Of a stretch of 64,000 nt of DNA, positions 1 to 64,000 are shown piece after piece. The translations under genes were made by a program, and so were the position numbers. Position 1 is the first letter of the stretch; every line of letters starts with the position of its first letter. The notes under the pieces are model-generated. The model saw only the letters and a program-made list of their open reading frames with translations, had not been told where the DNA came from and did not search any database. The DNA comes from Leucoraja ocellata (Eukaryota), in the NCBI GenBank assembly GCA_036785375.1, contig JAWMAR010000247.1, positions 1,302,001 to 1,366,000 of the forward strand. Reading direction: 5' to 3'.

Positions 1-1267
1 ACACACACATAGATTCAGGAATGCGTAAACAGGATTGGTTTGCATTTGGAAGCAGTATCTTTGAATATATTCAGACAGAATGTAGATTGGTTATTTTCTA
101 CTAGCCAATCGTAGTGCTTGTTAGTAGTTGCTCCGCCTAATATGCGTTTCATATTAACACGAGCTTGCCTACGCCATTCAGTATGAGTAGTTGCTAGGAA
201 CTGTAATGTCCTGCAGATCGATGCTGTAAGTAGATTTAATAAACATGTGTTTGACTCGACTCATTACATGGTGTCAGAGAGTGAGTCTTACCTACTCCGT
301 TCACGTTCATCGGGGGTTTTTTTTTGTTTTTATTCGTTTATGTGACGGTTATCTATCATAGCAAACTCGTCTCACCGCTTAAGTCCTCTGATCTTTGACT
401 CTGACATTCCTGAACGCTGGCATCTTTTCGAACGTGACTACACTCACTATGTTCGCATCATTCATCGCAACGACCCTCCTGATGTGCGTGCTTCTATATT
501 ACTCAACTTAGCTAGCCCAGAGGCAATGAATCGTGCCGACAATTTCACATTTGAGCCTGCCATTTTAGATGCTAATAGACAGGTCCTAGTGCCTGCAGAG
601 ACGATTGATGACCCTGCCGTCTTACTTGCAAAGGTCAGACAGTTGTGTGACCTGACCTCGAACTACATTATTGAACGTACCATGTTTTATGCTCGTATGC
701 AACAGATTGATGAACCGATTGAACGTTTTATCGGTGGCTTGAAACACATGGCGCCAGTTTTGTGATCTGGGCGATGAACTCATCCGTGACAAAATTGTTC
801 GAGGTATGCTTGATAGCAAGTTAAGGGATGAACTGCTCCGTAACACTGACCTGACCCATAATCAAGCCGAGCACGCCTGTCGGATTGCCGAGGTAACATC
901 TTCTCACACTAAGTCTGTGCCCTCCGGTCAGCGTTCGCAGTAAAGTGTCAATCTTACAGACACTTCCTCTTGTGACAGCCGCTCCCAGCCCTCCCCTGGC
1001 AGCAGAGAGGACCTGCTGTTCAATGTCAAAATTGCAACTATTTTCATGCTACAGGTCGACAGTACTGTATTGCTTATGGTAAAACCTGTCATTTCTGCAA
1101 GAAATTAAACCACTTAGCTACATGCTGCCGTTCCCGTGTGACTCAACCCGCTCCAAGGACAAGCCTGCACCTGTTACAACATGAGCTTGCTGATAACGAA
1201 TACCAAGAGCCTGAATTGCCATCCCCCGCTCAGCTCTCTCCTGGCGGGGAGGCAACTATTTCTCCTA

Positions 1268-1845
1268 GTCGCGTCCTCGCCCCCCACCTCGCGGCCTACC
1301 AGCTGGACCGGAGCGGCCTTTCCTGCCGGGGACCAGGAACCGGACCAGGGCTGCTACAGCGGCGGTGCAGTGCTGGAGTCACTGCGTCTTGGGCGATGCC
1401 TACCTGGGTCGTCGTTTGGAGCTCTGGAGCGTCGGGCCGCTGTTCCAACATTGTGGAGCTCTGGTGCGGAGAGCTTCCAACGCGGGCGGCGTTGAACAAC
1501 ATCGTGGAGTCCTGGGGCGACTTGCAGAGGGCCTACAGCAGCAGTCTCCACCCGGCGCGGACTGCGGACTTTGGAAGCCGCCGACTCCAGTAGGAGGGGG
1601 TCGACTGGTGTCCACGCCGCTGAGGACGTCCGGCAGCCCCGACGTCGGACTTGTATCACCCCGGCGAGCGGTCCTGGACATCGGGCCGCCCGTAGCTGCA
1701 ACTGCAGAGGGCTTGGGGAGGCCCTGACCATGAGGAACAGTGGAGGAAGAGACTGACTTTGGTGCCTTCCCACACAGTGGGAAACTTTGATTCTGCTGTG
1801 TGGGGATGTTTTATGTTAAATTCAATAGTGTGTGTTCTTTATACC
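1268..1845 (+). mobile_element. GC-rich non-autonomous repeat fragment nested in the Gypsy element
   Basis: Interrupts the gag-protease region. Carries GGTGCCTTCCCACACAGTGGGAAACTTTGATTCTGCTGTGTGGGGATG, also seen at ~62150-62200 (+) and ~31620-31670 (-). Boundaries approximate. Confidence 0.6.
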
Positions 1846-2467
1846 CTTTCTGGCTTAATCCCTCCCTTCACCACCTCCAGTTTAAATTCCAGTTGGAATA
1901 TTTTGGAGGACCCAAGAACCAAGAACGAGCAATTTGACCCTGAGCTAAACATGTTTGTGAATAACAGACCTTTGATCGCCAAGGTTGATACGGGCGCGAA
2001 ATGCAACGTCATCTCGTTATCAGAGTTTTAAAAAATTCGTAATGCTGAACATTTTTAAAAGGCCTCGGCCACGCTTCGGGCCTACGGGGATGTTCTACAC
2101 CCACTTGGACAAACTAATTAAAAATGCACCGTAGACACGCAGCCCCATACCCTGAAGTTTTATATCTTCAAGGGGGATTCAGAGACTTTGCTCGGTATCA
2201 ATGCATGCCACGATCTAGGCCTGGTATGCTTTAGCCGCGCTGTCCATCAACTTTTTCTCATTGACGGCCCCACTCAGCATGCACCCTCTCAATACAAAGA
2301 ACTGTTTAACAACGAGCTTGGCAAGTTGCCCCTCAAATACCACATTGTCGTTGATCCCAACATCACTCCTGTGGGCCGAGCACCACATAGTGTTCCGCAT
2401 GCCTTGCGTGACAGAGTACACAATGAACTCAAGCGGATGGTCTCCATGGGTGTTATAGCTGAAGTTA

Positions 2468-2953
2468 AGGGCCTGTCCCACCAGCATGCGATTGCATGCG
2501 TCTAGCGCGACCAAACGGAAGCGGAGTTTGCGCTAAGTTTGCTGTAAGTACGCGTAAAGTTCGCGCGTGACGTAATTTACGTCACACTCACCAATCAGCT
2601 GGGCAGGAGGCGGGCCGAATGAATTTGGACGTTGCACGACGTCGGGCGGTGACGTCAGCACGCAACGGTACGCCGGGCTGTGACGTCATCACTCAACGCC
2701 ACACGCTAGGCATACGCCGTCAAGACGCTGCGTACGCCCTCAATACGCCTGCGGGCCGACAGGCCGTTGGCGCACGGAATTTGTCGGACAGTGCAGGATT
2801 GTCGGAGTCCCGCGCGATGTCGGGACTAGCCCCGCACAACTCCATACACCTCCGCGGTTCGAAGTGGGACCGGCCCCACGCGACCGTACATCTCAAGCGA
2901 CCACGTTTGGACGCGCTAGATGCATGCAATCGCATGCTGGTGGGACAGGCCCT
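2468..2953. mobile_element. PIF/Harbinger-like palindromic MITE
   Basis: Long TIR AGGGCCTGTCCCACCAGCATGCGATTGCATGC.. / ..GCATGCAATCGCATGCTGGTGGGACAGGCCCT. TTA TSD at 2465-2467 and 2954-2956. Removing it restores the Gypsy RT frame EVTDPSDWVS. Confidence 0.9.
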
Positions 2954-5226
2954 TTACCGACCCATCTGACTGGGTTTCCACCATGGTGGTCGCAACGGGA
3001 AAAAAGGACATCCGTATCTGCATAAACCCCAGAGATCTTAACACTGCTATCAAACGTCCGTACTACCCTATGCGAACAGTAGAGGAAGTTGCTGCTCAAA
3101 TAGGCAACAGTGTTCTCCGTTCTGGATGTCAACAGCTCGTTTTGGCAGATTCCACTGAACCCAGGCTCGTCCAATCCTACTACGTTTAGCACCCCCTTCG
3201 GCCGCTACAAATTTCTGAGAATGCCCTTTGGCATCAACTCTGCCAGCAAAGTTTTCCAGCGCACGATGGAACAATTGTTTGCAGAGTATCCATGCACCAT
3301 CATTGTTGATGACATTCTCGTCTACGGAAGCGACCTGGCTGAACATAATGGCAATCTGAATAACACGAATGAAGACACGTTTTCTCAAGGGATGGTTTCA
3401 GACCAGACCCATTAAAAACTACAGCTATCACCGAAATGCCGGTTCCTACTGATGCTGTTTGGAAGTTCCTTGGAATGATCCTGGGGAAATTTATTCCCAA
3501 CCTCAGCGACATATCTGCCCCCCTGCAAGAACTGACACACAAAGATGATGAATGGTCCTGGTGTCCGCAGCACCAACGAGCTTTTGACACTCTCAAGTTG
3601 CAGCTCTCTGTACAGGACCAGTTCTCAGTAATGAAGATATCGTATGTTCTTACTGATTGTTTGAGCAGCCTAGCAGAACACACGGCTGCTAACGGGACTT
3701 TACAATTGCTGTCTGCAGTCCTCCGGCGTGGCTGGCCAGATAAACACAACACCCTGCTCACAATCCGCCCATACTTCCTGGTTCGCGACAAACTGGTGTT
3801 ACAGGATGGGATTATAGTTCAGGGCCACAAGGCAGTTGTCCCAGCTGTCCTTGGGGACAAGTACTTCAATGCCATCCACAGGGGCCACCCCGGCGTGGAG
3901 GCAATCCTACAATGGGCACAAAGCATTTTTTACTTGCCTGGTATGACCAAGTATATACGTGACAAAACCGAAGTCTGCGCTGTCTGTAAAAGCCTGACGC
4001 CACATCAGCATAAGCAGCCCTTACTGCTGCAACCGGCTCCTCTTCTCCCATGGCCCACATTAGCCACTGATATATTCGAATGGCACGGGAAACTATCTGG
4101 TTCTTGTTGACTCTTATTCAGGCTGGTTCGACATCGATTTACCCCAAAACATTACATCTGAAGCGGTTTTCGAGAAGTTGCAGCGTCACCTCTCCGTGCA
4201 CGGCTCACCAGCACGTATTCTGTCCGACAACGGCAGACAGTTCACCAGCCAATTTTTCAAACACTTTGCAAAACTATGGGACTTCCGACATATTACCAGC
4301 AGCCCTGAGTTCCCGCAGTCCAACGGACTCGCCGAACGAGCCGTCCAAACAGCAAAAACAACTAATGGAGCTGTCATATCTTGCAAAATCTAGACCAGCT
4401 CAACTTAGGGAACATTGCAAGGGATCCCATACTGGGTTCCCCAGCCCAACGACTGATGTCTCGCCAAACCCGTGCTCCCCTGCCTGTGTCCAAGCAGCTT
4501 TTGCAGCCACAAGTTTGTTCTCCGCCTGCGGTCCAGAAACTACAATTCAAACGCGATGCACAGAAACATTTTTTTTGACAAATCCAGTAAGCCACTTAAA
4601 CCTCTCACCAGTGGACAGGTGGTTCGCCTCCAGACCAGCGTTCTGTGACTCCATATCCAGATATCTCGCATTTTGTATACCCTCCCACTACCAGTCCTGT
4701 AGCTCCACTATCAGCGACCGTTTCCACCGCGGCCTCCCCGCGGCGTTTGGTGCCCAGCTTGCCTATCTCACCCCCTCCCCGCCCCATCGGGTCCCCGGTC
4801 ACATTCCCCCTTCCTCCCCGGTATCTTCCCCGATGAAAGGAGGTGAGGCGAATTCGTACCGCACACGTGCTGGACGGGTTAGCAGGCCACCCTTTAGATA
4901 CGGTGATTTTGTGTAACTATACAAACTTCGCCATCTGCGTTATTAACGTTCCGCTACCTATATTGCTTAGCCACCATGTTCCTATGTACTGATGCTTTCT
5001 TTTGTTTCTACAAGGAAAGATGGAGATTGATTATTTCCTTTAGCCAATCGTAGTGCTTGTTAGTGGAAAACTAAATGAACAGAAATGGAATGGAAAACCT
5101 GGTGTAATAATTATCTTGCTATTCATTTTACATATAGCCAATTGGATTTCAGCCATAGAAATTAACACTGGATGACCTGCAACAAGTAAAAGAACATATT
5201 GAAATGTTGCAATTTTTATTTGCTCA

Positions 5227-5690
<464 letters not shown>

Positions 5691-5830
5691 GGTATGGCAG
5701 GTACTAGGTTGACATAGGCAAGGGGGGGGGGGTGGGGAGTGTTAAGGGTTATGTCATAGAGTGATACAGTGTGGAAACAGGCCTTTCGGCCCAACTCACA
5801 CTGGCCAATAATGTCCCAGCTACATTAGTC

Positions 5831-6767
5831 CAGAGCTGCCAAGTTTTGTCAGAGCATTTCAGTATTCTAGTACCTGAAAATCAGTTTTTGCTGAGGAAAT
5901 CAGTATTTTTACGTGGTGCCACTTCGCTGAAAAAAGTTTTTTGATGTGCAGTCATACCAATGTAAGAGTACATAACTTTGCTACCAATTGACATGTCTTC
6001 TACGCACCTTACTTGGCAGTGCATTCATTGCCATCTCTTTGTATACTGCTGTTTGAGCAGGTGCTTCCTGCTTTTAGCACCAGATGATGATGTAGNNNNN
6101 NNNNNNNNNNNNNNNNNNNNNNNNNNNNNNNNNNNNNNNNNNNNNNNNNNNNNNNNNNNNNNNNNNNNNNNNNNNNNNNNNNNNNNNNNNNNNNNNNNNN
6201 NNNNNNNNNNNNNNNNNNNNNNNNTCACGCCTTCTCCCTCCACTCTCCATCCTCTCACTCTCTCCACCCCTCCCTCTTTCCCCCTTGAGCCCACCCAAAA
6301 TCAAGGCCAGTCCCAATGTAACTGCAATCCCACTGGTAACCTTTTACCACTAGGCTTATCCAGAATTCTACCACTGCCTGAAAAATAATCAACGGCTCAA
6401 CTACCACTGAGAAAAATAATTCCAATTCCTGAACAATCTATGTGACCCATAGAGCTGTGGCCATAGCACTATGTGTAAAGCCCATAGCGCTCCAACTGGT
6501 AGCGCTATTTTTAGAACCCATAGCATTGTAGCCGACAGCTCTTCGTTTAAATTCCCACGTGTTAAACTGACAGTGCTCCGTTTAAACCTGGAGCGGGACA
6601 GGCAGCCTGGAGAGAAGCAATGGGTGACGTTTCTGGTCGAAACCCTTCTTCAGACCGAACTGAACTCTGTATTACAAATCAATAACTAACAACACAAAAC
6701 CACACATCCGTATTCTAATCGCATTTCCGCACAAAATACGATAATTCCATACCACTTGGCAGCTCTG
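5831..6767. mobile_element. Non-autonomous TIR DNA transposon (hAT-like), inserted in a CR1 3' fragment; spans an assembly gap
   Basis: TIR CAGAGCTGCCAAGT / ACTTGGCAGCTCTG. Flanks ttagtc / ctagtc. CR1 tail sequence at 5750-5830 continues at 6768-6975. Confidence 0.7.
6096..6224. other. Assembly gap (129 N)
   Basis: Run of n in the sequence. Confidence 1.
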
Positions 6768-7120
6768 CTAGTCCACTTGCCTGCGCTTAGTCCCAGCCTC
6801 AACTACCTCCTCTAGCTGCTTGTTCCACACACCCACCACCCTTTGTGTTAAAAAGTTACCCCCGTGGATTCCTATTAAATCCTTCCCCCTTCACCTTGAA
6901 CCTATGTCCTCTGGACCCCTACTCTGGGCAAAAGACTGTGCATCTACCCAATTTATTCCTCTCATGGTTTTGTAGGACAGAAACACAATAATATCTATAT
7001 TGGGTTTATGAGCATTGCTTGGGATGCAGACTGAACCTAGTTTAGCCAAGCAAAACATAAAATTCTCCCTTTCATTGTGATTTACATCAGAGTGGTGCCG
7101 CCTTTTCCAAAAATTGCACA

Positions 7121-7199
7121 ACAATCCATTTTAAAATAAGGCTGTAACGTAACAAAATGTGGAAAAGTGAAGGGGTCTGAATACTTTCTGAATGCACTG
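7121..7199 (+). mobile_element. Tc1-like transposon terminal fragment
   Basis: AAATGTGGAAAAGTGAAGGGGTCTGAATACTTTCTGAATGCACTG followed by TA, a typical fish Tc1 TIR end. Confidence 0.7.
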
Positions 7200-7808
7200 T
7201 AAATCCTTGATTCTTCTTCCAGTAAATCAGTAATTTCAGTGCAGTATTCTCCCTCCTCCCACAAACTGTAAAATTGTCAATGTATACTGTAAATTAAGCA
7301 ATGCCTCAAATCTTTCATCCTCATTTTCAAATCCTTCCATGATTTGATCTCCTTCCAGCTCCACAGTCCCATTCGTATTCCTCCAGTTCTTTGCGAGCTA
7401 GCTGCGGAACTTTAAAATTCCCTTCCAAAACCCACAGCACCTGGTTTAGGATTCTCTCAATTATACCCTCAAGCTCCGGCATCAGCTTTAATTACTCTGC
7501 AGTTCAGTCTTAACATTTCTTGTTAAGTGCTTCATAAGATACTACACAAATACTAGTTAGTGATTTAACTAATGAGCAAAAGATAGACGATTCCCCATGA
7601 GTTATTCTTAACTAAGATTAGCCACCTGTCCAATGGTTCGAATTATTAAAATATTTTCCAAAATACACATTTTTATCGTACTTTCTAGCTCCATGACAGT
7701 TGCCCAAGTTACCATTCAGTAGTCTAAAACTGCAGCACATTAATTATCTGCTTAACGACAAGCTAGATGACTAAACTGACCACCAATCTGTGCTCATTTA
7801 TCACATCA

Positions 7809-11239
<3,431 letters not shown>

Positions 11240-11308
11240 CTTGGCTTCTTCTAAGCGACCAAGGGCTTTAAGGAGATTCCCTAGGTCACTACGAACACAA
11301 TACAAATC
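11240..11308 (-). CDS. OGT: OGT exon 4 ([23 protein letters not shown])
   Basis: Read manually (absent from the ORF track): cag|GATTTGTATTGTGTTCGTAGT..GAAGCCAAG|gtaagt, 69 nt. Confidence 0.97.
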
Positions 11309-11950
11309 CTGCAAGAGAACATCAATAGGTATGTTCATGATTCATTGAAGTGATTACCCAAGCCATTCTTAACTAATATTTCTTCTAAAACTCAACCAAA
11401 TCATTTAGGCATTTATTTCAATTCTTATTCTAATTTTCCATTGACTTTCAACCAATTTTCTGCCAATATGTCCTGTGTTCTGTCACCTAGAACCTCAATC
11501 TTTAAATATGTACAAATGTTTTATACATAAAATTATCCCGTACAGTGATCCTGGTTCCATATTTTCAAATACATCATTTAAACTAGGTTAGATCCAAACA
11601 CTAAATTATAAAACTGAATTAATAAATTAAATCAATACCCAAAACATCAATTTAACTATTCCCCCCACCCCCGAACAATATGGCTTAGTTATGAGATTTA
11701 ATTAAACATTTTATGCAATTGTCAAATGGCCTTGGCTCTACTCATTGTCTAATAATGCCGTTATTCCTTTGTGGATAGCATGAACAGCACAGATTTAAAA
11801 GTTACTAATTTGCTCAAATGCAATGACTTGCTATATCAAAACACAATGTTCCCTCTGAACAGTTTGATGTTCAAAATTGAATCTGCAAATTGAGACAATG
11901 CAACTAATCTGCTGGCCAAAGAAAATGATTAGGATGAAACATATTACATA

Positions 11951-13720
11951 CAGTGGCAATCCGACTTCTGGTCCCGATTTTTTATTTATTTATTTTTTTT
12001 TAATTTTAAATCGCAAGACAATTTAATAATTTGATTAAAATAAAATGCGACTTCTAATGCCCTCAACGCCTACAACGTGAAGGATCGCTAGAACGGGACA
12101 AAACAAAGGGTAAGTCGTCTATCTATCTATATATAAAACTGTGTGGCTGCCGGCTGGCTGTGTGTGTTTCTGCCTGACTTGTGGCTGCCAGCCTTTGATT
12201 CGTTGCTATGCCAACACCCGACCCAGAAACGCCCTGATTTTTTCCATTTCGGTAGAGATTTCACTTTTCATTTCAAGTATCCACTCCTCATTAAATTTCG
12301 TCGTGTTTATGTACACTTTTTTAATCAAATCCTTCTCCACCCCCCACTCACTCATTTTGTCACCTCCTGCTGGCCAGCGACCATAACGGCTGCTGGCGTC
12401 CGCATCTCGCCTCAAACAGCCGCACTGCTGATTCCTGAGCCGCTTGAGTTGGAGGACCACGTCTCCCGTGGGGGCTATGGGTACGAACGGCTGCGTTGGA
12501 GGAGCAGACCCAACGGGCACTTGGTCTAGTTTTACATATAAACTTGCTTCTTGGGATGGCTTTAATCTAATTTTATGTTGCAAAATTTGATTTGGGCCCC
12601 ATACGAACCGGCAATGATTTTCCTGCCGATATGGAGTTCAAATGCACTGCAAATGCAACGTTCCAATCGATTACGTTCCAGAAAAACCCATTCGCAAGAT
12701 GATTTAAATGCTCTTTTTTTTTGGATAATCATCTAGAGCATCTAAATCGTCTAGATTTTGTGTTATTGTCTACTCATAGTCAATATTTTAATACTAAATA
12801 TCAGTTTTAATCCCATGTATTGTGCAAAAAAAAAAAATTTGATTATATTGAGTGGATGTTTCTAGATTAATTTATGGGAATTAAACATCAAATTCCTTCC
12901 ATCAAGCATATGAAGTCATGACTGAGATATTAAAATTATGTTATATTGTGAATTCTTGTGTGAATGGGATTAGTTTGTTATTTGGATACTTAGGCTATTT
13001 TAAAAATATATCCTTTTCTTAAGAAATGGAATCTACAGGACATTGTTAATGGGAAAGTAGTGGGCAGAAAGGCAAAACTTGTAGTTTACAATGCCAAAAT
13101 TGAAAAGTTGAGGAAAAACAAGGTGTACAGAGTTGCTTAATGGTTACAATCTGAGGAGTATGATGATGCTACTGATTATGATATGCCAATGTACCAGCTA
13201 GCAACTGATCTTCTCCATAAAGACTTGGTCTATTGCTAGAAATTGTCATTTGTATCTGTTACGGACTTACAGCATATAATATAATAATATTAAAGTTCTG
13301 ATCTTGAGAATATCACATTTTTGAATTTTCAAGGCAGTCTGGATATTTATTATTATTTGTCACAAGTCAATTTTGTAAGTGACTACAATTAGGTAATTAA
13401 CTAATTATATGCTTTAATTTCAGGTTATCCAAGTAAGATGTTTGGTATTTGTTTCAGAATGCTTCAATCTACAATAACTGAAAATTTCGAGTTGTCTTAA
13501 TTTTTAATAAAGTTATGGGCTTTTGACTGTCCTCGATCACAGCTTTTGTGTTAAGTCAATGCAAAAGCAATAAGGAACAAAATGCTAATTACCGAGTATG
13601 AAAATGGCCATAACTTTTTTAATACTGAAGATATGAAAGTGAATTAGGTGTTAAATTAAACTTTTTATGCTTTATCTGATGGAATAAATTGCAGACTTGA
13701 TTTTTAAAATCTCAAAATGT
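11951..13720. mobile_element. AT-rich interspersed repeat (probable non-autonomous DNA transposon) containing a nested Helitron
   Basis: 12530-13030 aligns by eye with 63370-63860 (e.g. TTCCAATCGATTACGTTCCAGAAA; TGTTATATTGTGAATTCT). Ends not resolved. Confidence 0.5.
12122..12529 (+). mobile_element. Non-autonomous Helitron
   Basis: Starts TCTATCTATATAT, ends CCCAACGGGCACTTGGTCTAG|T, no TSD. Same termini as 26588-27808 and 54060-55826. Confidence 0.7.
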
Positions 13721-15236
13721 ATTCTGACACATCCTAAAATTGTGGCAGGTTATTCAGAATAAGTGGCTACACATTTAAGATGAAGACACCGTGTCATTAA
13801 ACGTAGAAATTTGCCACTCTAGACAAACGAGTGCGAGTCACTGAATGTATTCAATTCTGAGATTCATACATTTGGATATTATATTTAAATACAACTCAGC
13901 TTGACCTCTTGTCCATGCCTGCACCCCTGCATTTCACAATTTTTCATGCTCCTAGTTTGTATTCCCACTGTACAACCCCATTAACTGGATGAGTTCTATA
14001 ACAACCCCCAACCCAACCTCAATCTAGCTTCACCTACCTGCCTCCCAGCCACCCTCAACTTACTACGTTTATGTAAAATTTTCTCTTTTATTGTTTCGGG
14101 ATGATGCTCCTCAACATACCCATGACATGGAATCTTCAAAATGGAACAGTAACCGTTACTATTTCCACGAATGTTACCCAATCTGCTGGGTTTTCCTAGC
14201 TTTATCTTTATTCCTTCACATTTTCAGCATCTGTATTTTTATTGCCATAACTTATACTATCATTTCAAAATCATTTGCTACTATTGTTACTGGTAAGTAG
14301 TATATAGATGCCATTTGAGAAACGTGCATTTTCCCCAGAAAAATTCAAATTAACGTCACATTTTTGCCTTCCTATAAATGAAAGGGCATAAAATTTTGCT
14401 TCACTAGACGGACATACTTGACCACTGAAAACCATATTGTTAGGGGGTATCCTCCATTTCTAACTAGTGGAATGAATATGCATCAATTACTCCAGGATGG
14501 ACAAGCAGAAGTTTACCAAGTTGTTGTATTCAACTTCCATTAAAAGTGTAGAAGTTATCAAAATTCTCTGAATTCAATAGAGGTCCAAGGATCGGAAAAC
14601 TTAAATATAACCACTACTCAAGAAAGGGGGGGATACCAAGATAGGAACTACAGGGCAGTTAGTCACCTTGTGTCACAGTCATGGGAAAATGATGGGAATA
14701 TACTGCAGTCATAACAGGATATTTAGAATATATTTAGACAGTCAAACAGAATTAACAAGGTTTAATCAAAGCGTAGGAAAAACATAACATTGTTGGAATT
14801 TATTGAAAAGGTTGCTTTATTTATTGAATTTATTGAAAAGGTCATTGAAAAAGACTGAATGTCTAAAGACAGCCTGAGCCCAAACAACATTTGGAAATAA
14901 GAGAGAATATCTTAGTGATGCACAAGATTCTGAGTGGGTTTGGCAGGGTGGATACTGAGAAGGTGCTTCGCCTTGTTGGAGCATTCAAAACTAAAGGGTA
15001 ATCATTTCAAGAAACATTTCTTTTCCCATAGGGTTGTGAATGTGTAGATAGCTGTGGCGGCAGAATCACTGCCTATAATTAGTGTGAGGATTGACAGAAA
15101 TTTAAATACAAGAGAGTCATTGGGTGTCAGGAAATAGTGGGATAGCAGTGAGAGGTCAATACGAGAACAGCCATCTTCTTGAATGGCAGGGTAGGTTTGA
15201 GAGGCCAAATGTCCCATTTCTGTTTTTATTATGTTA

Positions 15237-15575
15237 CATTAGAAACATAGAAAATAGGTGCAGGAGTAGGCCATTCGGCCCTTCGAGCCTGCACTGCCAT
15301 TCAATATGATCATGGCTGATCATCCAACTCAGTATCCTGTTCCTGCCTTCTCTCCATACCCCCTGATCCCTTTAGCCACAAGGGCCACATCTAACTCCCT
15401 CTTAAATATAGCCAATGAACTGGCCTCAACTACCTTCTGCGGCAGAGAATTCCAGAGATTCACCACTCTACGTGTGAAAAAAGTTTTCCTCATCTTGGTC
15501 CTAAAAGATTTCCCCCTTATCCTTAAACTATGACCCCTTGTTCTGGACTTCCCCAACATCGGGAACAATGTTCTT
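15237..15575 (-). mobile_element. CR1-clade LINE 3' fragment
   Basis: Encodes LFPMLGKSRTRGHSLRIRGK..FFTRRVVNLWNSLP. Tail GGCTCGAAGGGCCGAATGGCCTACTCCTGCACCTATTTTCTATGTTTCTA. Confidence 0.9.
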
Positions 15576-15632
15576 GCCATATGTAGAATAAAATCTGCTT
15601 ATTCTGATACATCCTAAAATTGTGGCGGGTTA

Positions 15633-16019
<387 letters not shown>

Positions 16020-17416
16020 TCAAATGTAGTTTCTATGTTTGTCATCAAATTCAATGATTAATAACTTTATCTTAAAAGTGCAAAATAGCTAGCCTTAATT
16101 TGAGTACAGAAACTCTCATATACCAAGGAAATATTCCTGATCTTCCAATCTGCTTGCATGGAGGCCACTGTACCTATTTCTTAACCTTAACTCTTTAACC
16201 TTAACACTGCATTCTGCAATGTCTCCTTCCTCTTTTTGCACTGCCTGTTGCACTCACATTTGCCTGGATAACATGCATCTGAATCTCAGTACATGTGGCA
16301 ATAAACCACTACCAAATTACAAGTGATACTTGTGAAATAATTTTCTGCTACATTCCCAATAAGCGAGTTTGGTATTCCGACAGCACGTGCCCAGGTCATA
16401 GGTCACTCACGGTGCAGCCGGTGCAGGGGGGGGGGGGAGTCGCTGCCTCCGGCTCGGCCCCTCCGGCCTCACGCCTTGTCCAGTGGCTGTCGGTTCGCCC
16501 ACTCGGTGCCAGCGGGGACCAAGCACCAGTCATTGGCGGGGATGCATGCAGGGTGCTGTGGTGGCTCGGCGGGTCAGGCAATATCTCTGGAGAAGGGTCC
16601 CGACCTCAAACGTCACCCATTCCTTTTCTCCGGGGATGCTGCCTGTCCCGCTGAGTTGCTGCAGCATTTGTATTCCCATTGATGGCTTTCGCCAGCGCCG
16701 GGGAGGGGTTGACCAGCAGCCGTCAGGTGGAGCAGGGGGCGCGGCTGGCGGTCGCTGGCCTGTCAGGCAGCTGGTTCCTCGGGAGTTGGAGCGGGGCTGG
16801 CGCTTCTTCTCCATCGGTCCAGGGCTGTAGGTTGGCCCGGTGGGGCAGGCAGAGTTGAGCTGGGTTTGGCGCCTCTTCTCCGCGCTGGCTGTGGGCCTGG
16901 GGGCCGCTGCTGCTCTGGATCGGTGTCCCGTCGGTCCGGGGTCGCCCCAGACGTCTCAGGCCGCCCCCTGGGATGGGACACTCGGGGGGGAGGGGGGGGG
17001 GGAATGACGACGATGACAACACAGGGACGGGCGGATGATCCAGTGGCAGCGCTGGGGATCTGGGTTCGATCCTGGCTGCGGATGTGGCGCAGAACTGTAC
17101 ACACGCAGCAGCACAGCTGCCGAGAATGTCTCTCCATCGATCCAATCTCTCCCCGTCTCCCAGTCGCATCTACCCTCCTCTTGCTCGCTGTTACATCTGT
17201 TCTCCCGCTACCTGGCACCCCCGTTCCTCAGGTCAAATATATTTTTAGACATAAATTATCAATAAAGATAAGAATTTATAGAGTTTATACTGCCAGCGCT
17301 TCGTTCGCTTTTTCTTTATCGCAAATTACTTTTGACAAATCCCATGAATCCTAGCGAACTCACTTATTGAAAGGGCCCCGAAGAGCTTATGAAATAGATA
17401 TGCATTTTGCACATTA

Positions 17417-17635
<219 letters not shown>

Positions 17636-17851
17636 TTAAAGTGTGCGCACCTCTGAATTTGGGGGGGGGGGGGGGGGGGGGAAGAGAAAGGAGCAGTCAC
17701 ACAAGAAGCCACAACTTCAGACAAGCTGTTTCAGTAAATCAACAATACTGGGATTATCCTGACAATACAGTGCCTGGTCTGTCCGGTTCAGAAAAATTCA
17801 GTTGAATCCTATGTAGTCAATGCAGTCCTTTACATTTTAATGAGAAAATCA

Positions 17852-18033
17852 TGGATGCCATGAAGAGGCACTTCCTTTTGTTACCAGCTGGATAACATCT
17901 GGTATCAATTGCACCAGACCAAGTTACAGACCTTGCAATCTTGGATGCCATGAAGAGGCACTTCCTTTTGTTACCAGCTGGATAACATCTGGTATCAATT
18001 GCACCAGACCAAGTTACAGACCTTGCAATCTTG
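17852..18033. repeat. Perfect 90-bp tandem duplication
   Basis: TGGATGCCATGAAGAGGCAC..CCTTGCAATCT occurs at 17852 and again at 17942. Confidence 0.95.
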
Positions 18034-18426
18034 CCAAAAAATACCAACAAATTGTAACTGCTCCTCATATCAAACATCATGTGAGCCAAATCAAGCACCC
18101 CTCCCCCATAAAACTAATCAACAGACATGAAGGGGAAAAACTTTTCCCAAACATTTAGACTCAAACTTTGCGTAAACGATTACGGTGTCTGTTGGAGATT
18201 AAGCGTCCAGATCCAGGAAATAGTTGGTGAGTATATAGTTAGGCAGCAAGGGAAGAGGCCCAACATGCCAACTCGTCATTTTACCAACTGGGATATTTAT
18301 CTTCAGTTTAAACCAGCTGCAGTCCCTTCCTACAGGGTGCTAGTCCCATTTGTGTGGGATTGGCCCCTTTTTATTTTAAACCTTTTCTATGTAACCTGTC
18401 TAAATATTGTAATTGTACCTCTAGAG

Positions 18427-18924
18427 CAGGGGTCGGGATCCGTGTTCTGTATAGGGGCCTGTCTGTGTATGTCTGTGAGCGGATGGTGGGCCACAGGTAT
18501 CATGGATACACATGGATCCCGCCCCGATGGCAGGCATCAAATCACGTGTTCACAGAAGGTAAACAAAAATGCTGGAGAAACAGCCTCATGCAATCCTTGC
18601 ATGTCTCACCTGCGGAGTCTCTCCAGCATTTTGTCTACCGTGGATTTTTCAAGCATCTGCAGTTCTTTCTTAAACGTGTTCACAGAAGGTGCACAGCCGT
18701 GCCGGCGGTTTTGCGCAGGATGCAGTACAGCCAGAGCCCGGCCGCTGCTGCTCGGTGTGCTCGTCCGCTCCTCGCGGCGCCCGGCATCTGCTCGGGTCGC
18801 TGCTGCACGGGGTGCCCGGCCGTTGGCGGGCCGGATGATTACGGGGAAAAACATCCGCTGCGAGCCGGATGATTTTGGGTTACGGGCCACATTCAGCCCG
18901 GGGGCCGCAGATTGACGACCCCTG
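18427..18924. mobile_element. hAT-like MITE with an inner Penelope-tail insert
   Basis: Ends CAGGGGTCG.. / ..CGACCCCTG, flanked by CTCTAGAG-like sites. A related inverted copy lies at ~36660-37100. The insert at ~18561-18673 is flanked by duplicated ACGTGTTCACAGAAGGT. Confidence 0.7.
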
Positions 18925-19310
18925 CTCTCTAGAGTATCCACTAGCAGCTTAATTGCTATATCCACCACCCTGTGTGAAACAAATGTCCCTCACATTCATT
19001 TTAAATCTTTCCAATTTCACCATAAAGCTACGCCCTCCAGTTTTTAATGCCTCCCCTGACCACTCTCCCCCATCCTCCTCCAACAACAATCCCAGGAAAA
19101 AGACTAACCATCCATCTTATGATTTTATTAGCCACAAGATCACTCAACCTCCGATGCTCCATTAGAAAACACTCAGACCACCCACATTTTCCTTTTAACA
19201 TATGCCTTGCATTCTAGCAAATCTTTTCTGCAGCCTTGTCAGCATAATGACATCCTTCTGGATGACCAAAACTGCATGCAATACTCCAACATCTTGCACA
19301 CCTTAGTTAA

Positions 19311-19700
19311 CATAGAAACATAGAAAATAGGTGCAGGAGTAGGCCATACGGCTCTTCGAGCCAGCACCGTCATTCAATATGATCATCCAAAGTCAGTACC
19401 CCATTCCTGCTTTCTCCCCATATCCCTTGATTCCGTTCACCCGAAGAGCTATATCTAACTCTCTCTTGAATACATCCAGTGAATTGGCCTCCACTGCCTT
19501 CTGTGGCAGAGAATTCCACAGATTCACAACTCTCTGGGTGAAAAAGTTTTCCTCAAATCAGTCCTAAATGGCCTACCCCTTATTCTTAAACTGTGATCCC
19601 TGGTTCTAGACGCCCACAACATCGGGAACATTTTTCCTGCATCCAGCCTGTCCAATCCCTTAAGAATTTTTATGTTTCTATTAGATCCCCTCTCATCCTT
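19311..19700 (-). mobile_element. CR1-clade LINE 3' fragment
   Basis: KILKGLDRLDAGKMFPML..RTRDHSLRIRGRPF and a CATAGAAA tail. Confidence 0.85.
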
Positions 19701-20689
19701 GAGGCAACACAAAAACTAGGAAAACAGCACATTTTCCATTTGGGAAGCTTGAATCTCCCCTCTTTTCCCTGTGCCCCACCGTGAATTTCATCCATTTCCC
19801 TTCTACCGTTTTTCTTTCCCTTGTCATCACAATTCATACCTCTTCTATCCTCATCTCACATCTTTTGTCTTTTCATCTGGGCATTTGTCCAACCATCTGC
19901 CTATTAAAATCCCTCCTTACCTGTATCCACCTATCACTTGCCAAGCTTTGTCCCCTACCTCTCTTCCAGTCCACACTCTCCCGCCCACCACAATCAGTCT
20001 GAAGAAATGTCCTGACCAGAAACATTACCTATCCTTTCTCTCCAAGATGCAGCACTGTTTTTTTTTGTAAGCCAGCATTTGCAGTTCCTTGTACTGCTAC
20101 CATGCCAGATCTTGCTGAAAATCCATATTAACAATGTCTACCACCATGCCCGCATTAATCTTATTAATCACCAAAAAGTAAAAACTCATATTTGAGTGAC
20201 ATGATTTACTATGTTCGGAGACGTGCAGACTATCTGAAATCAATCCTTGCTTTTCCAAATGATGGCAGATCGGTCGCTTAGATTCCCTTCCAGTAACCTT
20301 CCCCCTCAGAATGCCTTGTGGTAACTTGCCCTCAAGTTCCTAAGAGCAGTGTCCAACCTCCATTTGCAACATTTCGGCAAACAAAGCAATTGATGCTGCA
20401 TGCATTAACATCATTAGTTTTCTCACCAACACCATTCTGGAGGTCAGCATAAATCTGAAATTGAACTATGCTGGCCATAAATGTTGTTACTGTCCCCAGA
20501 TTGGAAGCTGACTTTTCTATGACAAATATTCTCGATGTTTTTATGGCAGGAGAATAACTCTCTATTTACCTGAATGAATGCAACTCCAACAACTCTGAAG
20601 AGCTCAACAACTTTCAAACATAGAAACCAGTTTCTTTGGCCCCACCTCAACTGCATAAAACATTATAACTATCCAACATAACAATAGCA

Positions 20690-21112
20690 CACCCTGGGCC
20701 GAGCACACAATGTCCTGGGTCGCCTCCATTGTCAGAGTGAGGCCCAGCAAAGATTGGAGGAACAGCACCTCATATTTCGCAGCATATACCCCAGCGGTAT
20801 GAATATTAACTTCTCTAATTTCACGGAACCCTTGCTTTCCCTCTCTCCATCCCTTCCCCTTCCCAGTTCTCCGACCAGTCCGACTGTCCCCGATTACATT
20901 TTATCTGCTTTGTTGTCACCTTCTCTGAGCTAACAATGGTCTATTCCACATTTTTCTTGATCTTCATCTCTTTTGATCTCTTACACTTCCTTATCTCTGT
21001 GACTCCCTCTCCCGACTCTCAGTCTCAAGGGTCTAGACCAGAAACGTCAACCATTCCTTCTATCCAGAGATGCTGCCTGTCCCGCTGAGTTATTCCAGAA
21101 TTTTGTGTCTAT
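20690..21112 (+). mobile_element. Penelope-like element 3' fragment (GIY-YIG C-terminus plus terminal repeat)
   Basis: Encodes VLGRLHCQSEAQQRLEEQHLIFR..PSGMNINFSNF, then a pyrimidine-rich tract and AAGGGTCTAGACCAGAAACGTC. A similar fragment lies at ~19700-20090. Confidence 0.75.
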
Positions 21113-21278
21113 CACAATAGCAGAGGTGAGTGCCAAATACAAAATGTATTCCAGTTACCCATCATGACGATTCATTCAATACCTCCCAAATCCACAACCA
21201 TCAAGGAGAAGTGCCGCAGTAAGAAGGGAGCATTACCCCTGCCACTTTCCAAGTTATATATTAATAAAACTTGAACAT

Positions 21279-21332
21279 GGGGTGAGAGATTGCAACCTTC
21301 ACGTGGTCCACCCTGTTTTGACGAATGCAATC
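21279..21332 (+). ncRNA. Minimal HDV-like self-cleaving ribozyme (predicted)
   Basis: GGGGTGA-GA-GATTGCA-ACC-TTCACGT-GGT-CCACCCT-G-TTTTGA-CGAA-TGCAATC: P1 with G1.U wobble, perfect 7-bp P2, P3 ACC/GGT, L3 TTCACGT, J4/2 CGAA. Confidence 0.82.
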
Positions 21333-21426
21333 AACCCGGCCGGCGTGCACAATCAAATAAGATCAAATAGAACAAGTTGTCCTACAACTTTAGGCTGTGC
21401 ACGCCATACGCGAGAAAAAGAAGAAG
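21279..21426 (+). mobile_element. ~150-bp SINE/SIDE-like retroelement with a 5' HDV-like ribozyme and a (GAA)n RTE-type tail (copy A)
   Basis: 10-bp TSD ACTTGAACAT (21269-21278, 21427-21436). Same 5' end as the copy at 59958. 3' stem GGCGTGCACA/TGTGCACGCC. Confidence 0.88.
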
Positions 21427-22644
21427 ACTTGAACATATCTCTATTCCTTTGCTGTTACTTCTAAACAGTGGATTTAACAATACATCTGAGACCAATGTGA
21501 ACCATAACACTGTTTAAAGATAATGAATGCTGGCCTTGCCTGAAAAATGGAATGTAAAACTAAATGAAAAAAAATGGATTTGACTCACTATTTTTAGAGT
21601 GAAATATCAGGTGAAATGTCAGATGCTGCTCCCAAATTGGTCAGTAAATTATCTTGAAGTGTGACCTGGAGCTTACACACAGAATCAATTAATGTAGCTG
21701 TGCTACAGATTAACAGGTAGTCTCAATGATGAAAAAGCTGAGTGCCTTATTATAGCAGCAAAACATTCAGTCCAGAAGATCCTAAATTAATTCCCTGCTA
21801 TCATAAATCAAATAAGGAAATCTGAGATCTGAGTATTACAACTGATCTCAGCACAATTCTCATCTGCAGAGCAACAAAAAAAACATGAGTTGAGAAATGT
21901 ATTCCTGATTACCATGGATATAGGATGTAAACATGTACAAAAACAGAACAAATCCTGTTGAAAAACTGTCCACAAATGCTATCCACAATGCTATTAAGAT
22001 GCGTATTCAAAATGCATCCAGAGAACTTAAATGAAAGCAGACAGAATTCAATACCCATAAAACTGCAGCTTTGCAAAACCTTTAGAAGGCAAGATCATAA
22101 ATCTAACAATTGTAAAATAGATTCAATATATTACAAAAAGTGACGGTATTTTTTCACTATATTCAGCTATCATAAAATTGACCACCAAACTCAAAATTAC
22201 ATACGATAAATTTTGCACATTTGAGAAATAAAAAGCATTAAGATAAAATTACCAAAAGAATAAAACTGTAAAGGCATATTTAAAAGAGTTAGCACACAAA
22301 AACAGCATTCAATCTATACAATCGACCAAGAATACTTTTTCATATAAAGTTAGAAAATGTAATCTACAGTTGAGAAAATCTTTAAATTAAAGGGACGACA
22401 TGTCCTAAGATTGCCAACCAGAAGCTGTCAAAAACATGATGCTGCTGGTTTGCAGAAATGGTAAAGGATTTCAAATGGATCGAAAGGAACAACAAAATGG
22501 AGATATCACCTCGAAGTAAAGTAAAGCAAAATGTTTGTACTGACAAACAAGGGGAGAAAGAATGAGGGCAATTGTTAAAAAGTGACACGATTTAAAATAA
22601 ACCGTTACTATGGGTCTAAAAATTACATTAACTCAATAACATAA

Positions 22645-24960
22645 GGTCATAAGTGATAGGAGTAGAATTAGGCCATTCAGCCCATCAAGTCCACCATTCA
22701 TCCTTGGCTGATCTATCTCGCCCTCCTAACCCAATTCACCTGCCTTCACCCCAAAACCTCTGACACTTGTACTAATCAATAATCTATCTATGTAGGAAGA
22801 AACTGCAGATGCTGGATTAAAACAAAGATAGACACAAAAAGCTGAAGTAACTCAGCAGGGCAGGCAGCATTTCTGGAGAGAAGGAATGGGTGACGTTTTC
22901 GGCCGAGAATCTATCTCTGCCTTAAAAATATCCACTGACTTGGCCTCCCCAGCCTTCTGTGGCAAAGAATTCCACAGATTCACCTCCCTCTGACAAAATA
23001 AATTTCTCATCTCCTTCTCAAAAGAACACCCTTTAATTCTTTGGCTATGACCTCTAGTTCTAGACTCTCTCACTAGTGGAAACATCCTCTCCATATCCAC
23101 TCTATCCAAGCCTTTCACTATTCTGTATCTTTCAATGAGGTCCCCCTCATTCTTCTAAACTCCAGCGAAGACAGGCCCAGTGCCGACAAATGTTCATCAT
23201 AGGTTAACCTATTCATTCCTGAGATCAATCTTACAAACCCCTCTGTGCCCTCTCCAGAGCCAGCACATCCTTCGTCTGATATGGTGCCTAAAACGGCTCA
23301 CAATATTCCAAATGCGGCCTTACCAACACCTTATAGACCCTCAACAATACATCCCTGTTTTTGTCTAAAAATCCTCTTGAAATAAATGCTAGCACTGTTT
23401 GCTTTCTATATTACTGATTCGACTTGCAGATTGACTTTTTAGGAATCCTGCAACAGCACTCCCAAGTCCTGTGCACCTCCAATTTCTGGATTCTCTCCTC
23501 ATTTAGAAAATAGTCTATGCCTTTATTCCTACTACCAAAATACATGATTCCACACTTTGTTACACTATATTCCATCTATCACTTCTCTGCCCACTCTCCC
23601 AACCTGTCCAAGTCCTTCTGCACAGTCCTTGCTTTCTCTCTACACTACCTGCCGCCCCACCTATTTTCGTATCAACTGCAAATGTGGCCACAAAGCCTTC
23701 AATCCCCTCGTCCAAATCAATATACAACGTGAAGAGTAGCGACCCCTGCGGAACTCCGCTAATCACTGGCAGCCAATCAGAAAAATACCCCTTTATTGCT
23801 ATTCTTTGTCTTCTGCCATCGAGCTAACCAGATTCAGATTCAACTTTATTGTCATTGTGCAGTGTATAGTACAGAGACAATGAAATGCAGTTAGCATCTC
23901 CCAAGAAGAGCGACATAAATATGAGCAATAAATAAATCTGTTTACATGCATACAGTCATAGTATTTTTTTCCTGGTGGGAGGAGTGTCCCGGGGGGGGGG
24001 GGGGGGGGAGATTGGCAATCACCGAGGTACAGCGTTGAGCCGCAGGGAAGAAGCTGTTCCTGGACCTGCTGGTCCGGCAACGGAGAGACCTGTAGCGCCT
24101 CCCGGATGGTAGGAGGGTAAACAGTCTGTGGTTGGGGTGAGAGCAGTCCTTGGCGATGCTGAGCGCCCTTCGTAGACAACGCTTGCTTTGGACAGACTCA
24201 ATGGAGGGGAGTGAGGAACCGGTGATGTAATGGGCAATTTTCACCACCCTCTGCAGTGCTTTCCGGTCGGGGACAGAGCAGCTGCCATACCAAACTGTGA
24301 TACAGTTGGTAAGGATGCTCTCGATGGTGCAGCGGTAGAAGTTCACCAGAATCTGAGGAGACAGATGGACCTTCTTTAGTCTCCTCAGGAAGAAGTGACG
24401 CTGGTGAGCCTTCTTGACCAGAGTTGAGGTATTGTGGGTCAAAGAGAGGTCATGGGAGATGTTGACCCCCAGGAACCTGAAGCTGGAAACACGTTCCACC
24501 TCCGTCCCGTTAATGTGGATGGGGGTGTGCGTGCCGCCACTAGACTTCCTGAAGTCCACAATGAGCTCCTTGGTCTTCTTGGAGTTAAGGGCCAGGTTGT
24601 TGTCAGCGCACCATGCTGCTAAGAGCTGGAGCTCCTCCCTATAGGCCGACTCATCGTTGTTGCTGATGAGGCCAATCACCGGCTATCCATGCTAGTATTT
24701 ACCCTTTGTTCCGTGGGCTCTCATCTTCCTTAGCAGCCTCACATGTGGCACTTTATCCAAGCGTTTCTGAAAATCTAAGTAAACAACATCTACTGATTCT
24801 AAGGTTACACAGAAAGGCTGGACTGATTCTAGTTTGTCTGTCCTATTTACTTCTTCAAAGAATTCCAGCAAATTTGTCAAGCACCTCCCCTTCACAAAGC
24901 CATGGAGACTGCACCCTATTTTATCATGAACTTCTAAGTACTCCGTGACCTCTTCCTTTA
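22645..24960 (-). mobile_element. CR1-clade LINE fragment interrupted by a Penelope tail (~22790-22905) and a Rex1 fragment
   Basis: KGRCLTNLLEFFEEV..DVVYLDFQK; SGVPQGS; KGLDRVDMERMFPLV..RTRGHS. Confidence 0.85.
23830..24680 (-). mobile_element. Rex1/Babar-like LINE 3' fragment
   Basis: ORF 23942-24679: WCADNNLALNSKKTKELIVDFRK..FRFLGVNIS..HPNHRLFTLLPSGRRYRS..RNSFFP. Near-identical to 29100-29955. Confidence 0.9.
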
Positions 24961-25860
24961 TCTATCTATCTATATCTTCTATCAATAACTAAAACTCTGA
25001 TCTTGTTATCTTTTGGTGTGCGGGATATTTCTACTTGCGTAAAAACGGTACACGGCAGCGCTACGATTTTTCGCCAGGGTACTCACCGTTCTCCTCTGCT
25101 GCGAGTGCACCAAGTTTCGTTCCGATCGGGGGTCTAATGTAAAAGTTATCGAGGGTTTAAAAATCGCGCGTGCGCAAATCGATCTTCTCTCCTGCCAGTC
25201 GGCGCCCCGTGGATTGGTCTGTTCTCCTGTCACTTCACGTGACGGTCCGCCACTTCCTGCGACATCGTGTCTTTACTGGAGCTGAGGGAGGCTCTGGATG
25301 GCCGGCGGAGATCTCCAACCAGACAGAAGGTCCAGAGGGACCTGAAGCGACCCCACCCAACCCTGCCTGGCACGGAGATGTCGCCGATGTCGCCAAACGG
25401 AAAACGGAAACTACTGGAGCTGAAGGAGGCTCTGGGTGGCCTGGTCTCCAACCAGATGCGGTGTCGGAGATGTCGCAAGGCGGAAAACGGAGACTCGGAT
25501 CCCGGCGCAGAACGTCCAGAGAAAAGCACCTGGGGTTGAGTCCTCAGTGCACCGTCAGCTACAGCCCCCTCACTGGCTCCTGCCCCCCTCCCCCGTGATA
25601 CCACCCTCTGCCTTGTCTTTTCTCCGTGCTCTCTTCCCCCGCCCTAACAACCCACCCACCCCTGCACCTGCCCCCAGCCACACAATCATACACACCCCTC
25701 TCCGGCTCAACAACGCTCGCAGCCCTGCCCCCACAACCCGCCCCCCCCCCCCCCCCCCACACACCCTTCCCCCTGCCCATACACCCTTCCCCCTGCCCAT
25801 ACACCCTTCCACCCCACCCCCACAACCCCGCTTCACCCCACCCACTCTTCCCCCTGCTCG
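24961..25860 (+). mobile_element. Helitron 5' part (3' end not recognisable)
   Basis: Start TCTAT..CTAAAACTCTGATCTTGTTATC is shared with 26588; homology continues through the GC-rich body. Confidence 0.6.
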
Positions 25861-26390
25861 CTTCCTGGCCCTTGCAGTGTACAGTTCGTCGATGGGCGAG
25901 GGGGGGGGGGGGGGAAGGTTGCAGCCAACACCATTCTCGGCTGATCGAACGATGCGCTGCAGCCTCCGAATGTAATGCATGGTGGCTGAGCCAAACCAGA
26001 CCATGATGGGAGAAAGTGAGGACAGACTCTATGATGGCAGTATAAAACTGGACTATCATTGCCTGTGGCAGATTGTGTTTTCTCAGCTGCCGCAGGAAGT
26101 ACATCCTCCGTTGGGCTTTTTTGACTGTGGAGTCGATGGTGGCCTCCCATTTAAGGTCCCTGGAGATGATGGTTCCAAGGAACTTAAGTGACTACACAGA
26201 TGTGACTGTGGTGTCGTTGATGGTGAGTGGGTGGGGATGGGAGGAGGGGCTCTCCTAAAGTCTACAATCAATTCCACTATCTTAAGAGCATTGAGTTCCA
26301 TGTTGTTGTGGTGGTGGCACCAGGACGCCAGATGAGTCACTTTCTGTAGGTAGATTCCTCCCCATCCTGGATCAGTCCAATCAGAGCATT
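25860..26390 (-). mobile_element. Rex1/Babar-like LINE fragment
   Basis: MYFLRQLRKHNLPQAMIVQFYTAIIESVLTFS; ELNALKIVELIVDFRR. Same subfamily as ~44930-46300. Confidence 0.8.
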
Positions 26391-26587
26391 CATGTGCTGG
26401 AAAAAACTCACTTTGAAAAGTCCTTTGATATTCAAATTAATCACTATTATTCTAGAAGAGTGCAGTTTCCAAGAAAACATATCAATTGTCAGTGAAGGAA
26501 CTATAAACTCACAGGCAAGTATCATTTAAAAAAAATAGGGGTCAACTATGGTATACATAAATAAGATGAATGGATGAAATGATGTTA

Positions 26588-27808
26588 TCTATACATACCT
26601 AAAACTCTGATCTTGTTATCTTCTGGTTTGGCGGTCATTCTATTTGCGCAAATATGATTCGCGATAGCGCTACGATTTTTCGTCAGTTCACTCACCGTTC
26701 TCCTATGCTCCGAGTCTAACAAGTTTCGTTCCGATTGGTTGAATGTTGTCAAAGTTAGCAAGGTTTAAAAATCATAAAAAAAAGCAAGTGCGCAGATCGA
26801 TCTCTACTCCTGCCTTCCTGCACCGTGCGGATTAGTCTCTTCCCCTGTCACTCCTCGGGACGGCCCGTCCCTTCCTGCGCCATCGCATCTTTACTGGAGC
26901 TGAGGAAAGCCGGCGAAGGTTTCCAACCTGACTTTCGGAGGGATCTGAAGCAGCCCGGCAATGTGGCCAAACGGAAAGCGGAGAGTCTGATCCCGGGGAA
27001 GGAGAGCATCCAGCGCCCGATGTGAGTCCCAAACGCACTGCCATCACCACGCCCCGCAGCTCCACCCCTTTCCCCTCTTGCTGGCTCCTGCCCCATCCCC
27101 CGTGTTATCCCCCTCACCCCATGGCTCTTTCTCCCCCTCCCCCCCACCCCTCCCGCCCACACGCTGGCGCGGCTGTAGCTGCTGGTGCTACCGGGCCCGA
27201 CAGCTGATGCTCCTCCGGGGCACGCAAGAAGGGAGAGGAGCGGCAACCTCAAGATTCTGGGGAGGGAGAGTGGGGAAGGAGAGGGGATAGAGGGAGAGGA
27301 GTTATGGAGGGAGGGAGGGAGGGAGTGACTGAGGGTAGGAGAAAGGAGAGGGAGAGGTGTGGGATGAATCTGGGGAGGGGAAGAGGAGAGGGAAAAGAAG
27401 AGGGCAGAGGCGAGGAGGGAGAATGGGGTAGGAGGGGGGAATAGAGGGAGAGGAGGGGGAAAGTGCGGGAGCTAGGGAGTGGGGAATGGAGGGAGAGGAG
27501 GGTAGTGGGTTGGTGAGGAGGGACAGTGGGTGAGGAGTGGGGAGATGGGGGATAGAGGGATAGGGAGAGGAGCTATGGTGGGAGGGAGTGACTGAGGGTA
27601 GGGGAAAGGAGAGGAAGAGAGAGGTGAGGGAAGGATTGGGGGTAGGGAGGAGGCAAGGGAAAAGAAAAGGGAGAGTGGAGGAGGGGCAGAGAGTGCTAAG
27701 GATGAGGGGAAATGAGCTGCGCCTGTGCAGTTGGGGGCTATGGGTGAGTGGTAGAATATTGTGTTGGGGGACCAAGCCTCCTGTGTGACAGAGACCCACT
27801 TGGTCTAG
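26588..27808 (+). mobile_element. Non-autonomous Helitron
   Basis: A|TCTATACATACCTAAAAC.. to ..CACTTGGTCTAG|T, inserted between A and T, no TSD. Internal purine-rich low-complexity tract. Confidence 0.75.
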
Positions 27809-27919
27809 TTTAGGTTAAAAGTCACCTATCCATGTTCCCCAAAGATGTTTCCTGACCCAGAGTTATTACAGCGCTTGGTGCCCATTTATGTAAATCAACA
27901 TCTATGGTTCCTTGTTTCC

Positions 27920-29955
27920 TCCCTTGACTCCCACACGGACATTGATTCCTACACATCCTCTGTTCTGGACTTTATAAACTCCACCATCAATAGTGTCACC
28001 TCCCTCAAACGGGTGACCATATTCCCGAATCAGAAGCCATGGATGAACAGCGAGGTCAGGCTACTGCTGAAAGCACGGAACACCGCTTTCAGGTCAGGCG
28101 ATGCTCGAGCCTACAGTTCATCCAGGGCTAACCTGAAGAGGGGCATCAAGAAGGCCATGCATTGCCATAAGCTTAGGATTGAGGAGCACTTCAACAACAA
28201 CTCCGACCCCCGACGCATGTGGCAAGGCATCCAGGCCATCACGGACTATATTCCCATCAACACCACCCCCACATCCAGCGACGCCTCCTTCCTTGAGGAG
28301 CTTAGCCACTTCTATGGCTGCTTTGACAGGGACAATCTAGAGACAGCCATCAAGGCTGTGCTCCCTGCTGATCACCAACCCCTCACACTCACCCCCTACG
28401 ACGTGTACGTGGCACTGAGTAGGACTAATGCACGTAAGGCTGCTGGTCCTGACGGCAACCCCGGGCGCGTCCTCAGGGCCTGTGCTGCGCAGCTGACAGA
28501 TGTCTGGACTGACATCTTCAACCTGTCACTTTCCAAGCAGTTGTCCCCACGTGCCTTAAAACCACCTCCATCGTGCCGGTGCCAAAACACCCCACTGCGA
28601 CAAGTCTCAACGACTTCCGCCCAGTTGCGCTTACTCCCATCATCACCAAGTGCTTCGAGAGGCTGGTCCTGGCACACCTTAAAGGCTGCCTACCCCCCAC
28701 ATTGGATCCCTATCAGTTGGCCTACCGCAAGAACAGGAGTATGGAGGATGCCATCTCAATGGCACTTCACTCCGCCCTCTCCCACCTCGACAACAGAGAC
28801 ACTTACGTAAGAATGCTGTTCATCGATTACAGCTCAGCATTCAACACCATTATACCCTCTAAACTGATCACCAAACTCGGTAACCTGGGCATCGACTCCT
28901 CCCTCTGCAACTGGATACTGGACTTTCTAACCAACAGACCCTAGTCTGTTAGGTTAGACAAGCACACCTCTTCAACCCTCACCCTGAACACCGGCATTCC
29001 ACAGGGCTGTGTGCTGAGCCCCCTCCTCTACTCCCTCTTCACCTACGATTGCACACCTGTACCTTGTACTAACACCATCATCAAGTATGCAGATGATACA
29101 ACGGTGATTGGCCTCATCAGCAACAACGATGAGTCGGCCTATAGGGAGGAGCTCCAGCTCCTAGCAGCATGGTGTGCGCTGACAACAACCTGGCCCTTAA
29201 CTCCAAGAAGACCAAGGAGCTCATTGTAGACTTCAGGAAATCTAGGGGCGGCACGCACACCCCCATCAACGGGACGGAGGTGGAACGTGTTTCCAGCTTC
29301 AGGTTCCTGGGGGTCAACATCTCCGATTACCTCTCTTGGACCCACAATACCTCAACTCTGGTCAAGAAGGCTCACCAGCATATCTTCTTCCTGAGGAGAC
29401 TGAAGAAGGTCCATCTGTCTCCTCAGATTCTGGTGAACTTCTACCGCTGCACCATCTACAGCATCCTTACCAACTGTATCACAGTTTGGTATGGCATCTG
29501 CTCTGTCTCCGACCGGAAAGCACTGCAGAGGGTGGTGAAAATTGCCCAACACATCACTGGTTCCTCGCTCCCCTCCATTGAATCTGTCCAAAGCAAGCGT
29601 TGTCTGCGAAGGGCGCTCAGCATCGCCAAGGACTGCTCTCACCCCAACCATGGACTGTTTACCCTCCTACCATCTGCGAGGCGCCACAGGTCTCTCCGTT
29701 ACCGGACCAGCAGGTCCAGGAACAGCTTCTTCCCTGCGGCTGTCACACTACTCAACAATGTACCTCGGTGACTGCCAATCACCCTTACCCCCCCCCCGAC
29801 ACTCCTCCCACAGGAAAAATACTATGACTGTATGCATGTAAATAGATTTATTTATTGAAATCATATTCTATGTCGCTCTTCCAGGGAGATGCTAACTGCA
29901 TTTCGTTGTCTCTGTACTGTACACTGACAATGTCAATTAAAGTTGAATCTGACTG
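27920..29955 (+). mobile_element. Rex1/Babar-like LINE, 5'-truncated, frameshifted RT
   Basis: FPNQKPWMNSEV; KAAGPDG; [21 protein letters not shown]; [17 protein letters not shown]; PQGCVLSPLLYSLFT; IIKYADD. Confidence 0.92.
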
Positions 29956-30773
29956 ATTCTACATAATAACTGTTCAATTGGCACAATATTTCACCTATCT
30001 TGCACATCGGCATGAGAAGTCCACCCTGAACAACTATCTGCAACAATATCAAATTACTGTAAAAGTAAGTCATTCTCCTCTGACCATCCTGTCATTTGGC
30101 GGTAAGGAAATTACTTCATCTTTTCTCTCTCGACAATAGTTTCTCTTCCCGCTACTTGGATGACTAAAGCATAGCCTGATCCCAGGCACAAAATGTATTT
30201 GCTTGTTACATCCACCATCATATCCAACATTTGTGTAGTGAAATAAATGTCTAAGAAAATGCAGCATTCTAGCAATTGAGTGATAGCATATTTCTAAGAT
30301 GTCCGAATGTGTTTTAGTACAGCAGACTTTACGACAGCATGGCAAAGACTAGAGATGGTCATTATGGCAGGGTGTACTATTTCTCCGTTAGCGTTTACAA
30401 TGGCAATGTAACTAGTGATTAGAGCATCACAGTGGCAGGAAGGACGGACTGTGCCTCCCTCCAATCAGGGCCTATATGGATGATATGACCTTGGTGACCG
30501 CAACAGTAGCTCGTACAAGAACGTTGTTAGAGAAGTTCAATGATAATCGTAAATGGGCTAGATTGATGATTAAGCCTAGTAAGTCACGGAGTATTTCTTT
30601 GGCAAGAGGGAAAGTTGTAGAGAAAATGTTCTGTGTAAATGAAGAAAAAATCCCGTCTATAATGAAGAAACCAGTTAAAAGATTGGGTAGGTGGTATAAC
30701 AGGAAGTTGGATGACAATGAACAGGTTCAGCAACTTAGAAAGGATGTTACTGACAGATTAGAAAGGGAGTAAG

Positions 30774-30869
30774 AGTCAAAGAAGGGTCTCGACCCGAAAC
30801 GTCACCCATTCCTTCTCTCCAGAGATGCTACCTGTCTCGCTGAGTTACTCCAACTTTTTGTGTCTATCG
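30774..30869 (+). mobile_element. 96-bp Penelope terminal-repeat insertion with a 10-bp TSD
   Basis: AGGGAGTAAG at 30764-30773 and 30870-30879. Body GAAGGGTCTCGACCCGAAACGTCACCCATTCC.. Confidence 0.85.
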
Positions 30870-31009
30870 AGGGAGTAAGGATATCTTAGTTAGTAATCTG
30901 GTGCCAAATGTAACTACAGGGAAGAAGTGGAACTCAAAGCAGGCAGTAGAAGAAGCACAAGAAGCTCTGAAGCATACGGACATTGTTGGTAGGGTGCAGC
31001 AAGGGAAAT

Positions 31010-33281
31010 AGGCTGTGGGCCGAGGACCTTTTTCGTTCAAGTTCATGACCCAACTCACGGAACTAGCTGAATTTTTAACATATTGTGTAAAAATATTATA
31101 TAAATCATACCTGAAACTCTCGTCAAGACCTAAACCTACACATTTTTTAAAAATATGAGGAAAAACCACAAATTTTCAGAGTAGTAATTGTTCAATCAAT
31201 GCACGTTTGACATTGAGGTCGGACGTAAATTGACCAATCCCACGCTTTGTTTTATGGTCGCTTGGCAGCGAGGACCCTGGGATCATGGCTGCCTCCTAAT
31301 TATCTCAAAACAATAACAAGGTTTCCAAGGAATAAAGGTAATGCTAACCTTGCTGATTATTTTGTTTTTCAATTGATTTATCTTTATAAAGTTATGATGT
31401 GAACTGTTAAATAAAAATGATAAATAACAAATGTAATAATAATAATAATAATATTTATTTATATAGCACTTTTCAACAAAACCAGTATTTGAACCAAAGT
31501 GCTTTACAGAGATTGATTAAATTAATTGAACAGATCAATGCAATAAATCCATACAAATCAAAAAAAAGAGAAAAAAGAGAATAAGAAAAAAGACACAGAA
31601 ACAGTACACTATAGAAATCAACATGAAACGTCCCCCCACAGCAGAATTCACTGTGAGGGAAGGCACCAAAAATATCCAGTTCTCCCCCTCATAGTCCACC
31701 CGAGGTCGGGGCCTATATCTGGCCTCCTCAGCCAACCCGGTGTCTTCAGGCCCTCCTGCCGCGAAGCTGGATCATCGGCGTCGGTGAACATCCATCAGCG
31801 GCCTGGACTGAAGCGGCCGCTTCCCGACGCGAAGACTGCAACGACCAAAGTTCACAGGCCGCGCCGGCCGAACCCCCGACTCTGGCGATCTCGGATCCCA
31901 GGCTCCGCGGTGCTGTCGACGGTCACAGTGCACCGGAGCTTACCGCAAGGCGACCCGGTAAGGCATCGCCCGCTCCTTGTAGGTGTCCCAGCATCTACAC
32001 CGCCGTCGAAGCTGCAGTCCCAGCAGGAAACGCCGCTCCAGCGCTGCTCCAGTTCGTTCGTAGGCCGCACAGAGAGGACGAAGATGCGGTTCGGAGAAAA
32101 ACCGCATCTCCGACCAGGTAGGACTGGGGTTAAAAATAATTTCCCCCTTCCCCTCCCCCACCCACCACATAAAAGAAGACCTCCAAGAAACACCTCATAT
32201 TAACAGGACTAAAAATAAAAATAAATAAGGGTGAAAGGACGGACTGCAGGAGGAGCAGCCATACACAACGGCGCATCACCCCCGCAGTCCGCCATCTTGA
32301 ATGTAGAGCTAGGGTTAGGATTAGGATTTTGGTTGGTCGGTCAGTCAGTCTGTTGGTAGGCCGATGGATGCTGTGGAGGATCGTTCGGGCTGTCGGGCCG
32401 CCGGTGGGTGCTGAGAGTGGTCGGACGGCCGGTGGAGGCTGCGAGTGGTCAGACTGCCGGTGGGGGCTGCGAGTGGTCAGACGGCCGGTGGGGGCTGCGA
32501 GTGGTCAGTCAGGCTGTCGATAGGCTGGTGTTGCAGCGAGCGAGCAGACGGACTGACGGAGCCGGTGCTATGGGGTGCTGAAGGTGGCCCGGGCGGCGTG
32601 CAGTGCAGGGCAGTGCTGCTCCCCACCACGATGATCGAGAAGGGCATGCTGGCCGAGGTGGACGCGCTGCGAGCCCACACGTACGGAGGCGGCAGCCAGT
32701 CCCAAAACGGCTCCAGCTCCAGCCGTGGGCAGCTCTGGAAGGGGGGCGAGTTTTCCTGTAAGTCGAAGAAGCACTTAGCCTACCCCCAAGCCTGGCACAC
32801 TGGCAGTCCGTGGGGTTCAGTAAATGGGGGAAACCACTGGAACTGTCCTCACCCATTAAATAGACTGGATCAGGAGCTGGACCTCTGGGGCACTCTCATT
32901 CAAAACACCCACTCACAATTATATTCATTGTATTATTTTTATATAATATAATTATACATAATTATATATGATTACAGTCATATTGACGTCATATATATGA
33001 CGTATATATATATATGGTATAACAATAGATGGTTTAAATAGGCCGCAGCACGGAATTAGGCTCCCCATGGTGTAATATGGGCATCGGACACTAGATGGCG
33101 GTTACCTTTTCGATCGCATGTTCTAATTATAATTAATTAATGTGCAACTTTTGGCACTGACGAGTTATGACTTCCTTCTCAATTAGATTTTATCTAAATC
33201 TATGCAAAATTTCATGTACTTCCAAGACATAGGTCACGAAAGTTAAATTCTAGACACATTTTCGATGCTCAGCCCACAGCT
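31010..33281. mobile_element. Non-autonomous TIR DNA transposon with nested repeats
   Basis: GCTGTGGGCCGAG at 31012 and CTCAGCCCACAGC at 33268-33280 form imperfect TIRs. Interrupts the HERO-like ORF. Confidence 0.55.
31433..32302 (-). mobile_element. Non-autonomous retroelement with a 5' AAGATGGCG start, GC-rich body and L2-type (ATT)n tail
   Basis: Minus strand starts CAAGATGGCGGAC and ends GTAAAGCACTTTG..GAAAAGTGCTATATAAATAAATATTATTATT. Related pieces at 51190-51530, 62123-62455 and 1268-1845. Confidence 0.65.
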
Positions 33282-34224
33282 CAGCACAGGGAAACCAGTG
33301 TGGAGTATGGTAGGTCCAACAGAGAGAAGGAAATTGGTTGTAGAGCAGGTACGTCTTCATGAGAAGGCAGTGAGATGTGTAAGGGCAGTAGCTTAGGTTA
33401 AGCAGGGACAGTGGATGAACTGGGAAAGTGTAGAAAAGAGGATTAGCTGGATGGACCTGTGGTGCATGGAGGCGGGTCTTGTAAGTTTCCTTACACGGGC
33501 AATTTATAATGTGCTGCCATCACCGCAGAACATTAAACAATGGATAGGTGGGGACCCGGCGTGTCCCTTGTGTTCAGAGGTGGCAACGTTGAGGCATATT
33601 TTATCAGGATGTAGGTCTAGGGTCGGTATACTTGGCGTCATAACTAGGTATTAAAGTGCATAGCTGCAGCAATTGAGAGGAGTACAGATAAATTCAGTAG
33701 GTATCAGGACTGGGAGTGTAGCAATTTGTTTTGTCAGTGAGGGAGGGAAAGGTAGAGGAGGGACGTTTGCAGATAGGTATGAGTCAGGCCAGTAACAGGG
33801 AGCCAATGATTGGGAGATGTGGGTAGATTTCATTGTCCTATCTTGGACACATGACAATAAACTCTCTTGAATCTTGATTTAAGAGGAAAGCTTGTTGTGT
33901 TGCAGGAAATAATTACCACTAGTTTGAGGCCTGATATATCATATGGTTAGTTAGTCTGCGGATAATGTATTTTATAGAACTGACGGTGCCTTGGGAGAAC
34001 TTAGTGGATGATGCTTATGAAAGGAAAAGGCTTAGATATGTAGAGTTGGCAGCAGAAGTTGAGCAGCGAGGATGAAGAGCAAGAGTACGTCCAGTAGAAG
34101 TGGGTTGTAGCAGTTTCATAGCGAGATCAACCACGTCACTGTTTGGAGCATTTGGAATTCGCGGACAGAGTTTGCGTCAGGCTGTAAAGCAAATGTCAGT
34201 GGCAGCAGAGCAATGCAATAGGTA

Positions 34225-36660
34225 GATTTGCTGGAGAAGGTAATACTACGGTTATTTTGGGGAATTTCATCATGCAGGTAGACTGGGTAAATCAGGTTGG
34301 TACTGGACCCCAAGAAAGATAGTTTGTGGAGTGCCTCCGTGATGGATTCTTAAAGTAGCTTGTGTTGGAGCATACCAGGCTGAAGGCATTTCTGGATTTA
34401 GTGTTGTGTAATGAACCAGATTTGATAACGGAACTTGAGGTTAAGAAGCTTTAAGGAGGTAGTGACCATAATATGATGTTTTAATCTACAATTTGAGAGG
34501 GAGAAGGGTAAACGGAGGGGTCAGTGTTACAATTGAACAAAGGGGACTATGGAGCCATGAGGGAGGAGCTGGCCAAAGTTGACTGGAAAGATACCCTAGC
34601 AGGGATGATAGTAGAACAACAATGGCAGGTATTTCTGGGAATAATACAGAAGGTGCAGGATCAGTTCATTCCAAAGAGGAAGAAAGATTCCAAGGGGAGT
34701 AAGGGGCAAAGGAAGTCAGGGACAGTATAAAAAGAAAAGAGAAGAAGTACAACATAGCAAAGATGGGAAGCCAGAGGATTGGGTAACGTTTAAAGAGCAA
34801 CAGAAGATAACTAAAAAGCCAACACAGGGAGAAAAGATGAGGTGCGAAGGTAAGCTAGCCAAGAATATAAAGGAGGATAGTAAAAGCTTTGTTTAGGTAT
34901 GTGAAGAGGAAAAATTAGTTAAGACCAAAGACCTTGAAGACTGAAACGGGTGAATTTATTATGGGGAACAAGGAAATGGCAGATGAGTTGAACAGGTACT
35001 TTGATCCGTCTTCACTAAGGAGGACACAAACAATCTTCCTGATGTACTAGTGGCCAGAGGATCTGGGGTGACGGAGGAACAGAAGGAAATCCACATTAGG
35101 CAGGAAATGGTGTTGGGTAGACTGATGGGACTGAATGCTGATAAATTCCCTGGGTATTTAAAGGAAGTGGCTCTAGAAATTGTGGACGCATTGGTGATCA
35201 TTTTCCAATGTTCTGTAGATTCAGGATCAGTTCCTGTGGATTGGAGGGTAGCTAATGTTAGCCCAATTTTTAAGAAAGGTGGGAATGACAAAACAGGGAA
35301 TTATAGACCAGTTAGCCTGACATCGGTGGTGGGGAATATGCTGGAGTCAATCATAAAAGATAAAATAGTGGCATATTTGGATAGCAGTAACAGGATCGGT
35401 CCGAGTCTGCATAGACTTACGAAGGGAAAATCATGCTCAACTAATCTTCTGGATTTTTTTGAGGATGTAACTAGGAAAATGGACAAGGGAGAGCCAGTGG
35501 ATGTGGTGTACCTGGACTTTCAGAAAGCATTTGATAAGGTCCCACATACGAAATTAGTGGGCAAAATCAGGGCACATGGTATTAGGGGTAGACTGCTGAC
35601 ATGGATAGAAAATTGGTTGGCAGACAGGCAACACAGAGTAAGGATTAACGGGTCCCTTTCAGAATGGCAGGCAGTGACTAGTGGGTGCTGGGACCGCAGC
35701 TATTTACAATATACATCAATGATTTGAATGAAGGGATTCAAAGTAACATTAGCAAATTTGCAGATGACATAAAGCTGGGTGGCACTGTGAGGAGGATGCT
35801 ATGAGAATGCAGGGTGACTTGGACAGGTTGGGAGAGTGGGCAGATGCATGGCAGATGAAGTTTAATGTGGACAAATGTAAGGTTATCCACTTTGGGATCA
35901 AAAACAGGAAGGCAGATTACTATCTAAACGTTGGGAAAAGGGGAAGTACAACGGGAACGGGGGGTCCTTGGTCATCAGTGTATGAAAGTAAGCATGCAGG
36001 TACAGTAGGTGAAGAAAGCGAATGGCATGTTGGCCTTTATAACAAGAGGAGTCGCGTATAGGAGCAAAGAGGTCCTTCTGCAGTTGTACAGAGCCCTAGT
36101 GAGACCACACCTGGAGTATTGTGTGCAGTTTTGGTCCCCTAATTTGAGGAAGGACATTCTTGCTATTGAGGGAGTGCAGCGTAGGTTTACAAGGTTAATT
36201 CCCGGGATGGCGTGACTGTCATATGTTGAGAGAATGGAGCAGCTGGGCTTGTACACTCTGGAGTTCAGAAGGATGAGAGGGCATCTCATTGAAACACATA
36301 AGATCGTTAAGGCTTTGGACACGCTAGAGGCAGGAAACGTGCTCCCGATGTTGGGGGAGTCCAGAACCAGGGGCCACAGTTTAAGAATAAGGAGTAAGCC
36401 ATTTAGAACGGAGACAAGGAAACACTTTTTCTCACAAAGAATTGTGAGTCTGTGGAATTCTCTGCCTCAGAGGACGGTGGAGGCCGGTTCTCTGGATACT
36501 TTCAAGAGAGAGCTAGATAGGGCTCTTAAAGATAGCAGAGTCAGGGGATATGGGGAGAACGCAGGAATGGGGTACTGATAGGAGATGATCAGCCGTGATC
36601 ACATTGAATGTGCTGGCTCGAAGGGCCGAATGGCCTACTCCTGCACCTATTGTCTATTGA
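34225..36660 (+). mobile_element. CR1-clade LINE (endonuclease C-terminus, RT and 3' tail), degenerate
   Basis: ILGNF..VDW; ILDLVLCN; WRVANVSPIFKKG..GNYRPVSLTSVVG; DVVYLDFQKAFDKVPH; [18 protein letters not shown]; tail GGCCGAATGGCCTACTCCTGCACCTATTGTCTATTG. Confidence 0.92.
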
Positions 36661-38240
36661 ATGTGGCCCGCAACCCAAAATCATCCGGCCCGCAGGCGTT
36701 TTGTTTTTCCGGTAATCATCCGGCCCGCATACTTCCTTCATCTCCGATACCTCCCGAGCCCGAAGCGCCCAGGCGCGGTGACGCAAGGAGGCCTGTGCTT
36801 GCGGCTGCAATTGTGGAGTGGCCGAGTGCTGGCTGTATCGCATCCTGCGCAAAGCCGCCAGCATCGCCACACACCTTCTGTGTCTGGGCTTCGCTGTCGG
36901 GATAGTTTGTCAATAGGCTGGGGACAAGTGAATGGGAGTATTTGAGCCATCGCCTTCAGGACAGACAAAGCGGTGGGATCTATGGGAACATGTGATTTGA
37001 TGCCTGCCATCCGGGGCGAGATGATGTGAACATATGATAGATGTGGCCCGCCATCCGTTCAGACATGCGTTACGGCCCCTATGTAGAACAAGGTGCCCAC
37101 TTGATAACCCCAATGATGTACAGGATTTGTTGGGGGTGGGTTTAAACAATTAAAATGTAGGCAGCTGGGGTTTTTTTGCATTTGAAGACATTTATTGTAA
37201 GTTGGTGTATTTAGGTAGATGATACTTTGGTTTTGGGCTTGGTTTTCTTAGTTGAGCATTTATCCTGGAGTTATAGCACCAAGTACTTTGTGTTTTAATT
37301 GTAATTTAGGAGTTCATCTACAACTGTAATTTTTTCTTGTCTAGTTCTGGAGACTTCCCAACAGAGTTCTCCAAATAGTATACACAAGAATCTTTGAATA
37401 TTTTCAAGGATGAGATAAATTAACAATAAACATTGAGATTAAAGATTTTTTAAAGTAGGCAGGTTTGCAGAGTTGAAATTGCAATTTGATTAGTTGCAAC
37501 CTGTACAAGTTCGAAGCACAGAACATTTGTAAATAAAGGGTAAAACATAATCCAACATGAATATTCAAAGATCCAGGATGAGATTTATCAGTACAAACAT
37601 TTTTGAGTCAATATATTTTTCTAGAGACCTAGAGCAGCATCTTCCAATTAACCCCATGTATTGAAATACTGATTAAAAAAAAGGTTTTGTGATTCCTGTA
37701 CACAGTTGTAAAACAAAGTATTTGCAAATACAGATCAACAAATATATTGTAATGGAGACGCAAGTAACTGCAGGAACTGGTTTCCAAAAAAAGACAAAGT
37801 GCTGAAGTACCTCAACAAGTCAGGCAGCATCTCTGGAGACCATGAAGTTTGGGGTCAGGACCTCCCCAACCCCAAAGGTCATCTCTCCATGTTCTCCAGA
37901 GATGTTGCTTGACCAACTAAAACTGGTTTGTTTAGTTATATTATTATGTGCTTATGAATTCCTGCTAATTTTATGATACATACATCATTTTATTCACCAG
38001 TCTAGATTTAATTCATCTTAGATCACGTTTTATGGATTCGACGTTTATGTACATGCTAATACTCTAAAATTAATTGGAGAACAAGATGAACCTTTTCCAA
38101 TTAGTTTCCACGCTCATGAAACCATTTCCAATGTAGTTTAACTAGTCCCCATGTTCTATTCTCCCACTTCCTTAAAAGTTGTCGTTATCCAATAATTCTC
38201 ATTCCACCAATGAAATATCCTTTCTCTCCAGATGCCACCT

Positions 38241-38310
38241 TCTTCTTCTTCTTGCATATGGCGTGCACAGCCTAAAGTTGTAGGATAACTTGTTCTATTT
38301 GATCGTATTT
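38241..38310 (-). mobile_element. 5'-truncated copy (C) of the ribozyme-headed SINE; lacks the ribozyme
   Basis: 11-bp TSD AGATGCCACCT (38230-38240, 38311-38321). Matches only the 3' half and (GAA)n tail of 21279-21426. Confidence 0.88.
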
Positions 38311-38654
38311 AGATGCCACCTAACCCGCTGTTTAGTGTCACGCGTACCTATGCACCGTGAAAAGCTTTTTTTTCCCCCAACACTTTGTGTTTTGATCTTG
38401 ATTCCAGTGCCTCTCTTATCCACAATGAAATGTAGTTCTGATTACTTCCGAAGAAGGATCTCGACCCGAAACGTCACCCATTCCTTCTCTCGAGATGCTG
38501 CTCTCCGGACGTGCTCCAGCTTTTTGTGCCTATCTCTGATTTACGTAGCTCTGTATAAGCAATCAGAAGCTGAATGCCTGGTTGCACACAGGAAAGCAAC
38601 TTCGTCGTTAGATTGAGGCCCAAATTGACCCTGATCTCCTCTGTGCTTTCTCAC

Positions 38655-38691
38655 CTGTGCTATCGGCCACACCGCCGACCGACGCCGCCAT
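38655..38691 (-). CDS. OGT: OGT exon 1 coding part (MAASVGGVADST-G)
   Basis: ATGGCGGCGTCGGTCGGCGGTGTGGCCGATAGCACAG|gtgaga, 37 nt, phase 1; resembles human MASSVGNVADST. Not in the ORF track. Confidence 0.95.
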
Positions 38692-39345
38692 TTGCCTGTC
38701 CGGGGTTTCCTCGTTCCGGGCCGCTTCCACTAGGGGAGAGTTTTCCTTCCGATCAGAGGGTACGCCCGAAGCCAAGGGCCCAGACACTATGAAAAGGCCT
38801 TCGCTTTATACTCTTCCTCCCACAACACTCCGTTACCACGGACCCGTGTCCACTAATAACCCGATTTTCGACCACAATTTCTCTGTTCCTATTGCCACAT
38901 TGCCGATGCCCGGCCCTGAATGATGCTCGCACCGAGACTGTAAACTCGCCGTCACCTCCGGGGAGCTGGCGTTAGCTCCGGACTACTTTCACAGCAAAGA
39001 GTCCTCAATCTCACGAAACAATAACCCCGTCGCTTTAACGCCAATGTTCAAATTTCTGCCCCTTATCCGATGAATTTGTTTTCACTACTGAGAATCCAAG
39101 CAATGTGATTTTCCTGTTCTGAACGGATTAATTAATTTCACAATTCATAACCTTTTCGCGGAAGGGGCTTGGCATTATAAACATGAAAGTTGCCTCTTCC
39201 CACTGCTTTACCAGTTGGTATCGCTGCGCGGTAGCATTGCGACGGTCTGGTCATCGCATGCGCAACAAAGGTGATTGTGTGGAAAAGTCCAGAATGTTCG
39301 TGCCACCGCCGCGGTCGCCATGTTGTGACGGAGGATGCCGACCAA
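38692..39345 (-). promoter_or_regulatory. OGT: OGT 5' UTR and CpG-rich promoter
   Basis: CpG-dense, no recognisable TE, upstream of the ATG. NRF1-like TCGCATGCGCA (39254-39264), YY1-like CGCCATGTT (39316-39324), ZNF143/THAP11-like ACTACTTTCACAGC (38982-38995). Confidence 0.65.
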
Positions 39346-41728
39346 GGGCCTTGTTTTAAAAAACAATGACAACAAAAATAACCAACGCTTGAATTTTATT
39401 TTATATTTTTAAACACACCACTTTAGAGATTTTGAAATGAATGAATGCACCAATGAGGATGGTAAATATAGGATCAATATATATGTAGCAGAAATACTGT
39501 AAATTAATTGCGGCGACACTGGATCAACTATAAGATGTCGGAAGGAAGTGCAGACGTTGGTTTAAACGAGCTTGACTGCAAGGTGCCCTGATTTGATAGA
39601 AAAACAAATATTCGTCCTCCAAGCAGCCTTCCCCTTCTTAAAAACAAAAATGGGTGCAGGAGTAGCAGCACCGCCATTGAATATGATCATGGCTGATAAG
39701 TACCCCGTTCCTGCGTTTTACCCCCGTCTACCTTGAACGTATACCTTTAACTCCAAGAGCATGAAACCACGTTGGAATAAGGTAAATGGAAGCAGGATAT
39801 ATAACACTTCTTAAATAAAATTAAAAATCTGCAAATACTCAGCAAGTAAGGTAGCAAATGGGGAAGGAGAAATTCTGCAGACTCCAAAAAACTGCTGATA
39901 CTGGAATAGGGGGGAGACCATTCCATTAATCTGAGAAAGGGTCCCAACCTGAAACATCATGGTCCATTCCTTCCACCGATGCTGCATGACCCAATAAGTT
40001 CCTCTCACACTGATATGTTCAAGGAAATTCAGCATTTTAAACCAATTTCTACAGATGCATCAAAGATAATCCTATCCAAATGCATCACAGTTAGGTTTGG
40101 CAACTGCTCTGTCCAAGACTGCAAGAAATTGCAGAGAATTGTGAGTGCAGCTCAGTCCATCACAACACACCTTCCCACCCATATCTATACTTAATACCCT
40201 TACATCATTCTCTCTTCTTCCCTCTCTTGTCAGACAAGATACAAAAACTTAAAAATGAAAAAAAATGAAATGATTCAATTTATTGTCATTGTCAGTGTAC
40301 AGTACAGAGACAACGAAATGCATTTTTAGCATCTCCCTTGACACGTATTACCAGATTTAGGGCCCGCTATTATCACTCTTGAATGGATGTCTCATATTTG
40401 GATAAGTTCCTGATATTCCAATCTACTTTGTTATGGCCATTAAACTTTAAAAAAAACTGGACTTTCTCTGCTGGCTCGAAGGGCCGAATGGCCTACTCCT
40501 GCACCTATTGTCTATTGTCTACTTGATGTAATATTTTATGGTATGATTTTCCTGGATAGCAGACAAAACAAATGTTTCCTCTGTATTTCACTACACGAGA
40601 CAATTTAAATAAAAAAATCAAAATGTTTTGGAAATACCTTGTAGGCTATGTGATTTTCCACAAAGAGGGCAGTGTCATTTGGAAAAAGCTTATGGTGGAA
40701 GTATATGCTATGGTAACTGTTTAAAGGCATTCAATCAGGCACAGACATTATGAACTGAAGTGCTTGGATAGGAAAGGCAGAGAGAAATTTGGTTCCAATA
40801 CTGACAAATAGGATTAGCATAGAGAGGCATCACAGTTGACAGATGTGCGGATGCAAACTTTGTAAATACTTGAATTATTTGCTTATATAAAACATATGGC
40901 ACATAGGCAGAACAGCACATGTACAGGCCCTTCAGCCTCCTAAAATAACCCAATCAAGTTAGTAAGGCATAAACTGTCATGGACAAAGCAATGTTGTATA
41001 ATTATTGCATTCTCTTCCAAATGGGAGTGAATCCTTTTCCAAATAATCCTCTCCAAGAGCAGCCCTCCTCCATTGACATGAGGTTCGCCATCCTATAATC
41101 CTTGGATGATCCTCACTTCCCTCCTGAAACATTAGTTACTCTCCAGTCTTCTGGGCCTGTGGCTAGAGAGAGGATTCAAGAATCTGTGTCATGGATCCTG
41201 CAATCTTCACCCTCGACTCTAAACAATGTGGGATAGATCCCATCAGGCCCTGGGGATTTATTCACCTTAATGTTTTTTCAGGACACAGCACCACAGACAC
41301 AGCATTCTTAATCTCAAACTGCCCTCGCATATTAGTATCTCACACTGATCCCACTATCCTCCATGTCCCTCACCTTAGTGAATACAGATGCAAAGTACTT
41401 GTTTAGTTTATCGCTGACATCCTCTGACTAACCATAAATTCTCTCTATTATCCTTGACTGATTTGACCTTCTCCCTGGTTACCCTCTTGATTTTTAATGT
41501 ACATATATAAAAAGCCTTGGGATTTAAAAAAATCTGATTTGTCAATAACAGAATGGGCAGAGGGGCCATGACAATTGCCTGCTTGACCCACTCTGCTCTT
41601 TTTTATAATCCTCAAAGGCTTTTTCTCAATATTTGCCACCTCTGGTCACCCGAGCTTCCCTCACCTTACCATCCTTATCCCTCCAACCAACTGAAATTTA
41701 AACAACTTCCACATGTCTGAACACAAAT

Positions 41729-42197
41729 TCAATTAAATTCAACTTTATTGTCATTGCACAAATACGAGTACAGGTACAACGAAATGCAGTTTAGCGTCTG
41801 GTCATAGTGCAAGATAGTAGAAATAAAAATACTGGTTAACAATGTGTGGACTGTGGATGAATGGTACATAGGCAAATAAATGTATACGAATGGGAGAGTA
41901 TAAAAGATAGCTAGCGATGGGACTGAGTTCAGCAGTGTAATCGTGTTATTGAAAAAGCTGTTCCTCAGCCTGCTTGTGCAAGACCTGAGGCTCCTGTACC
42001 GCTTCCCTGATGGGAGGAGGGCAAATAGTCCAGGATTAGGGTGAGAGGGGTCCTTGATGATTTTCCCGGCCCGTCTCAGACACCGTTTGCAGTGGAGGGC
42101 ATCCATAGCAGGGAGCGGGGCACCGATGATGTGCTGAGCGGTTTTCACCACCTGTTGCAGTGCCTTCCTGTCAGCTGTGGTGCAGCTGCCGTACCAA
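41729..42197 (-). mobile_element. Rex1/Babar-like LINE 3' fragment, head-to-head with the next element
   Basis: WYGSCTTADRKALQQVVKTAQHII..DPSHPNPGLFALLPSGKRYRS..RLRNSFF. Confidence 0.85.
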
Positions 42198-44351
42198 AGT
42201 CTGGAGTATTGCAGCGGATCCGGCTGCAAGATGCACTGAGTGATGTCGACTGGAATATGTTCGAAGCAAGTTCCAGTGACGTCAGTGAGTTCGCGGAAGC
42301 AGTCACGGACTTCATCGCAACAGTAACCGACAACATCGTCCCCACGGTAAGGGTAAGCACCTTTCCGAACCAAAAACCCTGGGTAGACAGGTCTGTTCGT
42401 GTGGCCCTGAATGCTCGCACCGCTGCCTACAACTCGGGCCTGGCATCAGGAAACATGGACGTCTACAAGGCAGAGTCCTACCGACTGCGAAGGGCGGTGA
42501 AGGACGCAAAGAGAAGGTACAGAGACAAGATGGAGTTACAGATGGAGCAGCAGGACACCAGAAGCCTGTGGCAGGGGCTACGGATTGTAACCAACTACCG
42601 GAGCACCCCTCCCTCATCCGCAAGTGCCGGCACCTCCCTAGCTGATGACCTGAACTCCTTTTACGCTTGTTTCCAGAGGGGCAACACCACTCCAGGTCTG
42701 CCGAATATCGACAATACCACCAGCGGGCTGGCTACCGAAGCTGAAGGGAGGCATGTGCACATATTCTCGCTGTCCGAGCATGACGTGAGGAGGGCTCTGA
42801 CACGGGTGAACACGAGAAAAGCTGCAGGCCCCGATGGCATCTCGGGGCGAGTACTCAAGTCCTGTGCTACGCAGCTAGCTCCAGTGCCCACTACATTATT
42901 CAACCTCTCCCTGGACAAGTCCGTGGTCCCTGCCTGCTTCAAAAAATCCATCATTGTACCGGTACCAAAAAATGCCTCCCCAGCCTGTCTGAATGACTAC
43001 CGTCCGGTGGCCCTTACCTCGGTAGTCATGAAATGCTTTGAGAGGCTGGTGAAGAAACACATCTGCGCCTTCCTCCCTCGGAACATGGACCCGTTGCAGT
43101 TCGCATACCGTCCGAACAGATCCACGGACGATGCGGTCTCCCAGGTCTTGCACACTGCTCTCTCCCATCTGGACAGCCAGAAGGGGGGCTACGTGAGGAT
43201 GCTGTTCATAGACTACAGTTCAGCCTTCAACACGATAGTCCCTACCAGACTGGCCGGGAAGCTAATGGAATTGGGGCTCAACAACTCCCTGTGTGCCTGG
43301 GTCCTGGACTTTCTCACCGCCAGGCCCCAGGTAGTCAAATGGGAGGGAATACATCAAAGTCCCTCACCCTGAGCACAGGATCGCCCCAGGGTTGTGTCCT
43401 CAGCCCCCTATTGTACTCCCTGTACACACATGAATGTGTGGCTAGGTTCAGCTCCAACTCAATAATTAAGTTTGCTGATGACACTGTGGTGGTGGGCCTG
43501 ATCTCAGACAACGACGAGAAGGCCTACCAGGAGGAGGTGGCTGGTCTAGCACTCTGGTGCCAGGATAACAGCCTCCTCTTGAACATCAAAAAAACGAAGG
43601 AGCTGATCATGGACTTTAGGAGGGCACATCATCCGAGGACGTACACTCCATTGAGGATAAATGGGGATCCTGTGGATAGGGTGAACTGTTTTAAATATCT
43701 GGGAGTTCACATCTCCGAGGATATGACATGGGCATCACACGCCTCAGCACTCGTGAGTAAGGCAAGGCAGCGCCTTTACCACCTCAGGCAATTGAGGAAA
43801 TTCTGAGTGTCTCCGAGGATCCTCCAGTGCTTCTACGCAGCAGCGGTGGAAAGCATCTTGTCCGGGAACATTACCATCTGGTTTGGGAATTGCTCTGCCA
43901 AGGACAAGAAGGCTCTGCAGAGAGTAGTGCGTTCGGCTGAACGCACTATGGGAACTTCACTTGCCCCCCTGCAGGAACTATACATCAGGAGGTGCAACTC
44001 CAGAGCCAACAATATCATGAGAGACCCCTTCCATCCCTGCAAAGGACTGTTCCAGCTGCTACGGTCAGGCAAACGCCTCCGTTGCCATGCGGTGAGAACG
44101 GAGAGGTTGAGAAGGAGTTTCTTCCCAGAGGCCATTCGGACTGTAAACACCTATCTCACCAGGGACTAACTCTACTGAACGTTTTTCCTTCCCTTCCATT
44201 ATTTATTATGTAAAAGAATATGTGTGTTATGATTGTGTTTATAGTTTGTTTGGTTGTTTGTCTTTTGCACAAAAGTCCGCGAGCATTGCCACTTTCATTT
44301 CACTGCACATCTCGTATGTGTATGTGACAACTAAACTTGACTTGACTTGAC
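42198..44351 (+). mobile_element. Young Rex1/Babar-like LINE, 5'-truncated (one frameshift, one stop)
   Basis: ORFs 42041-43372, 43291-43806 and 43807-44169 with RT motifs [39 protein letters not shown]. (CTTGA)n tail. Confidence 0.93.
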
Positions 44352-44929
44352 CTCTAGAGAACATGGACAGGCGACGTTTCGGGTGAAGAGCCTATCCAAA
44401 ACGTTGCCTATCAACATTCTCCAGAGACGCTGCCTGACCCACTGAGTTACTACAGCACTTTGTGTTCTACGCAAGATGCCCGCATCAGCAATGCCTCGAG
44501 TCCCATTTGTTTGATGTGGACTTACTTCAAACCCACTCATGTTGGACTATCCACATAATGTTTCAAGGAACCTTACACAATGTACAAAATAATAAGATTA
44601 AGAAGGATAACTTCTACAGATGTGAATGACTTCTGACAGCAAGTACAAAGGTTACAAGTATTGGTTTTAAGTTGCTACAATATACAAAGAGGTTGCATGT
44701 ATCAAATATTTCTGTGGTCATCCCAAAGTTCTTCATACATTTTCAGTTTATCTCCAATATATTGTACACATCGTTTCAATGTTATTATCAGAAAAATAAC
44801 TGCACTGAACCATAAATACTAAGCTGAGCTCAGAGGTTTTAGACCATCTTGAAAGAACTTTAAAAAATGCTGGAAAATAGAACTCTGTACAATACTGCCC
44901 CCCCCCCCCCTACACTAGATTCTCATTTC

Positions 44930-46310
44930 TTGAATGAATGAATAAGTTTATTGGCCAAGTATTCACATACAAGGAATTTGCCTTGGTGCTCCGCTTGCAA
45001 GTGACATCAGTGACAGTTAGGAATGAAACATAAAACATTAATAATGAACATTATCGATTAAACATGTGAATTAAATAAAATACCAGAGCAATAGGAGGCT
45101 ACATATTTTTGATTATTGAGTAGAGCTACTACTCGTGGAAAAAAAGCTGTTTTTATGTCTGGCTGTGGCAGCTTTGACAGTCCAGAATCGCCTTTCAGAG
45201 GGAAGTTATTCAAAGAGTTTGTGGCCAGGGTGAGAGGGGTCAGAGATGATCTTACCCGCTTGTTTCCTGGCCCTTGCAGTGTACAGTTCCTCAATGGAGG
45301 GAAGGTTGCAGCCAACAACCTTCTCAGCTGATCGAACGCTTCGCTGCAGCCTCCGGATGTCGTGCTTGGTGGCTGAGCCAAACCAAACCATGATGGAGAA
45401 GGTGAGGACAGACTCTACGATGGCCGTATAGAATTGGACCATCATTGCCTGCGGCAGATTGTGCTTCCTCAGTTGATATGATATGATATGCCATTTATTG
45501 TCACTATACATGTACAATGAAATTAAAAGCTGCTCGTACTCAGTGCGTACATATAATTTAGTACAAAAAACAAGAAACAGAAAACAAAAACAGAAGGGAG
45601 AAGGGGGGGGGGGGGTGGATAGGTGCACAATTCTGCGGCGCTATATACATATATACAGATGGAAGTCCGGGTGTTGGGCTGTGAAGTCAGTGCATGTGTG
45701 AATTAAGAGTAGTTATAATTTTCGGAAAACAACTATTCCTGAGTCTATTTGTCCTGGATTTGATGCACCTATAGCGCCTTCCAGAGGGCAGCAGGTCGAA
45801 CAGTCCAAACGCAGGATGGGAGCTGTCCTTGATGATATTCTTTGCCCTGCTAAGGCAGCGGGAGGTGTAAATGTCCATCAGGGAGGGGAGAGGGCAGCCA
45901 ATGATCGTAGGACAGCCGCAGGAAGTACATCCTCTGTTGTGCCTTTTTGACTGGAGTCGATGGTGGCCCACCATTTAAGGTCCTTGGAGATGATGGTTCC
46001 CAGGAACTTAAAAGACTCCACAGATGTGACTGTGGTGTTGTTGATGGTGTGGGGAGGGAGGTGGGGCTCTCCTAAAGTCTACAATCAATTACACTGTCTT
46101 AAGAGCATTGAGCTCCAGGTTATTGCGATGGCACCAGGATGCCAGCAGTGTCACTTCCTGGCTGTAGGCTCCCCATCCTGGATCAGTCCAATCAGGGCTT
46201 TGTCATAGAAACATAGAAATTAGGTGCAGGAGTAGGCCATTCGGCCCTTCGACCCTGCACCGCCATTCAATATGATCATCTGCAAACCTGAGCAGCTTGA
46301 CGGGGAGTCA
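44930..46310 (-). mobile_element. Nested Rex1/Babar-like LINE fragments plus a CR1 tail
   Basis: QLRKHNLPQAMMVQFYTAIVESVLTFS..DPSHPGHKLF. A second subfamily is nested at ~45470-45915 (DSSHPAFGLFDLLPSGRRYRC). Confidence 0.8.
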
Positions 46311-46825
46311 GTGGAGGTGCAGTTTCTTACTGGTATTTTCAGTTCGTATTATTGATTAAAGATTAAATTACTTCATGATGGGATGTAAAATGGTGAACAA
46401 AATTCAAGACAAAATTAAGAACTTTGCACTAAGCTTTGGTTGCAGCTGTGAATCTCTAATGCAGAGATTAAAGCAAAGTGATTTAAGTCGAGTATTTTAA
46501 CTTGTGTGTGGATTAAGACATTAGCTGCATATCCAGTTCTCAGTGCCTTTCAATGAAGTCTAGGAGCTGTGGTGATTGAACAAACTACATTTAATATTTA
46601 ACAAGACCAGGTTGCAGTTATCAGCCCAATGGAGTCATTTCATTTGTGAAATGAATGCAGAAATGTGTTCAAGTTTAATTTTATATGCTACTGGGGAAAC
46701 GTAAAATAGCGACCAGGATTTAAGATTAAGACAGGACTAAGTTTAGCATGATATGAGATTTCCCCAGTAAAGTGTGATAAGCTGTTAATGACAAAACTAA
46801 CAATAGGTGGATAGTTAGTGAAGTT

Positions 46826-49800
46826 TATAGCGGCAGATTTTTATATTGTTCAAGAGATTAGTCCCTCAAGCCGCTAAATGGACAGCATGGTTAAGGGGAA
46901 TGTCTCCGTACACATGTGAGCTCACCATCAGAGACCTTCAGAGCTTCTTCACCTGAGTGGCTCTTGTGGCTAAAGGGATCAGGGGGTATGGAGAGAAGGC
47001 AGGAACAGGATACTGAGTTGGATGATCAGCCATGATCATATTGAATGGCGGTGCAGGCTCGAAGGGCCGAATGGCCTACTCCTGCATCTATTTTCTATGT
47101 TTCTATGTTTCACAGATAAGTCTTCCAAAACACTTTTGATTAATAAATTCTTTATTGTTGATGAAAACAATAAGGTACATCCAAACTTCTTCCGACTCGT
47201 TACTATAATCTTCATCGAACTCCAGCTTATTGCTTTAAACATTAGAAAACTCCTCGAGTCTCCATTACACTTCGCATGGTCGAAGGATAAACCTTCTCCA
47301 TGCATGTTCCAAACTAAACTAAAAACTAAGCTTCTGCGCAAGATACATAGCCCCAAATACGTCATAAATCCCACCCACAATATAACGGGCAGTCTAAAAT
47401 TTAAAGACACATTAATGACACGCAAAACAAGACAAATGGCCACTAATTGTTCCGAGTATATAATGAGGCAATTCCTAATAAACATAAAAAAAGTAGCCAT
47501 GAAGGCTTAACATATATCAAAAGTAAAAAATCAGGGAATAGAACCCCGTGGCTCCTCGTCGGGAAATTGAACCCCGGTCTACCGCATGACAGGCGGGGAT
47601 ACTAACCACTATACCAACGAGGAAAAAATAGCATGCACTATATATCCGTAATCAAAATTCTTCATCGACTCTTGCATCCTCACTTTCGCCTTCTAGAAGC
47701 AAGTATAACTTGATTATTAATCTTATTAAAACACTGGTTTTAGTTCAAAATCGTACCGTGCGCACCAAACCCTTAAAATCAGGCATGATACCCAGTATAT
47801 AGTCCAAAACATAACAGTCCAAAGCTTTGATAGCATGAAACGTCTTCCCCATGTCCGATCAACTCATGGATGTGTTGTAACAGTAATGTTGAAGTGTGAA
47901 AATCCTTCAAAGGAATAACAGGATCTTTAGCAATAAAGTTTACCGTTAGGTTTGATTTAATTTCTGAATCATTAGCTGAGATTTCAAATCCCAGCTCGAG
48001 CTTTGGCCTTTCTCTGTCTGGCTTGCAGAGAGACGTTAGTTCATTGATCCATCTCTTATCGCTTAAAAAGCGGTTCACTGTCAGTTCTCTGGAAAACTCA
48101 TTTGCAGAATTTTCTTCTGTGTTAACATATTTCAGTTGTACAAAATTAGTAACTACCAATGATCTTTCCATTGGCAGATTGTTTTTGTCCAAATCTAACT
48201 CTCTGGTATCTTTGGCTCTATTACTAGTGGAATGCTTTCACAATTGTTGCTGATCCACTTGGAAAGTGTGTATCCTCCCTTATTGCAAAGAGAAGTCAGA
48301 TGTTCTACTGGTAGAATTGCTTCCTGCTCAGTAGACATGGATTTTAAACAATCATCCATGTAGAAATTATTTTTCAAAGAGATTCTTATTTCATGAAATT
48401 TAGTATTCTCATCAAACTTGCGTTTCAAATTCTGGGTACATTGTTCTGCCATACGACGATTATTCGGCAAACTAACACTTTCTTGTTTGAAAGGTAAGTC
48501 CACACAATAGTGTCCGTCAGTCTTTATTGAGTAGTTCATAATATCCATGAACTTCAACTCTTCATTCAACGTCTCTTCAGATTCCTTGCTGGTACTTTCC
48601 TTGAAGTCATGATTGTATGGCTTCATCACCGGCTTTTCTAATTCATCAGTAGATATTTGATTAACAGCAATACTAGGATAGTTCTTCTGATTCTCGTTTT
48701 CGTTGTTCCTTTTCAAGGAGCCATAGATAACCCATCCAAGTCGGGTTTTCATAGCATATGGTCCATCGCCTTGGCTCCTAACAATCTGTGTAGATTCCAA
48801 TGCCTTCAAAACATTTGTTCTGATAAGTAGATCAACACTTGAATTTATTTCAGATATCTTGACATCCTTCAGGTAAAGCCATTGTTTCAAGTCTTCATGT
48901 CTCGGTATATTTTGACGACCAACAGGCATGGTTCCATGTGTAAACATTCAGATATTGGTATAAAATTATCTTCCAGACTGGATATCTCCATACTAGTAAT
49001 GTAATGACTCATGCTCTCTTTCTCTTTAGTCATGGTATGTAATCGAATCTTAGTCTCTTCTCCTGTGATGTTCAGCCTTCTCGTCAGGTTTTCTGTGTAA
49101 AAGGTAGTCGAACGTCCGTGATCCAGAAAAGCATATGTTTGCAACACTGTATTCGTCTTGCTGTTCCTTACCTGCACTGGTAAGATAGAAAAGTTACAAG
49201 CTTCAACCCTGGCCCCAATATGAGCAGTTACTTGAGGCGAGGTGATAGCATCACTAGTAGTTGGCTTCTTCTGTTCTGTTTGCTCCGGTTCATCCTCTTC
49301 TATTTGCTCTGATAGCTCATCATCCGTTTGTTCCAGTTCTTCTTCCCAGTACTTTGGTAGCTCTTCTTCAGTGTGAAGTGCTTCAGGATGATATTGCCTG
49401 CACTTATAACAAATCATAGGACTCTTACAGTCTCTCACCATATGTCCTTTTTCCAAACATCCAAAACCGATTACCTTCTCTTTGAAGAAATCCATCTTTT
49501 CTTCATATTTTTTCATCTTGAATCTTCGACACCATCTTATGGTGTGACCAACTTCATCACATAACAAACAAAATACAATTTGCTTGCAAGTAGACACATT
49601 TCCTTTCTTTCTATCAGTCTTTTCCACAGGTCTGGTTGTGATAGCAAAACTACTTCTCTTAGGTTCTGATATTTCTTCAGTTTTGGTAAAGGTAGAACCT
49701 TTGTTAGTTGCAATCTTCAATAGTCCTGTAGTGTTGCTCTAACAAGTACCCTACTTCCCTGTCCAAGAATTCCACCAGGTCTGGTAGCTGGCTACTTGGT

Positions 49801-52513
49801 TCCTCTTATCCATTATTCCGCCTGCTTCATATCTCCACCTTTCTCTCAGTCTTCTGGGCAACTTGCTAATGATGATTCTAGTAATGTTTGGAAGATTCAT
49901 TTCCTCCATGTGGCTGAGATTTCTCATTGAGCTGCAACAATCTCTCAGAAATATTGCATAATCACTCAATGCCTCCCCATCTTCTGGCTTGATTCCTTTC
50001 CAAGCACGGGCCTTCTCCATGTATGTGTTTACAATCCTTTGTTCATCCCCAAAACGTTCTTTAAGTAATCTCACCTTTTTATAGCCTTGGCTGCCTTGCT
50101 CCTTTTGACAACTTTCTACAAGTACCTTGCTTGAGTCTGTGCACCGGGTCTCGGAAAAGTGTGGTCCGCTATTGGTTTGTCCCGAGCATCCACTGACGCT
50201 CCAATAGTAGTTGGTTTCGATCTAGCACCCATTTGCTGAGATGAAGTTTCACCCATCATCCTCTGCTCCAATGGGTTTTCAAAGCCATGAAATCCGGTTG
50301 ACCTCGATTGTGGAATTGATCCGACTGCTAATTCACTTCGAGCAATCTTTCTTCCCAAATCGGAGTTAATCACCTTTGATGTTCTAGAACTGCATCTTAA
50401 CCCCTCACTTTCTAGTAGCTTCTTCTTGTCGCGTCATCTCTTCTTCTTGTCTTCTTATCTCTTCTTTCCTCCGCTCAATTTCATGTTTCATCTTTATGGC
50501 CTCTGCTTCTATTGCGAGAGTGGCTAGGTCAGCTTCAACTCCCAATCGAGCAGAAGCCCTTGATACCAAACTGGCTGAAGAACCAGATTTATGTCTTGAT
50601 CGTCGTGGAGATACATTGGAGATATTATCTCATTGTGTAATTTCATCTTCCATTCTGGCACCTTGTTGCTTCGCACTTCCAGCTACTAAGCTCGTACGTT
50701 ATGGTATAATTTCAGATAACCACTCCTCTGCCTCCTTCTTGAAACCATTGAATATTTTCAACCTGTCTTCCTCCCATTGGATTTGTCTTCTGCGTTCTTC
50801 CCGAGACGACTGTGAACACAGCAGTACATCTTGTTTCTTGCTAACCTCCTGGCAGAGGTTCCATAGTTCCATATTAGATTTCACCTTGATCACATTCTGT
50901 TCTGATTCCATTAGTTTCTTCTGTTTCTCAATTAATCTGGTAACCTGTTTCCATAATTTGTTTCTCTCGTTCTCGGTCTCTTTCAAGCAGGCAGCTTGTG
51001 AATTATCTGTTTCTTCTCGCTACATGAGTTTAAGTTGTCTTATTGGTCTTTCATCGCCACCTCGTGGTCCCTCAGGCTTGGCACTTTCTTCATCTTCTGG
51101 ATCCATAATTTTAAAGAGGGCTTGGCAGGTCGCCAAGTGTTTAAATTTAATGAACATAGTCCTCTGCTTGTAGTTCTAATTTTGTTTTATGATAATAATA
51201 ACAATAAGTTTATTTATATAGCACATTTATAGTCAATTTTCATTGACCCCAAAGTGCTTTACATAATTTAAAAATCAGTTCCATACAAAGCATAAAGATG
51301 GGTTAACAAAATAATAAAATGCATAAACAGAACACAACATGTAACATAAACATCCACCACAGCATTCATCACTGTGGTGGAAGGCACAAAAAATTTTGGC
51401 CGTCCTCCTCCATTCCCCCCCCCCCGTGGACAAGACCAGAGTCCAGAGTCCAGTCCAGGATCGGTCTTTCCTCACCGGAGACCGCGGCTTCAAGATTGTG
51501 TAGGCCGCAGGCCGGCGGTTGAGATTTAAAGTCCCAGTTTTGTCAACATTTCCATCAGAACCATAACAAACTGATATTGTAGAGAACATCTCTCCAACAT
51601 CCATGGGCTTAAAGATGACGATAATTTAAAAGGAATGTGTGTTTATCAAAAGATTCAAAACAATCCAAGGTCGGTCTCGTTTCTCCAGACATACTGGAAA
51701 AAACATCTTTCTGGCTCTTCTTCAGAAGTCTTTTTTAAACTAAAACGTAGCTTCAAATTCAAAGAAATATAGTAGATCTTTACTCACAATTCTGTGATAT
51801 GTCTTCAGATAAGTCTCGATGTTGTCGATAGACCTCAAGGCCTTCTCTGGCCGAGATCTATTGTCTTCAGTTCCTTGGTTGGAACCGGAATTCTGGCCAA
51901 ACCTCTCAGAGATCTTAGTCAAATCTTCTGTCCCAATATCTGGGAATGGTATTTTCTTCAGTTCCTCGCTGGAACCAGTCTTCTGTCCCAATCTCTGAGA
52001 CTCTATTTACCCCTTTGCTGGAGGTATTCTTCGACTTAATGGAGTGGCAGATGTTCATATCGTTCAAGAGATTAGTCCCTCTAGCCGCTAAATGGACAGC
52101 ATGGTTAAGGGGAATGTCTCCGTACGCATGCGAATTCACCATCAGAGACCTTCAGAGCTTCTTCACAGATAAGTCTTCCAAAACACAGTCTTTTGATGAA
52201 TAAATTCTATATTGTTGATGAAAACAATAAGTTACATCCAAAATACTTCCGACTCGTTACTATAATCTTTATCGAACTCCAGCTTATTGCATTAAACAGA
52301 AAACTCCTCGTGTATTGTTACACTTCACATGGTCGAAGGGTAAACCTTCTCCATGCTCATTCCAAACTAAACTAAAAACTAAGCTTCTGCGCAAGATTCA
52401 TAGCCCCAAACGCACCCCAAAATACGTCATGAATCCCATATAACGGGCAGTCTAAAATTTAAAGACACATGCCATCATTAATGACACGCAAAACAAGCCA
52501 AATGGCCACTACA
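46826..52513 (-). mobile_element. BEL/Pao LTR retrotransposon, internally deleted, both LTRs present, 5-bp TSD
   Basis: TSD AAGTT at 46821-46825 and 52514-52518. 5' LTR 52040-52513 (TGT..CA); 3' LTR ~46826-47445 with a CR1-tail insert at 46953-47110. Gag LLKERFGDE, zinc knuckles, protease YAFLDHG, KTRLGWVIYG, RT NFYMDDCL, C-terminal GLVRTVR..IIKLYLLLE. Confidence 0.92.
47549..47623 (-). tRNA. tRNA-Asp(GTC) copy with genome-encoded CCA inside the BEL element (gene or retropseudogene)
   Basis: TCCTCGTTGGTATAGTGGTTAGTATCCCCGCCTGTCATGCGGTAGACCGGGGTTCAATTTCCCGACGAGGAG-CCA. Perfect 7-bp acceptor stem, one anticodon-stem mismatch. Followed by a repeated T-arm and TTTTTT. Confidence 0.88.
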
Positions 52514-52860
52514 AAGTTAACAGTGCAAAAGCAGTTTATACAGCTCAGGGACAACATTGATCAAAGCAAGGGCAATGTATAAATCAAATAATGCATGCAG
52601 GTTAGGTACAAAGACCAAAAGATAACAAAACAATCCTTTAATTAGGTATAAATCATCAATAGCTATTAATGTAAATAAAAGCAAGACGATGATGAACATG
52701 TTAAATTATTTTGGTTGAGTATTAACAAAGCAAGGGCATGTAGTTTGCCAGGTGTCCAAAGTAAACTAATGAGAATATGCAAAAATAAAATATTAATAGT
52801 AAACAACATACTGGAACACAAACAGTAACAAGCCCTTTAAAGAAAGCATGTGGCGCCACC

Positions 52861-53990
52861 TGTTAGTTAGGCCACTTACTGAGCGAACCCTTGGCACTAG
52901 GACTGGCAGGGTCACATAACTGTGTTTGGCGGGAAGAATTCATCACGTGGTTGAGGGGTGTGCCCTGGTATATCGTCAGAACTCTGGGAGAACCCTCCCC
53001 AGTTGCGTGCGTGTGCTGTTCTCTGTATTACTTAATAAAGATCACTTTTAGTTCATAACGCGTGTCTCGCTATAGTGGTGACACCGACGATCCAAAACGG
53101 TTATTTTGGATTTGCATAATGGACGCAGCCAACGATTTACCCCAGCAACACAAAATCGGCATCAATCCAGCCCAGCAGAATGCCGTCTCTCTTAAGCTGC
53201 CTGTGTTCAGGATATCGCAGCCCCAAGTGTGGTTTCAGCAGGCCGAAGCCCAGTTACACATTAGACGTATCACGGCTGATGACACTAAGTACTGTTATGT
53301 GGTCGGCGCGCTGAATCAGGAGACGGCCGGTCACCTGGTCCATTATCTACCCCTGCCGCCGGCTGAGGACAAGTACGGGGGCCTCAAAGCGCTCCTCCGC
53401 CTGCACCTCGCGGGTGAGAATTTTGCTGACCCCCTGCAGCTAGCGGAACATGCGGATGATCTGTGGCAGTCCAAGCAGAAGGGCGGCGCTTCGATCGATC
53501 AGGTGGCGGCAGGGCCTTGGAAGGCCCAGCGACCATGCCCTGTATCCACCAGGGGTTCGGCTTTGCAGTTGGTCCCGGGCGACGACGGTAAAGGGAAGTG
53601 GTGCTACTATCATCAGCGCTGGGGTTCCGCAGCCCGTCAGTGCCACCCGCCCTGCTCGTATCCGGGAAACGCCGGGGCCGGCCGCCAGTAGTTGCTGTGG
53701 CATCTACGCTTGGGACCGACATTCGGTCGACAGTTCCTCGTTGACACGAGTGTGGATGTTAGCGTTTTGCCCCCATTGGGGGTCAACACTCATTCTGGCA
53801 CGCGGGGGCCCTCTCTAACCTCAGTAAATGGCAGCTCCATTGGACGTATGGGGTTCGTACCGTCCGCTCATCTTTGGCACCTGTCATTTTACCTGGACTT
53901 TTACAGTTGCCGACGTTTCCCAGCCATTGCTGGGCGTCAATTTTCTCCGGGCTCAATCCCTGTTGGTGGATGTGAGGGAGGGGGCAGGGT
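52861..53990 (+). mobile_element. Gypsy LTR retrotransposon 5' fragment (LTR, PBS, gag, protease)
   Basis: LTR TGTTAG..TATA (52861-53074) with AATAAA. PBS TGGTGACACCGACG (53076-53089, tRNA-Trp type). Gag VSLKLPVF..QVWFQQAEAQ..WCYYHQRWGSAARQCHPPC; protease FLVDT. Confidence 0.85.
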
Positions 53991-54059
53991 CTCATTCGTC
54001 TGCTGGTTCATGTTCTTAAGGATTGTTGACTTTTACCTCGTTCTAATCATATCTTTTAA

Positions 54060-55826
54060 TCTTATATATTACTAAAAGTAAGATCTTGACCACTTCCTGT
54101 TTTTCTGTTTCATGATTTTTGAAACACTGCCACTTACGGCTGTGATTTTTGGCCATCTTACTCATCTGACCCCCTACGCTGTGCAGAACACGAGGATTTT
54201 TCCCATCGATGAAAAATAAAAGTTATTATGTTTAAAAAATGTTGACATTCTCTCTACTGCCCCTGCTGGTGGGAGGGGGAGGTACTATAAAACCCGGAAG
54301 TGTTGTGCCTCACTCAGTCTCTGCAAGATGGAGGAAGCGAGAGGGTCACGTCTCTCTCAGCTGTGAATAACACTGAACACATGTCTACTCAACTGTGAGT
54401 GCCCTTAATGTGGTTTGAAAATGAAAATGTGGTTGCTTTGAAATGCTGCACTGCAAATGGTTGTTGTTGTTGGTGGTGGTGGTAACTGCTTTGAAATGCT
54501 GCACTGCAAATGGTTATTGTTGTTGTTGGTGATAGAAAATAGGTGCAGGAGTAGGCCATTCGGCCCTTTGAGCCTGCACTGCCATTCAATATGATCATGG
54601 CTGATCATCCAACTCAGATCCTGTACTTGCCTTCTCTCCATACCCCCTGATCCCTTTAGCCACAAGGGCCACATCTAACTCCCTCTTAAATATAGCCAAT
54701 GAACTGGCCTCAACTACCTTCTGTGGCAGAGAATTCCAGAGATTCACCACTCTCCGTGTGAAAAATGTTTCCCTCATCTCGGTGCTAAAAGATTTCCCCC
54801 TTATCCTTAAACTGTCACCCCTTGTTCTGGACTTCCCCAACATCGGGAACAATCTTCCTGCATCTAGCCTGTTCAACCCCTTTAGAATTTTGTAAGTTTC
54901 TATAAGATGGTGGTAACTGCTTTGAAATGCTGCACTACAAATGGTTGTTGGTGGTGGTAATGGCACAAATTCCTGTCTGCACTGTATATTGATTTTATAT
55001 AAAACGCTACCACTTACGGCTGTGATTTTTGGCCATCTTACTCAGTCCCCCTCCGCTTATCGGGTGCAGAGGATTCTTTCCATCAATGAAAAATAAAAGT
55101 GTTATTAGTGTCTAAAAGAAATGTTGAGAATCTCTCTCCTGTCAATCACGCCATGAAGGCCACGCCCCTTCCGGTGGGAGGAATTATAAAACCCGGAATT
55201 CTGGGTGTGGTTCTGTCTCTGCAAGATGGAGGAGGGAAAGATCACGACTCTGTCTGAGCTGTGAATCAACTGAACACACTGAATGTGAGTGTGGTGTTTA
55301 ATGGTGGTTTCATCCTGCTTGAAATGGTATGAAACGGCATTTGAATGTGGTGGCCTTGCACCCTGCATGTAATGGTATGAAACTGCACTTCAATTTGGTT
55401 GTCTTGCACCCTGCTTGAAGTGGTATGAAACTGCATTTGAATTCGGTGGCCCTGCACCCTGCTTGAAATGGTAGGAAACTGCAATTGAATTTGATGGCCT
55501 TGCACCCTGCTTAAAGTGGTAAGAAACTACACTTGAATTTGGTGGCCTTGCACCCTGCTTGAAATGGAATTTCAGGGAATAGCCGTGAGTCAACTGCTCG
55601 CCCACTAGCTGTGAGTGAGCTTTCACCCCAAGAATCCATTTGGCCCACAATGTTCATACTAGCCCTCTGGAAACCAGTTCCTTCAGCCCACAATACCCAT
55701 ACTAGCGCCTCCCCCTCACCACCACCACTGGCCACCAATATTGGAATTGGTGGAGAGGTGGAATATTGCATTGGCGGACCAGCCCTCCCGTGTGAACATG
55801 GGACCAATGGGTCCCACTTCGTCTAG
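54060..55826 (+). mobile_element. Non-autonomous Helitron with internal duplication, minisatellite and nested CR1
   Basis: A|TCTTATATATTACTAAAA.. start; subterminal hairpin TGGGACC-AATG-GGTCCCA (55799-55816); CTAG|T end. 54100-54400 is repeated at 54970-55290. CR1 3' piece (-) at ~54532-54907. Confidence 0.82.
55303..55568. repeat. 48-bp minisatellite, ~5.5 copies, inside the Helitron
   Basis: TGGCCTTGCACCCTGC recurs, with variants, at 55351, 55399, 55447, 55495 and 55543. Confidence 0.9.
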
Positions 55827-56386
55827 TAATATCATAGATGATCACCTTCCATAGATTTATAACAGTTAACTCTACTTCACCTTCAGCTGTCATTCCTATA
55901 TTTTGTTATTGGACGGCATATATGAGCTCCAGTTTCCTACAATTAAGCACTGGCAAGGTAATACTATAGTTTCCCCATAAACTAACTTTGCCACTGATAA
56001 CATCACCTTCCTAAGCCAAACGCCACTATCTAGTGAAGAAATGAACCCCAAATTGATTTGTTGGCCCCCTCCTCATTGCAAAGGCCATTGAATTTGTTTC
56101 TCTGCCCAAGACGATAAATTTACTGAATCTCTTGTGTGGTATGACAATTTAAAAACTCTATAATCTGTTGTTATTTCTCTTGTGTGTTGAATTCCTCAAT
56201 TTAGAAACATAGAAATTAGGTGCAGGAGTAGGCCATTCGGCCCTTCGAGCCTGCACCGCCATTCAATATGATCATGGCTGATCATCCAACTCAGTATCCC
56301 GATGATCAGCCATGATCAGCTCAGGATCATCCAACACTAGTATTTCTAATCTATTTACTCACCCCACTGTTTTGGCCTCCACCTAA

Positions 56387-56682
56387 AGAGCCTGTCCCAC
56401 TTTCCCGAGTTACTCACAAGTTCTCCTGAGTTTTCCCTTTGATTTAAACTCGTAGAATGTCCATAACGAGTCTGTAGATATATCGTAGCGGCTCATTATG
56501 CCAGCCGTAGGTACTCGGGGCATCAGGTAAGTCGGGACGTTTTTTCGGCCTGATGAAAAAAGTCCACGAGTAAAAAAAATACCCCCGAGTACCTACTACG
56601 GACTCGTTACGGACATTCTCCGAGTTTCCATCAAGGGGAAAACTCGGGATAATTCGTAACTCGGGAAAGTGGGACAGGCCCT
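56387..56682. mobile_element. PIF/Harbinger-like palindromic MITE
   Basis: AGAGCCTGTCCCACTTTCCCGAGTTAC / GTAACTCGGGAAAGTGGGACAGGCCCT. TAA TSD at 56384-56386 and 56683-56685. Confidence 0.9.
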
Positions 56683-57029
56683 TAACTCTTCTGATTTTTA
56701 TGTAATAGCCTTACCAGGATTTGTTTGGTAACATTCTTCCACATTACATATGTTAGTGGCTACATTGTTAAACCTCAACAATGTAACCACTAACTGCAAA
56801 GAAAATGGAGGTGAAAAATGTAAACTATATTACAAGAAGCCTAGCCAGCACGTTGAAGCCTAGCTAACACACAGAAGTATCTGCCATTTTTGAATGTCCC
56901 ATTGCATCTTTAAAACTACTTTTTTCCATAACCTATATAAAACCCTAATGTGCTGACACTGTAGCAAACGCTTATGTATATCCAGGTTTTAATATCAAAG
57001 GAAGGAACTAAATGGTGATACACTTGGTT

Positions 57030-58828
57030 TAGAAAAGTTAGTCATTCGAATTATTTATTAACCGAAAAGGCCCAAAATCTGTGTACAGCAATCTTTGAGG
57101 AATAATTATGAAACTAAAAAAATCTTCCCCCAAATAAAAATATTTCCACAAAACTGATTTTAAACATTGAGAATGTTATTTGTTTCTGAAAGACATTCAA
57201 ATCAAAAGTACCAAACACTCTGCAAATGTAACTTTACCTGAGATGTTTACAACACACAGGTTCTTTCTATGAAAATAAAATTGTGTTTCTCCAAATGTTG
57301 ACATTTCAATGGAAAACTGCATTTCAAACAATAGTTTTAGTTGGTCATTCACAAAATAGAGGAATTTACAAAATTGCAATATGTACAGCATAAAATGTAA
57401 CCAGTAGAATCAAGTTTTGTTTGATCATAATTGTCAAAACACTAATCATGATATATTTTCCCCCCCACACAAAGGCACTGACCCTTTGTTCAGTTTTTGA
57501 AGTACCAACCATACTACAAAACGTATCCAAGTGGCCTCTCATAAGAATCCAGACACTAAATACTCACAGGTTATATTTCACTGCAGTGTTGATCACGGTT
57601 CAAAATAGTTCTTACCCAGGAATTCTCGTTGAAAATACTGAGAGAAGAACAGGAATTCCTGATTCAGAATACTGAATCAGGTAAATAATCAAAAAATTAT
57701 GAATGATAATATATCATTAACCTGGTAAGAATTAGAATTACAGAAGGTAATACTTTTATTGGCAATTGGGAGTACTATCATGATAAATGCAAATCAAATT
57801 AAAAACATATATGTACAGAAAGGATCAACATGTTTTCCACAAACAAATAATCTCAATTAACCACCCAAGACAAGTACAAATAGCTACAGCTCACCAAAAT
57901 TTTTACTGTGAGGGTATATTTCCAAAAATATATCAACTTTACCATTACTTATGGTCTGAAGTATTTTTTACTTCAGTACCAGCAGTTCTTTGTATTTGTA
58001 ATCTGGGAGTGACAGCTTGAGTATCATTGTTACATCACTCTGGATTTCCATATTCATTCACTTTCCATTTTCTCGTTGGCTTAACCTTGAAGTAACATAA
58101 CATTGGGCAGACAAGTATCCAACTTTTCCATAATAGGTTGGTGTCTTAATCCATCCTTGTATTCGTAAATTCAAAGTGCAATATTGTGTTCAGCCTGGAA
58201 TTAGGCAAAGTTTTTAGTTGCTCATGTTTAAAAAAAAACAAGTACTGCGATAACAGCAAAAAAATGGCTTACATTAAAGAAAAGGTACTTTAACAGCTGC
58301 AATTACACCAGGGGCTATAGATTTGGAAATAACAGGCTCATCAGCTGCTAGATACAAATAATGTTTTCTGCTGGAGTGACAAGATTAATTTTAGTTTTTG
58401 GGAGCGATTGAGAGAAGCCATTTAAAGCAGTGATATTTAGTCTATGATACATATTCTATGATACACCATCACTGATCGGGAACATTCTTTAGGGCTACCT
58501 CATGAAGAGAATAAAAATTCAAAAACTCTTTTTACATACAATCTTTTTACAAATTCCAGGAACCACCATATATACAGTTTAATGTGTTTTGGCATCAAAA
58601 ACAACCTGTGATAGACTTTGTATTTTCTCATAACTTTACAGAAGATTCCTATCCATTGTAAAAAATGTATTGCAGGAATATAGCAAATAATCGATGGTAT
58701 CTTCTCTTTCATGTGTAAAGAAATGTTATAATGACATTTGCCTCCAATGAAATCTGTCCGCATGTCGATGAAATTGACACTGGAGTTGATGCTACTTAAT
58801 CTTGCCAACAGGTAGTAAAATGTAATCA
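57030..58828 (-). other. TAF1: Probable TAF1 3' UTR
   Basis: AT-rich, no recognisable TE, downstream of the stop. Minus-strand AATAAA at 57755-57760 and 57054-57059. True end unknown. Confidence 0.55.
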
Positions 58829-59060
58829 TCAGCTCTCGATATCTGAGTCCACGTCACTGTCCCCTCCAATGGAATGAAATTCTTCACTATCATCCTCGTC
58901 TTCACTCAGTTGAACCTCGTTAAGAACACTTGGACCGTGCCTCTGTTCATCATCCTCCTCCTCCTCCTCCTCATCTGACAACTCATAATCACATCCTCCA
59001 CTGCTGAAGGTCGTATCCCGAGTATTTGACTTCAGTTCAGTTTCTTCGTAGCTCTCATAA
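58829..59060 (-). CDS. TAF1: TAF1 last coding exon (acidic C-terminus ..[25 protein letters not shown])
   Basis: Resembles the human TAF1 C-terminus ([39 protein letters not shown], from memory). ctccag acceptor, TGA stop. Confidence 0.93.
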
Positions 59061-59957
59061 CTGGAGAAAAATAAAGCTGTATTCAATTTCAGAGGAAAAT
59101 GATTTGACAAAACCAGGAAACAAGTAAAGTTGGACCTAATCAAGCCATACAATGAACACCATAAATTTGTAAATATCTTGTTAATTTAGCGTACAGTAAT
59201 TTGTTAAATATAATTTTCTATTCAAAAAACATTTTGATTACATCCTTGGTACCTGCATGATTTCATATGAAATATCAAAACTGCTCTTCCATTTTATATC
59301 TACTTGTTACACCGCAGAAGTGATTGGTTTCAACGCAACTACTAAAGACAAGGTAAAAACTCAACTACTGTAGTGAAGGATATCATCCTCGACAGCTATC
59401 TGCGATTTTATCCCATCTCTCAATGGTTCCCTCACTACAAATTGTGCCCAGATGATACTTCACAAGGCAGACCAATTTTCTGTTCCATTTTCAAACATTG
59501 TAGCCAAATTTTAAATATTTAGATTTACTATTTCTTTTTATCCACTAGCTCAGTTCTGATCACACATCATCAGCCTGAAACATTAACTCTGTCCTCTCTG
59601 CACAGCTGCTGCCTAGTCGAGCATTTTTCCATTTTTATTTCAGGTATCAAGCATCTATAGTTTTTGTATTTTGGCCTATGTTTATGTTTACCCACTGGGT
59701 AGTTTTCACATTTTGTCTTGCCTCATTGCTTCTCATAATCTATGAGTTACTTTTATTAAATGTAGTTGCTGTCCCACACCACATTATATTCTACCAATGA
59801 TCCTTAAAACATACTTCTGTGTGTCTGTTACTCAGCAGAATATATGCTACATCATGATTTGTCAAATTATTGAGATCTCATGTCTGTTAATGGTAATATA
59901 GTTAAGAGTAAACCAACTGTTGAACTTTGTAAGTTAATGGTATTCATGGATAAATCT

Positions 59958-60011
59958 GGGATGGGAGATTGCAACCTTCACGTGGTCCGCTCTGTTTCGA
60001 CGAATGCAATC
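59958..60011 (+). ncRNA. Minimal HDV-like ribozyme, copy B (P1 partly decayed)
   Basis: GGGATGG-GA-GATTGCA-ACC-TTCACGT-GGT-CCGCTCT-G-TTTCGA-CGAA-TGCAATC. Confidence 0.75.
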
Positions 60012-60058
60012 AACCTGGTGTGCACATTCAAATAAGATCAAATAGAGCAAGTTGTCCT

Positions 60059-61543
60059 GGAGCGTATCGTTGCGTCACAACTTCATTCCCACCTCCTTGC
60101 GTATAACCTATTTGAACCCCTCCAATCTGGCTTTCGCCCCCTCCATAGCACAGAAACTGCTCTCCTCAAAGTCCTCAATGACCTCCTCACCTCTGCTGAC
60201 ACTGGTTCCCTCAACATCCTCATCCTCCTCGACCCGAGTGCAGCCTTCGATACAGTGAACCATAACATCCTGCTTACCAGACTTGGGGACCTTGGCATTG
60301 AAGGTTCTGCACTCAGCTGGCTCTGTTCCTACCTTTCCAACATATCCCACTTCATCTCTCTCCATAACCACACCTCTGCTACAGCCACAGTCACGCAAGG
60401 CGTTCCCCAAGGCTCCATACTTGGCCCCCTCCTCTTCATCATCTACATCCTCCCCCTTGGTCAGATACTCCGCCACTTCAACCTGGACTTCCACTGTTAC
60501 GCCGATGACACCCAGATTTACCTCGGCACCAAATCCCCCCACAACCCCCCCCCCCCCCCCTCTCCCATATCAACTCGTTTGTCAGCTATAAAAACCTGGA
60601 TGCAACATAACTTCCTTAAACTCAACAGCGATAAAACAGAATTCCTCCTCATAGGCTCCAAATCCACTCAGCAAAATGAATAACCCCACTCTCACCATCG
60701 ACGGCACCACTGTCTCCCCAGGCCCGCAACCTTGGCGTGATCTTTGATTCCACCCTCTCCCTTGAGCCTCACATCCGCCATGTCATTAAAACCTCCTTCT
60801 TTCACCTCCACAACATCGCCAAAATCAGACCCTCTCTCACACCTCCCGTTGCTGAAAGACTCATCCATGCCCTCATCTCCTCCCGACTGGACTACTGCAA
60901 CTCACTTCTGCTTGGCATCAGCTCCACCTACATCAACCGACTCCAACTGGTCCAGAACGCAGCCGCCGGACTCATCACCCACACCAAATCCTGGCATCAC
61001 ATCACTCCAGTCCTCAAACAACTTCACTGGCTTCCCATCTCCCACCGGATCGCCTACAAAATCCTGGTCCTCACCTACAAAGCCCTCCACCATCTGGCCC
61101 CCCCATATCTCACTGACCTCCTCTCCCCCTACCAACCCTCATGGTCCGTCAGATCCACATCAGCCGGTCTCCTCTCCATCCACAAGTTCAACCTCCGCAG
61201 TTTTGGGGACAGAGCCTTCTCCAGGGCAGCTCCCAGGCTCTGGAACTCCCTCCCCCAACTGATCCGCAATTCCGTGTCCCTCACCATCTTCCAGTCCCGC
61301 CTCAAGACCCATCTCTTCACCTCTGCCTATCCTTAGCCCCACGTCGCCTTCCCTTTTCATCTGTGCTTGAATTGCCTCATATTGTGTTTTGAATTGAATT
61401 CTGTCTTTAATTTGTGTACTAGTCATGTCTCTACTATTTATTTCATTCCGCTTACATGTTTTTCCTCTACTTGCTAATTTTTTGTAAGGTGTCCTTGAGA
61501 CTCTTGAAAGGCGCCCATAAATAAAATGTATTATTATTATTAT
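60059..61543 (+). mobile_element. L2-clade LINE, 5'-truncated
   Basis: QSGFRPLHSTETALLKV; GVPQGSILGPLLFIIY; FHCYADDTQIY; LKLNSDKTE; SRLDYCNSLL; HITPVLKQLHWLP; GDRAFSRAAPRLWNSLP. (ATT)n tail. Confidence 0.93.
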
Positions 61544-61640
61544 TACAACTTTAGGCTGTGCACGCCATATGCAAGAAGACGATGGACAAATCTGAATGCG
61601 CATATCCAGAAAACAATAATGGGAGGGGGGTTAATGTTAC

Positions 61641-61818
61641 CTTATATTACTGTCTTCCATGATCTGGGAAGTCTCACCACCATCGCCCTCATAAGACATC
61701 ATACTCTCCTCATTTTCTATTCCCATGCATGTGTTCTCAGGTATTAGATGAAGTTTCTTTGGTCGCATGGCAGTTGTTTCAACCTCAGAGTCACTGCCAC
61801 TCTCACTAAGTTGAATGG
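61641..61818 (-). CDS. TAF1: TAF1 penultimate coding exon ([39 protein letters not shown])
   Basis: Matches TAF1 motifs [11 protein letters not shown] and [15 protein letters not shown]. cag acceptor, gtaac donor, joins the last exon in frame. Confidence 0.93.
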
Positions 61819-64000
61819 CTGAATGAAACAAGGAAGGATTTGAATAAACCAACAAATGTTCTTAATACTGCAATATTCAGAGAAACTCATAGCATCTGGA
61901 AACAACTCTGCTACAACTGGAGTATATGTAACAGAAGAATGTATGGATCAATTTAACATAAAAGTACAAGGAACTGCTATTTGCCAATAAAATAGGAAAT
62001 CAGCACCCCAGTGCATATTATTCAAAATAATTTGGTATGCCAACATCAATGCACTAATGTTACCTTCCAGAGAGTGGTTGCGACCTGAACTCAGTGTCAT
62101 GGTGGGAGAAGCAGAAACTCTCACCGCATTTGTGGAGGAGGATGACTAAATTTGGAGCCTTCCCTCACAGTGGGAAACTTTGATCCCGCTGTGTGGGGAT
62201 GTCTGTGTTAAAGACTATTGTGTTCTGTGCTCTTTATTATTCGTATGGCTGTATGGCGACTACTAACAATGTCTGCCGGAAGGGAGAGTGAATGCTGGAG
62301 CGACTAGCTGCCGCTGCTCTCTCTCCGAATTATGTATTATTGCTGTATATGTTGTTTTTGTTTCATTTTAATTATATATTTGTAATTTGCTTGTTTTAAC
62401 TGTAAGGTGGCCTTGGGTGTTCTGAAAGGCTCCCATAAATAAAATGCATTATTATTTCAGTAAAACGGATATGTACTTGAAGAGCTGCACCACTACAAGC
62501 CAATACCAGAGAGAAGCACATAAGTGCAACAGAATTCTTAAAATGCTTTCAAATGAACCTTATGGTTCAATGTAGCAAGTCCAAAAAAGAGTGTGGGTGT
62601 TGGAGATGAACCTCAGGGGTGAATATGGGCAAGTGGAATGTGGGAGAGCAATAGACAAGAGACAATAGGTGCAGGAGTAGGCCATTCGGCCAGTCGAGCC
62701 TGCATCGCCATTCAATGTGATCATGGCTGACCATCCACAATCAGTACCCCGTTCCTGCCTTCTCCCCATATCCCCTGACTTGATCCTGATTTGGTTAAAT
62801 TTAGCATAACTATGAAAAAAGGAGAAAGTAGGAATAAAAATTCAATATTGGGCAAAGACCAAAATATGCTTTGGTTAAAAAAGTGGACAGGAAATGACCA
62901 CTTGAAAGAAAACCAGTGTCACATAAGGGAGACGCTTGAGCATGATTCACACCGTTCGTTCCAAAAAATAGTAAAGGGCACTTCTCAAATCTTCAAGCCT
63001 CAAGGATTTCAAACATAAAGACCAGGCCAAAAAGGCTAGTTCTACATGTAGCTTTGTTACAAAACCTACCATCAGTGGCGCTACAGATCTGCCACTGCCT
63101 GTGCGTGCGATTCCGGAGGCATTGGGGGGGGGGGGGGGCACGATTAAATGCAGGTTTATATTGGTTGTTGGAGAGGGATTTCCTTGGGCTGCTAGCTGAT
63201 GAAGAAAAATTGTTCACGTTTCCGTCCCCGTTTAAAAACAAAAAATTTGCTGGACGATTGAGTCGCTGGATTGAAGTTAAACGTGACTTCAAACGCCTTC
63301 AACATCACGGATAGCAATATCAGGACAAAACAAAAGGTATGTAGTTTATTTAACATATTATCTTGCTTTTTGGTGTGGCTTCATTTTAATTTTATGATGC
63401 GAAAAATTTTATTTAGGCCCACATACGAATTGGCCGTGTCTTGCTTGCTGATATGGGCTTAAAATTTATGGCAACGGCAACATTCCAATCGATCACATTC
63501 CAGAAACATCCACTGTCAAGATAATCAAATTCATTCTTTTTTGGCACAATCATGTCATAAGAACATCTAAATCATTTATATTTTACGTTATTGTCTATCC
63601 ATGATCAATATTTTCATACTAAATATCCACAGTACAGTTTTAGCCAGATGTATTGGGCAAAAATAAAGATTTTGATTATCTTGAGAGTGGATATTTCTGG
63701 ATTAATTTATGGGAATTCCTTCCATTTGGCATATAAATTCATGACAAAGTGAGATTTAAAAATCATGTTATATTGTGAATTCTAATGTGAATGGGATCAG
63801 TTTATTTGTTATTAGGATACTTGGGCTATTTTAATTTTTTTGCCTTTTCTTAAGAAATGGATAGATGTTTAGATCTAGTAATTGAATTTAGATGAATTTA
63901 ATTAGATGAATTTAATTGATTTGATGAAACTGATGAATATTATTTTTTTGTTGGGTATTTACTATTTGTTTTAGCGTTTAACTTTATTATTTCTACCATT

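Follow-up and report, generated by a model that had tools for sequence, protein, structure and literature searches.

Copy B, the split element extending from 59958 to 61593 (+) in the 64-kb window (that is, the whole stretch of Leucoraja ocellata DNA that was analysed), is quite probably a decayed element composed of the two ends of a Vingi-like LINE. Its RNA would have been cut before the first base, G1, by a predicted ribozyme and retrotransposed by a LINE protein, and an L2-type LINE inserted into it later. The element measures ∼140 nt, and its halves are separated by the later LINE. It is bracketed by a 12-bp TSD with the left repeat, ATGGATAAATCT, at 59946..59957 (+) and the right repeat, ATGGACAAATCT, at 61582..61593 (+), the two matching at 11 of 12 positions. 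The left half opens with a predicted HDV-like ribozyme head of 54 nt (59958..60011, +), delineated by motif decomposition in the register of the CPEB3 ribozyme. The remainder of the left half, 60012..60058 (+), is LINE-derived 5' sequence up to about position 77, and it provides the 5' arm of an outer helix (60017-60026) as well as the 5' arm (60049-60055) and loop (60056-60058) of an inner hairpin. The L2-type insert, at 60059..61544 (+), consists of a 5'-truncated, frameshifted RT fragment, a 3' UTR and a (TTA)n tail, and has no TSD. The right half (61545..61581, +) corresponds to the 3'-terminal ∼40 nt of the Vingi-like LINE and contains the end of the ORF with a TAG stop, a short 3' UTR, the 3' arm of the outer helix (61557-61566) and an (AAG)n tail.

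Two relatives of copy B are located within the window. Copy A (21279..21424, +) is full-length, unsplit and flanked by its own TSD, and its P1 displays the LINE-type U5-A32 pair together with G7A. Copy C (about 38240..38310, -) is 5'-truncated, lacks the ribozyme and carries the TSD GGTGGCATCT. A strict HDV descriptor run on both strands of the window matched copies A and B only. The earlier note had described copies A and B as independent insertions with a common start, and this description is borne out: their TSDs differ, both begin at G1, and P2, P3, L3 and J4/2 are identical in the two copies, with P1 differing as claimed. A twin of copy B on contig C357 (L002/L165), probably the other haplotype, is 98.7% identical and has the identical L2 junction; it reads TTTG where copy B reads TTCG (59996-59999), a difference ascribed to CpG decay. 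Contigs of run X21 connect unique flanking sequence with the head of copy B (59860-59981) and with the tail of copy A (21387-21500), and thus that organism carries both insertions.

Both A and B are antisense to the OGT (O-GlcNAc transferase) gene, which occupies 5.2-17.6 kb on the minus strand with exons near 17554, 15923, 11287, 8050 and 5274; exon 1 was not located. A tRNA-Asp(GTC) gene (47549-47623, -) has 124-nt direct repeats on either side, at 46829 and at 52043, and the reading frames bracketed by these repeats are ones we take to be LTR-retrotransposon-like. The broken reading frames at 346-4913 are presumably LTR-retrotransposon-like as well.

The head had been read from the start as HDV-like, and a double pseudoknot of P1, P2 and P3 does fit as a predicted fold, with one P1 mismatch in copy B. 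In copy B, P1 is formed by 59958-64 and 59987-93, with G3.U34 and U5.G32 wobbles and an A4xC33 mismatch, P2 by 59967-73 and 60005-11, and P3 by 59974-76 and 59984-86 with L3 at 59977-83. J1/4 (59994-95) leads into a vestigial P4 (59996-60000), which is followed by the predicted catalytic cytosine, C44, at 60001. The copy carries the G1.U pair, U20 and G25, the P1.1 pair C22-G37 and the cytosine that opens J4/2 (C-N-A-A). Counted from G1, U20, U21, C22, G25, G37 and U38 bear the same numbers as in CPEB3, for which passages of PMC4836649 describe the roles of the core bases and a P1.1 of one G-C and one U-U pair. Given this register, C44 is predicted to be the catalytic cytosine and P4 to comprise 5 nt only. 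The variable base of J4/2 is the second one, and the cytosine is constant. Of the P4 with a UUCG loop that had been proposed, the letters stand (TTCG at 59996-59999) and the stem does not: a 2-bp GU/AC stem would consume G37, needed for P1.1, and the catalytic C44. Such a UUCG-capped P4 was accordingly ruled out, and at most one pair (U38-A43) is possible. As modelled, the 54-nt head resembles the P4-less minimal HDV-like ribozymes.

An Rfam search of copies A and B returned no match at E<=1, and the Rfam RF00622 model did not match the head of copy B. The fold is intact in 24 of 71 copies, and head and body are almost equally conserved, the head slightly more so (divergence 0.035 vs 0.042). 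In the minimum free energy fold of the whole element G2-U5 pair with 56-59 and replace P1, as computed by a program that cannot form pseudoknots. Folding z-scores of the head are 0.3 to 1.1, significance being reached by the 3' half alone (z -4.0). PolyA RNA reads, from a library type weak for cleavage, mostly read through across G1; in the ∼6% of one polyA run that was read there was no pile-up of starts at G1 and no strand-specific loss of read-through. The P1 of copy B contains one mismatch and three wobbles, counting G1.U36. Given that mismatch and an additional P1 wobble, its ribozyme is probably impaired, and the copy is probably unable to move.

The source of both ends of the element is a LINE. 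Some of the tails are preceded by coding sequence that ends in a Cys/His motif, with the stop codon within the shared tail. One full-length parent LINE (L130/L133) measures ∼3.1 kb when two nested inserts are not counted, starts at G1 and has an 8-bp TSD. A second, internally shortened copy (L254/L255) has an 11-bp TSD and the same G1 start and tail. A single ORF encodes APE, RT and the C-terminal Cys/His motif, and its fragments match the APE and RT families. The 120 homologs listed are mostly ∼1000-aa single ORFs on ∼3.2-kb contigs, and no RNase H domain appears in them among the matches listed. In the passages of PMC13708176 that concern it, Vingi has a single ∼1000-aa APE+RT ORF, no RNase H and a length of ∼3.1 kb. 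By its predicted protein and size (single ORF, APE+RT, no RNase H, about 3 kb), the parent LINE fits this description. No named Vingi protein is among its homologs, and the link runs through a sister-family head that resembles Vingi-2_Gav. RTE, guessed from the tail as the partner LINE, was dropped given the C-terminus and homologs of the parent. Note that the heads of L130 and L254-L256 have an AUG at base 47, within J4/2-P2, that shares the frame of the LINE ORF; a second in-frame AUG follows 20 codons later. At L277:979-1048, L333:1322-1393, L131 and L160 the heads are inverted with respect to the adjoining LINE body, which suggests 5' inversions during insertion.

The short element comprises bases 1-77 and the final ∼40 bases of the LINE, joined by a linker of ∼20 nt for which the LINE showed no match. 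Its bases 1-77 are 84-92% identical to the LINE heads and its last 37-46 nt are 89-100% identical to the LINE 3' end, with no ORF between the ends. The linker and the LINE-derived tail together form the 7-bp inner hairpin, at the loop of which the L2 of copy B sits. The outer helix, which joins the 5' and 3' parts, can be formed with 8 bp in the LINE and is lengthened to 10 bp by A61G in the major subfamily. The traits of a SINE are present, namely shortness, a LINE-derived tail and TSDs. The SINE label of the earlier note nevertheless has to be withdrawn: a Pol III head is missing, and the head comes from a Vingi-like LINE instead. ARAGORN and Rfam searches found no tRNA, 5S, 7SL or snRNA head in the element. 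No exact A or B box, as these patterns are generally given, occurs in it, and the near-matches are in the wrong order. A Pol III SINE was rejected on these grounds. The LINE-shared ends and the lack of a Pol III head thus make the element, judged by its sequence, a bipartite non-autonomous LINE rather than a SINE, that is, an internal-deletion derivative of the 3.1-kb Vingi-like LINE. The category of bipartite non-autonomous LINEs is treated in passages of PMC5786205 (section 23) and PMC4494074.

The family is large. Exact searches of the genome find a 20-mer core of the head at 8,502 places and a tail 22-mer at 4,763, and neither reversed control occurs anywhere (0 places each); these places are not copy numbers, since the assembly contains duplicate loci (12 of 100). 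The 5' ends were sampled from the first 100 tail-anchored places, which required the exact tail 22-mer and lay on two contigs; 88 were non-redundant, and these comprised 84 short elements and 4 LINE ends. The alignment starts at base 1 in 59 of the 84 short copies and within bases 1-3 in 70. The head could be located in 73 short copies; a TSD, mostly of 10-12 bp, flanks 59 of these, and 14 have none. The sharp peak of 5' ends at G1 that had been anticipated beforehand is indeed observed: 40 of the 59 TSD-defined ends lie at G1 (12 of these share G letters with the TSD), 10 lie at -1 and 9 elsewhere. Reads and contigs of other runs (4 and 3 of 24 listed runs) likewise have their loose ends clustered at G1/-1. 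A tandem array on contig C1 (L091-L094, G000:C1:19.26-19.43 Mb) has ∼1.95-kb units with one copy per unit and identical flanks, and reads of the array variant are frequent in polyA run X24 (46 and 62 loose-end reads). The array was rejected as a source locus; its identical flanks denote tandem amplification.

The insert within copy B, 1,486 bases in length, sits between CCT and ACAAC at the 3' loop edge of the AAGTTGT/ACAACTT hairpin. Its protein fragment matches RVT_1 in a profile search (E=6e-29). We take it to be an L2 from its protein C-terminus and tail. All 18 of 18 other L2 copies match from 60056 onward and have different sequence upstream of the junction, and therefore CCT represents a 3-nt microhomology and no TSD is present. 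A single TSD pair encloses both halves of copy B and the L2, so the L2 arrived second, in keeping with the earlier reading that it inserted at the loop of the inner 3' hairpin after copy B was in place. The divergence comparison that had been called for is consistent with a younger L2 (about 2.5-4% of sites differ from its nearest other copies, compared to a median of 5.0% for short copies against their majority and 5/105 for copy B), with the choice of best hits biasing the L2 towards youth and the numbers being small. It is very improbable that copy B and the L2 instead arose together as one chimeric transcript or template-switch product. The absence of a TSD around the L2 and the 3-nt microhomology at its 5' junction would suit such an origin, but it requires two switches, the L2 retains its own tail abutting the right half, and the junction is found, among 40 scored hits, in copy B and its 98.7%-identical twin only. 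At 62401-62456 is the short 3' end of a further L2-type copy.

The remaining difference between copies A and B lies in P1, for which the earlier note had proposed an ancestral GGGGCGG/CCGCCCT that decayed at its CpG. The genome pattern counts contradict this, with 4,161 GGGGTGG heads and 88 GGGGCGG heads in otherwise equal patterns, and the parent LINE heads have T5 and A32. G32 accompanies C5 in 69 of 88 cases and T5 in 76 of the first 100 listed, 15 of which are tandem-array copies. The frequencies are alike, and thus there is no C5-G32 covariation. Five other CpGs, unfixed by the search, are intact in 36/69 to 55/71 copies (52-77%), so that 98% decay at one site is implausible. The P1 3' strand is readable in 14 of 30 LINE loci, representing 10 independent insertions, and all have A32 and a J4/2 of C-U-A-A. 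An older short subfamily has A32, T45 and A61 as in the LINE (exactly so in 5 of 71 copies). Because the LINE heads have A32 and T5 is in the majority, the ancestral P1 is reconstructed as GGGGUGG/CCACCCU with a U5-A32 pair, the U5.G32 wobble having arisen in the major subfamily. A SINE with the C5 ancestor is also very improbable: C5 does occur at 88 places and would complete a perfect helix with G32, and the related family L333 has C-G at that pair, but C5 amounts to 2% while the other CpGs persist, it does not covary with G32, the LINE heads read A32 in 14 of 14, and there is no Pol III head. The C5-G32 form is thereby refuted for the ribozyme-headed short family. That the consensus P1 can pair holds good, since the family majority and the LINE heads pair fully. 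The A4 and T34 of copy B are non-CpG transitions that the majority of other copies lack (position 4 is G in 189 of 200 and position 34 is C in 350 of 358), and they arose later than the ancestral P1. What the copy B locus adds is mainly a clean nested insertion, along with the corrected ancestral P1.

Since copies of one family cannot show covariation, it was sought in relatives. The foreign set comprised 80 Vingi-like loci from public metagenome records, 19 of which were examined upstream of the ORF. A first strict descriptor gave 0 matches in the 80 loci, and a relaxed version with a 7-bp P1 gave 0 of 19. A further relaxed descriptor, allowing a 6-bp or damaged P1, matched 4-5 of the 19 upstream windows and none of the 19 reverse strands, and shuffled sequences gave means of 0.005-0.025; the relaxation followed inspection of the heads by eye, and these controls are post hoc. 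The other 14 of 19 upstream windows are without a match, some having truncated or mutated heads, and two further foreign heads are inverted and adjoin RT matches. Across four families or subfamilies, pairs changed on both sides number 6 of 7 in P2, 1 of 3 in P3 and 3 in P1, as counted on a hand-checked decomposition, a MAFFT alignment of 12 heads having misaligned P4 and J4/2. P1.1 also switches, being C21-G38 in one foreign family and U21/U38 in the short element. Against an Rfam HDV model, L333 and L297 score weakly (E 0.05 and 0.09). By this count of paired changes, other Vingi-like families keep the predicted fold through compensatory changes.

On the basis of these comparisons a life cycle can be proposed. 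Transcription of source copies would be due to read-through or to an internal promoter, and the modelled 54-nt head likely releases the RNA by cleaving immediately 5' of G1. Cleavage during transcription would leave a defined, nuclease-resistant 5' end, so that most insertions would be full length. The LINE protein would then bind the 3' end, with the 5'-3' helix joining both ends, and prime reverse transcription. It is likely that this protein copies the short element back into DNA; mobilisation in trans is suggested by the shared ends, tail and TSD length. The masters may have succeeded one another from the LINE head (U5-A32, U45, A61) through an old short subfamily that retained these states to the major subfamily (G32, G45, G61), each change keeping or extending the predicted fold.

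The alternative is a head that survives as a ribozyme relic or acts chiefly as an internal promoter, protein-binding or translation element, with the G1 peak marking the start of transcription rather than cleavage. An internal promoter starting at G1 would give the same peak, and the RNA reads do not pile up at G1. Likewise, P4 is only 5 nt, there is a pairing that competes with P1, the LINE has its in-frame AUG within J4/2-P2, and Pr77 of L1Tc has a dual function according to passages of PMC4035085. We nonetheless consider this reading unlikely. The bases of the catalytic core and G1.U are kept across families whose stems covary, J4/2 varies at its second base and not at the cytosine, and HDV-like ribozymes lacking P4 are active, as stated in parts of 10.1101/2023.06.13.544163.

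A self-cleaving head in Vingi would also bear on the CPEB3 ribozyme. The cut-off of the CPEB3 model, RF00622, is passed at 56 of 59 scored places in the genome, and 0 of 14 control genomes match. In 9 of 20 fetched loci a Vingi-like ORF is directly downstream of the match; these ORFs, with about 33% identity to the closest homolog of the parent LINE, represent a sister family. The match closest to the CPEB3 consensus, L357:1501-1571 (-), nearly reproduces it, without most of the P1 5' strand; it is flanked on either side by a 10-nt direct repeat, and no ORF match follows it. That the RF00622 matches are orthologues of the mammalian intron was rejected: this closest match is on C104, and all 7 CPEB ZZ-domain matches are on other contigs. 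L343, L348, L352 and L354 carry a third head type of this genome, one that also passes RF00622, and the body behind it is short or truncated. The 5' end of Vingi-2_Gav is printed in the supplement of PMC5786205; in a hand count of its bases 2-74 with the P4 interior left out, 52 of 54 positions agree with the Rfam CPEB3 consensus. From this resemblance, a shared ancestry of the Vingi heads and the CPEB3 ribozyme is likely, and the direction would be from element to host intron. We lean towards the wider proposal that the Vingi clade starts with HDV-like ribozymes, that the P4-less 54-nt version of the short family is active and has seeded thousands of self-cleaving sites, and that the CPEB3 ribozyme is an exapted Vingi 5' end. 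The literature passages located on Vingi and ribozymes assign no ribozyme to Vingi. Passages on HDV-like SINEs, sharks, lamprey and lancelet, and the origin of CPEB3 describe neither the element nor a Vingi origin, a prior Repbase description being possible. Passages of PMC5753468, PMC10919898, PMC8256844, PMC13635239, PMC6765202 and PMC3391268 likewise contain no such element and no Vingi origin of CPEB3.

If the proposal is true, Vingi would join the LINE clades headed by ribozymes, a natural eukaryotic minimal HDV-like ribozyme with thousands of variants would be available for assay, and the CPEB3 ribozyme would have a testable origin. There would also be a bearing on Vingi-based gene-writing templates, in which, according to passages of PMC13708176, the native 5' UTR is kept.

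Several known systems share features with the short element. Vingi elements and their bipartite derivatives (PMC5786205, PMC13708176) have the ∼1000-aa APE+RT ORF, the ∼3.1-kb length and the internal deletions. The CPEB3 ribozyme (RF00622; PMC4836649) shares the L3 sequence UUCACGU, the core numbering, the one-pair P1.1 and CGAA in J4/2. The short-element head differs from it in its P1, P2 and P3 sequences and in lacking P4, and the near-copies of CPEB3 are the heads of the sister LINE. Minimal HDV-like, or theta, ribozymes also lack the P4 domain, but they come from gut phages and lie beside tRNA 3' ends, P4-less forms being reported almost only from phages (10.1101/2023.06.13.544163), whereas the present head is on an animal retroelement without an adjacent tRNA, the only tRNA of the window being that at 47549-47623. 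NARTc/L1Tc and RIME/ingi of trypanosomes (PMC4035085) each pair a LINE with a short deletion derivative that opens at base 1 with an HDV-like ribozyme and retains the LINE 3' end, and the R2 SIDEs (PMC3414825) are likewise short internal-deletion derivatives with such a ribozyme at base 1 and a LINE 3' end. In contrast to these, the element described here resides in a vertebrate, has a Vingi-like parent without RNase H, is ∼140 nt in length, exists in thousands of copies and has a predicted ribozyme of 54 nt in which P4 is almost gone. By analogy, the short element would work most like NARTc/RIME and the R2 SIDEs, and what is new is the Vingi-like parent, the vertebrate host and the minimal predicted ribozyme.
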